A DNA stretch of 64,000 bases, from contig JASFEF010000001.1 of NCBI GenBank assembly GCA_050124975.1, positions 26,122-90,121 on the forward strand, written 5' to 3'. Below are positions 1-64,000 of the stretch, one piece after another. Below the pieces are notes generated by a model. The model saw only the letters and a list, made by a program, of their open reading frames with translations. It made no database searches and was not told the origin of the DNA. Made by a program: the position numbers and the translations under genes. This stretch comes from Candidatus Thorarchaeota archaeon (GTDB lineage Archaea > Asgardarchaeota > Thorarchaeia > Thorarchaeales > Thorarchaeaceae). Every line of letters begins with the position of its first letter. Within the stretch, counting starts at the first letter, position 1.

Positions 1-6
1 TCAGGT

Positions 7-831
7 TCAGAACTTCTTCTTCATACCCATGGCATCACGATGGTATTTGCCGAATTCAGTTATTTTCGATAGATAGTTGCCTGAATATACAGGACCATCT
101 ACGCAGACTAGTGATCCAGTTGGATCAAGTGCACAAGTCCCGCATATCCCACAGCCACACTTCATGAACCTCTCAAGAGACGCCTGAAATTCCATTTTCC
201 GGTCCTTGACCAACTCATAGAGACCGTACATCATTGGCTCGGGACCACAAGAATACAATGTGTCAAACTCATTGTCACTCAAGATTTCTCTCACAGCCTC
301 AGGCGCGAGTCCCTTGAACCCCTCCGAGCCATCATCCGTTGATGTCTTCACACTCAATTTGCTATCTGATAGTTGTAAGAACTCATCAAAGAACATGAGT
401 TCCTGCCTCGTCTTAGCTGCAATCAGGACAGTCACTTCTGTTCCTTTTTTGTGGAGGCTATATACCAACGGTCTCAGTGGTGCCATTCCAACTCCTCCAC
501 CCACGACCAAAGCCTTCTGCGACTCGAGATTGAATGACGACCCAAAAGGCCCCCTGATACCAATCCAGTCTTTTGGTTGAAGTGTGCAGAGTGATTCAGT
601 TGCCTCACCAATAGGGAGGACTGTGATTCCTACTCTCGGTTGCTCCCAAAAGGAGATGCTCATAGGAATTTCATCGACTCCTTGAATCCATATCATTAGG
701 AACTGACCCGGAGAAAATCTGAAACTGGTACTTTTGACATTGAAAATAATCGTGAGTGCGGTGTCTGTTTCACGAATAACTTCAGAAACCCTCACAGATA
801 CTGGATTTCCCATGAGGTCATCCATACTCAT
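7..831 (-). CDS. pyrK: Dihydroorotate dehydrogenase electron-transfer subunit (PyrK)
   Basis: 274-aa ORF with a ferredoxin-reductase-like body and a C-terminal 2Fe-2S Cys cluster (CGCGICGTC). It overlaps the pyrD stop by 4 nt, consistent with an operon. Confidence 0.85.
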   Translation of the reverse strand: MSMDDLMGNPVSVRVSEVIRETDTALTIIFNVKSTSFRFSPGQFLMIWIQGVDEIPMSISFWEQPRVGITVLPIGEATESLCTLQPKDWIGIRGPFGSSFNLESQKALVVGGGVGMAPLRPLVYSLHKKGTEVTVLIAAKTRQELMFFDEFLQLSDSKLSVKTSTDDGSEGFKGLAPEAVREILSDNEFDTLYSCGPEPMMYGLYELVKDRKMEFQASLERFMKCGCGICGTCALDPTGSLVCVDGPVYSGNYLSKITEFGKYHRDAMGMKKKF

Positions 832-1703
832 GCTTTAGACCTCCACGCCGCACCAACTATTTCAGATACGTCCGAAATTCTCATCTCTTTCAGGTATTTC
901 TTGACGCCTTCTTTGATATTCGAGAAGATATCTAATCCTTCTATAAGTGCCGTACCAATCTGAATCGCACTTGCCCCCGCCAGATGCATCTCTATCGCAT
1001 CCTCCCATGTAGAAACACCCCCAACACCGATTATTGGAATTCCCAAGGTTTGGCTTAAATCATAGACGCATCTCACTGCAACTGGGAAGATAGGGGGTCC
1101 AGACAGTCCTCCTACTTTGTGACCTAGGACTGGACGCATCTGATGGATATCGATCTTTATACCTCTAAGTGTGTTAATGGCCACAATGGCATCAGCACCG
1201 GCTTCTTCTGCAGCCCTGCCAACAGTAACGATGTCAGAGGCATTAGGTGTTAGTTTCGCAAACACTTGGCAATCAACCGCGTCTTTAACCGCTGAAACAT
1301 ACTTGTGAGTCAAATCTGGACTGTGTGCTATCTGGCCAATCTCTGCATGAGGACAAGAGAGGTTCAGTTCAATAGCGGCTGGTTTCAGTTGGATTGCTTT
1401 TTGTGCTACTAGAGTGATTTCTTTGACTGTGCTTCCAAAGATACTGAGTATTACTGGTTTCTTCTTACTTCTCAGAAGCTCCATCTCTTCTCCGAATGCA
1501 TCAATCCCGGGATTCGTCAGCCCCACAGCATTGATGAGCCCTCCGTGAGATGTAGTTAGGACTGGTCCTGGATGACCCTTTCGAGGGGTCAGACCAATGG
1601 ACTTGGTCACTACAGCATCTGCACCAGATTCTATTACCCTGACCAAAGAAGCGGCTGTGACCCCAAGAATCCCAGATGCTAGCCAATACCCCTGTATCTT
1701 CAA
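828..1703 (-). CDS. pyrD: Dihydroorotate dehydrogenase catalytic subunit, class 1B (PyrD)
   Basis: 291 aa with TIM-barrel DHODH motifs (NLSCPH, GGLSGPPI, IGVGGV). Paired with pyrK. Confidence 0.9.
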   Translation of the reverse strand: MKIQGYWLASGILGVTAASLVRVIESGADAVVTKSIGLTPRKGHPGPVLTTSHGGLINAVGLTNPGIDAFGEEMELLRSKKKPVILSIFGSTVKEITLVAQKAIQLKPAAIELNLSCPHAEIGQIAHSPDLTHKYVSAVKDAVDCQVFAKLTPNASDIVTVGRAAEEAGADAIVAINTLRGIKIDIHQMRPVLGHKVGGLSGPPIFPVAVRCVYDLSQTLGIPIIGVGGVSTWEDAIEMHLAGASAIQIGTALIEGLDIFSNIKEGVKKYLKEMRISDVSEIVGAAWRSKA

Positions 1704-1789
1704 TCCGACACCTTGTAATGGACTACCTACTTGTCTGTAATAAGCTAAATGGAGCTAGGACGACAGACTTCTGACCCATTTCTTTGTTT

Positions 1790-2200
1790 AATGTGGATCC
1801 GTCACAAAAACAAGAAACCTCTGTGTTCCACCCATTTCTTGCCAGTGTCACCACCTCTCGAAGGCCAAAAGACTTCAAGATTAGCAAGAGCATTGTCAAT
1901 AATCATCGAGATGGGATCCCTCCTAAAGACCTGACTTCTTTCTCCTGTATTGATATCGGGTCATCACTCCCAATGACAGAGAGATTTTCCACAGTTCTTA
2001 CCACGGCAGGGTCATCATCACTCCTACCAGCGCCATCACTGAAACTAGCAAGGTCCGATTGGACATAGTGAACAGCCGCGGACTCTCTGAAACTTGATAA
2101 GAGTTCTTTCTTGGAGAGTAGGAACTTCCCTCTGAAAAATCTCCATCGGGCTTTCAGTCGTGTACATCGAGTCTTATCCAAGACATCAGTCCACATACTT
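1790..2200 (-). ncRNA. Unclassified conserved structured-RNA candidate, copy 1 (overlaps called ORF 1903..2211)
   Basis: Paralog of 33998..34413, about 74% identical with no indels over ~300 nt. Differences are spread evenly over codon positions. Conservation continues ~110 nt beyond the ORF stop. A terminal helix (AUGUGGA/UCCACAU) and hairpins are kept by compensatory changes. An AT-rich TATA-like box lies ~25 nt upstream. See findings. Confidence 0.5.
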
Positions 2201-2367
2201 AGTTCCTTCATATCATTCTATATTGATACATGCATATTAGCACATACAATTCTTCCTTTGACTGAGAGAGAAGGTTGGTTTGTCAAGACTTGGTGCTTTG
2301 TCGTAAAATAAACAGACTTATCCGGAGTTCAGCAGTTTCAGCACTCAGATTTTCATAGGAAGGGTTC

Positions 2368-3591
2368 ATGGTGCCGGTCTATATCTCACTCACAGCATTT
2401 GGGGTCTTTGTTCTCGATAAAGAAGGAAAAGTGGCAACAAAGTACTTGTCATATCCAGATGTGAATAAGGCTGCTAACAATCTGATAGCAGTCAATGAGG
2501 AAACCGTGACTGAATTCATTGAAAGCAGTCTGAAAGGATTGGAAAAAGAAGACATCATTGTAGAGGATGCTTTACTCGCACGCGCCCTTTCAAAGGTCAA
2601 AGACATCAATGTGAGAATAGAAGAAGGAACAGCTCCAAGATGGTTTAGAGATGGCCAAGATGATTACCTGATTGAGCATGGGGTTCTTGATTCAAGAGAA
2701 GATATTGCTACATTCAGGCGTGAGGTTTCCATTGTTTTAGCAAAGAGCAAGGTGAGCGCAGCCAGTGAAGAGAAGGACCTTCTCATCAAGAATGCAATTG
2801 ACGCTGTTGATGAGATAGACAAATCGATTAATGTACTGGTCATGCGTCTGCGTGAGTGGTATTCACTACATCACCCATCACTGAACAGATTGGTTGAGGA
2901 CCAAGAGATGTTTGCAAAGATTCTCAGTGCTTGCACTGGAAAGACAAACATCACTAATGATTGTCTAGAAAAAGCCGGGGTTCCTGATACATTGGTACAA
3001 CAGATAATCAAAGCCCTAACAGGAGACATTGGCGCTGAATTACTGGACTCTGACCTTCTTGTAATCACCAGCCTTGCAAAGAGTGTGAATGGCTTGTATC
3101 AGATGAGAAACGAGCTCGAGAGTTATATCTCCTCGATGATGCAGTCTGTAGCACCAAATCTCGGAGCATTGGCAGGGCCTATGATTGGTGCCCGACTGAT
3201 CAGTCTAGCTGGTTCCTTGAAGGAACTCGCCAGAAGACCATCTAGTACTATTCAGGTGTTTGGTGCTGAAAAAGCTCTGTTCAGAAGTCTGAAGACAGGA
3301 GCAGACCCACCAAAGCATGGCATCATCTATCGGGTCCCAGAGGTGAACACAGCACCGTTCTGGCAGAGAGGAAAGATAGCAAGGTCCTTGGCTGGAAAAC
3401 TCTCTATTGCAGCAAGAATTGATGCTTACTCTGACAGAGATGTTGGCGATAGTTTGAGGGAGCAGTTCATCTCAAGGGTAGAAGAGATTCGAAGACAAAA
3501 CCCTGAAGCACCATCTCCAAAGCCTAAACCTGAACCAAAGAAAAGACGTGAAAAGAGAGGGCGCCCAAAGAGAAGACGTGGAGGAAGGTAG
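2368..3591 (+). CDS. nop5: Nop56/58 (Nop5) box C/D RNP core protein
   Basis: 407 aa with a Nop domain (AEKALFRSLKTGADPPKHGIIY) and a C-terminal K/R/E-rich tail. Lies immediately upstream of fibrillarin. Confidence 0.9.
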   Translation: MVPVYISLTAFGVFVLDKEGKVATKYLSYPDVNKAANNLIAVNEETVTEFIESSLKGLEKEDIIVEDALLARALSKVKDINVRIEEGTAPRWFRDGQDDYLIEHGVLDSREDIATFRREVSIVLAKSKVSAASEEKDLLIKNAIDAVDEIDKSINVLVMRLREWYSLHHPSLNRLVEDQEMFAKILSACTGKTNITNDCLEKAGVPDTLVQQIIKALTGDIGAELLDSDLLVITSLAKSVNGLYQMRNELESYISSMMQSVAPNLGALAGPMIGARLISLAGSLKELARRPSSTIQVFGAEKALFRSLKTGADPPKHGIIYRVPEVNTAPFWQRGKIARSLAGKLSIAARIDAYSDRDVGDSLREQFISRVEEIRRQNPEAPSPKPKPEPKKRREKRGRPKRRRGGR

Positions 3592-3592
3592 A

Positions 3593-4291
3593 ATGGCAAC
3601 GGTGACAGCACATCAGTTCCCAGGGGTCTATACTATCAAGGACAAAGACCGCACATCACTCTGCACTGAGTCGTTTGCTCCCGGAATCAGTGTATACGGT
3701 GAAAAACTCATTGGTCATGAAGGTAAGGAGTATCGAATCTGGTCTGCACGGAGGTCCAAACTATCTGCCGCGATCAGAAATGGGCTCTCAGAAATGCCGA
3801 TTCAACCAGGTTCTAAGATACTTTACCTTGGTGCAGCATCTGGAACAACAGTGAGTCACTGCTCCGATATTTTAGGAAGTAACGGTGTAGTATACGCAGT
3901 TGAGTTTTCGGAACGGACTGCTAGGGAATTAATCCAGCTCACATTATCTCGAAGTAACATTGTACCAATTGTCGAAGATGCAAGACATCCAACAAGATAT
4001 GCCCCTATTGTGGCAGGACCGATAGAAGTTGTCTATCAGGATGTTGCTCAACCAAATCAGGCAACAATCCTCTATGAAAACCTCAAGACTTTCTGTTCCT
4101 TTGGAGCTTGGGGTATGATTGCAATCAAAGCCAGAAGCATCGATTCAGCATCAGCTCTTGATGAAATATACAGTAAGGAACTATCTACACTGGACAACCT
4201 TGGTCTGCAGATTATAGACAACATCGACCTGAGCCCCCTAGAAAAAGACCACCGGTTCATCGTCTGTCGAGTCACGGAGGACCTGACTTGA
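3593..4291 (+). CDS. flpA: Fibrillarin (rRNA/tRNA 2'-O-methyltransferase)
   Basis: SAM-MTase motif ILYLGAASGTTVSH. The ATG at 3593 lies 1 nt after the nop5 stop. The longer ORF from 3548 overlaps the nop5 tail and is unlikely. Confidence 0.92.
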   Translation: MATVTAHQFPGVYTIKDKDRTSLCTESFAPGISVYGEKLIGHEGKEYRIWSARRSKLSAAIRNGLSEMPIQPGSKILYLGAASGTTVSHCSDILGSNGVVYAVEFSERTARELIQLTLSRSNIVPIVEDARHPTRYAPIVAGPIEVVYQDVAQPNQATILYENLKTFCSFGAWGMIAIKARSIDSASALDEIYSKELSTLDNLGLQIIDNIDLSPLEKDHRFIVCRVTEDLT

Positions 4292-4752
4292 GTAAGTTCA
4301 TAGACAAGATGATTGAACATGACATTGACACGCTCAATGACCATCTTCCTGAGTCAAGGATTCCCTTGAGTGATCTGATTGGAATGGACTCTCCACAGTT
4401 TAAGACCCGAGTTGGAGAGGTCTCAGTGTTCAGGGTAGAAGAGATTGAAGAACTAGCGCAAAAGGTTCCAAAGAAGTACCATAAGGAGATTGGGTTACCA
4501 ATAGTTATTCTTCGAAGGCTAGACTATGGTTCTGGGATTTACACCGTTGCTGGCAATAAGGCAGAGTTATTCACAGTCCACCGCATCATAGGATATGTTG
4601 ACCTAGAATGGGACGTTTTTGCCCAATGGAAACCAATTGAGAAACTGGCCAGACCTCAAGTCCAGACACTCAGACGACGACTTCCATCAACAACTACCAT
4701 TGGAATTGCTATGTCAAAGGAGAAGCCTAGTCTGAACTCTGACCTCCAATGA
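4288..4752 (+). CDS. UPF0216/DUF61-family archaeal protein
   Basis: 154 aa. The LNDHLPESRIPLSDL...GLPIVILRR pattern is typical of DUF61. A TTG start overlaps the fibrillarin stop by 4 nt. Confidence 0.6.
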   Translation: MSKFIDKMIEHDIDTLNDHLPESRIPLSDLIGMDSPQFKTRVGEVSVFRVEEIEELAQKVPKKYHKEIGLPIVILRRLDYGSGIYTVAGNKAELFTVHRIIGYVDLEWDVFAQWKPIEKLARPQVQTLRRRLPSTTTIGIAMSKEKPSLNSDLQ

Positions 4753-4816
4753 ACAAATTTTCACTATTAGATATCCTGAAAAAGGTTCGAACTAGAAAAG
4801 ACACTGGTTAAGACAG

Positions 4817-5782
4817 TTGACTAAGGCAAGAACTCAGCTAATACAAGAGGCAATCACTCACCTAGAGGATGCTGGGTTTATGCTATCATCACAATGTGAT
4901 GTGCGACCGAGCTGTTTTGATCTTGTGGCGCGTAGGGGCGAGCAACTGATTCTTGTTAAGGTGTTAGCGAACATCGATGCGCTGACTGGCGAAGATGCAA
5001 TGGCCCTTCAGATGGTAGCCCACTTCTTCAACGCAACACCGCTTGTGGTTGGAAAGAAGACAAGGAGGGGTGAGCTAGACCCGGGTGTTGTGTACAAGAG
5101 ATACGGCGTATCTACGATTGCACCTCCCAGTTTTCAGAGTATGATCGCAGAAGAACGACTACCCAGAGAGTTCATCCAGAGAGGCGGTCGGTTTGTTGCG
5201 ATTGATGGCGCCAAACTCAGAAAAGCGAAACTCGAACAAAAGATGACAACAGAGAAACTTGCTGATTGTGTTCAGGTATCAGCGAGAGCTATCCTTGCGT
5301 ATGAAAAGGATGAGATGGATGTCAGCACAGACATAGCTGAAAGGCTCGAAGAGGTGCTTGAAACAGATCTTATGATTCCCATTGACCTTTTGAGTGAGAA
5401 ACCCAAAGATAAGGTTCTTCGACAGTTTGATGCTTCACAACACGACATTCCAAACCTAGAGAAACGTGTGAACGAGTTCTTCGAAAGATTGGGAATGACC
5501 GTACTCTGGACGGACAGGGCACCATTCCATGTTGCAGCAAAAGAGAAAGGCCCACCTCTAATGTCTGGAGTTGGTTCAATCACTAGCTGGACATTGAAGA
5601 AACGAATGGAGATTCTCAAGAGCGTTTCAAAGGTGACTGAATCAAATGCCGTAATCATTGTAGAAGAGGGAAAGGTTGAGGAGGGTGTATCAGACCTTCC
5701 AGTGATACGGCAACTCGAGCTTGATGGCATTGAGAAGCCTCGTGAGCTCAAGAAGATAATCGATGAGCGGTCCAGTCAGTGA
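4817..5782 (+). CDS. Archaeal putative HTH-type (XRE-like) transcriptional regulator with an N-terminal endonuclease-like domain
   Basis: 321 aa. A central HTH segment (MTTEKLADCVQVSARAILAYEKDE) is flanked by conserved archaeal N- and C-domains. Confidence 0.6.
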   Translation: MTKARTQLIQEAITHLEDAGFMLSSQCDVRPSCFDLVARRGEQLILVKVLANIDALTGEDAMALQMVAHFFNATPLVVGKKTRRGELDPGVVYKRYGVSTIAPPSFQSMIAEERLPREFIQRGGRFVAIDGAKLRKAKLEQKMTTEKLADCVQVSARAILAYEKDEMDVSTDIAERLEEVLETDLMIPIDLLSEKPKDKVLRQFDASQHDIPNLEKRVNEFFERLGMTVLWTDRAPFHVAAKEKGPPLMSGVGSITSWTLKKRMEILKSVSKVTESNAVIIVEEGKVEEGVSDLPVIRQLELDGIEKPRELKKIIDERSSQ

Positions 5783-5783
5783 T

Positions 5784-6461
5784 TCACAACGAGTCTAGTT
5801 TGGACTGTTCTGTTGACTCGTTTTCAATGATTTTCTTCACAGAATCCCAGCTTTTTCGGACTATTGAGGGCAATTTCTGGTTGTTTCTTACTAAATCTCT
5901 CACAAAATCGACTGTTTTGGGGTCAGATGGATATCCAGAACCAAAGTCACCATATTTCTTATGATACTCTCCAATCACCAAATCCCGTTCAACCTTGGCA
6001 ATGATTGATGCTGCAGAAACAATCGGGTACTTTGCATCCGCTCTATGCTCAGAAATAATCAGTGCACCTTTGGAAGCAAGTCCACTGAGATTGCCAACCT
6101 TCTCACCAAATCGATTTGCATTCACATCTGCTGCATCGAGGTAGATCTCTTGAGGTTTTAGAGCCTTTACAATAGCTACAAACTCTCTGACCTCTATTTC
6201 ATTCAAGGTTGTTCTTTTTCGTAGACGGTCAATCTCTGATGCTGAAACAGACCTGATGAGGACCTTGGAAACAACTTGCTCTATCTTTTCTTTCAATTTC
6301 AGCCGTCTAGAATGTGAGAGTATCTTGGAGTCCTTTACTCCTATCTTTGCAAGCTTGTGAAGTGTTTCAGAATCAACCAATATCCCACAAATTACCATTG
6401 GTCCAACCATTGGACCACGACCCGCTTCATCAATGCCTGCGATTCCTCGAAGACTAGTCAT
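5784..6461 (-). CDS. rnhB: Ribonuclease HII
   Basis: 225 aa with the N-terminal GIDEAGRGPMVGPMV catalytic motif. Confidence 0.9.
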   Translation of the reverse strand: MTSLRGIAGIDEAGRGPMVGPMVICGILVDSETLHKLAKIGVKDSKILSHSRRLKLKEKIEQVVSKVLIRSVSASEIDRLRKRTTLNEIEVREFVAIVKALKPQEIYLDAADVNANRFGEKVGNLSGLASKGALIISEHRADAKYPIVSAASIIAKVERDLVIGEYHKKYGDFGSGYPSDPKTVDFVRDLVRNNQKLPSIVRKSWDSVKKIIENESTEQSKLDSL

Positions 6462-6803
6462 ATGTCACTGAAGGAAATGGTTGCTTTTAATAATCGTTGG
6501 TAATTGATGAAAAAAGAAGATATTTGATGAGTGTCCTCAGTGATGACCGTCGTTTATCGACTCCGTCTGTTATCAGAAATTGTATAATTTGGAAAATACA
6601 TTACGTTGTAATGAATCTAAAGGGTGAATTCTGATTTCTCAAGTAGGCATATCCGCTGGTATGTGTAGAACTCAGTTTTGATTGACAGCGTTAGTTTTTC
6701 TCTCCGAATCTTTATGGGTTGTAACCGCGCAATACAGATTAATCAAGCCAATATATAGGCTGCGACTTATATATTATAGAAGATGTGGGCGGGGTGATAT
6801 TTC

Positions 6804-7712
6804 ATGAGCGTTAATAGAATTCCATTATCAACAGAATGTGCAGTCTGCATCACCAAAACACTGAGTAAGGTGGTTCCTATGCTGACAGATAAATGGGAGC
6901 GGCAAACAGAATTATTCTCAAAGGCATTTCATGCGCTTTCCGAAGGATATGCCAATGATTTGGATGTGCCATCTACACTAATACCTCTCATGATGGAGCT
7001 TTATTCTGCTGCGGGGGTTAATGATCCATTCAAAACCTTGAAACAGAAGAGTGTTGATGCTGCTTTGAGGGCTTTACCATGGATTGAGCAAGGAATCAAT
7101 CGTTTTTCAGGCTTCAAGAAGCTCAGAGCATCGTTATCAGCAGCAATTGCAGGAAATATAATCGATTACGCACACGCTGGAAGTGTTCCTGACTTGGAGA
7201 GTTTAGAGTGTGTATTTGAGACGATTCAGAGAGAGGCCTTTGCCATCGACCATAGTAAAGATCTTTGGCATCGATTAAAATCATCACATGGAAAGGTTGT
7301 GATACTTGGTGATAACGCAGGTGAAACTGTTTTTGATATTCCCCTTGTTCGTATAATAAAAGAGCTAGAATGGACCGTGATCTATGTTGTCAAAGGATTA
7401 CCTTCCATAAATGATGCCACTAAGAATGATGTCTTAGGTACAGGGATTGAAGATCTGGCTATGATTTCTACAACAGGAGCTCGAGCATATGGAACTCCAA
7501 AAGAATATGTGAATCAACAATTTCTTGATTTAGTGGCAGAGTGTGATTTTGTAATTTCTAAGGGACAAGGCAATCTCGAAACTTTTCCTGAGCTACAAAA
7601 TGATCTCAAGAAAGTAGCATACTATGTGCTAAGAGTAAAATGCTCTCATATAGCTTCGATTCTTGGGTGTGAAAAGAACAACAATGTTGTCCTGCGACAG
7701 GACAACAAATGA
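6804..7712 (+). CDS. DUF89 (ARMT1-like damage-control phosphatase) family protein
   Basis: 302 aa with motifs ILGDNAGETVFD and KGQGNLETF. A TATA-like box (ttatatattata) lies ~30 nt upstream. Confidence 0.75.
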   Translation: MSVNRIPLSTECAVCITKTLSKVVPMLTDKWERQTELFSKAFHALSEGYANDLDVPSTLIPLMMELYSAAGVNDPFKTLKQKSVDAALRALPWIEQGINRFSGFKKLRASLSAAIAGNIIDYAHAGSVPDLESLECVFETIQREAFAIDHSKDLWHRLKSSHGKVVILGDNAGETVFDIPLVRIIKELEWTVIYVVKGLPSINDATKNDVLGTGIEDLAMISTTGARAYGTPKEYVNQQFLDLVAECDFVISKGQGNLETFPELQNDLKKVAYYVLRVKCSHIASILGCEKNNNVVLRQDNK

Positions 7713-7767
7713 AACCATTGAACAGTGATGATTCGTAGAGAGGTCATGATTTCAAAGTGAAAAATAG

Positions 7768-7905
7768 TGGTGGGGCAGATGGGATTCGAACCCACGATCG
7801 ACGAGTGTCTTCGTTGACGACGGTCTTTGTTGACCCCGTCCATTTCAGGCGCGAATTGCACCTAGATCTGGAGCCCGTCGCCATACCGGACTAGGCCACT
7901 GCCCC
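7768..7905 (-). tRNA. tRNA-Trp(CCA) with a ~60-nt canonical (37/38) intron and encoded CCA
   Basis: Acceptor GGGGCAG/CTGCCCC. Anticodon stem ACGGG/CTCGT with loop CUCCAGA. T-arm GTGGG-TTCGAAT-CCCAT. The intron contains a GACGG/CCGTC hairpin. Confidence 0.85.
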
Positions 7906-7990
7906 GGAGTTGAGAGCCTGAATTCTGGCTCAGGTTATGAACTTTTCGTCAAGATACAGGACTCGAACTCTCAAAGTCTAAGGGCAAAGA

Positions 7991-8341
7991 TTGATGAGGG
8001 CGCTATACTGGTTTCCAATTCACTTTGGAGGACTTTCTTTGACGAAGAGATATCGTATAGTTGCTCGTATCATAGAAACCAGAGACAAACCATCAGGTAC
8101 ACCCTGTGAAGTTCACAAGGTCGGTGAAGAGTTCGATCTTACAAAAGATGATGACAGGGCAAAAATCTGCAAATGGGCTCTCAATTCTCTTTTCCCATTC
8201 ATAGCAGTTCTAGAGTTTGGTGGAGCCTTTCCTTGGGAACCAAATCCAAAAAAAGCCTTGGTGGCTTGTCCTGACCCCCATAATGTAGTGGTGTTTGAAT
8301 TAGAACGAATGGAAGAAATAGCGAAATCGCCATCCACATGA
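7991..8341 (+). CDS. TIGR04076-family small Cys-containing protein (paralog 1)
   Basis: 116 aa with the pattern C..H.VG..F...C.WA...FGGAFPW...ACPDP.NVVVFE. The start is uncertain (TTG 7991, ATG 7994 or TTG 8039). Confidence 0.55.
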   Translation: MMRALYWFPIHFGGLSLTKRYRIVARIIETRDKPSGTPCEVHKVGEEFDLTKDDDRAKICKWALNSLFPFIAVLEFGGAFPWEPNPKKALVACPDPHNVVVFELERMEEIAKSPST

Positions 8342-8383
8342 CACACCGCATTCTATTAAACTGAAAACTCGGATACTCGGACT

Positions 8384-9988
8384 ATGGCAGCACCTGTTGA
8401 CGACTATCAAATTCATAGAGAGATAGTTGAGTTGCTGCTTGGGTCCTCAGAGCCCCTCAGTAAGAAGGTGATTAACCGTATCAAGAACAAGGTCTCTGCG
8501 AAGTACAAGTTAGCAAAGACCCCGAGAAACGCTGACATACTACAATCCACAATCCCGGAGGAAGCTGAGATACTGAGACCATTTCTCCAGAAGAGGCCCG
8601 TCCGGACTGTATCTGGAGTCGCTGTGGTTGCCACCATGACTACTCCTCATGAATGTCCACATGGGAAATGCGCATACTGTCCTGGGGGTCCAGACCTTGG
8701 AGTTCCGCAGAGTTATACTGGACATGAGCCCGCCACCATGAGGGGGATTCAGAACGACTTTGATCCATTCAGACAGGTGGAGAGCAGACTCACACAGCTC
8801 TCAACAATTGGGCATAGCATAAACAAGGTCGAACTTATCGTGATGGGTGGGGACTGGTGTTCAAAGCCCCCAGAGTACCAGGAGTTCTTTGTCAAGGGTT
8901 GTCTAGATGCTATGAACAGATCGGTCAGCTCCAATATAGAACAGGCAAAGAAAGTAAACGAAACAGCAGAAGTCCGGAATGTTGGCCTTACCTTTGAAAC
9001 TCGCCCTGATTGGGTCACTCGGGAGAGTATAGATACTATGCTCAATCTGGGTGCTACACGTGTAGAGATTGGTGTTCAGACTCTTTCTGATGAAACCTTG
9101 CAGAAGGTTGAGCGAGGTCATGGAGTTGCGGAAACTGTTACGGCAACGAAGATGCTCCGCGATAGTGGTCTGAAGGTATGCTACCACATCATGCCTGGTC
9201 TTCCCGGAGCGACTTTGGAGAGTGATTTAGACACCTTCAAGGAACTATTCTCAGACTCTAGGTTTCGACCTGACATGCTGAAGATTTATCCAACAATAGT
9301 AGTCAAGAACACGAAACTGTATGATTGGTGGCAATCTGGGGAATATGCTCCATATACAAATGAGCAGGTAGTTTCTGTCGTTTCAGATGCAGTCAGCACC
9401 ATGCCTGAGTATGTCCGAATACAGCGGATGCAACGTGACATTCCTCTACACCAGATTGAGGCTGGACTGAACAAGGGGCATCTCAGAGAACTGGTTCATC
9501 AGAGAATGAGGGACCATGGTCAAAGGAATCCAACGATTCGATTCCGTGAGATCGGTCACTTTCAGATGCGGTCTGAAGAGGAAATCAATGCAGACAGTAT
9601 AAAGCTGGTTCGTCGTGACTATGATGCATCCAATGGAACTGAGGTCTTTCTCTCCTTTGAAGATCCAAAACTGGATGTGCTCTTTGGTTTTCTCCGCCTA
9701 CGAAATCCAAGCTCAGACCCACAGCGGGTGGAATTGACCGAGAAACCCTCAGTCATGATCCGGGAGCTCAGAATCTATGGCCCAGTCGTGGACATCGGGA
9801 AGAGAGACCGTGATGCTTGGCAACACTTGGGACTGGGAGAGAAGTTGATGTCAGAGGCTGAGGAGGTTGGACGAGCAGATTTTGACGCCTCACAGATCCT
9901 AGTGAACAGCGGTATTGGCGTCAAAGAATACTATCGTGCTCTCGGTTTTGTCGACAGAGGACCCTATCTTGCAAAGAGCTTACTCTAG
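8384..9988 (+). CDS. elp3: Elp3-family radical-SAM/GNAT tRNA-modification enzyme
   Basis: 534 aa. A radical-SAM region with CPHGKCAYCPGG is followed by a C-terminal GNAT fold. Confidence 0.9.
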   Translation: MAAPVDDYQIHREIVELLLGSSEPLSKKVINRIKNKVSAKYKLAKTPRNADILQSTIPEEAEILRPFLQKRPVRTVSGVAVVATMTTPHECPHGKCAYCPGGPDLGVPQSYTGHEPATMRGIQNDFDPFRQVESRLTQLSTIGHSINKVELIVMGGDWCSKPPEYQEFFVKGCLDAMNRSVSSNIEQAKKVNETAEVRNVGLTFETRPDWVTRESIDTMLNLGATRVEIGVQTLSDETLQKVERGHGVAETVTATKMLRDSGLKVCYHIMPGLPGATLESDLDTFKELFSDSRFRPDMLKIYPTIVVKNTKLYDWWQSGEYAPYTNEQVVSVVSDAVSTMPEYVRIQRMQRDIPLHQIEAGLNKGHLRELVHQRMRDHGQRNPTIRFREIGHFQMRSEEEINADSIKLVRRDYDASNGTEVFLSFEDPKLDVLFGFLRLRNPSSDPQRVELTEKPSVMIRELRIYGPVVDIGKRDRDAWQHLGLGEKLMSEAEEVGRADFDASQILVNSGIGVKEYYRALGFVDRGPYLAKSLL

Positions 9989-10788
9989 GCTGTTGATACA
10001 ACCAATCCTCTCAAGAAGTCATCCAGCTCTCGATTGAAGACTTCTGGGTTCTCAAGATTAGATGCGTGTCCTGCTCCGGGAATGATAACTTTCCGAGAGT
10101 TCTTAATCAGCTCAACCATCTTGTCGGCGTGTGGGAATACTGCTTTTCTTTCGTTCTCTCCCAGAACGACAAGTGTTGGAACTTCAATAGTTTCCAGAGG
10201 TAGTAGCTTGAATGAGTAGATGGCGTCTGTGACCTTCAGGAGTTCCTCCTTACCTAGCTTGAGCTGTTCCTGTTTGAGGTATTCTCTGATCTCATCATCC
10301 ATGTCGAAGAATTTGAAGGACCAGTCTGCATATCGTTCGTCACTCATTCTTCCAATTGTCCACTTGACCATCCATTTTGGATACACTGCTTTCAGCATCT
10401 TATCAGACAGTGTGAGAGCCGATGCAACGGCGGTGTCTGCAAGCACTAATCCCTTGAGATTAGAGCTATATTTGATCGCATATTCCTGTGCAATCATACC
10501 ACCCAGAGAGAGCCCAATTACAACAGGTTCCTGTATCCCCAGTCGGTCAAGTAACAAATGAAGGTCATTTGCAAATAGTTCACAGGAGTATGTATCGTCA
10601 GACCCCTCGGACTGCTGATGACCTCTGATGTCATAGGTGACTACGTTGTAGGTCTTTGAGAAGTGCTCAACCTGAGGCTTCCACATGTCGTGGGACGCCC
10701 CAGCTCCATGAATGAAAACTAATGTCGGTCCTGATTCTCCATGTTGTTCATAATATGTTTGGATGTTGCCTGTCTGAACAAATGGCAT
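9985..10788 (-). CDS. Alpha/beta-fold hydrolase
   Basis: 267 aa with an HG oxyanion motif (FIHGAG), the nucleophile elbow GLSLGG and a C-terminal GAGH. Confidence 0.8.
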   Translation of the reverse strand: MPFVQTGNIQTYYEQHGESGPTLVFIHGAGASHDMWKPQVEHFSKTYNVVTYDIRGHQQSEGSDDTYSCELFANDLHLLLDRLGIQEPVVIGLSLGGMIAQEYAIKYSSNLKGLVLADTAVASALTLSDKMLKAVYPKWMVKWTIGRMSDERYADWSFKFFDMDDEIREYLKQEQLKLGKEELLKVTDAIYSFKLLPLETIEVPTLVVLGENERKAVFPHADKMVELIKNSRKVIIPGAGHASNLENPEVFNRELDDFLRGLVVSTA

Positions 10789-10908
10789 ACCTTTCAGTTG
10801 TTTAGACTATGTGAAAAAAGTAACTACTTGCTACCACCTATGTAGCTGACTAATCGATTCGGAATAGTTACGGTAAAAATAAGACTAGGTTCTCTAACTG
10901 CTAGGATT

Positions 10909-12189
10909 GTGAACATGATGAAAGATGTTTGGTTAGTTGATTATGCGCGTACCCCCTTCTCACGATCACGACCCCAAAAACCAGAAACCGATGTGTTTGG
11001 TGAGATAAGGGGAGATGAGCTCCTAGCCCGCTTGCTCGTGAAATTTTTTGATGGGTCATTAGCGGATAGAGGAATTGAGAGAAAGGATATCGATGAGATT
11101 ACAGTCGGTGTGGCTTCAGGAGTCCTTGAGAACTGGACTTATGGAGGGAAGATACCCTCATTCTTGGCAGGATTTCCATATGAAGTGCCTACTATGTTCA
11201 TTGACCGCCAATGTGGATCTGCAGGCTCTGGAATGCACATTGGTATCATGGAGATTATGACAGGGTTCAGCACAACTGTTCTGTCAACAGGCTTTGAGCA
11301 TATGACTCGAGTGAGAGGAACAGGTGTAGACCCTAACCTATCCTTCGGTGACAAGGCCTCTGAGTTTTTCAGACCTGGATTAGATGTTCCCACGGTACTC
11401 AACATGCTGCAGACAGCCCAGAAATTGTACGAGGAGGAGGTACCGACATTCACTAAGGAGGACATGGATAAGTTTGGTGTACGAAGTCATAACCTAACGG
11501 TCAAGAATCAGGAGAGTGGTTGGTTCAAAGGCGAGATCATACCTATTGAAGGACATACACTGGGTAATGTTGACGAACCCATGATGATTGACCGGGATAT
11601 GAGTGCCCGACCTTCAAAACTGGAGAAAGTTGCTACACTGCCAAGGGTGTCCACCCCTTTCTATCTTGAGAAGAATGGCGGAAAAGAGGGCTACATAAAA
11701 CGCGAGGGGACAGATGAGGGCGTAATCACTCCTGGTAATGCATCACCTCTCAACGCAGGTGCAACCGCTGCAGTTCTAATGGAGGCAAAGGAGGCTGAGA
11801 AGAGAGGCATAGAGCCTATGGCACGAATTGTTTCCATGGGATGGGCAGGAGTTGATCCCACTGTCATGGGTCGTGGACCTGTTCCAGCCACCATTAAGGC
11901 CCTCAAATATGCTGGACTGAAAGCTGAGGATATTGACTTCTGGGAGATCAATGAGGCCTTCTGTATCGTAGCACTCAACTGTATGGACAAATTGAAGGTC
12001 CCAGAGGAGAAGGTCAATGTCATGGGTGGTTCAACTGCGATTGGACATCCACTAGGTTCAACCATGATCAGGTTAACAGGAACACTGGCAAGAATCCTCA
12101 AAGACAATAAGGCAAAGTACGGAGTCGCTAATGCCTGCGTCGGTGGCGGTCAAGGAGTCGCAACCGTTATTGAGAATTTAGACGCATAG
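10909..12189 (+). CDS. Thiolase (acetyl-CoA C-acyltransferase family)
   Basis: 426 aa with an active-site Cys region (DRQCGSAG) and the C-terminal NACVGGGQG motif. Confidence 0.85.
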   Translation: MNMMKDVWLVDYARTPFSRSRPQKPETDVFGEIRGDELLARLLVKFFDGSLADRGIERKDIDEITVGVASGVLENWTYGGKIPSFLAGFPYEVPTMFIDRQCGSAGSGMHIGIMEIMTGFSTTVLSTGFEHMTRVRGTGVDPNLSFGDKASEFFRPGLDVPTVLNMLQTAQKLYEEEVPTFTKEDMDKFGVRSHNLTVKNQESGWFKGEIIPIEGHTLGNVDEPMMIDRDMSARPSKLEKVATLPRVSTPFYLEKNGGKEGYIKREGTDEGVITPGNASPLNAGATAAVLMEAKEAEKRGIEPMARIVSMGWAGVDPTVMGRGPVPATIKALKYAGLKAEDIDFWEINEAFCIVALNCMDKLKVPEEKVNVMGGSTAIGHPLGSTMIRLTGTLARILKDNKAKYGVANACVGGGQGVATVIENLDA

Positions 12190-12223
12190 GACAATCTCTC
12201 CCGTCACAGGCAAAGGAAATCGG

Positions 12224-12841
12224 GTGGTATACGTGAATCTAATCCATATTCTAGCTATCTGTGGAATGCTCAGCCCTATCATCTACACACTGATGTGGAT
12301 CATTGGGGGAATCCTACAACCAGAGTATAGCCATATTCGCCAAGACGTAAGTTCACTCATTGCAGTTGGTGCACCAAACAAGAAGCTGTTTGACAAGTTC
12401 ATCATCTCATCTAGCACTCTACTGTTCGTTTTCTATATAGGAATGCACTGGGGAATAAACAATGGCGTAGGCTCTATCATTGGTCCTGTGTTATTTGCAA
12501 TCAGTGGACTCCTAGGAGTACTCGTAGCGTTGTTCTTTCCCCTTGATCCTGGTGGAGAACTTGTTACCACACGTGGGAAACTGCATCTAATTCTCATTTC
12601 CATATCCGGATTCTTGGCTACTGCGGGGATGGTTGCATTATGGTTTCGACTTGAATCTGTGGCGGAATGGAGTACATTTGCAACGTTCTCGCTTATCACA
12701 GGAATTGTGTCACTTATTTTAGCAATAGCCACGTCTGCTGCTACAAAGACCAATTATCTCGGTCTGGTGGAGAGACTTATGGTCAGCTCATATCAAATCT
12801 ATTACTTCGTTCTGGCGTTGATGATATTTTTGCTGAATTAA
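12224..12841 (+). CDS. DUF998-like polytopic membrane protein
   Basis: 205 aa, about 6 predicted TM segments, GTG start. Confidence 0.5.
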   Translation: MVYVNLIHILAICGMLSPIIYTLMWIIGGILQPEYSHIRQDVSSLIAVGAPNKKLFDKFIISSSTLLFVFYIGMHWGINNGVGSIIGPVLFAISGLLGVLVALFFPLDPGGELVTTRGKLHLILISISGFLATAGMVALWFRLESVAEWSTFATFSLITGIVSLILAIATSAATKTNYLGLVERLMVSSYQIYYFVLALMIFLLN

Positions 12842-13638
12842 GAAAAAGGCACCGTGGATGAGATTCTATATCTCGCAACCTCTGGATAATCTAGAAATTC
12901 CCAACTACCCTTGGCATCAGCAATACGTGCCCCTAACTCAAGGTGTAGCATAGCAATACCACAGTCTAGCTTTCTGGAAACACCGAAGCCTTCTCTCTTG
13001 CTGTTAGCTGACACAGTAATCGAATCACTGTTAATCTGGAATCTCCAAGGTTGTCTATTTCCAGCTGATGGGGCAATCCTAGCTGCTTCTAATGCAGTCT
13101 TGGTCCAGTGGTTGTTACCCACTTCTTCACTAATAATGAGCTTGTTTAGCATCTTTCGTCGATATTTTTTGGACGAAACACCCACTCTATCAGCTTCATC
13201 CTTTGAGTATCCAATGGGTGTGATACCTAGTACTCGTTCCCCATCTTCCAGATCAATTTGTTTCAAGACAGATTCACGTCGATAGAACCCTCCGACCCAA
13301 CAAGTATTCAGACCAAGAGCAGTCGCCTCTAGAATGATTCCTTCTCCAAGATATCCCATGATAGCGTGAACATTTGGTGCATTCATATCACCAATGAATG
13401 CGATATAGTATGGTGTTTCTTTTACCTTGTAGAGGAACTCGCCAACTGCACCCTTGAAAACGTCCTTTCCAGAATCTCTCACAAAGACTGCTCTAGAACC
13501 TGGAAACGGCCTGAACTCGTTGCAGACCTTCTCGATTCTTGCAGTCACCTCACCTTTTGGCACTTCACCAGAATACACTCTATGAGAGTGTCTGAGGAAA
13601 ATTGCATCATACCATGAATCGATAGGAATCTCCAACAA
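12838..13638 (-). CDS. Nitroreductase-family protein
   Basis: 266 aa with the SAGNRQPWRF motif. Confidence 0.7.
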   Translation of the reverse strand: MLEIPIDSWYDAIFLRHSHRVYSGEVPKGEVTARIEKVCNEFRPFPGSRAVFVRDSGKDVFKGAVGEFLYKVKETPYYIAFIGDMNAPNVHAIMGYLGEGIILEATALGLNTCWVGGFYRRESVLKQIDLEDGERVLGITPIGYSKDEADRVGVSSKKYRRKMLNKLIISEEVGNNHWTKTALEAARIAPSAGNRQPWRFQINSDSITVSANSKREGFGVSRKLDCGIAMLHLELGARIADAKGSWEFLDYPEVARYRISSTVPFS

Positions 13639-13780
13639 TATCCACCAACTGGTTTGATTGTTACAGTCGTAATGAGGTTAGTACCTGCTATTGCGGCAAT
13701 AAGTGGCGCCGAGTATGAGATTTGAAAGAAGCTTCTGGGAATACTTAATTTCTACCAGCCTTTCATCCAAGCGACTAGAA

Positions 13781-14674
13781 ATGACTGATGAAGAGTATCG
13801 CCGTGTAAGCATGAAAGATGTTGTCTTCAAAACAGATAGTAGCAATCCTCCGGTCCTGAAAGTTAATTCAGGAGAAACGGTGGTTTTCGAATGTAGAGAC
13901 GCATTTAATCAAACAATTCAGAAACCCACGGATTTACCAGTCAACTTTGATATGGAGAGAATAAATCCTGCTACAGGTCCAGTGTTTGTTGAAGGTGCAG
14001 AGCCTGGGGACACGCTAGAAATTCACATTCTAGATATCGATGTTGCAAAACAAGGTTCTTGTTGTATTCTTCCCGGCTTTGGATATCTTGCCTTAGAATT
14101 TCCTGAACCTTGGACAAAAATCATTCCAATAGAAGATGGAATGGCCATCTTTAGTGAGAAGGTGAAGATTCCGATAGATCCTTTTCCAGGCACAATGATT
14201 GTTGCGCCTGCTGAAGGCGCCCATGGCACTCTTATTCCAAAAGAATATGGTGGTAACATGGACTCACGTGCTTGTACAGTTGGCACAACTGTATATCTCC
14301 CCGTCTTTGTTGAAGGGGCTTTATTCGGTGTTGGTGATGTACATGCAGTTCAAGGCGATGGTGAGGTCTGTGGTACGGCAGTAGAAATCGATGCAGATGT
14401 CACAATAAGACTAGTAGTCAACAAGACAAAGACAATTCAACGACCTCAATATGAAACGGAGGAATACTTCATGACTACTGCTTGGGGGGAAACAACTGAT
14501 GATGCAATCAAAATCGCTCTTAGAGACATGATTGATTGGTTGGTTGATGAGAAAGGATTGAGCCGTCAAGAAGCATATGCTCTTTGTAGCTGTGCAGTTG
14601 ATATGAGAATCAGTCAGCTTGTTGATATCACTCCTGGAGTTAGAGCAGTACTCCCAAAATCAATCTTTACTTGA
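13781..14674 (+). CDS. Acetamidase/formamidase-family amidohydrolase
   Basis: FmdA/AmdA-like pattern (PPVLKVNSGETVVFECRDAF, GDVHAVQGDGEVCG). The ORF opens at 13703 (GTG); ATG 13781 or 13811 are more likely starts. Confidence 0.75.
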   Translation: MTDEEYRRVSMKDVVFKTDSSNPPVLKVNSGETVVFECRDAFNQTIQKPTDLPVNFDMERINPATGPVFVEGAEPGDTLEIHILDIDVAKQGSCCILPGFGYLALEFPEPWTKIIPIEDGMAIFSEKVKIPIDPFPGTMIVAPAEGAHGTLIPKEYGGNMDSRACTVGTTVYLPVFVEGALFGVGDVHAVQGDGEVCGTAVEIDADVTIRLVVNKTKTIQRPQYETEEYFMTTAWGETTDDAIKIALRDMIDWLVDEKGLSRQEAYALCSCAVDMRISQLVDITPGVRAVLPKSIFT

Positions 14675-14691
14675 TTCATAAAAGAAAAGAA

Positions 14692-14807
14692 TGGCGCCGA
14701 GGATGAGATTTGTTCCGGTTCACAGGTTGTGAATTCGCTTGAACTCATGCTTCCGAAGAAACTGGTTTTCAAGACCAGCGCCGTAATCCGGGCTTGGCTA
14801 CCTCGGC
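14692..14807 (-). tRNA. tRNA-Ser(UGA), class II, with a non-canonical intron in the T-loop and encoded CCA
   Basis: Acceptor GCCGAGG/CCTCGGC. Anticodon arm CTGGT-CTTGAAA-ACCAG. Long variable arm. T-stem ATGAG/CTCAT encloses 34 nt (TTCAA..gcgaattcacaacctgtgaaccggaac..AAAT) instead of a 7-nt loop. Confidence 0.8.
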
Positions 14808-14877
14808 TCAGCAAGTCACCGTTGGAAATGCCTTTTAAGCTTCTTGTCGTGGTTGGCTGAGAAGGTGAACTAAACCA

Positions 14878-15309
14878 TTGGAACGCGGCTTCAACTTCCA
14901 CGATCACACAGCAGACATCACGATAGAGTGCTGGGCTCCAGACCTGATTGATGCTTTCGAACAGGCTGCCCTTGCCACATTTGAGGTCATTCTTGATACT
15001 TCTACAGTGAAACCACAGGATACAGTTGAAATCACAGTTACAGGGACCGATCTTGAGGAGCTCCTCGTGGAATGGATTGGCGAACTAATCTCGTTGATTG
15101 ACATAAATGGACAATTCTTCTCCAAGTTTCATGTGGATCATCTTGAAGCCACTTTGGATGGTTATGTGTTAGAAGGACGTGCCTTAGGTGAGCAAATTGA
15201 CCATGAAAAACATGACACTAGGACCGAGGTCAAAGCCATGACATATGCAGATATGAAAATCCTTCAGGAACCCAATCGCACAACACTATGGTTTACCCTT
15301 GACCTCTAG
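14878..15309 (+). CDS. Archease (RtcB tRNA-ligase activator)
   Basis: 143 aa with the N-terminal F.HTADI motif (FNFHDHTADITIE). TTG start. Confidence 0.85.
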   Translation: MERGFNFHDHTADITIECWAPDLIDAFEQAALATFEVILDTSTVKPQDTVEITVTGTDLEELLVEWIGELISLIDINGQFFSKFHVDHLEATLDGYVLEGRALGEQIDHEKHDTRTEVKAMTYADMKILQEPNRTTLWFTLDL

Positions 15310-15321
15310 GAGGATGTATAA

Positions 15322-16179
15322 TTGACACTGAGAGTAGCCATCCCTGACACATCCCTAACAGATTGCTCAGATCTACGTCAAAAGACAGTAAAAGCTGGGT
15401 CGCTTGCTCGAGCACTAGCAGTCTTTCGTGTTGAGTCCGTGTACATTTTTGATACAGGATTGTTAGAACCTGGGAAAAAAAGGGATGCCGACCTCCTCAG
15501 AAGGATTCTCAGATATATGGATACACCTCAATATCTACGAAAGAGGAGTTTTCCCAAAACACAGGCTCTCAAGTTTGCAGGTCTCCTTCCCCCTCTCAGA
15601 ACAAGAAGTCATCCACTAGAAATCGCCATGAGCGATCTTCAGGAAGGTGCCATAAGATGGGGTTTGCAGGTTCGTCCAGGTAAGGTTGACCTAGGACTTA
15701 GCCAGCTTGTGAATTATTCAAAAACTGTGAGTGAACGTGACCCCACTCTGTTTAGGGTGATAAAGACAAAACCACAGATTGTACTCGAAACAATAGAGCG
15801 AGAGGATGTCAGTGATTATTGGGGATTTGAAGTCGAACGAGTGACAAACCTTGCAGATTTTCTCGAAGAATCTGATGACTCAACTAGAATAGGGTTTTCG
15901 AGGAAAGCACCATCCTATCACCAACTCGAGAATGACTTGAAATCAACAATTGCAGGAACGCAATCAGTTCTAGCTGTGTTTGGTGGGCCAGGCCATGGTA
16001 TTCTCGAGTTCTTTGAGAAGGAGAGGGAGAGAGTCAAATCGAACATCGATTTCTGGGTCAACACCATTCCTGATCAAGGTACTGCGACCGTTCGACTCGA
16101 AGAGGCGCTCTTTACAAGTCTTGGTTTGTTGAACTCCTCCGTGGGGGCGATGATTACTAAACCTGGTTTTCATGAATGA
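15322..16179 (+). CDS. SPOUT-superfamily putative RNA methyltransferase (DUF171/COG2106)
   Basis: 285 aa with the N-terminal VAIPDTSL...KT.KAGSLARALAVFRV pattern typical of DUF171. TTG start. Confidence 0.65.
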   Translation: MTLRVAIPDTSLTDCSDLRQKTVKAGSLARALAVFRVESVYIFDTGLLEPGKKRDADLLRRILRYMDTPQYLRKRSFPKTQALKFAGLLPPLRTRSHPLEIAMSDLQEGAIRWGLQVRPGKVDLGLSQLVNYSKTVSERDPTLFRVIKTKPQIVLETIEREDVSDYWGFEVERVTNLADFLEESDDSTRIGFSRKAPSYHQLENDLKSTIAGTQSVLAVFGGPGHGILEFFEKERERVKSNIDFWVNTIPDQGTATVRLEEALFTSLGLLNSSVGAMITKPGFHE

Positions 16180-16246
16180 CAAATACAGTCATGCGTGACC
16201 TTTATAGAAGAAACCTGCTAGACCAACCAATAACGAGGACTACTCC

Positions 16247-18613
16247 ATGCAGACTGAGAGAGTGAAACGCCTTCGGAAACAGAGCGTAGGAACAAAACCC
16301 TACATCTCTACAGAGAGGGCGGAGCTTCTAACAGACTTCTATCAAAGCGGTGGTGCGGATATGATGTCCACGCCAGTCGCGCGGGCTCTAGCTTTCAAGC
16401 ATATATTGGAGAACAAGACAATCTGCATCAATGATGGAGAGCTTATTGTTGGAGAGAGAGGTCCCGCTCCACAGGCTGCACCAACATACCCGGAACTCTG
16501 TTGTCACTCTCTTGAGGACCTTGAAATTGCTAATTCTCGTGAACGAACTCCATTCTTGTCAACTGAAGATGCCAGAACTACCTATCGTGATGAAATCATC
16601 CCCTTCTGGACTGGCAGAACAATGCGTGAGCGTGTATTTGCTGCTATGTCAGACGAATGGATGAAGGCATTCAATGCAGGTGTCTTCACAGAGTTCATGG
16701 AACAACGTGCTCCGGGACATGCTATACTTGACGACAAGATCTATCATAGAGGTCTCTTGGACCTTATTGATGATATTAAGAAACACTTGGCCGTACTTGA
16801 TTACTTCAATGATCCAGATGCCTACAACAAGGAGCAGGAACTGAAGGCAATGGAGATTGCTGCAAATGCTGTGATTGTGTTTGCAGAAAGACACGCAGAA
16901 AAGGCACGTGAACTCGCGGAGAGCGAGTCCGGTGAAGCACGAAAAAAGGAGCTCCTGGATATTGCAGACATCTGTCAACACGTACCAGCAAACGCCCCAA
17001 GAAACTTTTGGGAAGCATTGCAATCATACTGGTTTGTGCACCTGGCTGTCATCATCGAACTAAATGTCTGGGACAGCTTCAATCCTGGCAGACTAGACTT
17101 GAATCTCTACCCATTTTATCAGAAAGAGGTGGAGGAAGGGACATTGACGAGAGATTTCGCCAAGGAACTCCTCTATTGCTTTTGGGTGAAGTTCAACAAC
17201 CAACCTGCCCCACTGAAGGTGTCTATCACTGAACAGCAGAGCGGGACGTACCAGGATTTTGCGCTGATTAACACCGGTGGACTCACAGCTGAGGGTAAAG
17301 ACAGTGTGAACGAGTTATCACATCTCATTCTTGAGGTCTGTGATGAGATGAGGCTCATACAACCCAGTGTCTGTATTCAACTGAGTACTGAGAACCCAGA
17401 TAGTTTCCTCACGAAGGCAGTAGAAGTTGTCAAGGAGGGTTTTGGACAACCGTCTATGTTTAACACTGATGTGATAATGAAGGAGTTTCTGCATGCTGGA
17501 AAATCAATAGAGGATGCTCGAGTAGGAGGTCCCAGTGGGTGTGTGACAATCAGTGCCTTTGGAAAGGAAAGCTGCATATTGACAGGCTATTGTAACTGGC
17601 CAAAGATACTGGAAATTACCCTTCACAATGGAACAGATCCTCGAAATGGAGAAAAAGTGGGTATAGAGACCGGTGATCCGACCAAGTTCAAGTCATTTGA
17701 CGAGATGTTCACTGCTTACAAGAAACAGCTCGAGTACTTCATTAACCTGAAAATCAAGGGTAACAACATTATTGAACGTCTATACGCTGAGCATATGCCT
17801 GCACCTTTCATGTCCCTGTTATTTGATGACTGCATTGCACGAGGAAAAGACTACCATGACGGTGGACCTCGCTATAACTCCACCTACATTCAGGGAGTAG
17901 GAATGGGTACGATAACAGATTCGCTCTCATCTATCAAGTTTCATGTCTTTGAGAAGAAGCAGTTCACGATGAAAGAATTGCTTGAAGGGCTTAGTACTGA
18001 CTTTGAGAACAACGAAGTAATGAGAATGACACTCCTCAACAAGACACCTATGTATGGCAATGATGACGATTTTGCTGATACTTTGGCCAAAGATGTGTTC
18101 AACGTTTATTTTGACCTAATTGATGGACGTCCAAACACGAAGGGTGGTGAGTATCGCGTCAATCTCCTTCCCACCACAGTTCATGTTTATTTCGGTCAAG
18201 TGACAGGTGCCACTCCAAATGGTCGAAAAGCTGGGGCTCCACTATCTGATGGAATTTCTCCAAGTCATGGTGCTGACACAAAAGGACCTACTGCAGTCAT
18301 CAAGTCTGTGGCAAAGATTGACCATTGGAAGACAGGAGGAACTCTCCTCAACCAGAAGTTCATGCCTGAGGTTCTTGCTCACTCGGAGGGTCGAAAGAAG
18401 CTTGGGGACCTTGTTCGAACCTACTTCAAAATGGGTGGACATCATATCCAGTTCAACGTAGTCCATTCTGACACACTCAAATCAGCCCAGAAGAGTCCTG
18501 AGCTCTATCAGGATCTGATTGTCAGAGTCGCAGGATATAGTGACTACTTTGTCAATATTGGTACGGACCTACAGAACGAGATTATTGCCCGAACCGAGCA
18601 GAAACTCATCTAA
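16247..18613 (+). CDS. Glycyl-radical enzyme, PFL2/dehydratase-like family
   Basis: 788 aa with the C-terminal glycyl-radical motif RVAGYSDYF and a single-Cys loop GGPSGCVTIS. Confidence 0.9.
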   Translation: MQTERVKRLRKQSVGTKPYISTERAELLTDFYQSGGADMMSTPVARALAFKHILENKTICINDGELIVGERGPAPQAAPTYPELCCHSLEDLEIANSRERTPFLSTEDARTTYRDEIIPFWTGRTMRERVFAAMSDEWMKAFNAGVFTEFMEQRAPGHAILDDKIYHRGLLDLIDDIKKHLAVLDYFNDPDAYNKEQELKAMEIAANAVIVFAERHAEKARELAESESGEARKKELLDIADICQHVPANAPRNFWEALQSYWFVHLAVIIELNVWDSFNPGRLDLNLYPFYQKEVEEGTLTRDFAKELLYCFWVKFNNQPAPLKVSITEQQSGTYQDFALINTGGLTAEGKDSVNELSHLILEVCDEMRLIQPSVCIQLSTENPDSFLTKAVEVVKEGFGQPSMFNTDVIMKEFLHAGKSIEDARVGGPSGCVTISAFGKESCILTGYCNWPKILEITLHNGTDPRNGEKVGIETGDPTKFKSFDEMFTAYKKQLEYFINLKIKGNNIIERLYAEHMPAPFMSLLFDDCIARGKDYHDGGPRYNSTYIQGVGMGTITDSLSSIKFHVFEKKQFTMKELLEGLSTDFENNEVMRMTLLNKTPMYGNDDDFADTLAKDVFNVYFDLIDGRPNTKGGEYRVNLLPTTVHVYFGQVTGATPNGRKAGAPLSDGISPSHGADTKGPTAVIKSVAKIDHWKTGGTLLNQKFMPEVLAHSEGRKKLGDLVRTYFKMGGHHIQFNVVHSDTLKSAQKSPELYQDLIVRVAGYSDYFVNIGTDLQNEIIARTEQKLI

Positions 18614-18768
18614 ACTTGATTCGGTAACAACTTTTGGTCAGTGGACAAATCTTAAAAACAGAGGCTGGCTCCGCTCGCGGTGTAGTAAGAATAGCCCGAG
18701 TGATGTGACTATTCGACTTTGTGATGATTTTGATATCACTTTGGCTGCAAAACTACAGGTGAAATTTA

Positions 18769-19776
18769 ATGGCGCATAGAAAGAAACATGCTCCTAGAAG
18801 GGGCAGTCTTGCTTATCTTCCAAGAGGAAGGGCATCGAAGTTCCTACCTAGAATAAAGAACTGGCCCTCCTTCGATGTTGATTCCGCAAAACTACTTGGT
18901 TTCGTTGGTTACAAAGCTGGTATGACACACGCGGTGATGACAATCGAGAATCCTGACAGCCCTTATCAGGGACAGGAAACCGTGATTCCAGTCACAGTTA
19001 TCGATACACCACCAATCAGACCATTCTCAATCCGTGGCTATGGAGCGACACCATATGGTCGTAAACTAGTCACTGAGGTTCTCGCTGAAACACTCTCGGA
19101 GGACCTTCGGAAAGCAATGCCTTTCCCCAAAGAATACGACCAAAAAACCAAGATGAAAGAGTTCGAGGAGAAACTTGACTCACTTGTTGAGATTCGGATG
19201 CTTATCCACACTCAGCCAAGACTTGCAGGAGTACCTAAGAAGAAACCCGATATAACAGAGTACAAAGTAGGCGCTCCGAGTGTCAGAGAAGCCTTTGAGT
19301 ACGCTCAGAGTATCCTTGGCACTGATGTCAGAGTCGCAGACATTCTCGATGAAGGAATTCTTGTCGATAGTATCGCTGTGACTAAGGGTCACGGATTTCA
19401 GGGTCCTGTACGCCGTTGGGGAGTACGAATTCTCCAGCACAAATCAAGAAAGACAAAACGTGGCGTGGGTTGCATTGGTCCATGGACCCCTTCCAACATC
19501 AGGTACTCAGTACCACGTCCAGGACAGACCGGATTCCATACTCGTACTAGTTTCAACAATAAGGTGTTGAAGATGGGTGAGCGTGGTGAGGAAATTACCC
19601 CCTCTGGAGGTTTTGTGAACTACGGCGTGATACGCGGCGACTACATAATGCTTCATGGATCTATCCCTGGTACAGTCAAGAGACCAGTGCGATTCAGATT
19701 CGCCATTCGTCCTAAGAAGGGACACGTGGATGCACCTACTCAGGTGAGCTACATCAGCACTGCATCGAAGCAGTAG
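18769..19776 (+). CDS. rpl3: 50S ribosomal protein L3 (uL3)
   Basis: 335 aa; typical archaeal uL3 sequence and its position at the head of the L3-L4-L23-L2 cluster. Confidence 0.95.
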   Translation: MAHRKKHAPRRGSLAYLPRGRASKFLPRIKNWPSFDVDSAKLLGFVGYKAGMTHAVMTIENPDSPYQGQETVIPVTVIDTPPIRPFSIRGYGATPYGRKLVTEVLAETLSEDLRKAMPFPKEYDQKTKMKEFEEKLDSLVEIRMLIHTQPRLAGVPKKKPDITEYKVGAPSVREAFEYAQSILGTDVRVADILDEGILVDSIAVTKGHGFQGPVRRWGVRILQHKSRKTKRGVGCIGPWTPSNIRYSVPRPGQTGFHTRTSFNNKVLKMGERGEEITPSGGFVNYGVIRGDYIMLHGSIPGTVKRPVRFRFAIRPKKGHVDAPTQVSYISTASKQ

Positions 19777-19782
19777 TGGAGG

Positions 19783-20583
19783 TTGATGGCTATGACAAGC
19801 GTAAAGACATATAATTTGAAGGGCAAGCCAACGAAGGAATCTGTTTCACTACCCTCACAGTTTGAAACTCCCTACCGCCCAGATGTAATCAAACGAGCTG
19901 TACTCGCTGTTCAATCACGGAGATATCAACCCCATGGTGTTGATGAGCTAGCTGGAAAGCGAAACACTGCTCAGAGCTGGCAGACTGGACATGGTAAGTC
20001 AAGGGTGCCCCGAGTGAAAGGAAGTGGTACTGGAGCTGCTAACAAAGCTGCCTTTGCTCCCGGTACAGTCGGAGGTCGAGTCGCACATCCTCCTGAGGCT
20101 AGAAAAGTCATTGTTGAACGAATAAACACCAAAGAGAACCGTCTGGCCATCCGATCGGCTATTGCAGCCTCTGCAAATGCTGATTTCGTTATGGCTCGAG
20201 GACACAAGATAGACAATGTTCCTCAGATTCCTTTGGTCGTGAGTGACAAGTTGGAATCCCTTTCCACAACAAAGGAAGCTTTTGAAACGCTAATCTTTCT
20301 TGGTCTAGGTGATGACCTTGATAGGGCCAGAGATGGTCGTGGTATCAGAGCCGGTAAGGGTAAGATGCGAGGTCGTAAGATGAAGACTCCCAAGTCTCTT
20401 CTCATTGTTGTGGGCGAAGACTCTGGTATCTCAAGAGCTGTAAGAAATCTCCCTGGAGTGGACATAACAGAGGTTCAAGGGCTGAATGTAGAACTTCTTG
20501 CTCCCGGGACACATCCCGGACGCCTTGTGATCTGGACAAAGTCCGCCATTGACAGGCTTCAGAAGGAGAACCTGTTTGTTTGA
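19783..20583 (+). CDS. rpl4: 50S ribosomal protein L4 (uL4)
   Basis: 266 aa; synteny and typical uL4 sequence. Confidence 0.9.
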   Translation: MMAMTSVKTYNLKGKPTKESVSLPSQFETPYRPDVIKRAVLAVQSRRYQPHGVDELAGKRNTAQSWQTGHGKSRVPRVKGSGTGAANKAAFAPGTVGGRVAHPPEARKVIVERINTKENRLAIRSAIAASANADFVMARGHKIDNVPQIPLVVSDKLESLSTTKEAFETLIFLGLGDDLDRARDGRGIRAGKGKMRGRKMKTPKSLLIVVGEDSGISRAVRNLPGVDITEVQGLNVELLAPGTHPGRLVIWTKSAIDRLQKENLFV

Positions 20584-20592
20584 GGTGAGCAA

Positions 20593-20856
20593 ATGAAAGA
20601 TCCGAATGAAATCATTATTCGCCCGGTCGTGACAGAAGCAAGCCTTGAGGCTGTGGATCAAGAGAACAAGCTCATCTTCTATGTAGCTCGAACCGCAAAC
20701 AAGAACACAATCAAGTGGGCTGTTGAAAGTCTCTATGAGGTTGTGGTCGAGAAGGTCAACACCCTCATAATGCCTAACGGAAAGAAGAAGGCATTAGTGA
20801 GGTTAGCACCTGAGTATAGTGCCGCAGAGGTTGCAACCAACCTCGGGATATTCTAA
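20593..20856 (+). CDS. rpl23: 50S ribosomal protein L23 (uL23)
   Basis: 87 aa; synteny and sequence. Confidence 0.9.
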   Translation: MKDPNEIIIRPVVTEASLEAVDQENKLIFYVARTANKNTIKWAVESLYEVVVEKVNTLIMPNGKKKALVRLAPEYSAAEVATNLGIF

Positions 20857-20868
20857 GGGGGTTTGTGA

Positions 20869-21588
20869 ATGGGTAAACGAATTCTGGTACAACGAAAAGG
20901 TCGTGGTACTACACAGTGGAGGTCTCCAAGCCACAAGAAGATAGCCCCAGCTAGACATCCCAAGTGGGCTCCAAACAAGACCTACATTGGCACTATTGTG
21001 AACCTTCACCATGAATCTGGTAGAGGTGCACCTCTAGCAGAGATTAGGTACGAAGGTGAGTCGAAGATACACTACATGGTGGCTCCCGAAGGTGCTCAGG
21101 TTGGTCAGACAATAGAATGCGGTGAAGACGCTGCGTTGGCAAACGGCAACACACTGCTGCTCGAACACATTCCCGAGGGTACTCCTGTCTATAACATAGA
21201 AGGGAGCCCTGGAGATGGTGGTAAGTACGTTAAATCATCAGGTCTTGCTGCTACAATTGTGTCAATTGACAAGACGAAGGCCATGGTACGACTCCCCAGT
21301 GGCAGACAGAAAGCATTCAGTCCTCGATGTCGCGCAACAATCGGCATCGTGGCTGGTGGTGGTCGTCCAGAGAAGCCATTCCTTAAGGCTGGAGCAGTTT
21401 GGCACCATGTTCGAGGAAAGGCGAGGAAATGGCCTGTTACCAGAGGTGCTGCAATGAATGCTGCATCACACCCACACGGGGGTGGCTCACACCAGTCACC
21501 TGGTCGACCGACCACTGTCAGCAGAAATGCACCCCCTGGTCGTAAGGTTGGAAACATCGCGGCTAGGCGGACAGGTCGAAAGAAGTAA
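20869..21588 (+). CDS. rpl2: 50S ribosomal protein L2 (uL2)
   Basis: 239 aa with the conserved SHPHGGG motif. Confidence 0.95.
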   Translation: MGKRILVQRKGRGTTQWRSPSHKKIAPARHPKWAPNKTYIGTIVNLHHESGRGAPLAEIRYEGESKIHYMVAPEGAQVGQTIECGEDAALANGNTLLLEHIPEGTPVYNIEGSPGDGGKYVKSSGLAATIVSIDKTKAMVRLPSGRQKAFSPRCRATIGIVAGGGRPEKPFLKAGAVWHHVRGKARKWPVTRGAAMNAASHPHGGGSHQSPGRPTTVSRNAPPGRKVGNIAARRTGRKK

Positions 21589-21596
21589 CATCAATC

Positions 21597-21620
21597 AAGA
21601 AGAGAGTTCGCTCTCTTCTT
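21597..21620 (+). terminator. Perfect 10-bp hairpin followed by T-rich tract after rpl2
   Basis: The hairpin is aagaagagag-ttcg-ctctcttctt, followed by ttcaactcttttt. Confidence 0.5.
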
Positions 21621-21710
21621 TTCAACTCTTTTTGAAATCTATGTGGACAATCGCTGGGTAATACATGGAGTGATATCTCTCTATGACACCAGTGCTATAG
21701 AGGACTAGAC

Positions 21711-21893
21711 ATGCGTCTCATAGCAGTGCACTTGCCAGAGAAGATTGTTGAGGACATTCAACGCTTGGTAGACAAGGGTCTCTATCCTAATAGATCAGAA
21801 GCGATTCGGAATGCCATCCGTGACCTCTTAAAGCGGGAGTTGTGGGATGGCACCATTAACACAAGTGGTAGGTTGAGCGAGGTCGTAGGATAA
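21711..21893 (+). CDS. Ribbon-helix-helix (CopG-like) protein, CdrS-like, coupled to ftsZ
   Basis: 60 aa with RHH pattern (RLIAVHLPEKIVEDI...YPNRSEAIRNAIRDLL). Its TAA stop overlaps the ftsZ ATG (TAATG). Confidence 0.6.
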   Translation: MRLIAVHLPEKIVEDIQRLVDKGLYPNRSEAIRNAIRDLLKRELWDGTINTSGRLSEVVG

Positions 21894-23152
21894 TGAAATC
21901 ACTGATAGATGCCGCACGTGAACACAGCCGTGGAGAGCGAGGCATGTCTTCAGTCCGTGATATGGGACAAGCCAGGATTGTGGTCGTTGGATGTGGTGGT
22001 GCTGGAAATAATACAGTGAAACGACTCATGACTATTGGTGTTCAGGGCGCGGAATGCGTAGCAATCAACACCGATCGTCAACATCTTGCAGTCACAACAG
22101 CACATAGGAAGCTTCTGATTGGTGAAAGAATAACCCGCGGCTTAGGAGCTGGTGGCTATCCGCATGTAGGTAGAGCCGCAGCAGAAGAGTCAACTGGCCA
22201 ACTTACTGAGCTCTTACGAGATGCTGACTTAGTCTTCATTGCCGCAGGAATGGGTGGTGGTACAGGGACTGGAAGTGCTCCTGTAGTGGCTGAGATAGCC
22301 AAGAACAGTGATGCTATTGTTGTTGGTGTCATCACAATGCCATTCAATCTTGAAAGAACACGTATTGACAAGGCAAAAACGGGTCTGGCACGTTTGCAGG
22401 AAAATGTAGACACGGCCGTGGTCATTGACAATCAGAAACTGATGGAGCTAGTTCCAGACCTCCCGCTAGAGGAGGCATTTGGAGTTGCAGATGAGGTTCT
22501 AGCGAACATGGTAAAGGGAATTACTGAAACAATAACCATGCCTAGTCTGATAAACCTCGATTATGCTGATGTTCGTTCAATAATCTGTAATGGCGGGGTT
22601 GCACTTGTGGGTCTTGGAGAAGCAACCGGAGCTGATCGTGCCAACGAAGCCATAAAGAATGCTCTCAATAGCCCCCTCCTAGAGGTAGAATGGAGTGGTG
22701 CAACTGGTGCATTAATCCACATCACAGGTGGTCCTGACATGAGTCTAGCTGAGTCTAACAAGGTTGGTGAACTCGTGTCTGAAAAGATGAGTTCGGACGC
22801 TAATGTCATTTGGGGAGCTCGAGTCGATCCACGACTTAGCGGTATTCTCCGTGTTATGCTTATTCTCACCGGAGTTAAAAGTCCTCAACTCTTGGCACGG
22901 TCCAAAGAAGAGAGCAAACTCTCCTCAACAACAAAGCGTCTTGCCGAGTATGGAATAATAAGCTCCCAAATCACATCCCTAGGTTCCAGAGAAGCTAGAG
23001 AGCGAGCTTTTGGCAAAATCCCTGAATCTCAAGGAAGGTCTTGGGAAGACCGACTCAAACCCTTGGAACGAACGCTGACTCGTAAATCAGTAAAGAAAAA
23101 AGAGGCTAAAAAGAGAGAACTTGAAGAGTTAGGTCTCCGAAGGCTTCTTTGA
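21893..23152 (+). CDS. ftsZ: Cell division GTPase FtsZ
   Basis: 419 aa with GCGGAGNN and the tubulin signature GMGGGTGTGSAP. Charged C-terminal tail. Confidence 0.95.
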   Translation: MKSLIDAAREHSRGERGMSSVRDMGQARIVVVGCGGAGNNTVKRLMTIGVQGAECVAINTDRQHLAVTTAHRKLLIGERITRGLGAGGYPHVGRAAAEESTGQLTELLRDADLVFIAAGMGGGTGTGSAPVVAEIAKNSDAIVVGVITMPFNLERTRIDKAKTGLARLQENVDTAVVIDNQKLMELVPDLPLEEAFGVADEVLANMVKGITETITMPSLINLDYADVRSIICNGGVALVGLGEATGADRANEAIKNALNSPLLEVEWSGATGALIHITGGPDMSLAESNKVGELVSEKMSSDANVIWGARVDPRLSGILRVMLILTGVKSPQLLARSKEESKLSSTTKRLAEYGIISSQITSLGSREARERAFGKIPESQGRSWEDRLKPLERTLTRKSVKKKEAKKRELEELGLRRLL

Positions 23153-23259
23153 TACAAAGTAATCGACAATGACTTTGGTCGCAGCGAAATGTCTAGTCAT
23201 GCCTAGTCTTGACTCAAGATTGTGTTCGAATCATATGCTCATATGGCTCATAGTAACTT

Positions 23260-23691
23260 CTATGCTAGACCGTGTTCTTTCAACCAGTCATCTGCAATTA
23301 CTGCTACTCGTTCATATAGTGGACCACTGCCTTCTATACCATCTTTTGAAATACGAATCTTATTCATGACGAGTATTATCCCTGTATCAGGATAGAACTG
23401 CACACCACCAGGTGGGAATGTCTTCTCTAGCTCCTTTGCTAGCCCTTCAAGACTGATCTCTCTCTCTGCAACTGAGAATGAAACAATACTACTGCCATAG
23501 ATGAAGATCTTTGGAATGTTTGTTTCATCATCAGCAACGACATCGGAGAGGACAATGCTCAGAGTATTCTGATCAATACCCTTCAAAGTGCCTGCATAGG
23601 ACTTGCCTGTGTTGATTACTACTTCAACTGTTGCGCCAACAACTGCTGCAAGCTCGCGGTTGAAGGCTCTCATTGCTGCGACATCTGACAT
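23260..23691 (-). CDS. Sm-like (LSm) protein with a ~70-aa C-terminal extension
   Basis: 143 aa with an Sm1/Sm2-like pattern (VEVVINTGKSYAGTLKGIDQNTLSIVLSD...IFIYGSSIVSF). Confidence 0.45.
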   Translation of the reverse strand: MSDVAAMRAFNRELAAVVGATVEVVINTGKSYAGTLKGIDQNTLSIVLSDVVADDETNIPKIFIYGSSIVSFSVAEREISLEGLAKELEKTFPPGGVQFYPDTGIILVMNKIRISKDGIEGSGPLYERVAVIADDWLKEHGLA

Positions 23692-23863
23692 CTAGTTTCA
23701 CCACTAAAGTGATTGAAATCAGAATGGAGGGCGCAGTCATGCCGTTTTAAAATTGATGCTAGCACGGTTTCTTCCTCATACATCTCAAGATACTATCTAT
23801 CGGTGCTTAAATTGCACTAACAATCACGTCATGGCAGTTCATAACAGAGTAGAGGCCAGATAA

Positions 23864-24817
23864 ATGGCAACAACACAGGTTCAAGAGATAATCGAATCCG
23901 AACAAGTAGAACCATCCGCGTGGTCATCACTTAGCCTCCTAATAATTGGAGGAATCATGTTAACAATTGCTGCAGCCTGGCGAGTAGTGGATCAATTTGT
24001 ACTCGGTCTTGGTGATACATGGTTGAATATCATGCCGTCAAAGCTATTTCCATTCCTGATAATTTTCGGCTTTTTCTGGAGATATCGACCCAAAGAAATC
24101 GGCTCAGTTCTGGGTCTGACAAGAGAGAACTTCCAAGCCCAACTAGCTGTTGGGCTATTGATTGGTATAGCAATCTCCATTGGCATTGATTTTGGTGGGA
24201 CTATTGTTTACGGTCTTTTCATTGACCCGACATATCCACTACAATTGCACATTCTAAACGTAGATTTGCTTGGATACATGCTGATCTTCTTCTTGACAAA
24301 CGCGTTTCTTGAAGAAACCCTATTTCGAGGTCTTCTGATTAACGCCTTCAAGACCCGTCAGAGTTCTAACAGAGCAATCATGCTCTCCGCCATCATATTT
24401 GGCATCTGGCATGCAGGATGGCCATTGGTGAATGGAGGTGCAGATGTAATGAACCAAGTTGCCTCAATGGTCTTCTTCACGACAATTCTTGGAATCTTTC
24501 TTGGTATTTACTACGAACGATTCAATTCTAGTCGGTCGCTTGTAGGCCCAATATTCATTCACACGATGTTCAATTATTTCAGTGAATGTTTCAAGATTGG
24601 TCCTGAACCCACTATTCAGGGTCCTGATCTAATCTTCTCAAATCCTGGACTTATGGCTACTACCCTTTTGATGTTCTTCTTGATATTCGTCCCACTGGGC
24701 ATTTTCCTGTGGAAGTTCAAAATCGAACAGGTTTCGGTCATGTGGCATCGATTGATTGGCAAACAAAACGACTCTGAAAATGAAATAATGACAAGTAGAA
24801 ACAATAGTGAGGTTTAG
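23864..24817 (+). CDS. CPBP-family intramembrane glutamic endopeptidase (CAAX protease-like)
   Basis: 317 aa, polytopic, with motifs EETLFRG and FGIWH. Confidence 0.8.
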   Translation: MATTQVQEIIESEQVEPSAWSSLSLLIIGGIMLTIAAAWRVVDQFVLGLGDTWLNIMPSKLFPFLIIFGFFWRYRPKEIGSVLGLTRENFQAQLAVGLLIGIAISIGIDFGGTIVYGLFIDPTYPLQLHILNVDLLGYMLIFFLTNAFLEETLFRGLLINAFKTRQSSNRAIMLSAIIFGIWHAGWPLVNGGADVMNQVASMVFFTTILGIFLGIYYERFNSSRSLVGPIFIHTMFNYFSECFKIGPEPTIQGPDLIFSNPGLMATTLLMFFLIFVPLGIFLWKFKIEQVSVMWHRLIGKQNDSENEIMTSRNNSEV

Positions 24818-24820
24818 AAA

Positions 24821-25507
24821 ATGCAAATTGGTACAGACTTGGTTTTGTTATCTAGTATGGCAACTGTAGTCATAGCCCTATCTCTTAGTGGATACCTGGG
24901 CCGTAAGTGGTTTTCTCAGAAGGTCAGGCTTCTTACCGATCTTCCTCTAGTGTTTGCCATCGCGTTTGTGGGTCAGGCTTTCAATATCGCGATAGTCACA
25001 TTGCAACATATTGGAATACTGCCTGCAACAACGATATTCTTCCGGATTAGGACGATAGGGATTGGCGGTTCAATCGTTCCAATATTCGGTGCTATTCTAC
25101 AAATCTGGGCACCCTCTATCCAGAGATATCACAATAGGATGGTCTATCTCCTTACCATCTACTGGTTGGGTATAGACTTCGTCATGCCAACTGAAACAAT
25201 AATCATGACCCTGCTGATTCCTGTCTTGGTCATCCTTGGAATTATGATGATGTTCACATTCATCATAACTTGGAGAACTGGTCGTCTGAAAGAAGTTAGA
25301 AGTGAACTCATGGTCCTATCAGTTCTATTTGGAATGTCCAGTCAGATACTTCGAGTCCCACTTCTGGCGACATCTCTGTTCTACCTTCCTGATGTATTAC
25401 TAGCGATCTCAATGGTTCTAACCGCAATTGCATTCGGTAATCCCTGGTACAATAGAGAAAAGAAAGCCAAACCTGAGGAATACCCACATGTGGTAACAGT
25501 TCCTTAG
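24821..25507 (+). CDS. Polytopic membrane protein, unknown function
   Basis: 228 aa, about 6-7 hydrophobic segments, 3 nt after the CPBP gene. Confidence 0.5.
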   Translation: MQIGTDLVLLSSMATVVIALSLSGYLGRKWFSQKVRLLTDLPLVFAIAFVGQAFNIAIVTLQHIGILPATTIFFRIRTIGIGGSIVPIFGAILQIWAPSIQRYHNRMVYLLTIYWLGIDFVMPTETIIMTLLIPVLVILGIMMMFTFIITWRTGRLKEVRSELMVLSVLFGMSSQILRVPLLATSLFYLPDVLLAISMVLTAIAFGNPWYNREKKAKPEEYPHVVTVP

Positions 25508-25525
25508 ATTCGCAACATAGAGAAA

Positions 25526-25558
25526 TACAGCAGGGGGGAGCCCTTTAACCCTGCTGTA
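25526..25558 (+). terminator. 10-bp inverted repeat (tacagcaggg ... ccctgctgta), 13-nt loop
   Basis: Read directly between the membrane-protein gene and the oxidoreductase beta gene. Could be a terminator or an operator. Confidence 0.35.
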
Positions 25559-25633
25559 CTCTTCAATATTTTACATGCCCTAGAGAATGTGTTATTAGTC
25601 TCCCATTCCGCAGCGGAAGTGGGTGTTGGTCCT

Positions 25634-26461
25634 ATGGTCCGTCAAAAGCACTTCGCAAGACAATATCTTAGGGAGGAAGCTTTACCCTCGCCATTCTGTC
25701 CCGGCTGCGGCAGTGGAGAAGTCAGCAATGCATTTCTGAAGGCAGTCAGTGATTTTGGTCAAAAGGACCTAAGTAAGTTCGCTTTTGTTTCTGGTATTGG
25801 CTGTAGTGCATGGATTCCCTCACCACATTTCAAAGCTGATACATTACATACAACACATGGTAGAGCTATTGCCTTTGCTACCGGTCTCAAGCTGGCCCAA
25901 CCCGAACTGAAAGTGGTTGTAATTAGTGGTGATGGAGATTTAGCAGCAATCGGAGGAAACCATCTCATTCATGCTGCTAGACGGAACATAGACATGACAG
26001 TAATCTGTGTTAACAACTTTATCTATGGAATGACTGGGGGGCAGGTAGGACCTACAACATTCACGGGAGACCGTACAACTACATCGCCATATGGTAACCC
26101 TGAACGACCATTTGATTTGGCGAGACTAGTTGCAGCTGCAGGTGCTAACTACGTTGCACGATGGACAACGGCTCACCCAATACAGGCTGCACGATCAATA
26201 CGGACTGCACTTGAACGTGAGGGCTTCTCTTTTGTTGAGATGATCTCACAATGTCCTACTGCTTATGGCAGAAGAACACGTTCTGGTACGCCCCCAGAGA
26301 TGTTGAAATGGTTCAAGAAACTTCCAGTCCGCAAGAAGGGAGACCCCCTTGACCAGAGAATTCCAACCAAGGAAGGAATGGACTTGGGAATCTTTATTGA
26401 TAGGCATGAAACCCCATTTACCGAACTGCTACGGGAAACATATAGCGATATAGAGGGGTAG
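25634..26461 (+). CDS. 2-oxoacid:ferredoxin oxidoreductase beta (TPP-binding) subunit
   Basis: CPGCG near the N-terminus and a TPP motif ISGDGD...NN..YGMTGGQ. The ORF opens at 25589; ATG 25634 is the likely start. Confidence 0.85.
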   Translation: MVRQKHFARQYLREEALPSPFCPGCGSGEVSNAFLKAVSDFGQKDLSKFAFVSGIGCSAWIPSPHFKADTLHTTHGRAIAFATGLKLAQPELKVVVISGDGDLAAIGGNHLIHAARRNIDMTVICVNNFIYGMTGGQVGPTTFTGDRTTTSPYGNPERPFDLARLVAAAGANYVARWTTAHPIQAARSIRTALEREGFSFVEMISQCPTAYGRRTRSGTPPEMLKWFKKLPVRKKGDPLDQRIPTKEGMDLGIFIDRHETPFTELLRETYSDIEG

Positions 26462-26467
26462 AAATTC

Positions 26468-26992
26468 ATGAAGACCGAAATACGAATCGCTGGCACTGGC
26501 GGCATGGGTGTTGTCTTGGCTGGTGTGATTCTTGGACATGCAGCTGTTGTCTATGGCGGTCTCGAGGCTGTCCAGAGTCAGAGTTACGGTTCTGAGGCTA
26601 GAGGAACTGCAGCTAAGAGTGAGGTCATTGTAAGTGACAAGCCCATCAAATACCCGAAAGTCAGAGAGTCAGACTACTTCCTCGTGATGTCACAGAAGGC
26701 ACTCAAGATGTATCTGCCAGGTGCCAAGAAGGGTAGTGTAATCATCGTGGACCCTGATCTTGTTGACACGAAGAAGGCTAAGGGCTACAAGATTGTCAAT
26801 GTTCCAGCAATGAAGACAGCTGATAAATTGGGTCTGAGACTTGTTTCAAATATGGTCATGCTTGGAGCATTTGTGATGAAATCTGGTCTATTCCCGCTAG
26901 AAACGCTTGAGAAAGCAGTTGCTGATCTTATCAATGAAAAGGCTCTTGATTTAGACATCAAGGCAATAAGAGCTGGAGCAGAACTCGTTTAA
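26468..26992 (+). CDS. 2-oxoacid:ferredoxin oxidoreductase gamma subunit
   Basis: 174 aa with the N-terminal IAGTGGMGVVLAG pattern of the gamma family. Confidence 0.8.
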   Translation: MKTEIRIAGTGGMGVVLAGVILGHAAVVYGGLEAVQSQSYGSEARGTAAKSEVIVSDKPIKYPKVRESDYFLVMSQKALKMYLPGAKKGSVIIVDPDLVDTKKAKGYKIVNVPAMKTADKLGLRLVSNMVMLGAFVMKSGLFPLETLEKAVADLINEKALDLDIKAIRAGAELV

Positions 26993-27288
26993 CCTCCATG
27001 AATCAGTGGTAGGACTACGATAATATCCCCCTCATTCATTCTTGTGTCAAGTCCCCCACTGAGACCAATATCTGTTCCATTACACAGAATCAAAGCATCA
27101 CGGTCAATCACTTCTGGATTGGACCACACTTCTCTCATACTTTCCTCTCTTTTAATCACCGAACTCAACAAATCCGACAGACTTGCATCATTGTCCAGCT
27201 CTACTTTAATAGCCCCTTCTTTGAACTTCTTTGCCAATGGTCCTCTGAAACGAAGTGTGACTTTCATAATGCATTGCCACTCGCTCAT
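26989..27288 (-). CDS. MoaD/ThiS/SAMP-type ubiquitin-like beta-grasp protein ending in Gly-Gly
   Basis: The C-terminus is ...VVLPLIHGG*. The likely start is the internal MKVTLRF (27267). Confidence 0.65.
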   Translation of the reverse strand: MSEWQCIMKVTLRFRGPLAKKFKEGAIKVELDNDASLSDLLSSVIKREESMREVWSNPEVIDRDALILCNGTDIGLSGGLDTRMNEGDIIVVLPLIHGG

Positions 27289-27366
27289 GGTGAGTGAATG
27301 CTTGATAAAGTGAATGCTTCGTGCTCAAGTATGAATCTCTATATGGGGTGACTCTTAGTCGAGGTT

Positions 27367-28884
27367 ATGGTTTTGGAGTGTGAGCAAGAAGAACCTGTGC
27401 CCGTTTCGAGCAGGTATGCTGGAGTCTTTGGCATTGCAGAGCCGACGGAAAAAGTGGTTCGCCTAGTCAAGATCATATCTGTACTCCTTCCAGCCTTTGC
27501 TGCAAGCTTTCAGATCAGCACTACATTCTGGATGATTTACATCGCCGAGTCTCTGGGTAACGGAGACTACTTCGCAGGACTCACACTCGTTGGCTTTTTG
27601 GTTGTCCTTCAGATGGCAATCCAGACCGCACTCGATTATCCAACCGGAGCCATCGGAGACTGGATTGGACAGCGGTATGTGATAACCTCCGCTCTTCTCT
27701 GCTACGCAGTGGCCTTTAGCCTCTCGTCACTCATTGTGAAGGACACTCCAGCGCCAATGTGGATTTATGTCACTATTTACGTGCTGTTCGGGCTTGGGTC
27801 GTCGCAGGAGAGTGGCGCCTTCAACGCCTGGTTCGACAACAACTATCGGGTTGCTATGCCACATGACAAGGATCGCAAACAATACGGTGTGTTCCAAGGG
27901 CGCCTCGGGATGGTGTGGCAGGTTTCATCGACCCTAGTCCTACTTCCTGGTTCTTGGCTAGCCTACCTATATGGTGAAACATGGGTCTTCAGTCTACAGG
28001 CAGTCTTTGCGGTGCTCCTAGCTATCGCGGTGTTCAGAATTGTCAGAGACCTCCCTGGAGTAAGAGATGAAACTGAAGCACGACCATCACTTGGTGAGTA
28101 TGGGTCTCTCCTCAAGGATGGCTTCAGATTTCTTTGGTCCAGCCGATTTGTGACACTCATCATCCTAGGTGAGGTTGTGATGTGGAGTATAGGTCCAGTT
28201 TGGTGGAACCTTATTTTGTTCCCTCTATACTTCAGCTTCCTTGTAACAATGGTTGCTGTGAGTGCCTTCAGGACTCTGGTCTTTGTCCCACAGGCCATAG
28301 CAAATGAACGAAGTGGTGTACTTGCCAAGAGATTCGAACCAAAAAAATGGATTCCACGTTTCAGACTCTTGCAGTTCACAGGAGTCATCTTCTATCTTAT
28401 ACTTGCAGTCATAGTATACCTCTTCCCAGGGATTCCAGCTGGTATAGATCCAGAAACTATAGAATTCTACACAGTGTTAATTCCATTTACGAATCTCCCA
28501 TTGATTGAGATACCTGTTCAGACAGTGATTCCAGTGATCCTCCTCTTCCTTCTCTTCATCAGTCTCAACATGTTTGGTGCCATTGCAGGCATTCTTACGC
28601 AGAGAGTGATGCTGGATGTAATTCCAAACCGAATTCGAAACTCGATGTACTCTCTTCAACCTACACTGGTCATGCTACTATCAATGCCACTGATTGCATT
28701 CTTTGGATGGTTTATCCCCTTCACAGGAGGTTTCTTACTGACATTCATCATCTGCGCTATAATCGCTCTTCTTGCAGTACTGATGATAGTGGCAGCCTTC
28801 AATAATCCTATACCAAAGGCCGACGAACTTGTTCCTGCCACTGAAAAAGAGCAGGAAGAGGTCCAAGAGATGGAAGTCACATAA
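27367..28884 (+). CDS. MFS-type transporter
   Basis: 505 aa, about 12 TM segments. Confidence 0.7.
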   Translation: MVLECEQEEPVPVSSRYAGVFGIAEPTEKVVRLVKIISVLLPAFAASFQISTTFWMIYIAESLGNGDYFAGLTLVGFLVVLQMAIQTALDYPTGAIGDWIGQRYVITSALLCYAVAFSLSSLIVKDTPAPMWIYVTIYVLFGLGSSQESGAFNAWFDNNYRVAMPHDKDRKQYGVFQGRLGMVWQVSSTLVLLPGSWLAYLYGETWVFSLQAVFAVLLAIAVFRIVRDLPGVRDETEARPSLGEYGSLLKDGFRFLWSSRFVTLIILGEVVMWSIGPVWWNLILFPLYFSFLVTMVAVSAFRTLVFVPQAIANERSGVLAKRFEPKKWIPRFRLLQFTGVIFYLILAVIVYLFPGIPAGIDPETIEFYTVLIPFTNLPLIEIPVQTVIPVILLFLLFISLNMFGAIAGILTQRVMLDVIPNRIRNSMYSLQPTLVMLLSMPLIAFFGWFIPFTGGFLLTFIICAIIALLAVLMIVAAFNNPIPKADELVPATEKEQEEVQEMEVT

Positions 28885-28889
28885 GACCT

Positions 28890-29855
28890 CTATTTCGACT
28901 TAGTCTTCTCTATCGATTGTTTGAGAATGTCTGCATTCAGTTCACCAGCATGGAATACCTTGCCACTCTCAATATGGTTGAATGTAATCTCTGCTGGACT
29001 GAATAGAAGAGGGTCTACCTTGTAGAAGTCGTTTCCTACACTTTTGAACAGGTCGTAGAATGGCTGACCATATTGTCCAGATGAAGACGATGGAACCTTC
29101 TCAATGACCTCGTTCAAGTCCTTGTCATCATCACGGACAAAGTAGAAGGTCCTGCCTCCGTACAGGATACAGTCGTTTGTAACACCCATTGCTCTAGCAT
29201 CTTTCTTTGCCACTGGAGCAACAGGAGCAACACCATACCCAGACCTTACTCTATCAAGGTCAAATCCAATCTCATGCAACTTGTGCATACCCACTTCGAC
29301 AACTCTAGCTGAAACCTGTATTGAACCTACGAGACATGCTGTAGGAGCCAAAAGACAGTATAGATCAGAGGTTGCTATACCACACTTGTCTGCTATATAC
29401 TGAGCGACATTGTCCGGTGGTGTTTCTCGAGTTTCAAGCAGAATCACTCCTACTTTGGCATCATCTGCATAGTCAAGATGTTTGTAGAGTTTTTTCTCAA
29501 CGCGAGAAAGTGCCCGTGCTGGACCTGAACCCATGGCAAAGTAACCCTCTTCGTTGATGACCCAACCTGCATACTGTGATCCCATACACGCAATCTTTGG
29601 ATGGTCAGAACTCACAACGACTGCTGGTAGATCCATGTCCCCAATGTGCATCTTGGTATGCCTGACGACACCATGACCTCCAAGACATATCTCACTCACT
29701 AGCCTTCCCAGTTCGTCGGTTCCTGTGACCTCGATACCGGTGTCGATGACTGTTGTACCATTCTTCAGTTCACTGACAGTACAATCCAATTCCTCTTTGT
29801 TGTCCATAATCTCCTTTGTAATCTCGAATGCTCCTTCATTAACACTAATTTTCAT
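28890..29855 (-). CDS. mch: Methenyl-tetrahydromethanopterin cyclohydrolase
   Basis: 321 aa; full-length resemblance to Mch. Confidence 0.88.
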   Translation of the reverse strand: MKISVNEGAFEITKEIMDNKEELDCTVSELKNGTTVIDTGIEVTGTDELGRLVSEICLGGHGVVRHTKMHIGDMDLPAVVVSSDHPKIACMGSQYAGWVINEEGYFAMGSGPARALSRVEKKLYKHLDYADDAKVGVILLETRETPPDNVAQYIADKCGIATSDLYCLLAPTACLVGSIQVSARVVEVGMHKLHEIGFDLDRVRSGYGVAPVAPVAKKDARAMGVTNDCILYGGRTFYFVRDDDKDLNEVIEKVPSSSSGQYGQPFYDLFKSVGNDFYKVDPLLFSPAEITFNHIESGKVFHAGELNADILKQSIEKTKSK

Positions 29856-29868
29856 GTCCTCTCTCTCC

Positions 29869-30735
29869 TCATATCAAGTGCTGGTTCTTCGAAGCTCGAA
29901 TAAATATCTCCTCCCCAGGACTAGCCTCAGCGAAGTCTCCCATGTACTTGACCCATTTCTCTGAGGCATCAACATCCTCAGACAAGAAATCGGGTCTTCG
30001 GTCTTTCAAGTATCGAAGATAGTAGTTGATGAACTCTCTCTCAGAACTTCCACTGAACTTGTAAGTTGGAAACAGGGAATCTAACTTTCCAAGACAAAAG
30101 ATCATCCCTTTTGTTGCCTGTACACCGACACGTTCGGCCATGTCGCCAACAACGATTATAGTACCACCCATCATGCGAATCGCTGATTGGGGTCCTACAT
30201 TGCCTTTCACAGCAATGAAACCTTTCCGCATATGTGCTGCCATCTCACGTCCCACATCACCTGCTACGTAGACGCGTCCTCCCTTCATACCATCGGTAGA
30301 TCCACGATATCCAGCACACAGATAGTCTGCAGCATCTCCTTCAATCTGGATATTGCCACCCTCCATCTCTGCAGCAGCCCAAGGTCCAACTGATCCTTTG
30401 ACATGGATACGGCCGGCTATCATCTCCGCTCCGAGATACATTCCAGTATCTCCCTCAACGGTAATTCTGCCTCCGTTCATCCCCTTTCCAATCATCTTCA
30501 CTTTCTTGAGGTCACCCTTGACCAGAATCTCGGTTTCATCTGGAGTCGGACCACTCTCACCACTGATGTCAAAGAAGTCCTTGAGTTTGAGAGTCTCGTT
30601 GCCTTTTTGAACGAGTATCTCTCCAATCTCCTTCGCACTCTTTCCAGCAAAATGAGTGGGTGTTATCGTATCCGCCTCTAGAGGAATATCGGGAGCCTCT
30701 CTTAGTGACAAAATCACTGTCATGTGCCCAACCAC
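29869..30735 (-). CDS. fwdC: Formylmethanofuran dehydrogenase subunit C-like (GXGXG beta-helix)
   Basis: 288 aa with repeated G.GG beta-helix turns (GKGMNGGRI, GAEMIAGRI, EMEGGNI, GMKGGRV). Confidence 0.8.
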   Translation of the reverse strand: MVGHMTVILSLREAPDIPLEADTITPTHFAGKSAKEIGEILVQKGNETLKLKDFFDISGESGPTPDETEILVKGDLKKVKMIGKGMNGGRITVEGDTGMYLGAEMIAGRIHVKGSVGPWAAAEMEGGNIQIEGDAADYLCAGYRGSTDGMKGGRVYVAGDVGREMAAHMRKGFIAVKGNVGPQSAIRMMGGTIIVVGDMAERVGVQATKGMIFCLGKLDSLFPTYKFSGSSEREFINYYLRYLKDRRPDFLSEDVDASEKWVKYMGDFAEASPGEEIFIRASKNQHLI

Positions 30736-30850
30736 CTTTGGTTTTTCGTGAGGATTATCCCCCTAATAACACCTTTTGCAGTTCTCATGGAAGACGGAAA
30801 AAAGAAAAGGTGCCCTTGTTCTGGTTTTTTTACTCAGCTGGTGGAGTGAA

Positions 30851-31747
30851 ATGGAGATAAACGGAGTTCCAATCGAAGACACATTCGCTGAAGCATTTGG
30901 CATGCATATGAATCGTACAATAATCACAGCATACTCCGAGGAATGGGCTCGGATAACAGCTACAGAAACAACAGGTTTCGGGACCTCAGTGATTATGGCC
31001 CCGGCGGAAGCCGGAATTGAATACATATTGTCGCCTGATGAAACCCCTGACGGGCGTCCAGGTGTGCGTGTAATCTTTGCTGTGGGATCAAAGAAGAAAC
31101 TAGAACCCCAGCTCCTTGCAAGACTTGGACAGTGTGTATTGACAAGTCCAACAGCTTCCGCGTTTGATGATACTCCAAAGCCGAAAGACCTGTACGAGAT
31201 TGGCAAAAAAGTTGCCATGTTTGGTGATGGATTTCAAACGAAGAAAGGACCAATTGATGGGAGAGTTCTTTGGCTCATACCACGAATGAGTGGTACATGT
31301 GTAATGCAAAACATGTTTGGACGTGTGAAGGGAGTCGCTGGTGGTAACATCATCTATTGTTGTGAGGATGTTGAGAGTGGAATGAACAGTGGAATGGCTG
31401 CTGTGAAGGCAATCGAAAGTGTAGAGGGCGCATATACACCATTCCCTGGAGGTCTCGTTGGATCTGGCTCTAAACCCTCATCAAAGTACAAGGTCTTGTT
31501 TGCATCTACAAACGAGAAGTTTTGTCCATCTTTGCGTGCTTTGGTCCCCAATACGTTCGTTCCAAAGAGTAGTGAGTTCGTTCAGGAGATTGTCATCAAT
31601 GGACTAACCGAGGCTGCAGTTGCAGAAGCCACGAAGGTAGCAATAGAAGAGGTCTGCAAGCATCCTGGAATCACCAAGATGACTGCTGGGAACTACGGAG
31701 GAAAACTTGGAGAATACCAGATTAAACTCCATGACCTATTCAAGTAG
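30851..31747 (+). CDS. ftr: Formylmethanofuran:H4MPT formyltransferase
   Basis: The N-terminus MEINGVPIEDTFAEAF is typical of Ftr. The ORF extension from 30776 is unlikely. Confidence 0.9.
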   Translation: MEINGVPIEDTFAEAFGMHMNRTIITAYSEEWARITATETTGFGTSVIMAPAEAGIEYILSPDETPDGRPGVRVIFAVGSKKKLEPQLLARLGQCVLTSPTASAFDDTPKPKDLYEIGKKVAMFGDGFQTKKGPIDGRVLWLIPRMSGTCVMQNMFGRVKGVAGGNIIYCCEDVESGMNSGMAAVKAIESVEGAYTPFPGGLVGSGSKPSSKYKVLFASTNEKFCPSLRALVPNTFVPKSSEFVQEIVINGLTEAAVAEATKVAIEEVCKHPGITKMTAGNYGGKLGEYQIKLHDLFK

Positions 31748-32581
31748 TCAGTCTTTCTTCGCACCGCTTGCTGAAATCTTTCCGACTTCAATTGGTGTTT
31801 CAGAGAACATCATAGGTTGATTTGGAGAGTATGAAGGCTCATGATTGGTCAGCCTCATGACCATCTCATCTCCAGTATGAAAGATATTCCTGAATTGAAT
31901 CTCCAATATTGGACTATAGAGTAGTAGGGGAAGAAAGATTGCAATCATCACGTAACGAAGTGGCCATAGATTGTAGTCGGCCGGATTCAGAAATATCTGA
32001 TTGAGCTTGAACGCGACTTCAATGAATCCCCACCAGAAACCAAAGAAGAGACTGGCCTGTCTGATATGCTTCAACCTGTTAAACATCCCAAATGCTCGAG
32101 TCATCCAATCATCGTACTCTAGTTGTTCAAAGGGATACTCTAGAACTCCTCGTTTCTGTACTGTCAGCACTGCGAGTTTTCCGATGAATTCCCTGTTCTC
32201 ATTTTCAATGATGACAAGCGTCCGAAACCGTTTCCTGAAGAAGCCGCCAATTGTCATGATTGAGAAAGCAAACATCACGATTACCCACACAATGGTGAGG
32301 GCCATCATAACTGCTAGAATGATTATGAGGCAGATAATTACACCTTCCTCTCCGCCGCCGCCACCACCATTGCAATAACAATCACCACCACCGCAACCTC
32401 CGTCGCCAAACACCTCGGACGTCACTGAAATGCGACCAGTTTCTCTGGAATAAACAGCATTACCACCTGGATTAACACCAGTTATACTCTCAATCTCCTT
32501 CTTTAGAGTTGAACCAGATATTCCATATGCTCGTATTGCGAGGGGTTTCTTAGGCTCAGATACCTCCGAATAGTAATCCAC
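31748..32581 (-). CDS. Membrane protein with a Cys/Gly-rich segment, unknown function
   Basis: 277 aa, GTG start. The segment GGCGGGDCYCNGGGGGGEEG immediately precedes the first TM helix. Confidence 0.45.
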   Translation of the reverse strand: MDYYSEVSEPKKPLAIRAYGISGSTLKKEIESITGVNPGGNAVYSRETGRISVTSEVFGDGGCGGGDCYCNGGGGGGEEGVIICLIIILAVMMALTIVWVIVMFAFSIMTIGGFFRKRFRTLVIIENENREFIGKLAVLTVQKRGVLEYPFEQLEYDDWMTRAFGMFNRLKHIRQASLFFGFWWGFIEVAFKLNQIFLNPADYNLWPLRYVMIAIFLPLLLYSPILEIQFRNIFHTGDEMVMRLTNHEPSYSPNQPMMFSETPIEVGKISASGAKKD

Positions 32582-32721
32582 TTACTCCAATCTCCACAAT
32601 TCTTAGAGACCCTTTGTGATTATCACTTCTTCGATTTCAAAAACCAATGTCCCCTGTAGAAATCTTTATCACAGATTTTCATGCGGAATGCGAAGTGACA
32701 GCCTTTGGTTGTCATATGGAA

Positions 32722-32828
32722 GCCTCAGTAGCTCAGACTGGTTAGATCGCGTCCTTGGTAAGGACGAGGCCGCGGGTTCGAAAAAACTGATGATTAGCAT
32801 CGTTCCGAAAATCCCGCCTGGGGCTCCA
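32722..32828 (+). tRNA. tRNA-Thr(GGU) with a T-loop intron and encoded CCA
   Basis: Acceptor GCCTCAG/CTGGGGC. Anticodon arm CGTCC-TTGGTAA-GGACG. T-stem GCGGG/CCCGC encloses TTCGAA-aaaactgatgattagcatcgttccga-AAT. Confidence 0.8.
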
Positions 32829-32831
32829 CTT
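32809..32831 (+). repeat. Direct repeat copy 1 (3' end of tRNA-Thr)
   Basis: aaatcccgcctggggctccactt is identical to 33219..33241. Confidence 0.9.
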
Positions 32832-32839
32832 TCTCTCTA

Positions 32840-33148
32840 TTATTCACTCATCTTTTCTATCTTGAAGATGACAGGTCTTATCCCATCTCCACAAGGTTGG
32901 TATGTTATACCTGGTTCAGGGTAGTTGTAATCTCCCCCACAGTAGTAAACCATTAGAGTAGTATAGAGGTCTTGCCAAGCTTGCCCACAGAAGTCCTTAG
33001 GTCGGTTGAGATGATTATCCATGATGAATTCTTTGCCCACCTCATAACTACATTCTTGTATCGGCTCGCCATCTCTTAGAATCTCGTGGCCAAATATCTC
33101 CTCTGGGCTAAACTTCTTCATGACAGTAATCCTTAGTTTCATCTTCAT
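32840..33148 (-). CDS. TIGR04076-family small Cys-containing protein (paralog 2)
   Basis: 102 aa with the same family pattern as 7991..8341 (C.YEVGKEF...C..AW...CGG...PCGDG.RPVIFKIEK). Confidence 0.6.
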   Translation of the reverse strand: MKMKLRITVMKKFSPEEIFGHEILRDGEPIQECSYEVGKEFIMDNHLNRPKDFCGQAWQDLYTTLMVYYCGGDYNYPEPGITYQPCGDGIRPVIFKIEKMSE

Positions 33149-33218
33149 ATCTGGTCCCTCAATTATCTTGAGTCAACAGATACTTGGAGTGCTAAACTAT
33201 ATGACTTGCTTACGGCGC

Positions 33219-33241
33219 AAATCCCGCCTGGGGCTCCACTT
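33219..33241 (+). repeat. Direct repeat copy 2 (orphan tRNA-Thr 3' fragment)
   Basis: 23/23 nt identical to 32809..32831. It starts exactly at the intron/3'-exon boundary in the T-loop and includes CCA plus 2 nt. Confidence 0.9.
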
Positions 33242-33244
33242 CTT

Positions 33245-33646
33245 CTAATGGTCATTATTGAACTCTGACACCAGACAGGAGAGATCATCACACTTACTTC
33301 GGAGAACAGCATCTCCACGTAATCTTTTGAGGGATGAAAACACAAAATGACTACCAATTAAGAGAAGGAACACTATACCTACACCCAAAGCTACTATGTA
33401 CCCCAGAACTTGGCTGACCGTGTAGCTGTTCGACGTAGCAATCAGGATTGTCATCAGAGACAATGCTATTGTCAGTATACCTATTCCAGTACGAAGTTCA
33501 GCAAGATGAGTCCTCTTTTCAGCATCAATTGTGCGGATGAATGCCAGCGAAGTTCTAATGTTGCTCTGTTCCATTCTATCATCAAACTCTTGTGATTCTG
33601 TTGTCAATGTGGTCCCCTCATCAATCTTCGAGTAGAGGGTCTCCAA
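33245..33646 (-). CDS. DUF202 (YidH)-like small membrane protein
   Basis: 133 aa. RTHLAELRTGIG resembles the ERT.LAW.RT motif. Two to three TM helices. Confidence 0.5.
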   Translation of the reverse strand: METLYSKIDEGTTLTTESQEFDDRMEQSNIRTSLAFIRTIDAEKRTHLAELRTGIGILTIALSLMTILIATSNSYTVSQVLGYIVALGVGIVFLLLIGSHFVFSSLKRLRGDAVLRSKCDDLSCLVSEFNNDH

Positions 33647-33872
33647 GTTTCAGTTTTCTGCCATGTCTACGACGTCTAGCAAACAAGCGAGCTGCTTCTT
33701 CGGGACCTACCAATTCTGATACTCTCTTGAAGGCTTCAGGATCATCTTCCCTATCCAGCCATTTCTCAATCTCCCTCGCCACTGAAGGAGAGAGGTCCTT
33801 TGCCAGCTTCTTCTTTCGACCTTTACTATCCAAGTCGAAATCATCTGGACCAAGTAGACTCATCGTACTCAC
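33621..33872 (-). CDS. Small charged hypothetical protein
   Basis: 83 aa, GTG start. Overlaps the downstream gene by 26 nt. Preceded by a 24-codon uORF that shares its N-terminal decapeptide. Confidence 0.4.
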   Translation of the reverse strand: MSTMSLLGPDDFDLDSKGRKKKLAKDLSPSVAREIEKWLDREDDPEAFKRVSELVGPEEAARLFARRRRHGRKLKLGDPLLED

Positions 33873-33997
33873 AATCGATTGTGAGAAGTCGGTTTAAGAT
33901 GTTTGTCGTATAGGTCAAAGTCATCTGGGTCAAGTAGACTCATTTCACTTACTCACTAATGATTGCCGACCAATAGTTAAGACCTTCTGACCAATTT

Positions 33998-34413
33998 CAT
34001 GTGGTTGAATGAGCATCAACTGCTAGAAATTTCTGTGTTCCACCCTTTTCCTGTCCAGTTTCGCCACTTTCTAAACTCAATATGAAATTAGAATTAACAG
34101 AAACTTTGTCCATTATCATCAGAATAGAATTCCTCCTATAGACCTGGTTTCCTTCTCCTGCATTGATGCTGGAACATCACGTCCAGCCACAGAGAGCGTT
34201 CCCACAGTTCTTACCACGGCGGGGTCATCATCACTCATCTTGGAGTCGTCACCGAAACCAATAAGGCCCGTTTGGACAAAGTGAACAGCCGCGGACTCTC
34301 CCGGACCTGATGTCTGATCCTTCCTGGAGAGTAAGGACTTCCCTTGAGAAGATTTCTTTCGGATTTTCAGTCGTGCACGTCGGACTTTGTCCAAGGTCCT
34401 AGTCCACATACCT
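33998..34413 (-). ncRNA. Unclassified conserved structured-RNA candidate, copy 2 (overlaps called ORF 34119..34424)
   Basis: Paralog of 1790..2200 with the same blocks, the same spacing and compensatory stem changes. An AT-rich box (aaataatt) lies ~25 nt upstream. See findings. Confidence 0.5.
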
Positions 34414-34581
34414 AGTCCTGTCATACAATTATTTGTTCTTGGAATCTTTTGAACTCGTACTTTAGTAGGAGAAATAAGGGCGGTCTTGGATTTATCAAGT
34501 GATTACAGCTTTATTCATGATGACATTGAGTGATACTCCGTTATTCTTATAACCAAAACCCGAGGACTGCCCGTCTAGCAT

Positions 34582-34688
34582 GGGTCGGTGGTCTAGCTTG
34601 GCTATGATTCCTGGTTTGGGTCTTGCGAACTCTTGTTCGCTAGCAAGACTCCAGGGGATCCCCGGTTCAAATCCGGGCCGGCCCACCA
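34582..34688 (+). tRNA. tRNA-Pro(UGG) with a ~29-nt canonical intron and encoded CCA
   Basis: Acceptor GGGTCGG/CCGGCCC. Anticodon stem CCTGG/CCAGG with loop UUUGGG. T-arm CCCGG-TTCAAAT-CCGGG. A TATA-like box (ttcttataacc) lies ~30 nt upstream. Confidence 0.85.
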
Positions 34689-34763
34689 CTTGTTCTTCAA
34701 ACCTATCTGCTACTTCGTCAATAGTCGAAATCCTTATGTTCAAAACGCCTCGAAATTCGTTCA

Positions 34764-35489
34764 ATGTCGTATCAATCATCTGTCCGTGAGCGTCTTGCTC
34801 GTCGTATTGCTGGGGAAATTGCGTTGTCAGAACACCCAGGACAGACCATGAAGATTTGGAGAGAACGCTTCAGACTACCACAGATTGTTCTTGCTGACCA
34901 TCTGGGTATCAGTCCTAGTGTGATTAGCGATTATGAGTCAGGACGAAGAAAGTCTCCAGGTACTTCGACTATACGCCGTTTTGTCATGGCACTCTTGACT
35001 TTGGATGAACGAAACGGTGGCCAAGTTGTAGCTGCGTTTGTCCGTCTTATGGACGTCAGCCTTGTTGATCTCAACATCGTTCTTGCAATGAGTGATTTCT
35101 CCTCTCCAATGACTGCGAAAGAGTTCTGTAAACGTCTAAAGTGTACTACTAAAACTGGCGAGAAGCTCATGGACAGAGAAATCTTTGGTTACACTCTGGT
35201 TGATGTGGAGCGAGCGGTGAAGGAGCTGAGTAGTGATGCTTTCTTGAAGCTCTTCGGTGCAACCACCGAGAGGTGCCTGATATTCACCAACGTCAACACA
35301 GGTAGAGCTCCAATGATTGCAATCAAATCCCAAGAGTTCAAACCATCACTTGTGGTCCTTCATGGTGTCACAGAAGTGGATAGACTTGCTCTTGAGCTGT
35401 CAGAGCAGATGAGAATTCCTCTTGCTGTAAACAAGGCGAGTTCTATTGAAACTCTGACACGTGAGCTGAGAGGGATAGAACCAGTCTAA
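34764..35489 (+). CDS. HTH (XRE-like) domain putative transcriptional regulator
   Basis: 241 aa with the HTH segment LPQIVLADHLGISPSVISDYESGRR. Confidence 0.55.
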   Translation: MSYQSSVRERLARRIAGEIALSEHPGQTMKIWRERFRLPQIVLADHLGISPSVISDYESGRRKSPGTSTIRRFVMALLTLDERNGGQVVAAFVRLMDVSLVDLNIVLAMSDFSSPMTAKEFCKRLKCTTKTGEKLMDREIFGYTLVDVERAVKELSSDAFLKLFGATTERCLIFTNVNTGRAPMIAIKSQEFKPSLVVLHGVTEVDRLALELSEQMRIPLAVNKASSIETLTRELRGIEPV

Positions 35490-36400
35490 CCAAGAATCAG
35501 TTTCAACACAGCCATACGAAGGATTACTCCGTTGTAGACCTGGTCGAAGTATTTAGCGTGTGGCGTTTCATCGATGTCAGAGTCAAGTTCATCAACTCTG
35601 GGAAGTGGATGTAGAATGATTGCATCTTCCTTCATCATACTCAAATCATCAGCACTGATTCGGAATCTGTCTTTCACCTTATCGTACTCCCGAACATCAG
35701 GAAACCGCTCCTTCTGGATGCGTGTAGAGTATATCACATCCACATCCTTCACAGCCTCTTCCACACTCTCAACCTCTATAACATCCGCTCCAGACTTCTT
35801 CATCTGTTCTATTATTGCTGGCTTCATTCTGAGTGCCTGAGGCGCTGCAAGCTTAATCTTGACATCATAATGGCTTAGTCCCATACCCAAAGAGTGGACT
35901 GTACGTCCATACTTTAGATCCCCACACAGTGAGATTGAGAGACCATCTATCTTCCCCTTTATCTTTTGGATAGAATAGAGATCAAGCAACGCCTGAGTCG
36001 GATGTTCCTCTGACCCACTTCCAGCATTGACTACAGGGATACTGGAGAATTCTGCAGCCACCCGTGCAGAACCGTCTAATGGATGACGCATGACAATGAT
36101 GTCTGCATATCTCTCCACAGTTCTAATTGTGTCTGCAAGAGTCTCACCCTTTCCTCCAGCACTTGAAACTCCTGCCTCTGCGAAACCAAGGACACTTCCG
36201 CCTAACCTGAGCATTGCACTCTCAAAAGACAACCGTGTTCGAGTAGATGGTTCAAAGAACAGGACAGCCATGATTTTGGAATCTAAAGCCTTACTCCTCT
36301 TCATAGCAACAGACTCCATTTTTGCTGCGGTTTCAAGGATATGGTCAATCATCTTCCGGTCTAAATCATGAATACTAATTAGATTCTGAAGTTCACCCAT
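35486..36400 (-). CDS. pyrB: Aspartate carbamoyltransferase catalytic subunit
   Basis: Motifs STRTR, HPTQ and HPLPR. The ORF opens at 36433; ATG 36400 (MGELQNLISIHDL) is the likely start. No pyrI is adjacent. Confidence 0.9.
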   Translation of the reverse strand: MGELQNLISIHDLDRKMIDHILETAAKMESVAMKRSKALDSKIMAVLFFEPSTRTRLSFESAMLRLGGSVLGFAEAGVSSAGGKGETLADTIRTVERYADIIVMRHPLDGSARVAAEFSSIPVVNAGSGSEEHPTQALLDLYSIQKIKGKIDGLSISLCGDLKYGRTVHSLGMGLSHYDVKIKLAAPQALRMKPAIIEQMKKSGADVIEVESVEEAVKDVDVIYSTRIQKERFPDVREYDKVKDRFRISADDLSMMKEDAIILHPLPRVDELDSDIDETPHAKYFDQVYNGVILRMAVLKLILG

Positions 36401-36476
36401 TAGAGGACACACACTCAGGCTGGAACGAAGCAATGATGTTCTTTAACCTTTCCAGACGGATGTTCATTCATCTGAG

Positions 36477-36962
36477 TTAATTCGAGTTTCTACCATACTT
36501 CCTGGGTATCTGAACACGACGAAGATTGAGATTTGCCTCTTTGACCAGCTGCGCAGCTAATTCGTCCTCATACTCCTCGATATAGATGATCTCATGGATT
36601 CCTGCGTTGATGAGCATCTTGGTACAGATGCTGCAGGGTCGGGTTGTGCAGAAGATTTTGGCGCCATTTACGCTAACTCCGTGGAATGCTGCTTGGATAA
36701 TTGCGTTCTGTTCAGCATGTAAACCTCTACACAATTCATGTCGTTCTCCAGGCCTTACTCCAAGTTCTTCTCTGATGCATCCTACATCTTCACAGTGTGG
36801 TAACTTCTTAGGCGCACCATTGTATCCCGTGCTTAAAATCTGCGAGTCCTTTACAATCACAGCACCTACTTGATTTCTCAAGCAGGTACTTCGTGAAGAA
36901 ACTAAGTCTGCAATCTCTGCAAAATAGACATCCTTGCTTTTTCTGGTCAAGTTACTTTTCAT
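36477..36962 (-). CDS. dCMP/cytidine deaminase-family zinc enzyme
   Basis: 161 aa with HAEQNAI and PCSICTKM zinc motifs. Confidence 0.85.
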
Positions 36963-37109
36963 CCTCTTGTTTCGCTATCAGGTGGCTAGCTCTCTCACTT
37001 ATCAAGTTCATCCTTCTGTGTCATAGTCACAAGCATATAACCTCAGATGCGAAAGGTAAAAAGAACATCAAAACTGGAATGAATGTACAGAACCCGGAAG
37101 AAATGAAAA

Positions 37110-37466
37110 ATGAGAAAACGTGATGGAATGCTTGTTGTCTGGCCTGCATACTTCGAAAAAGACCTCTCAAGAGCACAGGGTCGCAGAATACCCAGCAACT
37201 TGGCTGCAACAAATGTGACTCTGAAGATTCTACAAATGGCAGCTGAATCATCAGGATTTGAGTTTGAGAGTGAACCAGACAAACAGTATCCTCGAGGCTT
37301 TTCTAATAAGAATGGCTACTTAGTCATAGCAAACCCTGAGAATCATAAGAAAAAGAGAGTGTTGCTCATGCTTGCCAAGGGTGTCCGAAGAGCAGTAGCT
37401 CAACGAGAGTCAGCACGGTTAGCCGCTGAGAAGAAGAAAGGCAAGAAAAAGAAACGTCGAAAGTAA
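37110..37466 (+). CDS. srp19: Signal recognition particle protein SRP19
   Basis: 118 aa with VWPAYFEKDLSRAQGRRIP and a basic C-terminal tail. Confidence 0.85.
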   Translation: MRKRDGMLVVWPAYFEKDLSRAQGRRIPSNLAATNVTLKILQMAAESSGFEFESEPDKQYPRGFSNKNGYLVIANPENHKKKRVLLMLAKGVRRAVAQRESARLAAEKKKGKKKKRRK

Positions 37467-37488
37467 CTGTCTACAAGAGTGTGGTAAA

Positions 37489-37725
37489 TTGAGACGGTTA
37501 GGTAAGGTTCTGCATATCTCCAAACGTGGGTCGATTATCCTGCGTACTGATAAAACTCCTCCAGTTGGATCTCGGTCTATTGTCTTAGATAAGAAGGCAC
37601 AAGAAGTAGGCAAAATCATAGATGTCTTTGGACCAGTGAAGGAACCATATGTCGCGATACGACCAAAACGTGACTTCGACCCATCAAAACTTGTTGGACA
37701 GATGCTCTATCTTAAGAAAAAGTGA
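37489..37725 (+). CDS. gar1: H/ACA RNP protein Gar1
   Basis: 78 aa; the LGKVLHISKRGSIILR...VGKIIDVFGPVKEPYVAIRP pattern is typical of Gar1. Confidence 0.85.
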   Translation: MRRLGKVLHISKRGSIILRTDKTPPVGSRSIVLDKKAQEVGKIIDVFGPVKEPYVAIRPKRDFDPSKLVGQMLYLKKK

Positions 37726-37744
37726 TGTACACTATTGTACATCA
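37723..37744 (+). terminator. Perfect 9-bp hairpin overlapping the gar1 stop
   Basis: The hairpin is tgatgtaca-ctat-tgtacatca. No strong T-tract follows. Confidence 0.3.
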
Positions 37745-37833
37745 TTGTCAGAAACAATACGACGTCTGCCGATAATGTCTAGCCCCTTCCGATAGTTAAA
37801 TATCATTCCGCGTAAGATGTTTGACGTTGCCAC

Positions 37834-38214
37834 GTGTCTATCAAGGTCATTTCAATGAACGATGAAGCCGACCAGATCCTGAAGACTCTGCGTGACGCAG
37901 GCGAGAATGGTCTTCTCATCGGGGAACTTGCAGATAGGCTGGGTATCGACTCTCAAGAGATAACAAAAACAATCACCACATTGATGTCTGAGGGACGTAT
38001 AATGCAGAAACAAGAACTTGAAAATGAAAGATACATGATCAAAACTCCAGTCGTTGACGATACTGAGCCCGGTGGTCTATCCGATATGAACGGTTGCCCG
38101 TGTTTCCATTGCTTGAAGATCGGCAGATGCGGAATCAGACAGCCCGACTCTCCAGTCACATGTAGAGAGCTTGAGGAATGGTTAGGCGCAGATTTAGGCA
38201 AAGCTACTAGCTAA
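37834..38214 (+). CDS. Winged-helix protein with a C-terminal Cys cluster, TFE-beta/RPC34-like
   Basis: 126 aa. An N-terminal wHTH is followed by GCPCFHC..GRC......P.TC..LEEWL, which resembles the RPC34/TFE-beta Fe-S domain. Confidence 0.5.
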   Translation: MSIKVISMNDEADQILKTLRDAGENGLLIGELADRLGIDSQEITKTITTLMSEGRIMQKQELENERYMIKTPVVDDTEPGGLSDMNGCPCFHCLKIGRCGIRQPDSPVTCRELEEWLGADLGKATS

Positions 38215-38837
38215 GAGTCATCGTTTGGGCGTCTTCCACGAGGCCCTATAGCAAGAAGATACATTTCAGCGCTGGTTTTTCGCGACGCATCAGGTTTGAT
38301 TAGTTTCACTGAGTTGAATCTCTTCCTAACAGATTGCAGGAACTCCTCAAATCCTGGACCTTGGAAGACTTTGGCCAGGACCTTTCCTCTATTCCCAAGC
38401 AACCTGTGTCCAATATTGATTGTCCCCTCAACGAGGGACAATTGCCTTACTACATCCAAGTCCCACTGTCCAGTGACCTTGGGGGAACAGTCCGAAAGAA
38501 CCAAGTCTACAGTGCCTCCTGTGAGAGCCTCGATTCTCTCTATGATCTTCTCATCAAGGATATCCCCTTGGATGAACTTGACTCCTTCAAGTGGAGGCAT
38601 GGGGTTCAGGTCGACTGCAACAATCTGAAGACTGCTATCAAGCTCTTTTAGGACTTGAGTCCATCCACCGGGACTGCAACACAGCTCAACAACACGATCG
38701 ACTCCAAGAAGGAGCTTCTGATTCTTTGCGATTTGCCTCAGTTTGTATGCAGACCTACTTCGGTACCCATGTTTCTTAGCTGCTTGGTAATAGTGCTCCT
38801 TCTTGCGTTGTTTCTCTCCTCCTCTTGGTCTTCCCAT
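38211..38837 (-). CDS. rrmJ: 23S rRNA 2'-O-methyltransferase RrmJ/FtsJ
   Basis: 208 aa with RSRSAYKL and an SAM-binding motif (VELCCSPGGW). Confidence 0.85.
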   Translation of the reverse strand: MGRPRGGEKQRKKEHYYQAAKKHGYRSRSAYKLRQIAKNQKLLLGVDRVVELCCSPGGWTQVLKELDSSLQIVAVDLNPMPPLEGVKFIQGDILDEKIIERIEALTGGTVDLVLSDCSPKVTGQWDLDVVRQLSLVEGTINIGHRLLGNRGKVLAKVFQGPGFEEFLQSVRKRFNSVKLIKPDASRKTSAEMYLLAIGPRGRRPNDDS

Positions 38838-38844
38838 TGCACTA

Positions 38845-40062
38845 TCACCTCATATCGAAACCAGACAATATCCGGGTCACTTCTTCGACTGTTGCATTTG
38901 TTCTTATAGCAGTGGGTCTGAAATGAGTTCTCGAGGCCTCAAATCCCTGTTCTCTCAGTCTTCCAATAATGATTTTGTTTTTGGTTGGTGCCAGATTGTG
39001 GAGGTCGAACAGAGCATGTAGGTCGATGTAGGGGGTACTGGTTAAACTGGACTCTTCAGCCATCTTCTCAAGCATCTCCGGTGCCTTGCGATGGTAATTT
39101 TTGTGCCCCTCATTTTCTAATGTCTTGATAGCATCTTTGAGAAACTTGTCCTTATACAACTCCCCGATCCATAGTGGTCCAGCTATGCGTATAGGTCCAG
39201 CACATCCTTCCATTTTATGGTCGAACTTCGTATCTTTGCCCTTGGGTGAGAGTGGCATAATCTCTGAATGCATACAACCCTCACAATATCGGATGACACC
39301 TAAGTCGTCCGCCTGACGGTTTGACTCTGTTCGATTAGTTTCAATTCGGACCCAGGTCCTGATGTAGTGGTCTGTACTCAGGACTGCGAGAGGTTCCATC
39401 GAACAGTCATTTGAACCAGCAATACTGTAGATGAAGCCGTTGAGGAGACGAACTGCAATCTCATGTGTGAACGGAGCTCTAGCTGAGAAACCTCCATATC
39501 TGCGCAAGGACACTTTCGGGTAGACTCCGCAGAGAACAGGCATGTCTGTTGCAGTCACAGCTAAGAAACCTCCTTTCGGACTGATTGACTGTATTGCTGC
39601 AGACAAATATGGGGCTGGAGTTCCGAATGGATCAATATCTACGAAATCAAACCTTCTCTCTCTGGACTCTGTCATTAGTAATACTTTGGCATCGCCATGG
39701 ATAACTTCTGCTCGGTCATCAAATCCAAGGTTCCTGACATTCCGTTTCGCGGTTTCCACGGCCAGGGGATTAGCGTCGCACATCTTTGCGTGGAAGTCGC
39801 CTTGACATTCATTGAGATATCTCAGGGTTCTCACACCTGATCCTGTCAAGGGCTCACACATCATCTCTACTGAGTCATTCTTCATGTAAGCCTTCAGAAA
39901 GAGGACAGAGAGGTCTCTGTTTAATTGCATCCTCGGGTTATAGAACACAGGCAGACTGGTGGTCGGCTGCTTCTTATCCTCACTATAATGGTCCACGTCT
40001 GCACTCAGGAAAGTTGTCCTGCCTTCGGTATACTCCTTCTCGACAGTCATTGACTCATGCAA
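38845..40062 (-). CDS. trm1: tRNA (guanine26-N2)-dimethyltransferase Trm1
   Basis: 405 aa with VFYNPRMQLNRD and a C-terminal Cys cluster. Confidence 0.9.
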   Translation of the reverse strand: MHESMTVEKEYTEGRTTFLSADVDHYSEDKKQPTTSLPVFYNPRMQLNRDLSVLFLKAYMKNDSVEMMCEPLTGSGVRTLRYLNECQGDFHAKMCDANPLAVETAKRNVRNLGFDDRAEVIHGDAKVLLMTESRERRFDFVDIDPFGTPAPYLSAAIQSISPKGGFLAVTATDMPVLCGVYPKVSLRRYGGFSARAPFTHEIAVRLLNGFIYSIAGSNDCSMEPLAVLSTDHYIRTWVRIETNRTESNRQADDLGVIRYCEGCMHSEIMPLSPKGKDTKFDHKMEGCAGPIRIAGPLWIGELYKDKFLKDAIKTLENEGHKNYHRKAPEMLEKMAEESSLTSTPYIDLHALFDLHNLAPTKNKIIIGRLREQGFEASRTHFRPTAIRTNATVEEVTRILSGFDMR

Positions 40063-40170
40063 AAAACCTCGGAATCGCTAATAAGCAGATAGGCACCGAC
40101 AGAATAAATATCGTACATTCCGGAACTGCTAAGAAGGACCGGAGAATAGAAGAACAGAGGCGATTGAATT

Positions 40171-40647
40171 TTGCCAACAAGAATCAAGATACAGACAAAC
40201 AAGGGCGACATCGTTGGAGAGTTCTGGAACGATGAAGCAATCAACACTGTCAAGAATTTTGTCACACTCGCACAGAGTGGCTACTACGATGGTCTGACTT
40301 TTCACAGAGTTCTACCTGAGTTTGTCATTCAAGGAGGCTGCCCTCACGGGACAGGTATGGGTGGTCCAGGATATAGAATTCCTTGTGAAACAAATGGTCC
40401 AAAACAGGTTCACGAACCTGGCTCTTTTTCAATGGCGCACGCAGGAAAAGATACCGGCGGCTCTCAGTTTTTCATAGTATTGACCAGAGAAAAGACCAAG
40501 CATCTAGATGGTGGACATACTGTCTTTGGTAAGACTGTTGAAGGAATGGATGTCGTGCAGAGCATTCGTCAGGGTGACAAGATGATCAAGGTTGAAGTCC
40601 TTGAGGTAGACCCTGTCATAGAAGCTCATACACTTCAGAAGATGTAG
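40171..40647 (+). CDS. Cyclophilin-type peptidyl-prolyl isomerase
   Basis: 158 aa with [12 protein letters not shown] and GSQFFI. TTG start. Confidence 0.9.
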
Positions 40648-40705
40648 AAAACAGGACACAAGTAGAATGAACAGGCAGCTCAGCTACCTGTTCTTCTAAC
40701 TATCT

Positions 40706-41383
40706 TTATTCTAGAGTATACTCTTCTCCCTCACCAAGGATTACAACTTTGATGTCTGATTGAGACTCTACTTTTTCTTTGAATATCGCTGGATCTGCTC
40801 CTTTCAGGTGCATTGGGATGGCAATCTTGGGTTTGATGATCAATGCTGCCTCTGCAGCCTCCTCAAGGTCCATTGTGTAGGTGTCACCACTCGGAAGTAG
40901 AGCTACATCGACATCCGCATCAGCAATGCCTTCCATTTCAGGAATTAGGTCTGTGTCTCCTGCGTGGTAGATCTTCTTACCCTCTACCTTCAAAATGAAT
41001 CCCACACCGAATCCCTTTGGATGAAATGGATCGCCGTTAGGTCGAAATCGTTTCACATTGTACGCCTCTGTTGCCCAGATTGTTCCGTCACTCGTCGCCA
41101 TTTTCATGAACTGTCCTGGACTCAAATCCCATACGACTCCACCCTTCACCTCTTTCTTCAGATTCGGAGGAGCGATTATTGGACTTCCCAATTTACGGAT
41201 GTCCTTGAGCAATTTCTTGTCAAAATGGTCCTCGTGACCGTGAGTCACAAGAATCATGTCTGCAGGTTCAAAATCATTCTTCTTCAGCCCTGTGTACTTT
41301 GTAGACGGGTCAATGTAGATGTTCTGATTTGCAGTCCTGATTTGGAAACTTGCATGTGCTAAACATCGAATTGTTATTCCCAT
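40706..41383 (-). CDS. MBL-fold metal-dependent hydrolase (UPF0173-like)
   Basis: 225 aa with the HGHEDH motif. Confidence 0.75.
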   Translation of the reverse strand: MGITIRCLAHASFQIRTANQNIYIDPSTKYTGLKKNDFEPADMILVTHGHEDHFDKKLLKDIRKLGSPIIAPPNLKKEVKGGVVWDLSPGQFMKMATSDGTIWATEAYNVKRFRPNGDPFHPKGFGVGFILKVEGKKIYHAGDTDLIPEMEGIADADVDVALLPSGDTYTMDLEEAAEAALIIKPKIAIPMHLKGADPAIFKEKVESQSDIKVVILGEGEEYTLE

Positions 41384-41487
41384 ATCTTCACCAAAACTCA
41401 GAACACTCCCCCTCGTATATGTGTTTCATATGATGGCACAGTTTATCGGGAGGACGTGTACCAGTACAGACTGGGGATTTCCTGATT

Positions 41488-42384
41488 ATGTCTCTGAGAT
41501 TTGGAATCACAGCTCTGGAATTCCGAGACGTTGCTGGAAGAGTAATTGTCGATGGCGTTCCAGACTTCACACGTCTTGATGTAGCAGATGTTGTGCGAGA
41601 TGCCATGTCAGACAAGTACTCGGTCATAGAGATTACGATGGATACAAAACACATAGTCCCAGGTTCAATCAAACCAGAATCAATCGACAAACTGGTGAAG
41701 ATCAAGGAAGAGTTAGGTCACTCATACACCGCACATCTCCCATTCTGGTCAATCGAACTGGCCACCTTCAACGAGCAAGTTAGAATGGGTAGTGTTGACA
41801 GCATCATTGAGGCAATCGAACTTGCCAAACCTCTCGAGCCAGAGGCATATGTTTTACACGCCTCGGGTGATCTTGCAGCTGGATTTTCGAGAATGAAGTA
41901 TAATCCCCGTCTAATGCAACTGGTTTGTACATTTCTAGCTGGATTTACAGCGGCAAGTGTTGAAGACATTGTTAGTAGAACGGAGATTAACCCGCGTGAA
42001 CTTGCCATCGAGAATGTGGACTTCCCCTTCACCATCCTGCGAGAAGTAGTGGATGATTTAGACGCCGGTATTTGTTTTGATACTGCACACCTATTGGCTG
42101 AGATGTCAGGTACAGAATCAGTTATGGAGTTCTATGAAACACACAAGGATAGAATCATTGAGATTCATCTGCAAGATGCTGCTAAGGATGATGACGAAAC
42201 AGCTGTTCAAGAGGATCATGTCGCCCTTGGTCGAGGAAAAATGGGTGATGAAGTGCTACGTGACTTCTTCCTGGAACTAATCAAGGACAAGTTTGATGGT
42301 CCAATTATCTTTGAGCTGACCATGGATGAGGCGAGGGAGTCACTAGGTCATATCAAGAAGGTTGTACCTGAGGCTCTAGACTAG
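41488..42384 (+). CDS. Xylose-isomerase-like TIM-barrel (sugar phosphate isomerase/epimerase family) protein
   Basis: 298 aa with the general family pattern, including IEIHLQD. Confidence 0.6.
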   Translation: MSLRFGITALEFRDVAGRVIVDGVPDFTRLDVADVVRDAMSDKYSVIEITMDTKHIVPGSIKPESIDKLVKIKEELGHSYTAHLPFWSIELATFNEQVRMGSVDSIIEAIELAKPLEPEAYVLHASGDLAAGFSRMKYNPRLMQLVCTFLAGFTAASVEDIVSRTEINPRELAIENVDFPFTILREVVDDLDAGICFDTAHLLAEMSGTESVMEFYETHKDRIIEIHLQDAAKDDDETAVQEDHVALGRGKMGDEVLRDFFLELIKDKFDGPIIFELTMDEARESLGHIKKVVPEALD

Positions 42385-42535
42385 TCAGTTTTGAGTAGGC
42401 ATAATTCCTGAATAAATCCCCAGTACCCAAAGGCAATCAGTGCTCAGAGCTCAAGGATGAACCGACTCTTAAGATAATCCAGCACTCCGCAGTCATAACG
42501 TTTTTATCCAGACCGCGAGTGCAAACTAAAGCGCA

Positions 42536-42642
42536 GGGCCCGTGGCATAGCCTGGTTATTGCGCCGCTCTGATAAGGCGGATGTCGCGAGTTCAAAAGTC
42601 TTGGTGACTTCACCTTGGCTGAAAGTCTCGCCGGGCCCACCA
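42536..42642 (+). tRNA. tRNA-Ile(GAU) with a T-loop intron and encoded CCA
   Basis: Acceptor GGGCCCG/CGGGCCC. Anticodon arm CCGCT-CTGATAA-GGCGG. T-stem GCGAG/CTCGC encloses 36 nt. A TATA-like box (tttttatcc) lies ~30 nt upstream. Confidence 0.8.
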
Positions 42643-42833
42643 TTGCTTTTCGAACTTTACGCTTTCCAAAAAACCAAAAAAAAAAATGGTGCTCCGATTC
42701 ATTTACATCAGGGAACAGGTGGTTGAGGGATATCTCTGAAACGAAACTTTGGACTCATAGAACAAGACCAGATAGAGTTGTACTGGCCACATTACTTCAA
42801 GGGACCAGAGGGTTTCTTCTCATCGTTTTCAAC

Positions 42834-43166
42834 ATGATGCTCTTTATCCAATTTGATAGAATGAGGAGTATACCCGGGGTGGATGTTATGGCTGTACTTC
42901 CACCATCAATCTTCTTTCTTTTAGGATTCATGGACTTGTTCATGGTGAAACGTGTGTGGAGGGGGGATTTGAATGGCTGGAGATACGGAATTACAATGAG
43001 TATATTGATTCTTTTACTAACCACGATTACCTCACTGTATTTAATTCTCTCACCACTCTATACTACATTCCTATTTGCTACCATTGTCTTTTTTTCTTTA
43101 GCTGAGGCTATTGCGTTATCCACTCAAGATGCACGTCGTTTCTATGGACCAAAAGCAATTCTGTAA
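42834..43166 (+). CDS. Small membrane protein (start trimmed to avoid the tRNA overlap)
   Basis: The ORF opens at 42615 inside tRNA-Ile. The hydrophobic part begins at ATG 42834. Confidence 0.35.
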   Translation: MMLFIQFDRMRSIPGVDVMAVLPPSIFFLLGFMDLFMVKRVWRGDLNGWRYGITMSILILLLTTITSLYLILSPLYTTFLFATIVFFSLAEAIALSTQDARRFYGPKAIL

Positions 43167-43229
43167 CCTATCTTCAAAAACTCTAGGACCTTAAATCGAG
43201 GCACAAACACTCTGAATCGGGTTGAAAGA

Positions 43230-43481
43230 ATGAATCTCGTATTGCTACAGTCTCCACTTCAAAACTTCGCACAGATGATTGGAGTCTACCTTGCTGAGAT
43301 CTGGGACTTTCTGATATTCATTGGTCAGATTTCAGGCGTCATTATAGTACTCATTGGAGCCATACTTTGGTTCACTGATGTCAATCCTAAGAGAGGCAAG
43401 GGACTAATCTTCGGAGGAATTGTTCTATCTATAGTCATTGAGTATTTTGTACTGTTCCCGCCAGCGTTTGTGGTAGTGTAA
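43230..43481 (+). CDS. Small two-TM membrane protein
   Basis: 83 aa, hydrophobic. Confidence 0.4.
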   Translation: MNLVLLQSPLQNFAQMIGVYLAEIWDFLIFIGQISGVIIVLIGAILWFTDVNPKRGKGLIFGGIVLSIVIEYFVLFPPAFVVV

Positions 43482-43482
43482 T

Positions 43483-43674
43483 TCACAATTTTCCTAGGGC
43501 AATCCGTATCTCTTCTCTCAAGAGCTCGATACGTTCTGGCGCGTTACACACCCCATATTGCCCATGATAATCACGATACTCATCTGGATCAAGAACGCGG
43601 AGAACTGTATCAATCGCCTGAAGCTGTTCCTTTGTGAATCTTCTCACAAGCGATAATATCACAGTGTCTGTCAT
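43483..43674 (-). CDS. Hypothetical small protein
   Basis: 63 aa. It fills the gap; no recognisable motif. Confidence 0.3.
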   Translation of the reverse strand: MTDTVILSLVRRFTKEQLQAIDTVLRVLDPDEYRDYHGQYGVCNAPERIELLREEIRIALGKL

Positions 43675-43784
43675 GCTATTCCTTCAGACGAGTCCAATTT
43701 AATCTCACCAAAGTTCTAGGTGTTTATTAGACCTGAACGAAACTCACATGTGTTGAGCGCCACGGTCCCTATTTACGACTTTTA

Positions 43785-44714
43785 GTGTCTGTCGTTACCG
43801 CTTCCCGGCGGTGTGGCGCCTTCACTCTTTATAGCGCAGACAATCATGCTTTAATGCTGGATATTTGCAGAAACCGACTGAGGCGACATCCAGTGAGCGA
43901 GAATCAGATACCAGTTGTGAAGAGTATCGATGAGATTGACGACAAGATGGCTCGAGAGCGTCTTGAGGGGCTTGTCAAAGAGCCACATGTGCTTGGAGTG
44001 ATGTTGTGGGGGAGCAGAGCCACGGGATTTGGTGCACCAACCACTGACTGGGATGCCCTGATCTATGTCACTGAGGAGTACTATAACAGTCTCGAAATAA
44101 ACGACACAATCTGGCTCGAGTTTGATGAGTCTGTAGAACCACGAAGACTAGTTATCGATTACTCTCCAATCGCTGATTCTTGGTTCAGGCAACAGATGGA
44201 CTCTCCACTTGATATAGACCATAGTCCGTATCAGGAAGGCGTTGTGATTCACGATCCCACGGGAAAGCTGGAAGAATGGAGGAAGAAGCTGGCTAGATAT
44301 CCAGAAGATGAGCATGTTGATCGTTTGAAGAACAAGTTCGCTCTGGCTGTGGGTTCGTTTGGAGCTGGACGGATTGACAATGAACGTGGGTTCATTCATG
44401 ACTCCAAGTTGAATTTGTATCGTTCAATCGTTGCGTCAGTCAACCTCTGGTTCACTATCAAGAAGGCATGGACTCCTCCGTTGAAATGGTGGACTCCACA
44501 TGCAAAGAAGATGGGAATGACCGATGAAACTTACTCCTTGTTCTGTGACGCTCTGGACAATCCGTCTGTCGAAACTGTAGGAGCTGTCCTGAAACAGCTC
44601 AGAGAGATGATTGTTGCAGAAGGTTATGAGTTCCCAAATGACTTTATTACCGCATTTCTAGAAACTATCCACGTGGATGGTCGGCCTGGGCAAATCCGCC
44701 ACAGCTATATGTGA
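43785..44714 (+). CDS. Pol-beta-superfamily nucleotidyltransferase domain protein with a helical C-terminal domain
   Basis: NTase motif GSRATGFGAPTTDWD. The start is uncertain. Confidence 0.6.
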   Translation: MSVVTASRRCGAFTLYSADNHALMLDICRNRLRRHPVSENQIPVVKSIDEIDDKMARERLEGLVKEPHVLGVMLWGSRATGFGAPTTDWDALIYVTEEYYNSLEINDTIWLEFDESVEPRRLVIDYSPIADSWFRQQMDSPLDIDHSPYQEGVVIHDPTGKLEEWRKKLARYPEDEHVDRLKNKFALAVGSFGAGRIDNERGFIHDSKLNLYRSIVASVNLWFTIKKAWTPPLKWWTPHAKKMGMTDETYSLFCDALDNPSVETVGAVLKQLREMIVAEGYEFPNDFITAFLETIHVDGRPGQIRHSYM

Positions 44715-44715
44715 A

Positions 44716-46605
44716 CTACAGCTTGAGTCGAAACAGATACTCCTCATCCTCAATCGATAGCTTGCTCTCAACAACCTTTCCAGTTTTGTGGATGAACCGT
44801 ATCATTGGTTGGTTTTGGGGGTGCACAAATGCGATGAAGGCTTCAACCCCCTTACTCTTGGCAATTCTCATGAGGTGATTGAGAAGATATGTTCCAATTC
44901 CTTTGCCCTGATACTCATCCTGCACAAGTAGGGCAAATTCTGCTTCATTTGTACTTCTGTTCAGAAGGTATCTCCCAGCGCCTATAATTTTCTCAGTTTC
45001 TCCCTTTTCTCCAGACTTCACAACTGCCACCACGCTAATGTCGCTTGCTTGGTCGACATTGTAGAAATCTTGTAGCGTCTGTCTCTGCAGCGATTTCAAG
45101 GGCGTGAGGAACCTGAAGTAGATGCTCTCTTCACTCAAATCATAGAAGAGTTCCTTGATTCTATCAGCATCATCTGGTCTGATTAGTCTAAACTGAACTT
45201 CGATGGGGCCTTCTGCAGTTTTGAAAGACTCTTTCACCTCATATTCTGATGCAAAGTATGTTCCTTGAACAAGGAATGGAACCTGATCTTCGAAGACATA
45301 ATGCATCTTTTTCGCAGCTTCAAGCAAATCATTTCTGAACTTGGGATGCGCAATAGCAATGAGTGAGAGGACGCGCTCCCGAATGGTCTTTCCGTGAAGT
45401 GTAGCAAGACCGTATTCAGTTATGACAACATCCACATCCCCACGAGTGGTCACTACTCCAGCGCCCTCACTCAGTCGCGGCACAATCCGAGAAACCTCCC
45501 CATCCATTGCTGTGGAGAGCATACAGATCACTGCTTTACCACCGATTGATCTCTTTGCACCACGGATGAAGTCAACCTGACCTCCTATGCCACTATAGAA
45601 GCTGTGACCGATGGAGTCTGCACAGACCTGTCCAGTGAGGTCTACTTCAAGCGCAGAATTGATCGCTATCATCTTGTTGTTCTGACCGATGACATAGGGG
45701 TCATTCACATATGCAGTGTCATGAAAGTGGAACATAGGATTATCGTCAATGTAGTCATAGAGCTTTTCAGAACCCATGGCAAAACTAGCAATCACTTTGC
45801 CACGATGGAGTGCTTTTTTCTTGTTGGTGACTACTCCCTGCTCGATAAGTGGAAGCAGACTGTCGCTGAACATCTCAGTGTGAATTCCGAGATCTTGTAC
45901 TCCAGTTTCTAGCAAGTTATTACAGACCGACTGGGGGAGTGCTCCTATCCCAAGTTCGAGTGTTGACTCATTCTCTACAAGTCTGGCGACGTAGCGACCT
46001 ATCTTGTCAATGGTGTCTGTCACTTCTGCAGCTTGAAACTTCCTCAATGGCTCATCGTATGGCACCAAGTAGTCGATATCACGAACATCGACAAATGAGT
46101 CACCATGAGTTATTGGCATCCTGTCATTCACTTGTGCTATGACTACATCTGCACTTTCTGCAGCAGCTTTCGTAATATCTACAGAAATGCCCAGAGAACT
46201 GTAGCCGTTTCTATCTGGAGGACTGATCTGAATCAGTGCGACATCTAGGGGCATTCTCTTCTGTCTGAACAGCTGTGGGATATCAGAGAGCATAATGGGG
46301 GTATAGTCAGCTCGTCCTGCAGAAACTGCTTCTCGTATGTTCGAGCTCACGAAGAATGTGTTGTGTCGAAACTGATTTTGGAACTTCGAATCTGCCGATG
46401 GAGTATCTCCAAGTGTGAGAAGATGGACAATTTCATTGTCTGCCATCTGACCCGCATGTGTTGCCAGTTCCTGAACAAGATGATATGGAACACCACAACC
46501 TGTTCCTAAGAAGATTCTTGCCCCACGTTTGATCTTTTTGATTGCTTGTGAAGAATCAACGACCTTACTCTTGAATTTTTGAGTCCACTCGGTTTTACTC
46601 ATCAT
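44716..46605 (-). CDS. Acetyl-CoA hydrolase/transferase-family domain fused to a C-terminal Pat-type GNAT acetyltransferase
   Basis: 629 aa. The N-terminal ~450 aa are CoA-transferase-like. The C-terminal part carries IRPDDADRIKELFYDLSEESIYFRF...QGKGIGTYLL (GNAT motif A). Confidence 0.8.
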   Translation of the reverse strand: MMSKTEWTQKFKSKVVDSSQAIKKIKRGARIFLGTGCGVPYHLVQELATHAGQMADNEIVHLLTLGDTPSADSKFQNQFRHNTFFVSSNIREAVSAGRADYTPIMLSDIPQLFRQKRMPLDVALIQISPPDRNGYSSLGISVDITKAAAESADVVIAQVNDRMPITHGDSFVDVRDIDYLVPYDEPLRKFQAAEVTDTIDKIGRYVARLVENESTLELGIGALPQSVCNNLLETGVQDLGIHTEMFSDSLLPLIEQGVVTNKKKALHRGKVIASFAMGSEKLYDYIDDNPMFHFHDTAYVNDPYVIGQNNKMIAINSALEVDLTGQVCADSIGHSFYSGIGGQVDFIRGAKRSIGGKAVICMLSTAMDGEVSRIVPRLSEGAGVVTTRGDVDVVITEYGLATLHGKTIRERVLSLIAIAHPKFRNDLLEAAKKMHYVFEDQVPFLVQGTYFASEYEVKESFKTAEGPIEVQFRLIRPDDADRIKELFYDLSEESIYFRFLTPLKSLQRQTLQDFYNVDQASDISVVAVVKSGEKGETEKIIGAGRYLLNRSTNEAEFALLVQDEYQGKGIGTYLLNHLMRIAKSKGVEAFIAFVHPQNQPMIRFIHKTGKVVESKLSIEDEEYLFRLKL

Positions 46606-46743
46606 AATCTACTCCTCGTCAACGACCCCTCCCCAAAGTAAGTAGCATATAGGCATTTGCACGTAGCCCATTTTTTATGACATGACGGAAGGCTTTTAGT
46701 AGGGTACTTTCCGCCAGCCGCTCAATACCTGACACTATGACAG

Positions 46744-48024
46744 GTGAATTTCATTATGTCTGATGAAAAAATCGGTAATAGGAACCTTGTCATTCTCGGT
46801 GCGCTCATTGTACAGTTGTGCTTGGGTTCGATATACGCTTGGTCCTTCTTTCAGACTGCTCTGAGAGAACCCACTGGTGTATACATATGGCCCTCTTTAT
46901 ACACACAGCTTCCATTTGCGGCTGGTCTGGCATCGTTTGCCCTCTTTATGATCTTTGCAGGAAGATGGCAGGATCGTGTTGGTCCTAGAAAAGTCGCCAC
47001 TGTTGGTGGAATTCTTCTGGGCGCTGGTTACATCTCAGCCTTCTTTGTTGATGCAGTAACTGGTGGTGATGCACTATTAGGTACAATCTATCTCGTTATC
47101 ACCTATGGTATAATCGGCGGTGCCGGTATCGGATTTGCCTATGTTTGTCCAATCGCTGCTTTAGTGAAGTGGTTCCCTGACAAGAAGGGTGCAATCACTG
47201 GCATTGCTGTTGCTGGCTTTGGTGCTGGTGCTTTGGTATTTGGTTATGTTGAGCAATTCCTGCTGAACTTCTACAATGTGCCAACCACACTAAACATTGG
47301 AATGCCAATGCTGGTCCTAGGTGTCACATATCTGATACTTGTTGTTCTCGGGTCACAGCTCCTTACCAATCCGCCTGAGGGTTGGCTTCCGGAGGGTTAC
47401 ACACCCCCACCAACAATTGCCGACGGAACTGGTACTGGCATGATGCCTGGTGAGATGATTCGCACTTCCACATTCTGGCTCCTCTGGCTGATGTTTGTCT
47501 TCGCTGCTACTGCCGGTCTGATGACATTAGGTAACGTCAAGACTGCTGCTCTGGCCATCGATCCTCTAGCAGACGCTGTTGTGATAGTTGGAGTCATGAG
47601 CTTGCTCAATGCTGCCGGAAGAATTGTCTGGGGTGCAACCTCTGACAAGTTGGGTCGTGAGAACACCATGATACTGATGTTCTTAGTGCTAGCAATTGGA
47701 ATGTTCGCCTTTGCTTGGATGTCCACAATCAGCATCAGTTGGGTTGCAGTTATGGGCATTGCTTCCTTGATTGGTTTCTGTTTTGGAGGCAACTTTGCAC
47801 TGTTTCCATCTGCAACAGCAGACTTCTTTGGAAGTAAGAATGTTGGTAAGAACTATGGTGTGATGTTCACAGCCTACGGAATTGCTGGAATCACCGGTGC
47901 GTTTGTTGCTGGTCCTATCGTTGATGCCACAGGATCCTACTTCATGGCTTTCATCGTGACAGGAGTTCTAGCAATAATTGCTGTTCTCTTTACACTTGTT
48001 CTGAAGTCTAAGCGTAGCTCATAA
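46744..48024 (+). CDS. MFS transporter, oxalate/formate-antiporter-like
   Basis: 426 aa, 12 TM segments. Confidence 0.75.
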   Translation: MNFIMSDEKIGNRNLVILGALIVQLCLGSIYAWSFFQTALREPTGVYIWPSLYTQLPFAAGLASFALFMIFAGRWQDRVGPRKVATVGGILLGAGYISAFFVDAVTGGDALLGTIYLVITYGIIGGAGIGFAYVCPIAALVKWFPDKKGAITGIAVAGFGAGALVFGYVEQFLLNFYNVPTTLNIGMPMLVLGVTYLILVVLGSQLLTNPPEGWLPEGYTPPPTIADGTGTGMMPGEMIRTSTFWLLWLMFVFAATAGLMTLGNVKTAALAIDPLADAVVIVGVMSLLNAAGRIVWGATSDKLGRENTMILMFLVLAIGMFAFAWMSTISISWVAVMGIASLIGFCFGGNFALFPSATADFFGSKNVGKNYGVMFTAYGIAGITGAFVAGPIVDATGSYFMAFIVTGVLAIIAVLFTLVLKSKRSS

Positions 48025-48037
48025 TCAGCCAAAGTTC

Positions 48038-48062
48038 GAGGTCAAGGACTTTTCTTGACCTC
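48038..48062 (+). terminator. 9-bp hairpin plus T-rich tract after the MFS gene
   Basis: The hairpin is gaggtcaag-gactttt-cttgacctc, followed by ttccctctcttttt. Confidence 0.5.
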
Positions 48063-48156
48063 TTCCCTCTCTTTTTCATTACAACAAAAATACGCGATTG
48101 GACAAGCTTCATATAGTCAATATTTTGCGTGTCGGCCATCGAATTGACGGTATTAG

Positions 48157-50157
48157 GTGACATACTTGTCAGAAGAAAAGAAGATTACAGTTTATAGTCA
48201 GGAAGAAAGACGCTTCGACCCCCCAAAGAGCTTCGTCGACAAGGCTTATGTGAAGAGCCATGACGAGCGAATGAAGATCTGGAAGGAGTCCGTCGAGAAC
48301 CCTGACGAATTCTGGCTCAAACAAGCCAAGGAACTATGTTATTGGAAGAAAGAGCCAACCAAGGGATTTGAGTGGGAAGATATCGATAATATTCGATTTT
48401 CCTGGTTCAAAGACGGTGTGACCAACATGGCTTACAACTGCCTTGACAAACACGTTGAGGCAGGCAAGGGCGACCAGATCGCTTTGATCTGGCAAGGTGA
48501 ACCCCTTGAAGAGTCAAAGACTTACACTTACAGCGAGCTCCTTAGTGAGGTCAACAAAGCTGCGAATGTCCTGAAGAACCTCGGTATCAAGAAGGGCGAC
48601 AGGATTACAATGTACCTCCCCATGATTCCTGAACTCGCAATCATCATGCTTGCATGTGTCAGGATTGGTGCTGTTCACAGCATTGTCTTCGGTGGTTTCA
48701 GCGCTGATTCAGTCAAGGACAGGATCATTGACTGTGAAGGTAAGCTACTTGTCACAGCTGACGGTTACTATCGTGCTGGCAAGACTATCCCACAGAAGAA
48801 AGGTGCAGATACTGCAGTAGCAGACCTTGATATTGTAGAGAAGGTTCTTGTTGTCAAGAGAGTCGGAATCGATGTTCCATGGACCGAGGGCAGAGATGTC
48901 TGGTACCACGAGGAATACGAGAAAGTTGACGACAAGTGCGACCCTGAGTGGCTAAATGCTGAGGACCCATTGTTCATTCTTTACACATCTGGGTCAACTG
49001 GTAAGCCAAAAGGTGTTCTTCATACAACTGGTGGATACATGACATACACAACTCACACCTTCAAGCACATTTTCGATTGGCATGAGGGTGATGTGTACTG
49101 GTGCACTGCTGACATCGGTTGGATCACTGGACACTCATACATTGTATACGGACCTCTTTCAGCTGGTGCTACCACACTGATGTTCGAGTCAGTTCCTACG
49201 TATCCCGATAACGACCGCTTTTGGCTCGAGGTCGAGAAGTGGAAAGTCAACCAGTTCTACACAGCGCCAACTGCAATCCGTGCGCTGATGAGGTTTGGTG
49301 ACGATCCTGTACTGAAGCATGACCTTTCATCTCTGAACCTGCTTGGCACTGTCGGTGAGCCAATCAACCCTGAGGCTTGGATTTGGTATCATGAGATGAT
49401 CGGTAAGGAGAACTGTCCGATTGTTGACACCTATTGGCAGACTGAAACCGGTGGTGTGATTCTTACTCCACTACCTGGTGCAACTCCCACAATTCCGGGC
49501 TCAACCACATTCCCGTATTTTGGTGTCGATCCCGTGATTGTCGCAGAGGATGGTGTACCGGTCAATGCAAACGAGGGTGGTTATCTCTGTATGAAGAAGC
49601 CCTGGCCAGGTCTTATGAGGACTGTCTATGGTGACCACAAACGATTCATTGACACCTACTGGGTGCAGTTCAAGAACCCTGACAACGGTGAGCCAATGTA
49701 CTACACTGGTGACGGCTCACGTTTCAACGAGGATGGCTACTACTTCGTTATGGGTCGCCTTGACGACGTTCTGAAGGTATCTGGACACAGGCTCGGAACT
49801 GCAGAGATTGAGTCCTCTCTGGTCAAACATCCTGCAGTCGCAGAGTGTGCAGTCGTAGGGTTCCCCCACGAGATCAAAGGCGAGTCAATCTATGTCTTCG
49901 TCACTCTGAAGATGGGTGTTGAGAAGACCGATGCACTCAAACTCGAGCTTAGGAACCACGTTCGTGCAGATGTAGGCCCAATCGCTTCTCCTGAGAAGAT
50001 TCAGTGGGCTGACGCACTACCAAAGACCCGCTCAGGCAAAATCATGCGCCGAATTCTGAAACGCATTGCTGCTGGTCAGATTGACGACCTTGGTGATGTC
50101 ACAACCCTGGCAGACCCAACTGTTGTTGAAACTCTGGTCCGAGAGCGTATCAAATAG
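48157..50157 (+). CDS. acs: Acetyl-CoA synthetase (AMP-forming)
   Basis: 666 aa with YTSGSTGKPKG and the C-terminal PKTRSGKIMRR. GTG start. Confidence 0.95.
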   Translation: MTYLSEEKKITVYSQEERRFDPPKSFVDKAYVKSHDERMKIWKESVENPDEFWLKQAKELCYWKKEPTKGFEWEDIDNIRFSWFKDGVTNMAYNCLDKHVEAGKGDQIALIWQGEPLEESKTYTYSELLSEVNKAANVLKNLGIKKGDRITMYLPMIPELAIIMLACVRIGAVHSIVFGGFSADSVKDRIIDCEGKLLVTADGYYRAGKTIPQKKGADTAVADLDIVEKVLVVKRVGIDVPWTEGRDVWYHEEYEKVDDKCDPEWLNAEDPLFILYTSGSTGKPKGVLHTTGGYMTYTTHTFKHIFDWHEGDVYWCTADIGWITGHSYIVYGPLSAGATTLMFESVPTYPDNDRFWLEVEKWKVNQFYTAPTAIRALMRFGDDPVLKHDLSSLNLLGTVGEPINPEAWIWYHEMIGKENCPIVDTYWQTETGGVILTPLPGATPTIPGSTTFPYFGVDPVIVAEDGVPVNANEGGYLCMKKPWPGLMRTVYGDHKRFIDTYWVQFKNPDNGEPMYYTGDGSRFNEDGYYFVMGRLDDVLKVSGHRLGTAEIESSLVKHPAVAECAVVGFPHEIKGESIYVFVTLKMGVEKTDALKLELRNHVRADVGPIASPEKIQWADALPKTRSGKIMRRILKRIAAGQIDDLGDVTTLADPTVVETLVRERIK

Positions 50158-50169
50158 AATTAGTTCAAT

Positions 50170-50193
50170 GAGAGGTTTCGCGCGGAACCTCTC
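50170..50193 (+). terminator. 10-bp hairpin plus T-tract after acs
   Basis: The hairpin is gagaggtttc-gcgc-ggaacctctc, followed by ctactatctttttt. Confidence 0.5.
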
Positions 50194-50308
50194 CTACTAT
50201 CTTTTTTCAAACAACAACTCCTTTGAAAATACGGACAAGATATTAAGCTGGACGTGAATATGATATCTTGAGGTGGTTGTTATCGGGAGATAACACCTCA
50301 GCACATCT

Positions 50309-51541
50309 ATGTGTGGAGTGAAAAAGAGAATGAGTAGTTCAAGAACGATGACTACGTTCGTTGTCCTCTTGATCGTCGGTGTTGGAATCGGCTTCGGAGC
50401 TGGCTGGCTGGCCTTTTCTGTTGTTCCTGCTGGCCCAGGTGATGGCCTAGGAACTCTGAAGGCAGGTTTCATCTATGTAGGTCCAATAGGAGACTATGGG
50501 TGGACTAATGCCCATGATGTTGGAAGGCTATACGTAGACGACAAGTATGATTGGCTGACGACAACGTACTTAGAATCGGTTTCAGAAGCAGAAGCAGGAG
50601 AACGAATTGACTATCTGATTGAGAATGAAGGTTGTGATGTTGTATTCACTACATCCTTTGGGTTCATGGATGCGACAATTGCAGCAGGATCTCGACATCC
50701 AGACAAGATATTCTTCCACTGTTCAGGATATTTGAGAGATGACAATGTAGGCACATACTTTGCAGACTTCTACCAGCTGTACTATCTAAATGGTCTAATG
50801 GCTGGTGCACTTACCCAGACAGGTAAGATAGGCTATGTTGCAGCATTCCCACTTCCAGAGCTTATTAGACACATCAATGCGTTTGCACTTGGCGCATTGG
50901 AGGTCAATGACTCTGTCGAGTGTGACGTGCGTTGGCTTCAGACAGACTGGTTTGACCCACCAGCTGCGACCAGTGCAGCTAACGAATTAATAGGAACAGG
51001 TGTTGACATGCTTGCCTTTACTGAAGATTCAACAGCTGTACCACTCGTGGCAAACGCTACCGAAGACGTGTATGTCTTTAGTCACTATTCGCCTATGCAG
51101 GCTTATGCTCCAACTAGTACCATTAGTGGACAGTTAGCGGACTGGGGCGTAATTTACGACGACATCATCCAGAAGATATACCTTGGACAGTACACCAACA
51201 CAAACCTTGCAGATGTTGACTACCTTTGGCTTCTGCAAGAGGGTGGAATCGAGCTTGGTGGCGAGTTTGGAGTCCCAATCAATCCTCTATTCGTGTCTGA
51301 TCTCCAAGCTTACATGGTTACTGATCCACTTCTTGGATCAATAAGTGTCTATGATCTTGTCATGACTAGGATAGCCCAAATGAGTATGCCAAACGTAATC
51401 TTTGATCCATTCACAGGACCAATAAACTACCAGAATGGAACAACGGTATGGCTTGAGGCCGGAGAACGAGCTGACATTGGGACCCTCTTGACAATAGACT
51501 GGTTCGTTGAAGGGGTAATTGCGACCATACCCACGCCGTGA
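50309..51541 (+). CDS. BMP-family ABC transporter substrate-binding protein, membrane-anchored
   Basis: 410 aa with an N-terminal TM anchor and a BMP/PnrA-like body. Confidence 0.75.
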   Translation: MCGVKKRMSSSRTMTTFVVLLIVGVGIGFGAGWLAFSVVPAGPGDGLGTLKAGFIYVGPIGDYGWTNAHDVGRLYVDDKYDWLTTTYLESVSEAEAGERIDYLIENEGCDVVFTTSFGFMDATIAAGSRHPDKIFFHCSGYLRDDNVGTYFADFYQLYYLNGLMAGALTQTGKIGYVAAFPLPELIRHINAFALGALEVNDSVECDVRWLQTDWFDPPAATSAANELIGTGVDMLAFTEDSTAVPLVANATEDVYVFSHYSPMQAYAPTSTISGQLADWGVIYDDIIQKIYLGQYTNTNLADVDYLWLLQEGGIELGGEFGVPINPLFVSDLQAYMVTDPLLGSISVYDLVMTRIAQMSMPNVIFDPFTGPINYQNGTTVWLEAGERADIGTLLTIDWFVEGVIATIPTP

Positions 51542-51661
51542 CTATCATAGGGGGAGTACTTCTCCCCCAACTATTTCTTTTCCGTGATTTTTCCAAAGAA
51601 GCCTAGAATTAAATATCGCAAAACTCCGTATGGAGGACCTAGGAACACTGAGGAATTCTTC

Positions 51662-53248
51662 ATGGACACCATACTAGAGATGCGCGAGGTCTGCAAAACC
51701 TTCTACGGAGAAGGTGAGGTAGAGATTCGTGCAAATGACAATATCAACTTCACACTCCGAAAAGGAGAGGTTCATGCGCTTCTTGGTGAAAATGGGGCTG
51801 GCAAAAGTACGCTTGTTATGAATCTGTGTCGAAGACCTGATAGTGGTTTAGTAATCATTGAAGGGGTTGAGCATGATCTAAAGACACCACGAGACGCTCT
51901 TGAACAGGGCGTTGGAATTGCATATCAGGACCTGTCCCGCACTCTTATCGAGCGACACAGTGTAGCCGAGAATTTGCTAAGCCTGACAGAGGGTTTTTTC
52001 CTTTCTCTAGACTCAGTAGAAAAGGCGGTGAGAGAGGGGCTCCAGAAGTTTGACTTGGGTGAACTCGATCCCAAGATGCCAGTATGGAAATTGTCTGGTG
52101 GAGAAAAACAACGTGTGGAGATTTTGAAGGCATTAATCACGGATCCAAGAATTATCATCCTTGATGAACCCACATCCATGTTAACACCTCCTGAAGTTGA
52201 TGGTCTGTTCGCACTACTTGAATCATTGAAAGAAAACGGAAAAGGCATAGTTATCATCACTCATCATCTTGAAGAAGCAATTAGAATCAGTGACCGAATA
52301 ACAGTCCTGAGAAGAGGACAAGTTGTCGAAACACTTGATGAAGAAAGAGTTCAGCAGATGAAGGCTAATTCAGATAAAGGAGTTCGAGAACTCGCACGGA
52401 TGATGGTTGGAAAAGATACTTTGTATGATTTGAAGCGAACTAAAACTGAAGCAGGACCAACTATAATGGAAACACGAAATCTGTGTGTTGACAATGATAT
52501 GGGAATGCAGGTTGTGAATGACGTCAGTCTTTCTTTGCAAGGTGGAGAAATCCTGGGTCTCGCAGGAATTGCTGGTAACGGTCAACGAGAGTTGCTAGAA
52601 TCTATTGTCAATATTCGCAATGTGAAGTCGGGAAGGATACTATTACACACAGATGAGGGTGGAGTAGAAATCACGAATATGCCCGTGGGCAGGATTAGAA
52701 AACTAGGTGTGTCATATATTCCTGAGAATCGAAGAAAAGCAATGATTTTGGATCTCACTGTGCGAGAGAATCTAATGATGAGCTACTACTCTGATTCGAA
52801 AGGTCTGATGATTGATCGTGAGGCAATGGTCAAATTGACAGAGGAACTCATAGAGCAGTTTTCAGTAGACACTCCAGGTCCCTTAGCGCCTATGAGAAGC
52901 TTGTCAGGTGGCAACAAGCAGAAAGTTGTGGTAGCTAGGGAAATTTCGCGCAAACCTGAACAAGGCTCTGGCAAGATTCTGATTGCCGAGAATCCAACAT
53001 TCGGGCTGGATGTAGCAACCACGCAATTCGTGCGTGAAGAGCTTCTAAGACAGCGCGACTCAGGAGCTGCTGTTCTCTTGGTTTCCAGTGATCTGACTGA
53101 GATTCTCACTTTAAGTGACAGAATCAGTGTGATTTACAAGGGTGGCATAATAGGGACCTTGCAGTCAGAAGAGGCAACTCGCGAAAAAGTTGGACTCATG
53201 ATGGGTGGATTCGTGTCTGACTCCATTTCAGTCGAGGAGGGGAACTAA
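51662..53248 (+). CDS. ABC transporter ATP-binding protein with duplicated ATPase domains
   Basis: Walker A GENGAGKST plus LSGGEKQR and LSGGNKQK signatures. ATG 51662 is the likely start. Confidence 0.9.
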   Translation: MDTILEMREVCKTFYGEGEVEIRANDNINFTLRKGEVHALLGENGAGKSTLVMNLCRRPDSGLVIIEGVEHDLKTPRDALEQGVGIAYQDLSRTLIERHSVAENLLSLTEGFFLSLDSVEKAVREGLQKFDLGELDPKMPVWKLSGGEKQRVEILKALITDPRIIILDEPTSMLTPPEVDGLFALLESLKENGKGIVIITHHLEEAIRISDRITVLRRGQVVETLDEERVQQMKANSDKGVRELARMMVGKDTLYDLKRTKTEAGPTIMETRNLCVDNDMGMQVVNDVSLSLQGGEILGLAGIAGNGQRELLESIVNIRNVKSGRILLHTDEGGVEITNMPVGRIRKLGVSYIPENRRKAMILDLTVRENLMMSYYSDSKGLMIDREAMVKLTEELIEQFSVDTPGPLAPMRSLSGGNKQKVVVAREISRKPEQGSGKILIAENPTFGLDVATTQFVREELLRQRDSGAAVLLVSSDLTEILTLSDRISVIYKGGIIGTLQSEEATREKVGLMMGGFVSDSISVEEGN

Positions 53249-53261
53249 TGTGGGTCAGGGG

Positions 53262-54440
53262 ATGTTTATGACCTATCTCCATAGGTTCAAGAATATTCTC
53301 GAACGTGGATTTGGATTTCTAAAAAGAAAACTTTGGCCCTTTGAAATCTCTTTTCGGAAGCGCCCTTCAAAACTTTCCTTTGAAGAGTCAGTTCGTATAC
53401 GAATCATCTCGCTACTTCTTGGACTTGCAGCTGTTGCAGTCATTTTTCTTGCCTATGGACAAAATCCGTTAGCGCTCTATATGAAAATCTTCGGAGTCGC
53501 GTTTTTCACTAGGTATGGAATTATGGGAACCCTTTCCCGATTCATTCCGCTATTGTTGATTGCTTTAGGACTAGCAATACCATTTCGAGCAAAGATAGAC
53601 AACATCGGTGCAGAGGGCCAGCTTATAGTAGGGTCCATAGCAGCCACAGGAGTGGCTTTCTCCCTTCAACATTTACCACCCCTTGTTCTTATCCCACTCA
53701 TGTTCCTGGCAGGATTTATTGCGGGAGCCTTGTGGGCACTACCCATAGCAATCTTTCGAGTAAAGAGCCAATTCAAGGGGTCTGATGTAGTGATCAGTTT
53801 TCTCCTCGTCTTTCCGGCACTTTACCTTGTAGAGTATCTTGTTACAGGCCCATGGCAAGATCCAGAGGGTTGGGGGTTCCCCCAGTCGCCGCTACTGCCT
53901 GAAGCAGCTCGAATACCTCTGTTTCCTACCACAAGAATCCACCTGACAATCATTCTGGCTGTTGCGTTAGCACTACTTGTCTACCACTATCTTGTTAAAA
54001 CTAAAGAAGGCATCACAGAAACTAAGCTGGGCTATGAAATCAATGTGATGGGTGAGAACCCAGAAGCAGGAGAATCCATGGGAATGAGTTTTCTAAAGGT
54101 GGCAATTATCACAGTACTGCTCTCTGGTGGCTTAGCTGGTCTAGCAGGGGTTAGTGAAGTTGCGGGTAATCCCAATCTATACCGATTACGGATGGAGATT
54201 TCCACAGGGCTTGGATTCACAGGTATTGCTGTAGCCTGGCTTGGCGGGCTCAATCCTTTAGGAGTCATTATCAGTTCACTCTTCTTTGCCGCGCTCTTGG
54301 CTGGAGGTATTGAGATACAATCTGCTGGGCTACCCTTTGGAGTCGTTAATCTATTCAATGGAGCCATTCTGTTCTTTGTACTCGTGGCTGAATTCTTCCT
54401 AAGATACACAGCTGAGGTGAAACTACGTCGTGACGATTGA
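53262..54440 (+). CDS. ABC transporter permease
   Basis: Polytopic. The start is ATG 53262 or GTG 53250, just after the ATPase stop. Confidence 0.8.
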   Translation: MFMTYLHRFKNILERGFGFLKRKLWPFEISFRKRPSKLSFEESVRIRIISLLLGLAAVAVIFLAYGQNPLALYMKIFGVAFFTRYGIMGTLSRFIPLLLIALGLAIPFRAKIDNIGAEGQLIVGSIAATGVAFSLQHLPPLVLIPLMFLAGFIAGALWALPIAIFRVKSQFKGSDVVISFLLVFPALYLVEYLVTGPWQDPEGWGFPQSPLLPEAARIPLFPTTRIHLTIILAVALALLVYHYLVKTKEGITETKLGYEINVMGENPEAGESMGMSFLKVAIITVLLSGGLAGLAGVSEVAGNPNLYRLRMEISTGLGFTGIAVAWLGGLNPLGVIISSLFFAALLAGGIEIQSAGLPFGVVNLFNGAILFFVLVAEFFLRYTAEVKLRRDD

Positions 54441-55350
54441 ACATACAGGATCTCAGATTGTGATAGCCGCCACATTCTTCCTGATTCCCACATTGGGTGA
54501 GATGGTGACCGAACGTTCAGGTATACTGAACCTAGGAGTGGAGGGAATGGTCATCTCAGGCGCGGCTGGTGCCTTTGCAGCAGCCCATGTAACGGGCAAC
54601 CTCTTGATTGGGGCGTTTGTTGGAGCCTTGATTGGTGGAATATTGGCACTCATACACGCAATCGTGACAATCACGTTCAAACGGAATCAGGTTGTGTCAG
54701 GAATCTCTCTTACCATTCTTGGAACGGGGTTGAGCAGTATCCTAGGTCTTGGCTTAATCGGTGTGCCAATAGTACCATTTCAACCCATAGCAATTCCAGG
54801 TTTAAGTGCGATACCTATTATTGGCCCAATCTTCTTTGACAAAAACCTGCTTGTCTATTTTTCATACATCATGGTTCCAGTTCTCTGGTTTATTCTGTTC
54901 AAGACACGCTATGGGCTAATGATAAGAAGTGTTGGAGAGAATCCAATGGCCGCCTACACACAGGGTATTGATGTAGTCAAGGTCAGATACCTAAGTGTAG
55001 TATTCGGCGGAATGATGTGTGGCCTTGGTGGTGCATACCTGACTCTTGCATGGATTCCAATGTGGGTCGAAGGCATCACAACTGCACGAGGATGGATTGT
55101 CATTGCATTGGTGGTGGTTGGGTTATGGCACCCTATGGGCGGTTTCGTGGGAAGCTATGTTTTTGGTACTTTTGAGGTCCTTCGTTATGCATTCCAACCA
55201 CTTGGTGTACCTACTGCCTTTCTAAACATGTTACCCTATATCTCCACAATCCTTTTCCTTGTCGCCTGGGGTATTCTATTAAACTCACAGAAAGTGAAAC
55301 GAATCGTGGGAGCTCCTTCTTCACTTTGTGTACCATTTGAAACGGAGTGA
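54430..55350 (+). CDS. ABC transporter permease
   Basis: 306 aa, polytopic. Overlaps the previous permease by 11 nt. Confidence 0.8.
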   Translation: MTIEHTGSQIVIAATFFLIPTLGEMVTERSGILNLGVEGMVISGAAGAFAAAHVTGNLLIGAFVGALIGGILALIHAIVTITFKRNQVVSGISLTILGTGLSSILGLGLIGVPIVPFQPIAIPGLSAIPIIGPIFFDKNLLVYFSYIMVPVLWFILFKTRYGLMIRSVGENPMAAYTQGIDVVKVRYLSVVFGGMMCGLGGAYLTLAWIPMWVEGITTARGWIVIALVVVGLWHPMGGFVGSYVFGTFEVLRYAFQPLGVPTAFLNMLPYISTILFLVAWGILLNSQKVKRIVGAPSSLCVPFETE

Positions 55351-55357
55351 TGTAATC

Positions 55358-56776
55358 ATGCGAATTATCGAGATTTTGATTATTGTTTTTCTAATCCTGC
55401 TCTCAATCCAGTTCATTTTGCCCTCAACAATTGGAAATCAAAAGAAAGGGACAGTAATGGGTGTTCTAAGTGTGGCTGGTATCATTATATTTCTGATCCA
55501 CATGCTAATTGAAGGTCTTCGCTGGCAGATGATCCCTGTATACATCCCAACAATTCTGTTGTTTCTCTGGGGTGTCATCAGACTGATTGAGATCTATAGG
55601 ATTCAAACAGGTGCAATACCAGAACCTGAGATTGGTGCACGACGAATACGAAGAGGTATTGTGATTTTAGTCATGGCTGTGATTCTCGTTTCCTCAACTC
55701 TGTTCCTCAACTCGCTTTTCCCAGCTTTTCATCTCCCCAAACCCTCTGGAGAATTTGCAATAGGAACAGTCACATTTGAACTGACCGATGACACAAGAAC
55801 TGAAACCTTCACAACTGATCCGGAAGACCACCGCAGAATTCTCATCCGTGCTTGGTATCCATCTGATAGCGTGGCTGGACATAGAATGGCTCCATACGTT
55901 GACGCTCCAGGTCAATTTGGCACAGGTGTCGAGAGATCGTTTGGTTTCCCCGCGGTTGTTGTAAGTCACATTCCACAAACAAAAACACACTCGTATTTGA
56001 ATGCACCATTGTCACAAGCTGAAACATCCTTCCCTCTCCTCATCTTTTCTCATGGATATGGCGGTATCATAATGCAGGACACTGTTTTGATGGAGGAACT
56101 GGCAAGCAATGGGTATATTGTGTTCAGTATCAGTCACTCATACGAAGCAGCTGTGACAAGTTTTCCGGATGGTTCTGTAATCTATGAAGCAACCCCCGAT
56201 ATGTATGACAACATTGCTAGCAGTCTATTGATATGGTCTAACGACACAACCTTCCTTGTTGATCAGCTAGAGATTACGAATAATCCTGCCATTCCCGGTG
56301 TGTTGTGGGATGGGATGGACCTTGACACAATCGGTGTGTTTGGACACTCTTTTGGAGGTACAACTGCTGAACATGTGATTCTTGAGGATGCCAGATTTGA
56401 TGTAGGAATCAGCTTTGACAGTCCTCATGGGGGCAGCTCCCTCACAATGAACATGACGAAGCCCTTCATGCTCCTATTTGGACCCGACTATGGTAATCCG
56501 GAGATGAATGACACAATATTCAATCGTGCAGAAGGCACATGTTATGGTCTCTTTGTCAATGGTACCAGACACTACAATTTCGCAGATGTCAATATATGGT
56601 CACCAGTACTCAAGAGTTTTGGACTACTTGGGTCCATTGATGGCTATCGAATGCTTGACATACTGAACTCCTATGTCCTTGCATTTTTCAATGAGCATCT
56701 CAATGGGATTACATCACCTTTACTGGACGGACCCTCTGTAGACTATCCTGAGGTCTCGTTCTACAGTAAGTCATAG
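55358..56776 (+). CDS. Membrane-anchored alpha/beta hydrolase, PAF-acetylhydrolase-like
   Basis: About 4 N-terminal TM helices, then a serine hydrolase domain with the GHSFGG elbow. Confidence 0.6.
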   Translation: MRIIEILIIVFLILLSIQFILPSTIGNQKKGTVMGVLSVAGIIIFLIHMLIEGLRWQMIPVYIPTILLFLWGVIRLIEIYRIQTGAIPEPEIGARRIRRGIVILVMAVILVSSTLFLNSLFPAFHLPKPSGEFAIGTVTFELTDDTRTETFTTDPEDHRRILIRAWYPSDSVAGHRMAPYVDAPGQFGTGVERSFGFPAVVVSHIPQTKTHSYLNAPLSQAETSFPLLIFSHGYGGIIMQDTVLMEELASNGYIVFSISHSYEAAVTSFPDGSVIYEATPDMYDNIASSLLIWSNDTTFLVDQLEITNNPAIPGVLWDGMDLDTIGVFGHSFGGTTAEHVILEDARFDVGISFDSPHGGSSLTMNMTKPFMLLFGPDYGNPEMNDTIFNRAEGTCYGLFVNGTRHYNFADVNIWSPVLKSFGLLGSIDGYRMLDILNSYVLAFFNEHLNGITSPLLDGPSVDYPEVSFYSKS

Positions 56777-56814
56777 GACAACATAGAAAACACATAGGAC
56801 CTGCGATATTATCA

Positions 56815-57066
56815 GTGAGTACCATGGACCAGAATAACGAGAATCGAAGACGAATCATTGGTACAGTCGCATCTGTGTTCCTGTTCATTGCCTGGATTCT
56901 AATCGATCTCTATGTATTTCCACTGATGGGGATATCTACGAATTACAACCTCTATGAATTGGTTACTTATGGGTCCTGGGCTATTGTTGCATTAATCTGC
57001 TTCCTCTTGCTTTCTTGGGCTGGATGGTTTCCCATGAGAACTCATGATTCAATGGTTGAAACCTAA
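56815..57066 (+). CDS. Small two-TM membrane protein
   Basis: 83 aa, hydrophobic. Confidence 0.35.
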   Translation: MSTMDQNNENRRRIIGTVASVFLFIAWILIDLYVFPLMGISTNYNLYELVTYGSWAIVALICFLLLSWAGWFPMRTHDSMVET

Positions 57067-57857
57067 TTGGGTGGCGAGTTTGTGTCGCCCATAGATATCG
57101 AATTCCCTTGTTGTTCTAGGATTCGTAACAGTTGCCGACCCAACGTCACCATCACTATTGCTGCTAAAATGACCTTGATTGGTGTGATGAATCCAGCTAC
57201 AAGCCATATATCATATAGAATTTCAGGAGTCCATCCAAACAACCAGTGAACCTGACCAGGCACAAGTACGAAGACTCGAAATAGAATGTCGGTTTCCAAA
57301 CCAATTACAGTACAGAAGATGAGCAAAAGCAAGTTGTAGCGTTCACTATTGTTTGACCATATGCCTTGTGTCGTTACGGCAGAGAAGATTAACACAATAG
57401 CATAACCAACAAGGATATCCCAGATTCCCCAGAGTGGAAGACCCCACGTCACTGGATAAATGAAATATCCACTAAGCATGGCTGTATAGATTCCAAAGAC
57501 TGGTTTCCACTTACGTTGATATACAAAACCCGCCACGGCCGCTCCCATTGACAGTCCAAGCATGAACAACAGCTCAGTAGGCTCGCGGTAGTAGATGGTG
57601 TGTCCTATTAGGCTACCAATTCCAACTGATAAGGCTCCTAGATATGGACCCAAGAGTATTCCAACTATGGGGCTCAATAGAAATGCCCAGCTATCCCAGA
57701 CTCCTGATGTGAAACCGAATGCAGGTATGATGTCCAGAACTGCGATTAGTGCCGCAAAGACTGCCACAAAAGCCACTGTTCGACTCGAGTGTGAATCTAT
57801 TTGGATTGCCATCGTTCCGCGTCGTTCTACGGGGTGCGATTTAAACCTCTTTGTCAT
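57063..57857 (-). CDS. Polytopic membrane protein (ECF S-component-like, uncertain)
   Basis: 264 aa, about 6 TM helices. Confidence 0.45.
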   Translation of the reverse strand: MTKRFKSHPVERRGTMAIQIDSHSSRTVAFVAVFAALIAVLDIIPAFGFTSGVWDSWAFLLSPIVGILLGPYLGALSVGIGSLIGHTIYYREPTELLFMLGLSMGAAVAGFVYQRKWKPVFGIYTAMLSGYFIYPVTWGLPLWGIWDILVGYAIVLIFSAVTTQGIWSNNSERYNLLLLIFCTVIGLETDILFRVFVLVPGQVHWLFGWTPEILYDIWLVAGFITPIKVILAAIVMVTLGRQLLRILEQQGNSISMGDTNSPPN

Positions 57858-57921
57858 ACTATTGTCTAAATACTACTGAGCTATATCCTGTGTTATAGAT
57901 GATAAGGAGTTTTGAAACAAA

Positions 57922-58860
57922 ATGGGTAAAGCACGATTTGTATTTCCCTTCCTGTTCTCAGCTGGCGGTATTTCAGCTGCATTGTATATTCTATATCGAG
58001 TAACAGACTTGATTCCACCTGTAGAATTCTTTCCTTGGGTTGCAGGATCTCTCTTCACCGACATTGTTGTCATCCTAGGAATAGCTATCCCTGTAATTAT
58101 AATAGAATACTTCATTATCGCACTCCCTTTGGCGGCTCTTTTCCTACTAGGTAGTAGGATGATAAAATCCGCTACTTACAATTTCAGTATCATGGATATT
58201 GGTAAAGACTTCGGCGGGTACAGAATGCTCCGTAGGAGTGTTGCACCTGCACTTTTCAGTGTGAGCTCATCCGGTCTGGTCGTGGGTCTCATTGAAGGAT
58301 TAATAGTAGATGCATTTCCTCCCCTTCCACCTGAGCAACTTTACCTGGTCGCGTTAAGTGTAACTTTGATGGGCGCGCTCATAATCATGCCCATCGCATT
58401 GGCATTTTTCATGCCAACTTGGGTTCTGAATGATGCTGGGATTGTCACATATCTTAAGGAAGGACAACTGGATGTGAGACAATGTCCCGATACTGAGGGT
58501 GTAGGTCGTTGGTATAGCAGTATGCTTGGAGGCTACTCGCTGTTCGCATTTCCAATTGCGATGGTAAGTGCTCACTTTGTTAGACCCTTCATAATTGAAG
58601 GTGTGACCCCTACGCCACAACTACTACTAATTAGCAGTCTCTGGACAATTGGTATCCCTCTGCTGGTAATGGCCTTCATCATTCCTGTTGTTTTCCTGAA
58701 TGAAGCAGCACAGAAAAGGTCCGTTGGTTTCATCCAGCGTTTTGCTAGAGGACTAGCAGCCAAAGAAGTAGAAAAACCCGTGATCTCAAGAAAGGGTGCA
58801 AAGAAGAAAGTCCCTGAAGAAGCACCAGAAGAACCAGCTAAAGAAGAACTGGACTACTGA
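57922..58860 (+). CDS. Polytopic membrane protein with a K/E-rich C-terminal tail
   Basis: 312 aa. Confidence 0.5.
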   Translation: MGKARFVFPFLFSAGGISAALYILYRVTDLIPPVEFFPWVAGSLFTDIVVILGIAIPVIIIEYFIIALPLAALFLLGSRMIKSATYNFSIMDIGKDFGGYRMLRRSVAPALFSVSSSGLVVGLIEGLIVDAFPPLPPEQLYLVALSVTLMGALIIMPIALAFFMPTWVLNDAGIVTYLKEGQLDVRQCPDTEGVGRWYSSMLGGYSLFAFPIAMVSAHFVRPFIIEGVTPTPQLLLISSLWTIGIPLLVMAFIIPVVFLNEAAQKRSVGFIQRFARGLAAKEVEKPVISRKGAKKKVPEEAPEEPAKEELDY

Positions 58861-58882
58861 TGTCTCTAATCACAGGAGTACA

Positions 58883-59977
58883 TCATCTCCTCCGGAGATA
58901 GACCGCAAGGACGACCGCAGCTGCAAATCCAATCATAGCACCTGGGATAATCCATTGCATTAGGCCTGACCAATCAGGAGGTGGTATTGGTCCAACTATG
59001 GAGATGTTGACTACATCGCTATAGACGGCCTCGTTCAAATACAGATCCGCGGCCTCGAGATCAATCGTATATTTACCAAGATCTAAATCTTCTATGGTTC
59101 CTGTGAATGTGCTGTCTGAAGTTGCATTAAGTGCAAAATATCTTATATCAACAGAAATCCTCTCACCTGTTGTTTCATCTAAAGCGAAAATCCTGACATT
59201 GACACTGAGAACACCTGTTTCGTCGCTGAATTCCACTGTGAGATTTACGGTGGTCCCCAAGGCACTTTCCTGCGGAATAACTATGGCTTCCACGAATTCT
59301 GGAGCATCAGGTTCATAGACCCCTAGAGCTGTAGCAATCGCCTGGCACATCTCATCACGATAATACCTACTCCTTACACCGGTCACAATATTCCCATCAA
59401 TAATGGGGGGTACCAATGCACTGAATGTAGCACCTGCAGCCTCATACTCAGCTGCAAAGTCTGCACTCCCTGTGACATTCTTCCCTGAAATCACATCTGC
59501 GGCTGCTAGAACTCTTACTCCGCGACACCATGCACTCACAATGAGACCTTCATTGACTGCCGAGTTGATTAGATTGAGTGAGGTCTGATTAGTTCGAAGA
59601 AGATTGTGGGAGTTCCCTGGCATTATTGAGATTGCATCATACTGGGATATGTTTCCTATCTCAGTCATCAGCAAGTCCACCGTGAGCACTTCGTCACCTA
59701 GGTAGTCACAAGAAGTGAGAGTCCTGTTCAACCCAGTCGTTGTGATACTCCACTCGAAACGTTCGAAGATTTCAATTATGAACGGAACATTCCCTCCATA
59801 ATTATGGTCTAATAGTAGCAAGATTTCTACAGGGTCTTCAGATTCGGTGGTGGCATCCACATGACAGGGCGTCTCTGAAATGATCCCTATTGAAAAAACA
59901 ACCAGGACAATGAAGACAATCATGTATCCTCTATCTATCCATTGTCTTGAAACGAGGCTCAGCATATTTTGTGACAC
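58883..59977 (-). CDS. Surface-exposed DJ-1/PfpI-like domain protein with a beta-sandwich domain and C-terminal TM anchor
   Basis: 364 aa. N-terminal signal/TM segment, YDAISIMPG and the Cys elbow SAWCRG, then a C-terminal TM helix followed by RRR. Confidence 0.5.
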   Translation of the reverse strand: MSQNMLSLVSRQWIDRGYMIVFIVLVVFSIGIISETPCHVDATTESEDPVEILLLLDHNYGGNVPFIIEIFERFEWSITTTGLNRTLTSCDYLGDEVLTVDLLMTEIGNISQYDAISIMPGNSHNLLRTNQTSLNLINSAVNEGLIVSAWCRGVRVLAAADVISGKNVTGSADFAAEYEAAGATFSALVPPIIDGNIVTGVRSRYYRDEMCQAIATALGVYEPDAPEFVEAIVIPQESALGTTVNLTVEFSDETGVLSVNVRIFALDETTGERISVDIRYFALNATSDSTFTGTIEDLDLGKYTIDLEAADLYLNEAVYSDVVNISIVGPIPPPDWSGLMQWIIPGAMIGFAAAVVLAVYLRRR

Positions 59978-60078
59978 CGAGCAGGAGCTAATAGGAGAAA
60001 TGGCCTAATAATGTGTCATTGGCGCAAGTTTTTTACCAAATTTTGTAACAATAGTTAATAATTAAGTGGTGGTTTCAA

Positions 60079-60525
60079 ATGACCAAACTGATTGATGCTG
60101 AAATTAAACAAGCAACCTTTGTCCGTGCAAAGCCAGAGGAGGTATATGACGCTCTGACAACTGGAGCGGGTCTAGATGCATGGTTCACAGTTGGATCCGA
60201 GGTTGATGCCAGACCTGGGGGAAAAATCGTCTTCCGGTGGAAGAACTGGGGCCCTGACAAATACACAAATGATTCTCCTGGTACTGTAGTGGAAGCAAAG
60301 CGCCCTGAACGTTTTGTGTTTCAGTGGAAAGCCGATAATCCATCTTATGCCACAACCATAGAGATGAATTTCGAAGGAGTCGAAGAAGGAACCGTTGTGA
60401 GACTACGAGAGTATGGATATCATGATACACCATCTGGAAGAGCAGCCCTTTTGGAATGTGCCGCTGGCTGGGGTGAGGCGCTAACACTCATGAAATATTA
60501 TGTGGAACATGGTGTAACCTATTAG
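60079..60525 (+). CDS. SRPBCC/AHSA1-domain protein
   Basis: 148 aa with an Aha1-like pattern (PEEVYDALT...LDAWF). Confidence 0.7.
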   Translation: MTKLIDAEIKQATFVRAKPEEVYDALTTGAGLDAWFTVGSEVDARPGGKIVFRWKNWGPDKYTNDSPGTVVEAKRPERFVFQWKADNPSYATTIEMNFEGVEEGTVVRLREYGYHDTPSGRAALLECAAGWGEALTLMKYYVEHGVTY

Positions 60526-60614
60526 ACAACCCCAATGATGCGGCAAATCAACGAATCCTCATGATAAACGGCCTCGTCAATATATACCGTTTTTTCCTTT
60601 ATTTACGCCACCAA

Positions 60615-61082
60615 TTACGCAGTGGAGAATCTGTAAGGCACATAATCTGTCATAATGACATCTTTTCCAAGCATCTTCAGGCCCATTATAATCTGGCCTC
60701 TGTGATATGTGAAATGATTCACAAGATGGAATAACATCTCATTGAATGTAATCACAACTGTCTTTCCTGCTCTCTCATCCGTGAATGGATCAACGGTCCT
60801 TTCTTCAATTAGACTCTGCCATTTCTTCAGATAGAACATAATGAATTGGTAGAGGTCATCCCGTGTCATACTCAGAAAATCAGGTTCCTCAGGCTCTTCA
60901 TTATGCCAGTCATGAAACCATTCCCATGTGTCTTGAGCAAGGTGGAGGTACCTTCTATGAATACTACCTGTGCCTTCTACAAGGGGTTGTGTGAACTCAT
61001 CGTCGGTGAGTGTTTCCACGATTCCCCATACTGCATCGTTTGCCCAAGTCAAGTAGCTTGCTAGCTTTGGTATCAGGGTCAT
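60615..61082 (-). CDS. DinB-family four-helix-bundle protein
   Basis: 155 aa with His residues placed as in DinB_2 (HL..H...HRGQ). Confidence 0.65.
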   Translation of the reverse strand: MTLIPKLASYLTWANDAVWGIVETLTDDEFTQPLVEGTGSIHRRYLHLAQDTWEWFHDWHNEEPEEPDFLSMTRDDLYQFIMFYLKKWQSLIEERTVDPFTDERAGKTVVITFNEMLFHLVNHFTYHRGQIIMGLKMLGKDVIMTDYVPYRFSTA

Positions 61083-61163
61083 ACTGTATCATTACATGAC
61101 GTTGTTTTAAATCAAACAGTCAAAACAGAAGATTTCTATTCGATAATCCCGATTCAGTTTAGA

Positions 61164-62009
61164 ATGACTATGAAGGGCAAAGTTGTCATTGTAACAGGCA
61201 GTAATTCAGGGATTGGGAAGGAAACAGCTCTTGCCTTAGCTGAGAAGGGGGCCACTGTAGTCGCAGTTGTTCGGAACCAAGAGCTGGGCCAACAGGCGTG
61301 TGAAACGATAGTTACTGAAACTGGGAATGAGTTTGTCGATATGATGCTCTGTGATTTGTCATCAATGAGCACAATCAGGAAGTTTGCTGAGAAATTCAAG
61401 AGCAAGTATGACCATCTTGATGTCTTGATTAACAATGCTGGAGCAGTCTTTAGCAAGAGGGAGGTGACAAGTGAGGGCTTTGAACGTACACTGGCGGTAA
61501 ACTATCTTGCTCCATTTCTACTAACTCATGAGCTGTTACCACTCCTAAAGACAAGCGCACCTTCTAGGGTGATTAACCTCTCGTCCGGTTTAGCCAGTAG
61601 ATCTGATTTGAATTTGGACGACCTGCAGAGCGAGTCTGGCTATAAATCCCGGAAGGTATACGGTAGTGCCAAACTTATGATTGAGATGTTCACCTACGAG
61701 CTGGCGCGACGACTCGAGAACACTGGTGTTTCAGTGAATACAGTCCGACCCGGATTTGTCGCAACTAATCTTGGTCGCAGTAGCGGTAGCTTTAGCTCCA
61801 GAATCATGTTTGGTATGATGAAACCCTTCCAACTAAGCCCAAAGGAAGGTGCAGAAACCTCGATTTATCTTGCTAGTTCGCCTGAAGTAGAGGGGGTGAC
61901 AGGTAAATGCTTCAGAAAATGTGATGAGGCCACAACCTCTGAAACCTCATACGATGTGGAGAAACAGAGACTGCTTTGGGAAAAGACAATTGATTTGCTA
62001 GGCCTCTAA
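61164..62009 (+). CDS. Short-chain dehydrogenase/reductase
   Basis: TGSNSGIGKE, NNAG and YGSAK motifs. Confidence 0.9.
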   Translation: MTMKGKVVIVTGSNSGIGKETALALAEKGATVVAVVRNQELGQQACETIVTETGNEFVDMMLCDLSSMSTIRKFAEKFKSKYDHLDVLINNAGAVFSKREVTSEGFERTLAVNYLAPFLLTHELLPLLKTSAPSRVINLSSGLASRSDLNLDDLQSESGYKSRKVYGSAKLMIEMFTYELARRLENTGVSVNTVRPGFVATNLGRSSGSFSSRIMFGMMKPFQLSPKEGAETSIYLASSPEVEGVTGKCFRKCDEATTSETSYDVEKQRLLWEKTIDLLGL

Positions 62010-64000
62010 AGACTGACCAAACGACTTCTTGAAATTCTCGGATTTCTCATAGAAGCCATACTTCTTCCATGCCGCCATGGCTGAATCATATGTTTCCTTT
62101 GCCATGGTTAGATACTTCTCGTCAGCTAGTTTTTTCCAAGCAATCGATAAGAGATCCATTAGAGGGACAGACATTGTTGCAAGTTCATAGTCGAATTTCT
62201 CAGGGTCTTGCACTACAATCCTGTTCAGATCTACCACTCTGTCTACAGTTTTCTTCAACTCAGGTTTATCCAACGTTTCCGCAATTAAGGATGCATGATA
62301 ACTTACAGACATGGCATCATCCCTAACCACCTCTCCAAATGACAGGAACCACTCCTGTACATCTAATGCTATACTCACCCCATCTTTGAGAGCATTCGAA
62401 CGGATTTCACCTTGGAGCAACCTTGAAGCTAGGGATGTCAGTGATGTATTCGTGTTGCCCAGGTAGGTGGCATACATAGTTGGTCGAGTGATTTGAGTCG
62501 CATCAATTGTGTTGATGTCAAGAAGCTTCATAGCTGCATATATCAGTCGAATCTCAGTATCCGGCAATTCTCCAGCTCTAGTGAGAACTGGAGATATGGA
62601 ATTGGTCACAACAAAAAGTGAGAATCGAACGCGCGCTTTTGGCCACTCTTCAACCAATGTGGCGTAGATATCATCAAGGAATTCTTTCGTTTGTAGAATG
62701 TGATGATATCTCGCATCACCTGTGGACAGAAAATAATATTCTGCATGAGCGACACTCACACTCTGGAAGACACTATCTAGGGTGTACGTAAATAGAGGTA
62801 CGTCTGTTCGTACTAACTCTCGAAAATAGTCACGATATAGCATGAGAACCTCTTCAAGGAATCCTTTGCGTTCACCGATTGACAACACTGGTGACTCAGT
62901 TAGGGCTGTCAACACGGCCATATAGTTCTGCAACTTAAGTGAAGCCGTGAGTCCAATCTCAATGCCCTTTCCTTCCTTCTGTAACTCCCACATCAAATCT
63001 TCATTTGTGACCCACGTGATACTCCCAAGAATACTGGATATCTGAGTTTTATAGAGTCCTAGCTCATCCTTGAATCCATCATAGCTTGTTATAGAGTACA
63101 GCTTGTTGAAGATATTATTTCGTTCTTGAATCGACTCGATGAAGGTACAATACACCTCTGATTTGCCCTTATAGAATCTTTTCAAGTTCTCTGAAAATTC
63201 CGAGTAGTCTGCCACTCGAACATCCAAGAAGAGAAAACCAAGCATGAGGTGTTCATCATCCTCAATGAACTCAAAATTGTTCATTGACTCCCTGAAGACA
63301 CGAGTATAGTCTGCTGGAATGACCTCGCCAGCCACAGACCCCACAAGGATCTTGGCCAGATCAGAGAAGGGATGATCATCCGGTAGCTTTGATGCAATTG
63401 CTCTCAACTCGGGAAGAGTTGGAGGAATTGCTTTTGTCATAGAGTGTGCCAAAGCACCCATTTTGATGCTGAATATTCCTTCAAGAGCACCTTCATTGGC
63501 CATAGCAATTGCGCAGGCTTTGTCGAACTCACCTCTCATGGCACGAGCCAAAGCATCACTTAATGAACCACTGGATTCTCTCCTTAATTGGTTCCACCTA
63601 TTCTCAGGCTCAGGTCGGTTCAGAAGGTCCTCGACTTCTTGAACCACCTTAGAAAACCGACTATCATTTCTCAACGCTTCATAGATAGGATTCCAAATAT
63701 TGGAAACTGCTTCAGGAAATGAGGTTTCAATATGGTCTTTGACATAAGGACTGAGAATTCGTTCGATAATGGCGGTCTGCTCATCATTGACGGACCCATC
63801 AGCCATTTGAATATTTGACTGATCTATCTTCTCTGCGATTATGCGTAGAAGACTATCCATGTAGTCCTCAGCCTTGCTCACGAGAGCAATCACGGTAAAG
63901 CCCTTGTTTGTTTCTGTGACAATTAGCGTGTTGTCTTTGAAGGCCAATCTCCTGACTTCACCACTTCCAGTTATGTTGCTTAATGCCTTGGTGGCTTCAA
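61998..64000 (-). CDS. Large helical protein with an N-terminal Roadblock/LC7-like domain (5'-truncated by the window edge)
   Basis: The reading frame stays open upstream of the called TTG to position 64000 (..EATKALSNITGSGEVRRLAFKDNTLIVTETNKGFTVIALVS), which looks like the C-terminal half of a Roadblock fold. About 600 aa of helical repeats follow. Confidence 0.55.
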   Translation of the reverse strand, partial: EATKALSNITGSGEVRRLAFKDNTLIVTETNKGFTVIALVSKAEDYMDSLLRIIAEKIDQSNIQMADGSVNDEQTAIIERILSPYVKDHIETSFPEAVSNIWNPIYEALRNDSRFSKVVQEVEDLLNRPEPENRWNQLRRESSGSLSDALARAMRGEFDKACAIAMANEGALEGIFSIKMGALAHSMTKAIPPTLPELRAIASKLPDDHPFSDLAKILVGSVAGEVIPADYTRVFRESMNNFEFIEDDEHLMLGFLFLDVRVADYSEFSENLKRFYKGKSEVYCTFIESIQERNNIFNKLYSITSYDGFKDELGLYKTQISSILGSITWVTNEDLMWELQKEGKGIEIGLTASLKLQNYMAVLTALTESPVLSIGERKGFLEEVLMLYRDYFRELVRTDVPLFTYTLDSVFQSVSVAHAEYYFLSTGDARYHHILQTKEFLDDIYATLVEEWPKARVRFSLFVVTNSISPVLTRAGELPDTEIRLIYAAMKLLDINTIDATQITRPTMYATYLGNTNTSLTSLASRLLQGEIRSNALKDGVSIALDVQEWFLSFGEVVRDDAMSVSYHASLIAETLDKPELKKTVDRVVDLNRIVVQDPEKFDYELATMSVPLMDLLSIAWKKLADEKYLTMAKETYDSAMAAWKKYGFYEKSENFKKSFGQSLEA

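Follow-up and report, generated by a model that had tools for sequence, protein, structure and literature searches.

The window analysed here, a 64,000-nt stretch of a Thorarchaeota genome, contains two paralogous minus-strand loci that are called as ORFs of 102 and 101 codons (1903–2211, copy 1; 34119–34424, copy 2). They raise the question of whether these loci encode a small protein or a structured RNA, and from what kind of gene or element they descend. In the original prediction they were read as two copies of a structured RNA, not a protein, that could be placed in no known family.

Two copies of a conserved, folded stretch

A gapless alignment of the minus strands of 1903–2211 and 34119–34424 gives 80 differences in 306 nt. 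These are distributed 26/30/24 over codon positions 1/2/3 of the ORF frame, and the changed codons comprise 12 synonymous and 44 non-synonymous ones, so that the earlier count (79 differences in 303 nt; 25/30/24; 12 of 55 changed codons synonymous) is closely reproduced. The conserved blocks that had been pointed out are present in both copies, namely GAGAGTCCGCGGCTGTTCAC at 2068–2087 and 34281–34300, AGTGATGATGACCCnGCCGTGGTAAGAACTGTGG at 1989–2022 and 34202–34235, and GGGTGGAACACAGA at 1820–1833 and 34032–34045. The conservation past the stop codon, first put at ~110 nt, is also real: the paralogues remain similar for ~135 nt beyond the stop, with small indels, up to ...GGGTC (1773 and 33989). 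A profile was built from 71 relatives and used in an nhmmer search of the window, which returned exactly two copies (2216–1760, E = 1e-124; 34429–33975, E = 1.6e-125). The two differ at 26% of sites. Coding on the plus strand was also considered and dropped (there is a 94-aa plus-strand ORF in copy 1 and none in copy 2).

The RNAalifold consensus of the 71-sequence alignment consists of 87 base pairs, 47 of which show compensatory changes. Paired cells amount to 96.4%, compared with 39–45% in slid controls, and double-change cells to 419, compared with 57–95; none of 500 shuffles reached the observed pairing or double-change values. Because G-U pairs far outnumber A-C pairs (732 vs. 72, ~10:1), the fold can be placed on the strand of the ORF. 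The structured core of copy 1 (1773–2211, minus strand), an omega-RNA-type scaffold that runs to the right end of the element, forms 83 of the 87 consensus pairs, and that of copy 2 (33990–34424, minus strand), which includes the 101-codon ORF, forms 80. Eleven pairs have changed on both sides between the two copies and are still paired.

Covarying helices are found both within the ORF and beyond its stop codon. In copy 1, a variable hairpin at the 5′ side (CUGAUGUCUUGGAUAAGACUCGAU; 2166–2189, minus strand) occurs as 67 distinct sequences among the 71 members, with a hairpin fold for almost every one of them (mean MFE −7.0 vs. −2.8 kcal/mol for shuffles), and a 9-nt (3-codon) insertion seen in some copies extends its stem. 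The invariant block GAGAGUCCGCGGCUGUUCAC and its partners make up helices 7–10 (2001–2087, minus strand), with CCGCGG/CCGUGG, an invariant G-U and a covarying inner hairpin; in helix 10, changes on both sides are observed for 8 of 10 pairs. Helices 17–19 (1836–1890, minus strand), where 15 of 16 pairs have changed on both sides, are located 3′ of the stop codon, and the stretch cannot therefore be coding. Close to the right end, per-sequence folds give a hairpin UGUG...CACA (1792–1806, minus strand; family consensus GUUGAGGUUCACUCACC), the stem sequence of which varies between copies (mean MFE −3.3 vs. −1.3 for shuffles). This hairpin region contains the motif GTTCACTCA. The terminal helix proposed earlier, AUGUGGA with UCCACAU, can form in copy 1 but is not backed by covariation across the family, as its 5′ columns pair about equally with three 3′ registers and show only two pair types in each. 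Conservation within the family halts directly after ...GGTC and before the following A at the right end of the copy 1 core. Across the copies it falls from at least 80% to background within ~3 nt past ...GGTYA, and the flanks beyond are unrelated between copies.

Origin from the 3′ end of a Thorarchaeota tnpB

The ORF has 94 homologues, all of them in Thorarchaeota and several per MAG, and one is fused to the zinc-ribbon C-terminus of a TnpB. At ~22 of 80 genome loci the ORF frame extends upstream for 400–528 codons into TnpB. Full-length TnpB proteins of the family are 556–587 aa long, and the window ORFs (101/102 codons) match their last ~105 codons. The extended protein matches Pfam PF07282 (1.2e-12) and the PDB TnpB 9nzp_A (4.3e-12), a homology that reaches to residue ~450 of 560 and stops short of the tail. 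With the TnpB core as query, 625 matches were obtained; the best 120 of these are 556–587 aa long except for four partial sequences, and all those among the 120 with a source name are from Thorarchaeota. Both window loci descend from the 3′ end of such a tnpB gene. The RNA can be given a family after all: it is assignable to the 3′-terminal omega-RNA-type region of a TnpB insertion sequence, and the ORF corresponds to the TnpB C-terminal tail in full-length relatives. The 102-codon ORF of copy 1, whose frame runs on into TnpB in relatives and which overlaps the RNA gene, would be a relic of that tail, as would the 101-codon ORF of copy 2.

The family TnpB has an invariant Asp in GIDLG (RuvC-I), an invariant NADxN (RuvC-III) and an invariant CxxC...CxxC (C4 zinc finger), whereas an invariant Gly stands in place of the RuvC-II Glu (IAIGRL vs. 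IQMEDL in Cas12f/TnpB). Replacement of this Glu by Gly is the published “rearranged” pattern of the RIIr groups, which are described as rearranged, not inactive, in a survey of TnpB (Altae-Tran et al., 2023; PMC10691335). The family resembles RIIr TnpBs both in the change of the catalytic Glu to Gly and in the retention of the RuvC-I Asp, RuvC-III and the zinc finger.

In the 14 full-length loci inspected, tnpB stands alone, with no conserved transposase (Y1 TnpA or serine TnpA) and no Cas1 beside it; ten genes neighbouring full-length tnpB are housekeeping genes according to Pfam. The full-length element spans ~2 kb, with tnpB, encoding an RNA-guided nuclease, as its sole gene. Neither a tnpB nor a full-length left end was found in the 64-kb window. 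Some MAGs contain more than 20 copies of this multi-copy family, and the short and full-length forms occur together in at least five MAGs, which makes a supply of TnpB in trans plausible.

Short copies share one common junction, from which they have diversified widely with 96% of pairing kept. The short form would be composed of a promoter-like piece taken from in front of tnpB, the final ~310 nt of the gene and the next ~135 nt to the right end. Its conserved 5′ segment in copy 1 (GAATTGTATGTGCTAATATGCATGTATCAATATAGAATGAT; 2212–2252, minus strand), with the TATA-like CTAATATGCA at 2231–2240, is conserved in 24–37 short-form copies, is unlike the coding sequence that tnpB has at this position and resembles AATGTACGAGTACATATCC, ~95 nt upstream of tnpB. 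The corresponding segment of copy 2 (…AAAGTACGAGTTCAAAAGATTCCAAGAACAAATAATTGT; 34425–34466, minus strand) likewise resembles the region upstream of tnpB, and its TACGAGTTCAAAAGA matches that region of locus L016 in 15/15 bases. These matches (15/15 and 18/21 bases) are of modest significance (p ~0.005–0.015), and their position is consistent in 7/9 loci. A WWATATAC-like motif is conserved ~21–28 nt before the ATG in short-form copies. The TATA-like box of the copies is plausibly a promoter element, and the 5′ segment as a whole is probably a promoter derived from the region upstream of tnpB. A bacterial promoter/terminator scan, which is uninformative for an archaeon, found no terminator or anti-terminator feature.

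Protein or RNA

The core of 21 intact tnpB genes diverges by 0.187/0.121/0.441 at codon positions 1/2/3, and 59% of its changed codons are synonymous. For the tail of the same genes the values are 0.182/0.170/0.219 and 30%, the switch from one regime to the other taking place at codons ~435–450. In the orthologue pair W2-L096, identity of the element by codon position is flat (0.94/0.92/0.91), while third positions of the neighbouring genes are 0.79 identical; the element has diverged by 8% vs. 21% at neighbouring synonymous sites, and is ~2.6 times slower. No third-position excess was found in the ORF frame in paralogue, syntenic, orthologue or intragenic comparisons. This flat divergence in all four agrees with the earlier claim that purifying selection on a protein is absent, and no excess of synonymous change was found for the hypothetical protein PVJ05_00165-like family. 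What selection maintains in the 440-nt stretch is an RNA fold on the ORF (minus) strand and not an amino-acid sequence. Strong strand-specific covariation and the lack of codon periodicity uphold the central point of the original prediction, a structured RNA without a protein-coding signature.

It could still be argued that each ORF encodes a rapidly evolving and mostly disordered small protein of ~100 aa, which would be the TnpB tail on its own, made from a leaderless mRNA. Most short copies have kept both the ATG and the frame, and the spacing of the TATA-like box would place the transcription start at about the ATG. Neither a stop nor a frameshift interrupts the last 60 codons in ~100 of 106 copies, which were sampled by DNA motif and are therefore not biased to intact ORFs. 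All full-length genes have an open frame here, and short copies have one more often than expected by chance. Frame 1 has 0 new stops in full-length and 6 in short copies, against 23–40 in frames 2 and 3 (31 and 23 in the short copies), and the share of stop-making bases at risk sites is 11–12% in frame 1 vs. 29–44% in the other frames. This depletion is, however, partly confounded by RNA-level constraint and by a transition/transversion bias at the risk sites. The ORF is also broken in the syntenic L083 and in about a fifth of short copies, and premature stops in L083, L089, L179, L183 and others leave the nucleotide sequence conserved. Indels within the ORF are stem extensions, and the conservation and covarying helices that run beyond the stop codon, like the missing third-position excess, are at odds with a protein gene. 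The product has no match to a Pfam domain and is given no fold by AlphaFold2 (pLDDT 58, pTM 0.17). We consider a dedicated small-protein gene improbable. The earlier verdict of “not a protein” is right as to the coding signature but too firm on one point: since the frame stays open more than chance, translation of the ORF may matter as well as the RNA.

Insertion sites, known relatives and alternative readings

Copy 1 is located between nop5 (2368–3591, plus strand), beside which lies fibrillarin (3548–4291, plus strand), and pyrD (828–1703, minus strand), with pyrK at 7–831 (minus strand). These coordinates agree with the context first described, divergent from nop5 and on the strand of pyrD. 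Copy 1 is separated from the downstream pyrD by 69 nt and has the promoters of the divergent nop5 and pyrD genes on either side. In six syntenic relatives with an empty site (gene labels from Pfam), nop5 and pyrD are 45–117 nt apart, compared with 664 nt in the window. Copy 1 has been inserted into this site. Its junctions against the empty site of L202 (...CCGGATAAGTCTGTCGTCC...) show an insert bounded by a 10-bp direct repeat, ATAAGTCTGT / AGAAGTCTGT, the occupied site reading CCGG-ATAAGTCTGT-insert-AGAAGTCTGT-CGTCC. The nop5–pyrD empty-site sequence is CCGGATAAGTCTGTCGTCCTAGCT. The left copy of the repeat, ATAAGTCTGT at 2312–2321 (minus strand), corresponds to a target-site duplication when compared with L202. 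It is followed by a CT-rich left arm (2253–2311, minus strand) that holds CTTGAC, is absent from the six empty sites and is poorly conserved in the family; left arms range from 45 to 220 nt among copies, and the left terminus is variable. Directly past the right end, the flank AGAAGTCTGTCGTCCTAGCT (1753–1772, minus strand), the first 10 nt of which are the right copy of the direct repeat, is a putative guide by analogy with TnpB omega-RNAs. Its counterpart at copy 2, AGAAGGTCTTAACTATTGGT (33969–33988, minus strand), is a putative guide segment and unique in the window. Neither putative guide recurs in the window with up to 3 mismatches. No recognisable direct repeat surrounds copy 2. Flanking direct repeats of family elements measure 8–13 nt, and repeats of at least 10 nt flank 16/48 elements vs. 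3/48 in the control. Empty sites and the flanking direct repeat identify both copies as mobile-element insertions, not as a duplicated cellular RNA gene, and because empty sites exist the nop5 neighbourhood of copy 1 is an accident of insertion.

The reading that we favour, with a probability of roughly 0.7, is that both loci are copies of a Thorarchaeota insertion sequence in a shortened form that lacks TnpB, carrying an orphan omega-RNA-type guide scaffold that is served in trans by TnpB. The RNA would be transcribed from the element's own promoter, through the right end and into the flank, and would constitute an omega-RNA made of the scaffold and an adjacent ~20-nt guide. TnpB produced by full-length copies elsewhere in the genome would bind it in trans, and the complex would cut unoccupied insertion sites, which would favour retention of the element. 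Transcription, TnpB binding and guide use are here inferred by analogy with characterised systems.

Scaffolds of characterised TnpBs are ~150–250 nt long. The conserved region described here is longer, at ~440 nt, and overlaps ~105 tnpB codons. In other respects the full-length relatives resemble the omega-RNA (reRNA) of systems such as ISDra2: the RNA shares the strand of tnpB, overlaps the gene at its 3′ end and runs to the right end, its scaffold is strongly structured and covarying, conservation stops sharply where a guide would begin, and nucleotide constraint prevails over a coding signature in the tnpB overlap. Differences are that the window copies are orphans without tnpB, that direct repeats of 8–13 nt occur, and that there is no sequence or Rfam match to known omega-RNAs. 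IS200/IS605 elements are not known to make flanking direct repeats (target-site duplication) and insert 3′ of a short TAM-like motif, and repeats of 8–13 nt are unexpected for IS200/IS605 or IS607. The 10-bp repeat of copy 1 and the excess of repeats in the family depart from the insertion without target-site duplication that is known for IS200/IS605 or PATE elements, and the adjacent Y1 TnpA of IS200/IS605, or serine TnpA of IS607, was not seen in the 14 full-length loci. PATE-like elements encode omega-RNAs that need TnpB in trans (Meers et al., 2023; bioRxiv 10.1101/2023.03.14.532601). Like these IS200/IS605 derivatives, the short form has no transposase or nuclease gene, keeps the right end and the guide-RNA gene, is multi-copy and would be expected to depend on TnpB in trans; unlike them, it is archaeal (Thorarchaeota), contains an open relic ORF of 100 codons and has direct repeats, a variable left arm and only partial left-end homology. 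For the Asgard-linked TnpB groups Cas1H-Asgard-1/2, a conserved GTTCACTCA motif downstream of tnpB has been described, repeats are reported to flank Asgard tnpB loci, and the downstream RNA was left unresolved (Altae-Tran et al., 2023; PNAS, PMC10691335). The likeness consists of an Asgard tnpB together with the motif, the family consensus near the right end being GAGGTTCACTCACC. The consensus ...CAGTTGAGGTTCACTCACC... at A3 columns ~466–484 carries the same motif. No Cas1 adjoins tnpB in the 14 full-length loci, in which they differ from the Asgard aCas1-associated TnpBs.

Could the copies be inert transposon debris, similar through recent copying or gene conversion and with a fold inherited from active full-length elements but of no present function here? 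The multi-copy nature of the family fits such a view, as does the patchy occupancy of the nop5–pyrD site across the host-gene tree, where it is occupied in three divergent genomes and cleanly empty in sister lineages. Syntenic copies in divergent genomes, moreover, resemble each other no more than they resemble random members of the family. Their common descent is unsupported by left-arm similarity or family distances, and the argument for selection in situ consequently draws on the W2-L096 pair only. That pair, with 8% divergence against 21% at neighbouring synonymous sites, speaks against debris, as do the 83 and 80 of 87 pairs that form, and the 11 double changes that still pair, despite 26% difference between the window copies; the wide diversification of the short form from a single junction with its pairing kept tells the same way. 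We regard inert debris as unlikely. Takeover by the host is another conceivable outcome, with the RNA acting on the genes that follow it (in copy 1, pyrD-pyrK) as their leader or regulator, or guiding an RNA-guided regulator that has ceased to serve the transposon, as in TldR-type domesticated TnpBs. It would suit the position of copy 1 just upstream of pyrD, the occupation of the same site in three divergent genomes and a TnpB without the canonical RuvC-II glutamate. The gene context of copy 2 is unrelated to that of copy 1, however, short copies occur in many different contexts, the same pyrD promoter sequence is retained in close relatives whose site is empty, no terminator or anti-terminator was detected by the bacterial-type scan, and the E-to-G variants of RuvC-II have been described as rearranged rather than inactive. 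Such a takeover appears very unlikely.

Membership in another known RNA class has next to nothing to recommend it. Archaeal RNase P RNA and SRP RNA, both named as candidates in the original prediction, were not recovered: Rfam scans of the whole window at the gathering threshold and of both loci at E ≤ 10 gave no relevant match, and the weak matches seen (E 2–10) score far under gathering scores of 35–60. A cluster of C/D-box sRNAs might be suspected from three GUGAUGA-like (RUGAUGA) motifs in conserved unpaired stretches, from the neighbouring nop5 and fibrillarin genes and from weak snoRNA matches (11–15 bits) in copy 2. It was dropped, as the regular C-D'-C'-D spacing is absent, the matches are at chance level and the nop5 neighbourhood is accidental; the stretch is, besides, the physical 3′ end of tnpB in relatives.

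The two loci add a further case to an already known kind of element, the orphan insertion sequence derivative that bears an omega-RNA, and do not represent a new RNA class. The annotation of a whole family is corrected: for at least 94 Thorarchaeota “hypothetical proteins”, and for the ~105-residue tail in several hundred TnpB annotations, a non-coding RNA gene is the more fitting label. The covariation-backed secondary structure provides a model of how the guide-RNA region folds in a family of Asgard TnpBs, a region that the main TnpB survey left unresolved. Natural occupied and empty alleles of one site offer material for testing RNA-guided homing in archaea. Minor puzzles are posed by the flanking repeats and by the relic ORF that has stayed open. 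A bolder possibility, to which we give little credence, is that the short form is more than a passenger, namely a stand-alone guide-RNA gene selectively kept at fixed Asgard chromosomal sites. The nop5–pyrD site would then either be re-acquired again and again through RNA-guided homing or be retained because it serves the host; the partner would be a TnpB encoded in trans whose RuvC site is rearranged, and mobilisation would leave 8–13-nt direct repeats, unlike that of any characterised TnpB transposon. If true, this would be a natural system of one nuclease and many dispersed guides, a step toward a CRISPR-like organisation, in the Asgard archaea, the closest archaeal relatives of eukaryotes.

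The short ORF and the C-terminus of TnpB

When the 102-aa product of copy 1, one of the two related minus-strand elements in the window, was used as a protein query, 94 matches were obtained, and all of those with a named source were from Candidatus Thorarchaeota (Asgard archaea), with several homologues per MAG. One homologue is fused to a zinc-ribbon/RuvC-III C-terminus. The ORF frame extends 400–528 codons upstream in ~22 of 80 genomic loci from relatives, and the extended protein matches Pfam PF07282 (1.2e-12) and the PDB TnpB 9nzp_A (4.3e-12), with weaker matches to Cas12f chains. Judged by these matches, the long protein is TnpB. Its homology to solved TnpB/Cas12f structures ends at residue ~450 of 560, where the tail starts. 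Since the ORF is continuous with TnpB and this homology ends at the tail, the window element corresponds to the last ~105 tnpB codons and the next ~135 nt. TnpB elements encode a guide RNA (omega-RNA) at the tnpB 3′-end and the stretch that follows. The structured RNA of the original prediction is essentially right but incomplete. The element is the 3′-end of tnpB together with the right end. The predicted 102-aa protein has no confident fold (AF2 pLDDT 58, pTM 0.17), and no Pfam domain was found in the short-ORF protein.

A search with the TnpB core found 625 relatives. The best 120 of these share 75–99% identity, and every one with a named source is from Thorarchaeota; nearly all are 538–587 aa long, with four shorter partials of 458–503 aa. 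The TnpB of this family (L007:1600-3312 and 20 other full-length loci) has an invariant Gly at the position of the RuvC-II Glu, the region reading IAIGRL (IAIGRLKNIR) versus IQMEDL, and retains the RuvC-I Asp, the NADxN motif and the C4 zinc finger. This Glu-to-Gly pattern matches the published “RuvC-II rearranged” TnpBs, for which compensation by another glutamate has been proposed (PMC10691335).

RNA structure and coding constraint

Copies 1 and 2 are gapless paralogues, as had been proposed, with 80 differences in 306 nt (minus strands of 1903–2211 and 34119–34424). The differences are split 26/30/24 over codon positions, and the changed codons comprise 12 synonymous and 44 non-synonymous ones, in agreement with the lack of a coding signature claimed for the pair. 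The perfectly conserved blocks lie where the original prediction placed them (2068–2087 and 34281–34300; 1989–2022 and 34202–34235), and the anticipated similarity beyond the stop codon extends ~135 nt with small indels. A profile from 71 relatives has exactly two matches in the window, at 2216–1760 and 34429–33975 (E ~1e-124). The Rfam comparison proposed for the two loci found no family at either. Elsewhere in the window, Rfam places a tRNA at 7771–7905 on the minus strand (50 bits, full model); it is spread over 135 nt and presumably contains an intron. ARAGORN found no tRNA in the whole window.

The RNA fold was derived from an alignment of 71 sequences, comprising full-length elements with tnpB (F form) and short elements without it (S form), sampled by a DNA-motif scan independent of the ORF. 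The consensus comprises 87 pairs in 19 helices, and 47 of the 87 pairs have changes on both sides. Paired cells amount to 96.4%, compared with 39–45% after sliding the partners by 1–3 columns, and double-change cells number 419 versus 57–95 in the slid controls; none of 500 shuffles attained the observed values. There are 732 G-U pairs against 72 A-C pairs, which places the fold on the ORF strand. Helices 17–19 lie downstream of the stop codon, while helices 6, 9, 10 and 13 lie within the ORF. A further hairpin near the 5′ end (2166–2189, minus strand, in copy 1) is represented by 67 different sequences among the 71 copies, and almost all of them fold, with a mean MFE of −7.0 kcal/mol versus −2.8 kcal/mol for shuffled sequences. 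Where it is 9 nt longer, as a “three-codon insertion”, the extra length goes into the stem. Copy 1 forms 83 and copy 2 forms 80 of the 87 consensus pairs, and 11 pairs are altered on both sides between the two with pairing retained. Three GAUGA/RUGAUGA-like motifs (2011–2020, ~1958–1964 and 1903–1908, and likewise in copy 2) fall in conserved stretches of the RNA that are mostly unpaired; they may be K-turn (L7Ae-binding) motifs.

Twenty-one intact tnpB genes served as an internal control, in which the core was compared with the last ~110 codons. Divergence at codon positions 1/2/3 is 0.187/0.121/0.441 in the core, where 59% of changed codons are synonymous, and 0.182/0.170/0.219 in the tail, where 30% are; the switch between the coding and the flat pattern occurs at codons ~435–450. 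Third-position and synonymous changes are thus low in the tail, so synonymous sites there are strongly constrained, as expected of an RNA gene overlapping tnpB. Third-position-biased substitution in the ORF frame, which would have spoken for a protein, was looked for in the homologues, and a flat pattern was seen instead. Copy 2 has an orthologue, L096, which is also its nearest family member; their element identity by codon position is 0.94/0.92/0.91, compared with a third-position identity of 0.79 in the neighbouring genes. More distant syntenic copies are flat as well. We do not rely on these, because they are not mutual nearest family members and no relatedness was detectable between their left arms, which leaves common descent unsupported.

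In copies found by a 20-mer motif alone, the 60 codons that follow it are free of stops and frameshifts in ~100 of 106. New stops in frame 1 number zero in F and six in S elements, versus 23–40 in the other two frames. Where a single step would create a stop, the base that does so makes up 11–12% of variants in frame 1 and 29–44% in frames 2 and 3. In F elements frame 1 encodes the end of TnpB, so a degree of coding constraint is to be expected there; the encoded tail is basic, then acidic, and probably disordered. The open-frame signal is weaker in S than in F elements. In about one-fifth of S copies (L083, L089, L179, L183 and others) the N-terminal part is broken or there is a premature stop, with the nucleotides still conserved. 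Translation of the short-form ORF may take place but is unproven, and it is unnecessary for explaining the data.

Full-length and short forms

F elements carry tnpB alone among unrelated housekeeping genes, and neither a transposase nor Cas1 was found beside tnpB at the inspected F loci. Both window copies are of the S form and share a common junction, at which a conserved ~41-nt segment (consensus AAATTGTATGAGTTCATATACTCGTATCAACATAGAATATT) is joined to the tail at an ATG that has a stop two codons before it. The S 5′ segment resembles a stretch ~95 nt upstream of F-form tnpB (15/15 bases for copy 2 against L016; 18/21 for the S consensus against L024), with its best match at the same position in seven of nine F loci. 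On the strength of this resemblance, the S form looks like an internal-deletion derivative of the F element. The 3′ boundary, ...GGTYA, is common to both forms. The left arm differs in length among copies (45–220 nt).

Several features precede tnpB in F loci. The region ~45–110 nt upstream of the ATG (e.g. in L072, L049) contains an internal copy of the right end's final ~22 nt (ACCATAAGAAATGGGTCAGA), which sits ~45 nt before the ATG, as well as the right-end hairpin arm in reverse complement (GGGAGTGAACTCGACTG vs CAGTTGAGGTTCACTC). Downstream of these, a TTTATATA box is found ~27 nt ahead of the ATG.

Insertion, occupancy and relation to known systems

Copy 1 is an insertion between nop5 and pyrD. 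These genes are 45–117 nt apart in six syntenic relatives (L202–L207), compared with 664 nt in the window. When empty, the site reads CCGGATAAGTCTGTCGTCC, and when occupied it reads CCGG-ATAAGTCTGT(2321–2312)-[2311...1773]-AGAAGTCTGT(1772–1763)-CGTCC, which by comparison delimits minus-strand direct repeats at 2312–2321 (left) and 1763–1772 (right). Comparable repeats of 8–13 nt flank other S and F copies (e.g. L136, L168, L194, L197, L161); repeats of at least 10 nt occur in 16 of 48 elements versus 3 of 48 when the flanks are reversed as a control. They mostly begin AT, with GA or GG before them, and vary in length among elements. Variable repeats together with a variable left arm are at odds with IS200/IS605, with IS607 and with a DDE enzyme of fixed stagger. 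Upstream of pyrD (1704–1762), TCCATTTAGCTTATTAC and ACAAGGTG are conserved in occupied and empty (L202–L207) alleles; they probably represent the promoter and ribosome-binding site of pyrD, intact after insertion. A 94-aa ORF (34495–34779, minus strand) that is retained in L096 and L101 (nucleotide identity 0.96 and 0.78) terminates a short distance upstream of copy 2, and the insertion may have altered its 3′ end.

The nop5-pyrD site is occupied in three lineages (window 1704–2367, L140 and L083) and cleanly empty in L202–L207. In concordant pyrD, pyrK and nop5 trees the window genome has the empty L202 as its sister, and the occupied L083 has the empty L205 and L206 as its sisters. Either this one site received at least three insertions, or precise loss of the element took place at least four times. 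The patchy occupancy would be explained by homing into empty alleles, and equally by saturation together with precise deletion mediated by the repeats.

By analogy with characterised TnpB systems (Meers et al. 2023, bioRxiv 10.1101/2023.03.14.532601), an S element would be transcribed from its own conserved TATA-like box ~21–28 nt before the ATG. The transcript would fold as a scaffold and continue into the flank (1772–1753 for copy 1, 33988–33969 for copy 2), and would serve as an omega-RNA for TnpB produced by F copies. Both forms occur together in at least five MAGs.

This mode of working would be like that of TnpB omega-RNAs, and the closest architecture to the window copies is that of PATE-like, omega-RNA-bearing non-autonomous derivatives (bioRxiv 10.1101/2023.03.14.532601). 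Unlike canonical IS200/IS605 elements, the family shows target-site duplication and has no adjacent TnpA at the inspected F loci, and so does not belong among them. A GTTCACTCA motif near the right end links it to Asgard TnpB groups, for which the region downstream of tnpB has been reported with its RNA left unresolved (PMC10691335); the inspected loci of the window family differ in having no adjoining Cas1. The window element is an uncatalogued new representative of a kind already known, and a few of its features are unusual.

Follow-up and report, generated by a model that had tools for sequence, protein, structure and literature searches.

Integrative elements that target tRNA genes, such as SSV1 and those with tyrosine integrases of the pNOB8 type (reviewed in PMC8371274), are the closest described systems to the locus presented here. 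In both, a tRNA gene is rebuilt at one end of the insert, a block of identity runs from the T-loop to the 3' end of the tRNA, empty sites exist in relatives and integration has occurred in tandem at one locus. Unlike those elements, the insert at the present locus measures 387 bp and holds a single gene, no integrase is found in the insert or in the genome, and at least eight tRNA genes are involved. A T-loop sublocation class of tRNA-targeting tyrosine integrases was reportedly defined by Williams in 2002, and the repeat pattern here is one that we take to be of that class. A second close parallel is the tRNA-Thr(GGU) gene of Caldiarchaeum subterraneum (Sugahara et al. 2012, PMC3293823), which shares the tRNA species, tRNA fragments beside the insert and introns that depend on the allele. 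In that archaeon the insert is 1.8 kb long, encodes a recombinase and duplicates the 5' end of the tRNA, whereas the duplication here concerns the 3' end, a recombinase is lacking and the arrays extend across a whole genus.

Three further systems offer partial likenesses. CIMEs, the att-flanked and integrase-less derivatives of integrative elements (reviewed in PMC5704250), also have att-type repeats on both sides and no recombination genes, and would depend on an integrase acting in trans. The units described here are bounded by att-type sites at either end and carry neither recombination nor transfer genes; however, they are far smaller than described CIMEs, and a related autonomous element using the same att site was not found among congeners, whose integrase-bearing contigs carry neither a tRNA nor the T-arm motif. 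We know of no cognate autonomous element for these units. Tandem genomic islands are described at the tmRNA gene ssrA of Dehalococcoides (PMC3146451), and share with the present locus repeated site-specific insertion at one small-RNA gene. Integron cassette arrays, archaeal ones included (Ghaly et al. 2022, PMC9668308), share rows of compact, mostly single-ORF units of variable content and order, a recombination site at the end of each unit and a tendency for the newest unit to lie nearest the platform. In contrast to integrons, the rows of compact single-ORF units found here, likewise variable in content and order, come with neither an IntI gene nor attI, and imperfect palindromes of the attC type are also absent; the genome has no detectable tyrosine recombinase, the candidate site shows no significant fold, and each site is a tRNA fragment specific to its own tRNA.

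The scar is of a known kind in an unusual form, integrase-less and cassette-like. Its unusual features are the tiny one-gene size, the arrangement of units in rows, the lack of a recombinase, the many tRNA genes and the coupling to polymorphic introns in an Asgard lineage. A literature search for tRNA-anchored cassette rows and for polymorphic T-arm introns in Asgard archaea found no paper on either. On its own the repeat is a commonplace integration scar, and its value lies in the context: within one Asgard genus, one tRNA locus presents an empty site, one to four stacked inserts, junctions from perfect to decayed, displaced fragments and three T-arm intron states. The locus is thus a natural data set for the entry of small accessory genes into Asgard genomes and for the enzyme responsible, as well as for the gain, loss or selection of non-canonical archaeal tRNA introns through integration-site traffic.

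The window, meaning the whole 64-kb stretch of DNA that was analysed, comes from a Thorarchaeota genome of 3.08 Mb in 289 contigs that is 88% complete (G000). Homologues of the neighbouring genes all come from Thorarchaeota (Asgard) MAGs, for example SMTZ1-45, AB_25, MP5_2600 and E44_bin77. A sequence-only reading of the window had reported that the 3' end of a tRNA-Thr gene recurs 410 bp downstream, and this duplication is borne out as exact and unique. The 23-nt direct repeat AAATCCCGCCTGGGGCTCCACTT has two copies in the window, 32809-32831 and 33219-33241, with up to three mismatches allowed in the search, and the same two copies are the only ones in the whole genome. None would be expected by chance, as judged from 100 dinucleotide-preserving shuffles of the window. 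The copies are spaced 410 bp apart with 387 bp of DNA between them, and the first runs 3 nt (CTT) beyond the CCA of the tRNA, which corrects an earlier count of 2 nt. The features of the locus are as follows:

31748-32581, minus strand: left flank, a conserved gene for a 277-aa membrane protein whose orthologues adjoin tRNA-Thr(GGU) in the nearer congeners
32722-32782, plus strand: tRNA-Thr(GGU) exon 1, positions 1-59, from ARAGORN on the spliced sequence and the congener alignment
32783-32811, plus strand: 29-nt BHB intron in the T-loop at 59/60 (junction ambiguous from 57/58 to 59/60), from folds and congener homologues
32812-32828, plus strand: tRNA-Thr(GGU) exon 2, positions 60-76 with CCA encoded, on the same evidence as exon 1
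32809-32831, plus strand: repeat copy 1, an attL-type core inside the working tRNA, from the exact repeat search
32832-33218, no strand assigned: the 387-bp inserted unit, termed cassette A, missing at this position in G009, G002 and G042
32840-33148, minus strand: cargo gene of the TIGR04076 family, 102 aa (NCBIfam TIGR04076, 54.7 bits)
33149-33218, minus strand: putative upstream (promoter) region of the TIGR04076 gene, inside the unit, from motif conservation
33219-33241, plus strand: repeat copy 2, an attR-type orphan tRNA 3' fragment, from the exact repeat search
33245-33646, minus strand: right flank, a conserved gene for a DUF202-like membrane protein (weak DUF202 match)

In its unspliced form the tRNA-Thr(GGU) gene was called by neither ARAGORN nor Rfam. 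Splicing out 32783-32811 yields a canonical 78-nt tRNA-Thr(GGU) with encoded CCA according to ARAGORN. The removed segment folds as expected of a BHB intron: beyond the outer T-stem, two 3-nt bulges, the first of them AAU, flank a 4-bp helix (UUCG/CGAA), an inner helix follows, and removal of the segment restores the cloverleaf. Homologous introns in G020 and G009 show compensatory changes in the inner helix. The tRNA itself is kept in about 18-19 congeners by alignment, and it is regarded as a working gene because its anticodon stem shows compensatory changes, with CGTCC/GGACG in G000 against CCTCC/GGAGG, CATCC/GGATG or CTTCC/GGAAG elsewhere. Under the BHB rule the intron ends at 32811, which is 3 nt inside the repeat, and a run of A residues makes the junction ambiguous by 1-3 nt. 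The proposed coincidence between the end of the intron and the start of the repeat is approximate, and the exactness first ascribed to it does not hold.

The intervening 387 bp hold only the opposite-strand TIGR04076 gene, as had been read from the sequence; it is the one convincing ORF, and its score exceeds the family cut-off of 33 bits. A distant TIGR04076 paralogue lies elsewhere in the window at 7982-8338. Cassette A also occupies the same site in G005, G011, G043, G007, G018 and G010, and the intact TIGR04076 orthologues in congeners are 57-80% identical in amino acid sequence.

The genus comprises 28 genomes in the collection, so that 27 congeneric Thorarchaeota genomes served for comparison, and 23 loci were readable. 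In 21 of 23 species the DUF202-like gene lies behind the last orphan or, where the site is empty, behind the tRNA. The closest relative is G009, with 87% amino acid identity in the left-flank protein, and its site is empty: a tRNA with the same 59/60 intron abuts a right flank with 91% identity to what follows the orphan in G000, as read from two contigs that overlap at the tRNA. The assembly of G009, and possibly that of G004, breaks precisely at this tRNA, a hint of mixed site states. The site is empty in G002 and G042 as well, where the tRNA abuts the same downstream gene. Inserted DNA lies between the tRNA and the right flank in 20 of the 23 readable loci, mostly as one to four or more one-gene units. 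The comparison of empty with filled sites, proposed in the sequence-only reading, accordingly gives both states.

[quoted passage not shown] The 23-nt copies are very probably attL- and attR-type junctions of a 387-bp one-gene unit that entered by site-specific recombination at tRNA-Thr, an assignment made by comparing genomes. Incoming DNA would have carried its own copy of the tRNA segment (attP), and conservative recombination between attP and the tRNA gene would have left the gene whole at the proximal junction and a non-coding orphan at the distal one, beside the original downstream gene. A repeat that starts in the T-loop, ends at the 3' end of the tRNA and leaves a whole gene is the pattern expected of such recombination. 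The proximal tRNA would then consist of exon 1, the 29-nt BHB intron removed by the tRNA splicing endonuclease, and exon 2. The site recombined would contain AAATC(C/T)CGCCTGGGGCTCCA, and the enzyme may be a T-loop-targeting recombinase of the tyrosine-integrase kind, supplied in trans by an element that is absent or was not binned with the genome. The predicted empty-site junction is ...GAAAATCCCGCCTGGGGCTCCACTT joined directly to CTTCTAATGGTCATT, and excision is predicted to give a circle with the junction ...CTTACGGCGC-core-TCTCTCTATTATTC.

Direct repeats around an insert could also arise from a local duplication by slippage or unequal crossing-over, or as the target-site duplication that a transposon or casposon leaves. 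A tandem of two like units in one congener (G016) could indeed stem from unequal crossing-over between orphans. Against a duplication, however, the inserted DNA has no counterpart in the empty site, the repeats are of variable length (20-43 nt) with the tRNA 3' end as their constant limit, unlike target duplications of fixed length, no terminal inverted repeats are seen in the sequence of the insert ends, and a fragment need not match the resident tRNA, G017 being an example. This origin is considered very unlikely. Its casposon and transposon forms are rejected on the variable repeat length together with the missing inverted repeats.

Among the filled loci, two kinds of unit recur. Unit A carries the opposite-strand TIGR04076 gene, and unit B encodes a fast-evolving four-helix membrane protein of about 125 aa on the same strand as the tRNA. 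Unit B is present in G017, G020, G006, G015, G022, G021, G016 (twice), G008, G024, G005, G011 and G043. Other unnamed units also occupy the tRNA-Thr locus in congeners, and metagenome contigs hold further arrays of the same kind. The order varies, being A-B in G011 and G043, B-A in G005 and B-B in G016. Most units terminate in a tRNA 3' fragment, with copies ranging from perfect to unrecognisable, and the decay of orphans tends to grow with distance from the tRNA. Each of the Dehalococcoides ssrA islands is likewise said to be bounded by a short copy of the 3' end of the gene; those islands reportedly span several kb and encode their own recombinase, unlike the units here. Empty sites, variable contents, tandem arrays and the decay series together support the first suggestion made for this locus, that of an attL/attR footprint left by a decayed remnant or a gene cassette.

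The fragment belongs to the unit. Proteins of B-type units are just 41-63% identical, yet six of these units share an identical 22-nt fragment, and the orphan of G017 has the T-stem state CTCGC where its own tRNA has CCCGC. Since the fragment mismatches its own tRNA in G017 and is identical in six diverged B units, it travels with the unit. Intact fragments mark units that have recently moved or are maintained. The orphan of unit A has no mismatches in G000, two in G018 and about nine in G011, and it is gone in G005 and G007. The TIGR04076 protein has diverged in step with the product of a neighbouring chromosomal gene (80% identity against 76-83%, and 57-61% against 57-58%), so that unit A looks vertically inherited from an old insertion, which fits these values better than recent transfer. 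Because a perfect orphan stands beside this old-looking cassette in G000, neutral decay offers no explanation, and one has to assume re-insertion, conversion or transfer from a relative outside the sample.

The same perfect orphan could be taken as a sign of local function, the fragment being kept as part of the TIGR04076 promoter, or as a terminator or 3'-end signal that serves either the convergent DUF202-like gene or cassette genes on the same strand. The identity of six B-type orphans across deeply diverged species would fit such a role, as would the position of the DUF202-like stop codon, which lies a few nt past the orphan CCA in all species and likewise beside the tRNA where the site is empty. 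However, orphans have been lost in G020, G006, G007, G015 and G005 while the adjoining genes are intact, and in G011 and G005 the upstream motif CTATATGACTTG(C/T)TTAC is kept but the neighbouring orphan is not. The orphan also lacks a stable structure: its region folds no better than shuffled sequence (z = -0.45), and Rfam at a permissive threshold returned noise only. Retention for a local function is therefore judged improbable.

The earlier reading had alternatively viewed the orphan as the 3' piece of a split or trans-spliced tRNA that is joined as RNA to a distant 5' piece. Split tRNA genes, as in Nanoarchaeum equitans and Caldivirga maquilingensis, do share a free-standing 3' fragment that starts near an intron position; here the fragment starts in the T-loop near the resident intron, the four bases before its AAU can pair with UUCG at three of four positions when read from the sequence, and its T-stem state equals that of the resident tRNA in G000 and G018. 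Unlike split genes, the orphan adjoins an intact gene for the same tRNA, and it is not conserved: orthologous orphans are degenerate in G011, G005 and G007. All of Thr(GGU), Thr(UGU) and Thr(CGU) are complete. A pattern search of the whole G000 genome for Thr-type acceptor and D-arm 5' pieces, T-stem 5' strands and the complement of the leader returned just these three complete Thr genes: no other Thr-type acceptor plus D-arm is without a 3' end of its own, and the leader cttgcttacggcgc finds no complement elsewhere. In addition, the orphan has no significant fold, and B-type orphans cannot form the central BHB helix when read from their sequences. With intact isoacceptors, no 5' half, no complementary leader or trailer and a decaying orphan, the split-tRNA proposal is largely refuted and barely credible.

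Returning to the integration footprint, its relation to the intron can be examined across the genus. Three T-arm states occur at the Thr locus: no intron (G017, G006, G024, G016, G008 and G015), a 32-nt intron at 53/54 (G002, G011, G021, G014 and G007) and a T-loop intron of 29-30 nt at 56-60 (G000, G020, G009, G004, G022, G001, G018 and G010). A further intron at about 40/41 marks the point where long displaced fragments begin. Some orphans retain the last 9-14 nt of the T-loop intron (..ATTCGGA[AG]C followed by AAATC). In all species the orphan starts at about T-loop position 56/57, whether the resident tRNA has an intron or none, and the base before AAATC is C (corresponding to C56) in about 20 of 24 Thr-locus orphans. 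The coincidence of boundaries is largely trivial here, because the start of the orphan is independent of the intron and identity cannot extend across an intron that the orphan lacks. The empty site of G009 has the same intron, which means that the intron was not brought by the present insertion. As a separate candidate, the G000 intron was considered as a leftover of a cassette end and rejected: it has no similarity to cassette tails, and it is common to G009, which is empty, and G020, which holds a different unit.

The proposed link between introns and integration thus fares unevenly, since T-arm introns are strikingly polymorphic at this hot-spot tRNA but the same intron sits at the empty site of G009. 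The link is suggestive only. Sugahara et al. 2012 (PMC3293823) presented a model in which att copies carry tRNA introns in and out of genes, and cited the idea of protective introns; the intron states and displaced fragments seen here fit both. Counterparts of that model are cases in which an intronless gene lies beside a displaced, intron-bearing fragment. One is G024, where the intronless gene sits 28 nt from the displaced 3' two-thirds of a two-intron allele, and the other is the tRNA-Tyr locus of G000.

The absence of an integrase at the locus, already noted from the sequence, extends to the genome. No match to tyrosine, SSV-type or serine recombinase profiles (PF00589, PF16795 and PF00239, respectively) was found in the 88% complete G000 assembly; none lies in or near the 387-bp insert, in the other inserts inspected, or by Pfam among the proteins scanned. 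Tyrosine recombinases occur in just 8 of the 28 genomes of the genus, on small contigs; a scan for tRNAs of 17 of the 19 such contigs fetched (70 kb) found none, and no T-arm motif was found either. Since the binning of MAGs probably loses mobile elements, this absence is weak evidence. With the core pattern and the TIGR04076 protein as queries, a free (attP or circular) form gave 0 matches in viral contigs.

The same architecture occurs behind other tRNA genes of G000. At least eight tRNA genes carry such inserts, and those affected are Tyr, Glu, Met, Leu(GAG), Phe, Ser, Asp, Pro and Thr. When the last 20 nt of each tRNA was used as a query with zero to four mismatches, 15 orphan-like copies were found within 6 kb downstream of tRNA genes (5, 4, 3, 2 and 1 at zero to four mismatches, respectively), while the upstream control gave no copy with four or fewer mismatches save for one adjacent pair of real tRNA-Arg genes. 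The blocks of identity start in the T-arm in every case and end at CCA plus 0-9 nt, for repeat lengths of 20-43 nt. The nine near-perfect inserts all measure 0.38-1.56 kb and hold one or two intact ORFs each, with no pseudogene and no integrase fragment among them. Their cargo includes hemerythrin, a weak HNH match, acyl-CoA thioesterase, acetamidase/formamidase and small membrane proteins.

These inserts bear on whether cassette A is a stump, left when deletions in a large virus or plasmid that had integrated with an integrase of its own spared one useful gene and both junctions. Loss of the integrase after integration is documented for archaeal elements (PMC8371274), and orphans form a decay series. 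Large inserts also exist at the same tRNA. In G012 the tRNA is truncated after position about 31 by an insert with a 754-aa protein, a HerA-like ATPase and an Mrr-like nuclease; in G005 an inverted, different and intronless tRNA-Thr(GGU) replaces the gene and is followed by about 3.5 kb, an orphan and a long displaced fragment with the 53/54 intron. However, random deletion should give a broader spectrum of sizes than that of the nine near-perfect inserts, whose ORFs are intact, and the same short units recur in an order that varies by species. A stump is possible though doubtful. The reading that the unit was, or still is, a small mobilisable cassette is given roughly an even chance and is favoured over it, because the fragment belongs to the unit, as the G017 state and the six identical B fragments show.

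Taken jointly, these observations raise the tentative possibility that Thorarchaeota run an integron-like system of gene capture, combining tRNA platforms, single-gene cassettes, a recombinase and the rewriting of introns. The platforms would be tRNA genes for Thr, Leu, Glu, Ser, Phe, Tyr, Asp, Met and others, and the recombination site of each cassette would be a 20-30-nt copy of the segment of its platform from T-loop to CCA. A putative recombinase, missed by tyrosine and serine profiles in most genomes, would insert, stack and remove cassettes, and the same traffic would repeatedly rewrite the introns of the target tRNA. If this were true, the model of Sugahara and colleagues, in which introns travel with att sites, would become directly testable across a whole genus.

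Two further observations concern the other tRNA genes. Behind Leu(GAG), four orphans stand in a row, and the Ser case falls inside the present window. At the tRNA-Glu locus, as at tRNA-Thr, both states occur: G011 has an empty site, and the site is filled in G000 and G002.

Besides tRNA-Thr(GGU), another tRNA gene in the window is followed by copies of its own 3' end (orphans), and the features of this tRNA-Ser locus (12847-14807) are as follows.

14695-14807, minus strand: tRNA-Ser
near 13704-13723: first orphan, 988 bp downstream of tRNA-Ser, 1 mismatch
near 12847-12866: second orphan, 1845 bp downstream of tRNA-Ser, 4 mismatches

Like tRNA-Thr(GGU), this tRNA-Ser gene carries a T-loop intron, and the first insert behind it contains an acetamidase/formamidase gene. 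Beyond the window, further tRNA genes with 3'-end copies are found on contigs C20, C3, C21, C36, C9 and C2 of the same genome. For tRNA-Tyr, Glu, Met, Leu(GAG), Phe, Asp and Pro, the copies lie 0.4-2.6 kb downstream of the gene and bracket one-gene inserts, with tRNA-Leu(GAG) being followed by a row of four orphans. The working tRNA-Tyr gene has no intron, whereas its orphan, a long fragment, includes one of 29 nt in the anticodon loop.

The tyrosine recombinase profile PF00589 returned no matches in 20 of the 28 genomes of the genus, the source genome among them. Since the profile matches nothing in these genomes, a XerA-type chromosome resolvase is also undetected there. Turning to the gene content, the sole other TIGR04076-like ORF of the source genome is located at 7982-8338 (phmmer E = 0.005) and adjoins a further tRNA gene, given here.

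7771-7905: tRNA-Trp

Among related genomes and metagenomes, the tRNA-Thr(GGU) locus varies in several respects. Nearly identical arrays of two small membrane protein units, Ba and Bb, stand behind tRNA-Thr in a metagenome contig (L092) and in the congener G016 (L038). The tRNA-Thr gene that precedes the array has two introns in L092 and none in G016, and very close relatives therefore differ in the intron content of this gene. Two contigs of G009 (L005 and L025) terminate within the tRNA-Thr(GGU) gene and share an overlap of about 85 nt. The G004 assembly has a contig end (L032) at the 3' end of this tRNA. Contig ends of this kind are what a population that is heterogeneous at the insertion site would produce.

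Two congeners have rearranged loci. In G005 (L023, L075 and L078; overlapping contigs C42 and C47), the original tRNA-Thr(GGU) is missing its 5' part. A second, different tRNA-Thr(GGU), intronless and with the acceptor GCCCCTG, is present in inverted orientation within approximately 3.5 kb of inserted DNA, flanked by the left flank on one side and the old array on the other. In G012 (E44_bin77; read on L015 and L033), the 5' part of tRNA-Thr(GGU) breaks off past position ~31, and a search of the assembly for a complete Thr(GGU) gene found none. The large insert that follows encodes a 754-aa protein, a HerA-like ATPase and an Mrr-like nuclease. Within the tRNA itself, the D-stem of tRNA-Thr(GGU) contains a C11:U24 mismatch (GCTC...GATC; 32731-32746), which is kept in all 19 of the 19 aligned congeners.

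Follow-up and report, generated by a model that had tools for sequence, protein, structure and literature searches.

Two copies of a probable solo omega-RNA module of a Thorarchaeota TnpB element in a 64-kb window

The stretch of Thorarchaeota DNA analyzed here (64,000 nt; referred to below as the window) carries two copies of a repeat on its minus strand, each enclosing a short open reading frame (ORF). On the upstream side of these, in minus-strand terms, there is nop5 (from 2368, plus strand) for copy 1 and a tRNA gene (34582-34685, plus strand) for copy 2. Searched for throughout the window, neither a tnpB gene nor the divergent ORF found upstream of tnpB in related elements is present. 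The features considered are the following.

33987-34460, minus strand: copy 2, putative solo omega-RNA-like scaffold, with a 5' GTACGAG start and a 3' end at ...UUGGUCAG
34119-34424, minus strand: copy 2 ORF, 101 aa, homologous to the C-terminal tail of TnpB and wholly within the RNA scaffold
33967-33986, minus strand: putative guide position of copy 2 (AAGGUCUUAACUAUUGGUCG), unique DNA directly 3' of the scaffold; conservation stops at 33987
34461-34502, minus strand: left part of copy 2, poorly conserved
34503-34512, minus strand: tentative upstream direct-repeat copy of copy 2 (AAAGCTGTAA), paired with 33977-33986 (AAGGTCTTAA), 7 of 10 positions identical
1771-2247, minus strand: copy 1, putative solo omega-RNA-like scaffold (nhmmer E = 4.7e-122)
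1903-2211, minus strand: copy 1 tail ORF, 102 aa, inside the scaffold, with 59% amino acid identity to the copy 2 ORF
1751-1770, minus strand: putative guide position of copy 1 (AAGUCUGUCGUCCUAGCUCC), whose first 10 nt double as the 3' copy of a degraded direct repeat
2310-2319 and 1761-1770: degraded direct repeat of copy 1, 8 of 10 positions identical
34168-34187 (copy 2) and 1955-1974 (copy 1), minus strand: helix 15, alignment columns 259-263 with 274-278
34236-34265 (copy 2) and 2023-2052 (copy 1), minus strand: helix 12, alignment columns 183-193 with 198-208

That these are homologous structured repeats had been proposed in an earlier note made from the sequence alone. Both places were correctly identified, but the repeat unit is longer than was reported there, with the limits given above. 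Aligned on the minus strand from their ATG codons (2211 and 34424), the two copies run for 369 nt without a gap and with 104 mismatches. Two exact 19-20-mers are restricted to these copies within the 64 kb, against a chance expectation of 0, and a DNA profile of the family finds copies 1 and 2 as its sole matches in the window (E = 1e-122 and 1e-123). Copy 2 can be aligned over its full length to 73 relatives (nhmmer E = 2.8e-123); its first 36 nt, at the 5' end, are common to other copies of the type termed solo below, and its 3' boundary is sharp.

The origin of the repeat can be read from its relatives. Used as a protein query, the ORF retrieved over 150 clusters of ~100-aa "hypothetical proteins", all of the named ones from Thorarchaeota. 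In P0028 and P0029, both cut by contig ends, the tail ORF is in frame with a zinc ribbon (PF07282, the Cas12f1-like/TnpB TNB domain) and with the RuvC-III sequence NADRNGAINIA. A scan of one genome per species located at least 183 confirmed places in about 20 genome bins, of which 80 were retrieved; all are in Thorarchaeota or Promethearchaeota bins, with up to at least 18 per bin and many at contig ends. In about 23 of 83 loci the tail is the C-terminus of an ORF of 556-590 aa, which scores 46.2 bits against Pfam PF07282 (cut-off 26.3) and 104.8 bits against NCBIfam NF040570 (guided_TnpB, RNA-guided endonuclease; cut-off 100), and which also matches solved TnpB and Cas12f chains. The NF040570 match covers residues 23-445, so the tail (about the last 110 residues, corresponding to the window ORF) lies beyond the TnpB fold. 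The relatives' TnpB has both the RuvC-I and the RuvC-III aspartate, but the canonical RuvC-II glutamate aligns to a glycine, which makes the nuclease activity of these proteins uncertain.

In a codon alignment of the 23 full-length genes, divided into 15-codon blocks, third-position conservation is 0.54-0.78 over the TnpB core. Over the tail it is 0.81-0.89, equal to that of positions 1 and 2, in six of seven blocks; the remaining block, with the sequence GLGLW, is at 0.68. The tail is constrained as RNA. In full-length genes the onset of RNA-level constraint is 13 codons upstream of the position of the solo ATG; the scaffold starts ~39 nt ahead of the V-R-G-L-G codons and spans the last ~100-115 codons of tnpB. 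Conservation extends ~130 nt beyond the stop codon and then ends abruptly at ...GAAAUAGGU[CU]A[GU]. The sequence GTTCACTC is found 28-34 nt before this right border in 37 of 74 copies, and the flanks beyond it (...GGT[CT]A[GT] in DNA) are unrelated among copies. A scaffold lying over the 3' end of tnpB, ending at the right border and followed by unique flanking sequence, has the anatomy of a TnpB omega RNA.

At the RNA level, a fold was derived from an alignment of 74 distinct copies. RNAalifold gave 89 pairs, of which 47 show compensatory change; four local hairpins were added using RIBOSUM scoring (default RNAalifold on short blocks gave empty structures), for a total of 114 pairs in 24 helices. 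Across the alignment, 94.7% of the cells in this fold are paired, compared with 43-47% when the 3' partners are slid by 1-3 columns. Both sides have changed with pairing kept in 64 of the 114 pairs (616 cells), as against 22-36 pairs (66-140 cells) in the slid controls, and none of 500 shuffles reached the observed values for pairing or covariation. Copies 1 and 2 by themselves differ on both sides of 15 pairs that still form. Cells with G-U (904) greatly outnumber those with A-C (147), and the RNA is therefore the minus strand of the window, which is the tnpB-sense strand. Three of the helices (13, 16, and 18) are long-range, connecting the ORF part with the part beyond the stop codon.

The particular hairpins pointed out in the earlier note are borne out by this alignment. 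One of them, with the stem GCUGGA/UCCAGC in copy 2 and AUUGGG/CCCGAU in copy 1 and the loop xGUGAUGx, is helix 15, in which four of five pairs are double-changed and 96.5% of cells are paired; its loop, which contains GUGAUG, is conserved. The base-pair swaps reported for a second helix fall in helix 12, with double changes in all nine pairs, and those in a 5' hairpin (copy 1, about 2160-2186) in helices 3 and 4, where all five pairs covary. Folded as a single sequence, copy 2 is no more stable than its shuffles on either strand (z = +0.31 and +0.37); lone-sequence stability being uninformative here, the evidence for structure is comparative only. The covariation supports a structured non-coding RNA of the kind found in ribonucleoproteins, which is also how the repeats had been read at first sight.

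The window copies belong to a class of the family without an attached tnpB gene. The alignment holds 31 of these solo copies, in which the segment is preceded by a stop codon at a distance of 2-35 codons. In this class the 5' end is a 36-nt leader beginning GUA[CU]GAG, often with a TATA-like UUCAUAUAC, and starting a few nucleotides from the point where RNA constraint sets in in the full-length genes. Read base by base, the leader has 50-63% identity to the stretch of tnpB whose place it takes, and it opens with bases that are also found in full-length units, in a GTACGAG... module ~110 nt upstream of tnpB. By sequence distance the solos are interspersed with full-length copies: one (L052) is 7% from a full-length copy (L060) in the same genome bin. 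On sequence distances, this arrangement would fit RNA modules that stay matched to the resident TnpB. Like PATE-like elements, the 31 solos, which share one architecture, keep the element ends and the RNA module, lack transposase and nuclease genes, and are multicopy. Several solos are fixed across species, immediately upstream of host genes on the same strand. Tandem right-end fragments also occur in the family.

Direct repeats of 10 bp, exact in both occurrences, are present around several tnpB-bearing copies and around 5 solos out of 34, compared with 0 in the control. In these, the 10 nt directly following the right border are found again upstream, where ..AT always precedes them. About a dozen junctions give ..RAT as a candidate target-adjacent motif (TAM). 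In the peel-and-paste transposition of IS200/IS605 elements, a Y1 TnpA inserts the element 3' of the TAM and no target-site duplication is produced; exact 10-bp repeats do not fit it. The possibility that the solos are simple derivatives of IS200/IS605 elements, each a left end joined to a right end by deletion, was considered; the shared GTACGAG start fits it, but the likeness of the leader to the tnpB stretch in its place and the 10-bp repeats do not.

Beside the full-length copies no TnpA was seen, and a different, uncharacterized ORF is found there. It is divergently oriented, upstream of tnpB in 15 full-length loci, and restricted to Thorarchaeota, with lengths of 585-785 aa in database relatives. 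Searches of Pfam, NCBIfam, and PADLOC, and sequence and profile searches of the PDB, gave no match to it. A structural model (pLDDT 83) has no significant neighbor by Foldseek; the weak fold hits with the best probability are to Cas1 integrases, led by 3god_C (probability 0.77, E about 1, target-normalized TM-score 0.42), with others to 9p1d, 9p11, and 7kft.

From homology and anatomy, each of the two window copies is very probably a nuclease-less ("solo"), PATE-like unit of a mobile TnpB element of Thorarchaeota, reduced to the part encoding the omega RNA, which is the structured scaffold of TnpB's guide RNA. In a full-length unit of this type, transcription would continue from the scaffold into the next roughly 16-20 nt of flank, which would serve as the guide; by analogy with the TnpB paradigm, 33967-33986 and 1751-1770 would be the guides of the window copies. 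The solos start at the onset of RNA constraint and stop at the shared right border, and the tail ORF they contain would be a by-product. Working would then involve four steps. A solo would be transcribed from the minus strand, a TATA-like box lying within the 36-nt leader; its RNA would take on the multi-helix fold conserved in the family; TnpB encoded by full-length copies at other places in the genome would presumably bind this RNA in trans; and the protein would be guided to an unoccupied version of the solo's own insertion site. For copy 2 the target would be AAGGTCTTAACTATTGGTCG, with a predicted TAM preference of ..RAT 5' of it. Retention or spread of the element would be favored as a result, as proposed for PATE-like elements. 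For the window copies in particular, the chances seem about even that transcription occurs and that TnpB takes up their RNA in trans.

If the copies are not working modules, they could be decaying relics without present function, whose structure comes down from active elements and has yet to erode. The lack of a tnpB gene in the vicinity, the degradation of the direct repeats on either side (7/10 and 8/10), and the weak conservation of the left parts would all suit a relic. Both insertions can be followed into other species, however. In another species (L030) copy 1 again has nop5 and fibrillarin next to it, those proteins being 82-84% identical, and in L076 copy 2 is again upstream of the same pair of small genes, with proteins 63-85% identical; over both copies, the neighboring proteins at shared insertion sites have 63-87% identity to those of other species. 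In a third genome (L058) the same neighbor genes are present without the element, and the sequence there, ...GGAAT followed directly by AAGGTCTTAACT..., is that of the DNA just 3' of copy 2; this is therefore an empty site. At the ortholog of copy 2 (L076_1981) the direct repeat is perfect, 10/10, where that of copy 2 is 7/10, and between these two orthologs 12 pairs have changed on both sides with pairing kept. Because such compensated changes are found at orthologous sites, pure decay is less likely. Solos taken alone also pair as full-length copies do (94.6 and 95.0% of cells, respectively), with 48 pairs double-changed. We consider the relic explanation unlikely, although it is the best of the alternatives.

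At the protein level, the repeats might be paralogous genes for a protein of roughly 100 aa, possibly alongside a role as RNA, and the conservation might reflect the protein. The ORFs are intact, with the ATG at the same position in both window copies; the database clusters described above are of ORFs of this length; and the full ORF is retained in 28 of 31 solos. Random placement of the observed substitutions leaves the ORF open in only 3-15% of cases (P = 0.03-0.15). Against this, the mismatches between copies 1 and 2 are spread evenly over codon positions (26/30/24), with no third-position excess, and an ordinary coding gene was rejected for the window ORFs on this lack of codon periodicity. 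Conservation and covarying helices also continue past the stop codon, three of the helices bridging it. Neither of the 101-102-aa window ORFs matches a Pfam family, the ORF is simply the tail of TnpB, and the relatives were retrieved by a protein search, which biases them toward intact ORFs. A conserved small protein is accordingly a doubtful explanation, of lower standing than decay, although some peptide might still be made from the tail ORF.

The remaining alternatives are those raised in the earlier note, which took the repeats for either a duplicated RNase P-like RNA or a new RNA bound by L7Ae. A K-turn RNA of the latter kind, tied to the Nop5-fibrillarin machinery, was suggested by the box-C-like GUGAUGAUGA and a CUGA, which do occur in both window copies, and by the position of copy 1 next to nop5, which holds in two species. 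In most relatives, however, the motif is GUGAUAAUGA rather than a conserved GUGAUGA. The "box C" GUGAU is Watson-Crick paired with UCACU in helix 10, and there is covariation in this helix, with pair 166-211 changing from U-A to C-G in 17 sequences. Most other copies examined have different neighbors, and no observation ties the RNA in function to nop5 or fibrillarin. Rfam models were run on the whole window at the gathering score and on both copies at E<=10, with no RNase P, C/D-box, H/ACA, SRP, or sotRNA match over either copy, nor one to any other family. In the window as a whole, two intron-containing tRNAs are real matches and the rest are at chance level; the few C/D-box hits under threshold (E = 1.4-9.5, well short of the gathering score) are confined to flanks outside both copies. 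An L7Ae-bound RNA is thus highly improbable. A divergent duplicated RNase P RNA is less credible still: the short look-alikes named in its favor (GAGAGUCCGCGGCU, GGUAAGAAC, and ACAGA) are parts of an unrelated fold, where they fall in helices 7 and 9 (the CR-I-like GAGAGUCCGCGGCU is their junction) and in a single-stranded stretch that is conserved, a P4 helix could not be constructed, covariance models for it found nothing at either threshold, and the family has hundreds of copies and overlaps tnpB. The structured ribonucleoprotein RNA of the earlier reading stands, under neither of the names proposed for it.

A bolder version of the solo omega-RNA interpretation can be sketched, though we regard it as improbable. 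The solos could be more than transposon debris, serving as guide RNAs retained by the host for a catalytically rearranged, possibly non-cutting TnpB, in a TldR-like form of regulation; the parent element could owe its mobility to a Cas1-like integrase producing duplications of 10 bp; and the tandem right-end fragments could represent an Asgard intermediate between the guide RNA of a transposon and a CRISPR-like array. A non-cutting TnpB is considered because the canonical RuvC-II glutamate is absent, and TldR-like regulation because solos are fixed across species just upstream of same-strand host genes.

If the identification as solo omega-RNA modules is correct, a false lead is removed, since there is neither a second RNase P RNA nor a new L7Ae RNA here. 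There would instead be an unusually large omega-RNA family with a covariation-supported fold, which could seed an Rfam model, and the >150 clusters of Thorarchaeota "hypothetical proteins" would be read-outs of its RNA module. Asgard TnpB systems are relevant to the origin of eukaryotic Fanzor proteins and CRISPR effectors, and the combination of shared-site solos, 10-bp repeats, and a possible Cas1-like partner makes this one a reasonable experimental target.

Elements of this kind are already known; the RNA family itself is uncurated and Thorarchaeota-specific. Its size, the 10-bp repeats, the possible Cas1-like partner, and the missing canonical RuvC-II glutamate are the features that stand out. 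With archaeal RNase P, C/D-box, and K-turn RNAs it shares the character of a structured ribonucleoprotein RNA and some short look-alike sequences, but it differs from them in matching no model, in its fold, in its hundreds of copies, and in its overlap with a transposon gene. The haloarchaeal sotRNAs (RF02656, RF02657) are omega RNAs that overlap, in sense, the 3' end of IS1341-type tnpB genes (PMC12558985). Both they and the present RNA are archaeal and located at the 3' end of tnpB, but neither Rfam family matches either window copy at E<=10, and the present one is a different, uncurated family.

In TnpB systems generally, the scaffold of the omega RNA overlaps the 3' end of tnpB and stops at the right border, with the guide following (10.1101/2023.03.14.532601; PMC12558985); in the latter paper this RNA of TnpB/OMEGA systems, also called reRNA, is credited to Karvelis 2021 and Altae-Tran 2021. 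The Thorarchaeota RNA resembles it in lying on the tnpB-sense strand, in extending from the 3' end of the gene to the right border, in its covarying scaffold, and in having a variable flank at the guide position. It is unlike it in the ~475-nt length of the scaffold, in overlapping ~100 codons of tnpB, in the absence of tnpB beside the window copies, and in a partner TnpB without the canonical RuvC-II glutamate in place. Typical omega RNAs are much shorter than this scaffold, of which the mature RNA may be only a part. As to the IS200/IS605 family, the full-length copies do not fall within it by what was found beside them, namely no TnpA and 10-bp flanking repeats.

PATE-like elements are described as ones that "often encode omega RNAs", for which TnpB has to be supplied in trans (Meers 2023, 10.1101/2023.03.14.532601). 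The solos share with these and with MITE-like derivatives of IS200/IS605 elements the lack of a mobility protein, the retention of a guide-RNA module, the many copies per genome, and the predicted need for TnpB in trans; the exact 10-bp repeats at some copies, the varying length of the left ends, and the solos at shared sites set them apart. A further comparison is with two Asgard-specific TnpB groups linked to Cas1 homologues (Cas1H-Asgard-1 and -2; Altae-Tran 2023, PMC10691335), in which tnpB is followed downstream by a conserved GTTCACTCA motif beside a hypervariable stretch. The likenesses include restriction to Asgard archaea, the GTTCACTCA motif (here 28-34 nt before the right border), flanking repeats, and a variable stretch after a conserved T (the border here ends in T or G); the difference is that the upstream ORF has no sequence match to Cas1, and weak Cas1 fold hits only. 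Judging by these features, the present family may be the same as the Asgard aCas1-TnpB family.

The two solo omega-RNA-like scaffolds in the window (copies 1 and 2, which lack tnpB) are flanked by direct repeats in degraded form:

2310-2319 and 1761-1770, direct repeat of copy 1
34503-34512 and 33977-33986, direct repeat of copy 2

Among related loci in other Thorarchaeota genome bins, exact 10-bp direct repeats are found in L056, L061, L065, L069, L020, L076 (two copies), and L079. The repeat unit consists of the initial 10 nt past the right border (the 3' end of the scaffold), and its upstream recurrence is preceded by ..AT. Because the distance from this upstream repeat to the GTACGAG start of the scaffold spans 26 to >2000 nt, the left boundary of the element is variable, without a conserved terminal sequence.

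In full-length loci (e.g., L019, L022, and L058), GTACGAG also begins a module of ~85 nt, lying ~110 nt ahead of the ATG of tnpB and laid out as GTACGAGT..(variable hairpin)..GGGAGTGAACTCGACTGACCGAAACGGGTCAGAA. It imitates the omega-RNA region, namely its first 7 nt and last ~45 nt; a TTAATAAnTTTATATA box lies 5' of it, and a second box, TTTATATA, between it and tnpB. The module could be the left end or a mini guide-RNA-like transcript, or combine the two.

In L017 and L027 (30-130 nt past the right border) and in L008 (at +300 nt), the complete element is followed, beyond short unique spacers, by truncated copies comprising the final 35-60 nt of the scaffold (GTTCACTCAC...AGGTTAT). Either nested insertion at a hot spot or an array-like arrangement may account for them. 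Together with their spacers they look repeat-spacer-like, and they are close to tRNA genes. Rfam places two intron-containing tRNA genes in the window, whereas ARAGORN reported zero tRNAs over its entire length:

34582-34685, + strand, intron-containing tRNA gene (42.9 bits)
7771-7905, - strand, intron-containing tRNA gene (50 bits)

The first carries an insertion of 32 nt 3' of the anticodon stem and is separated from copy 2 by ~70 nt, measured from the upstream repeat copy.

Short coding-like sequences occur both within the scaffolds and beside copy 2:

33997-34119 and about 1801-1905, both - strand, second short ORF of 34-40 aa (MIMDK... / MIIDN...)
33905-33960, - strand, diverged duplicate of the 5' part of ORF 33621..33872, leader plus initial codons (MSLLDPDDFDL...)

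The second short ORF is contained entirely in the 3' part of the scaffold. Its ATG shares bases with the stop codon of the tail ORF (the ~101-aa ORF inside the scaffold), giving UGAUG in copies 1 and 2, and the GAUGA start context is kept across the omega-RNA family; the RNA sequence probably gives rise to this short ORF as a by-product. The duplicate sits between copy 2 and the ORF it resembles; compared with L076, the orthologous locus, it represents an insertion of 84 nt.

Full-length tnpB is paired divergently with a large ORF on the opposite strand, lying ~125-170 nt further upstream than the GTACGAG module (L003, L006, L008, L016, L018, L019, L022, L025-L027, L029, L039, L058, and L060; proteins P0121-P0159). 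The family (585-785 aa) is found in Thorarchaeota only and is fast-evolving (27-72% identity); sequence-level annotation searches returned no annotation for it. AlphaFold models it with confidence (pLDDT 83); the model's sole suggestive fold matches are to Cas1 integrases, with non-significant scores. By eye alone, a D...E.K-like motif can be read at the C-terminus.

In TnpB itself, the canonical RuvC-II glutamate of TnpB/Cas12f (IQMEDLTNIR in 8j3r) aligns with a glycine in the L019 ORF (VAIGRLKNIR, residues ~338-348) and in the family consensus; RuvC-I GIDLG and RuvC-III NAD are retained. TnpB branches with a "rearranged catalytic site" are known (PMC10691335), and the L019-type protein may be either such a branch or an inactive enzyme.
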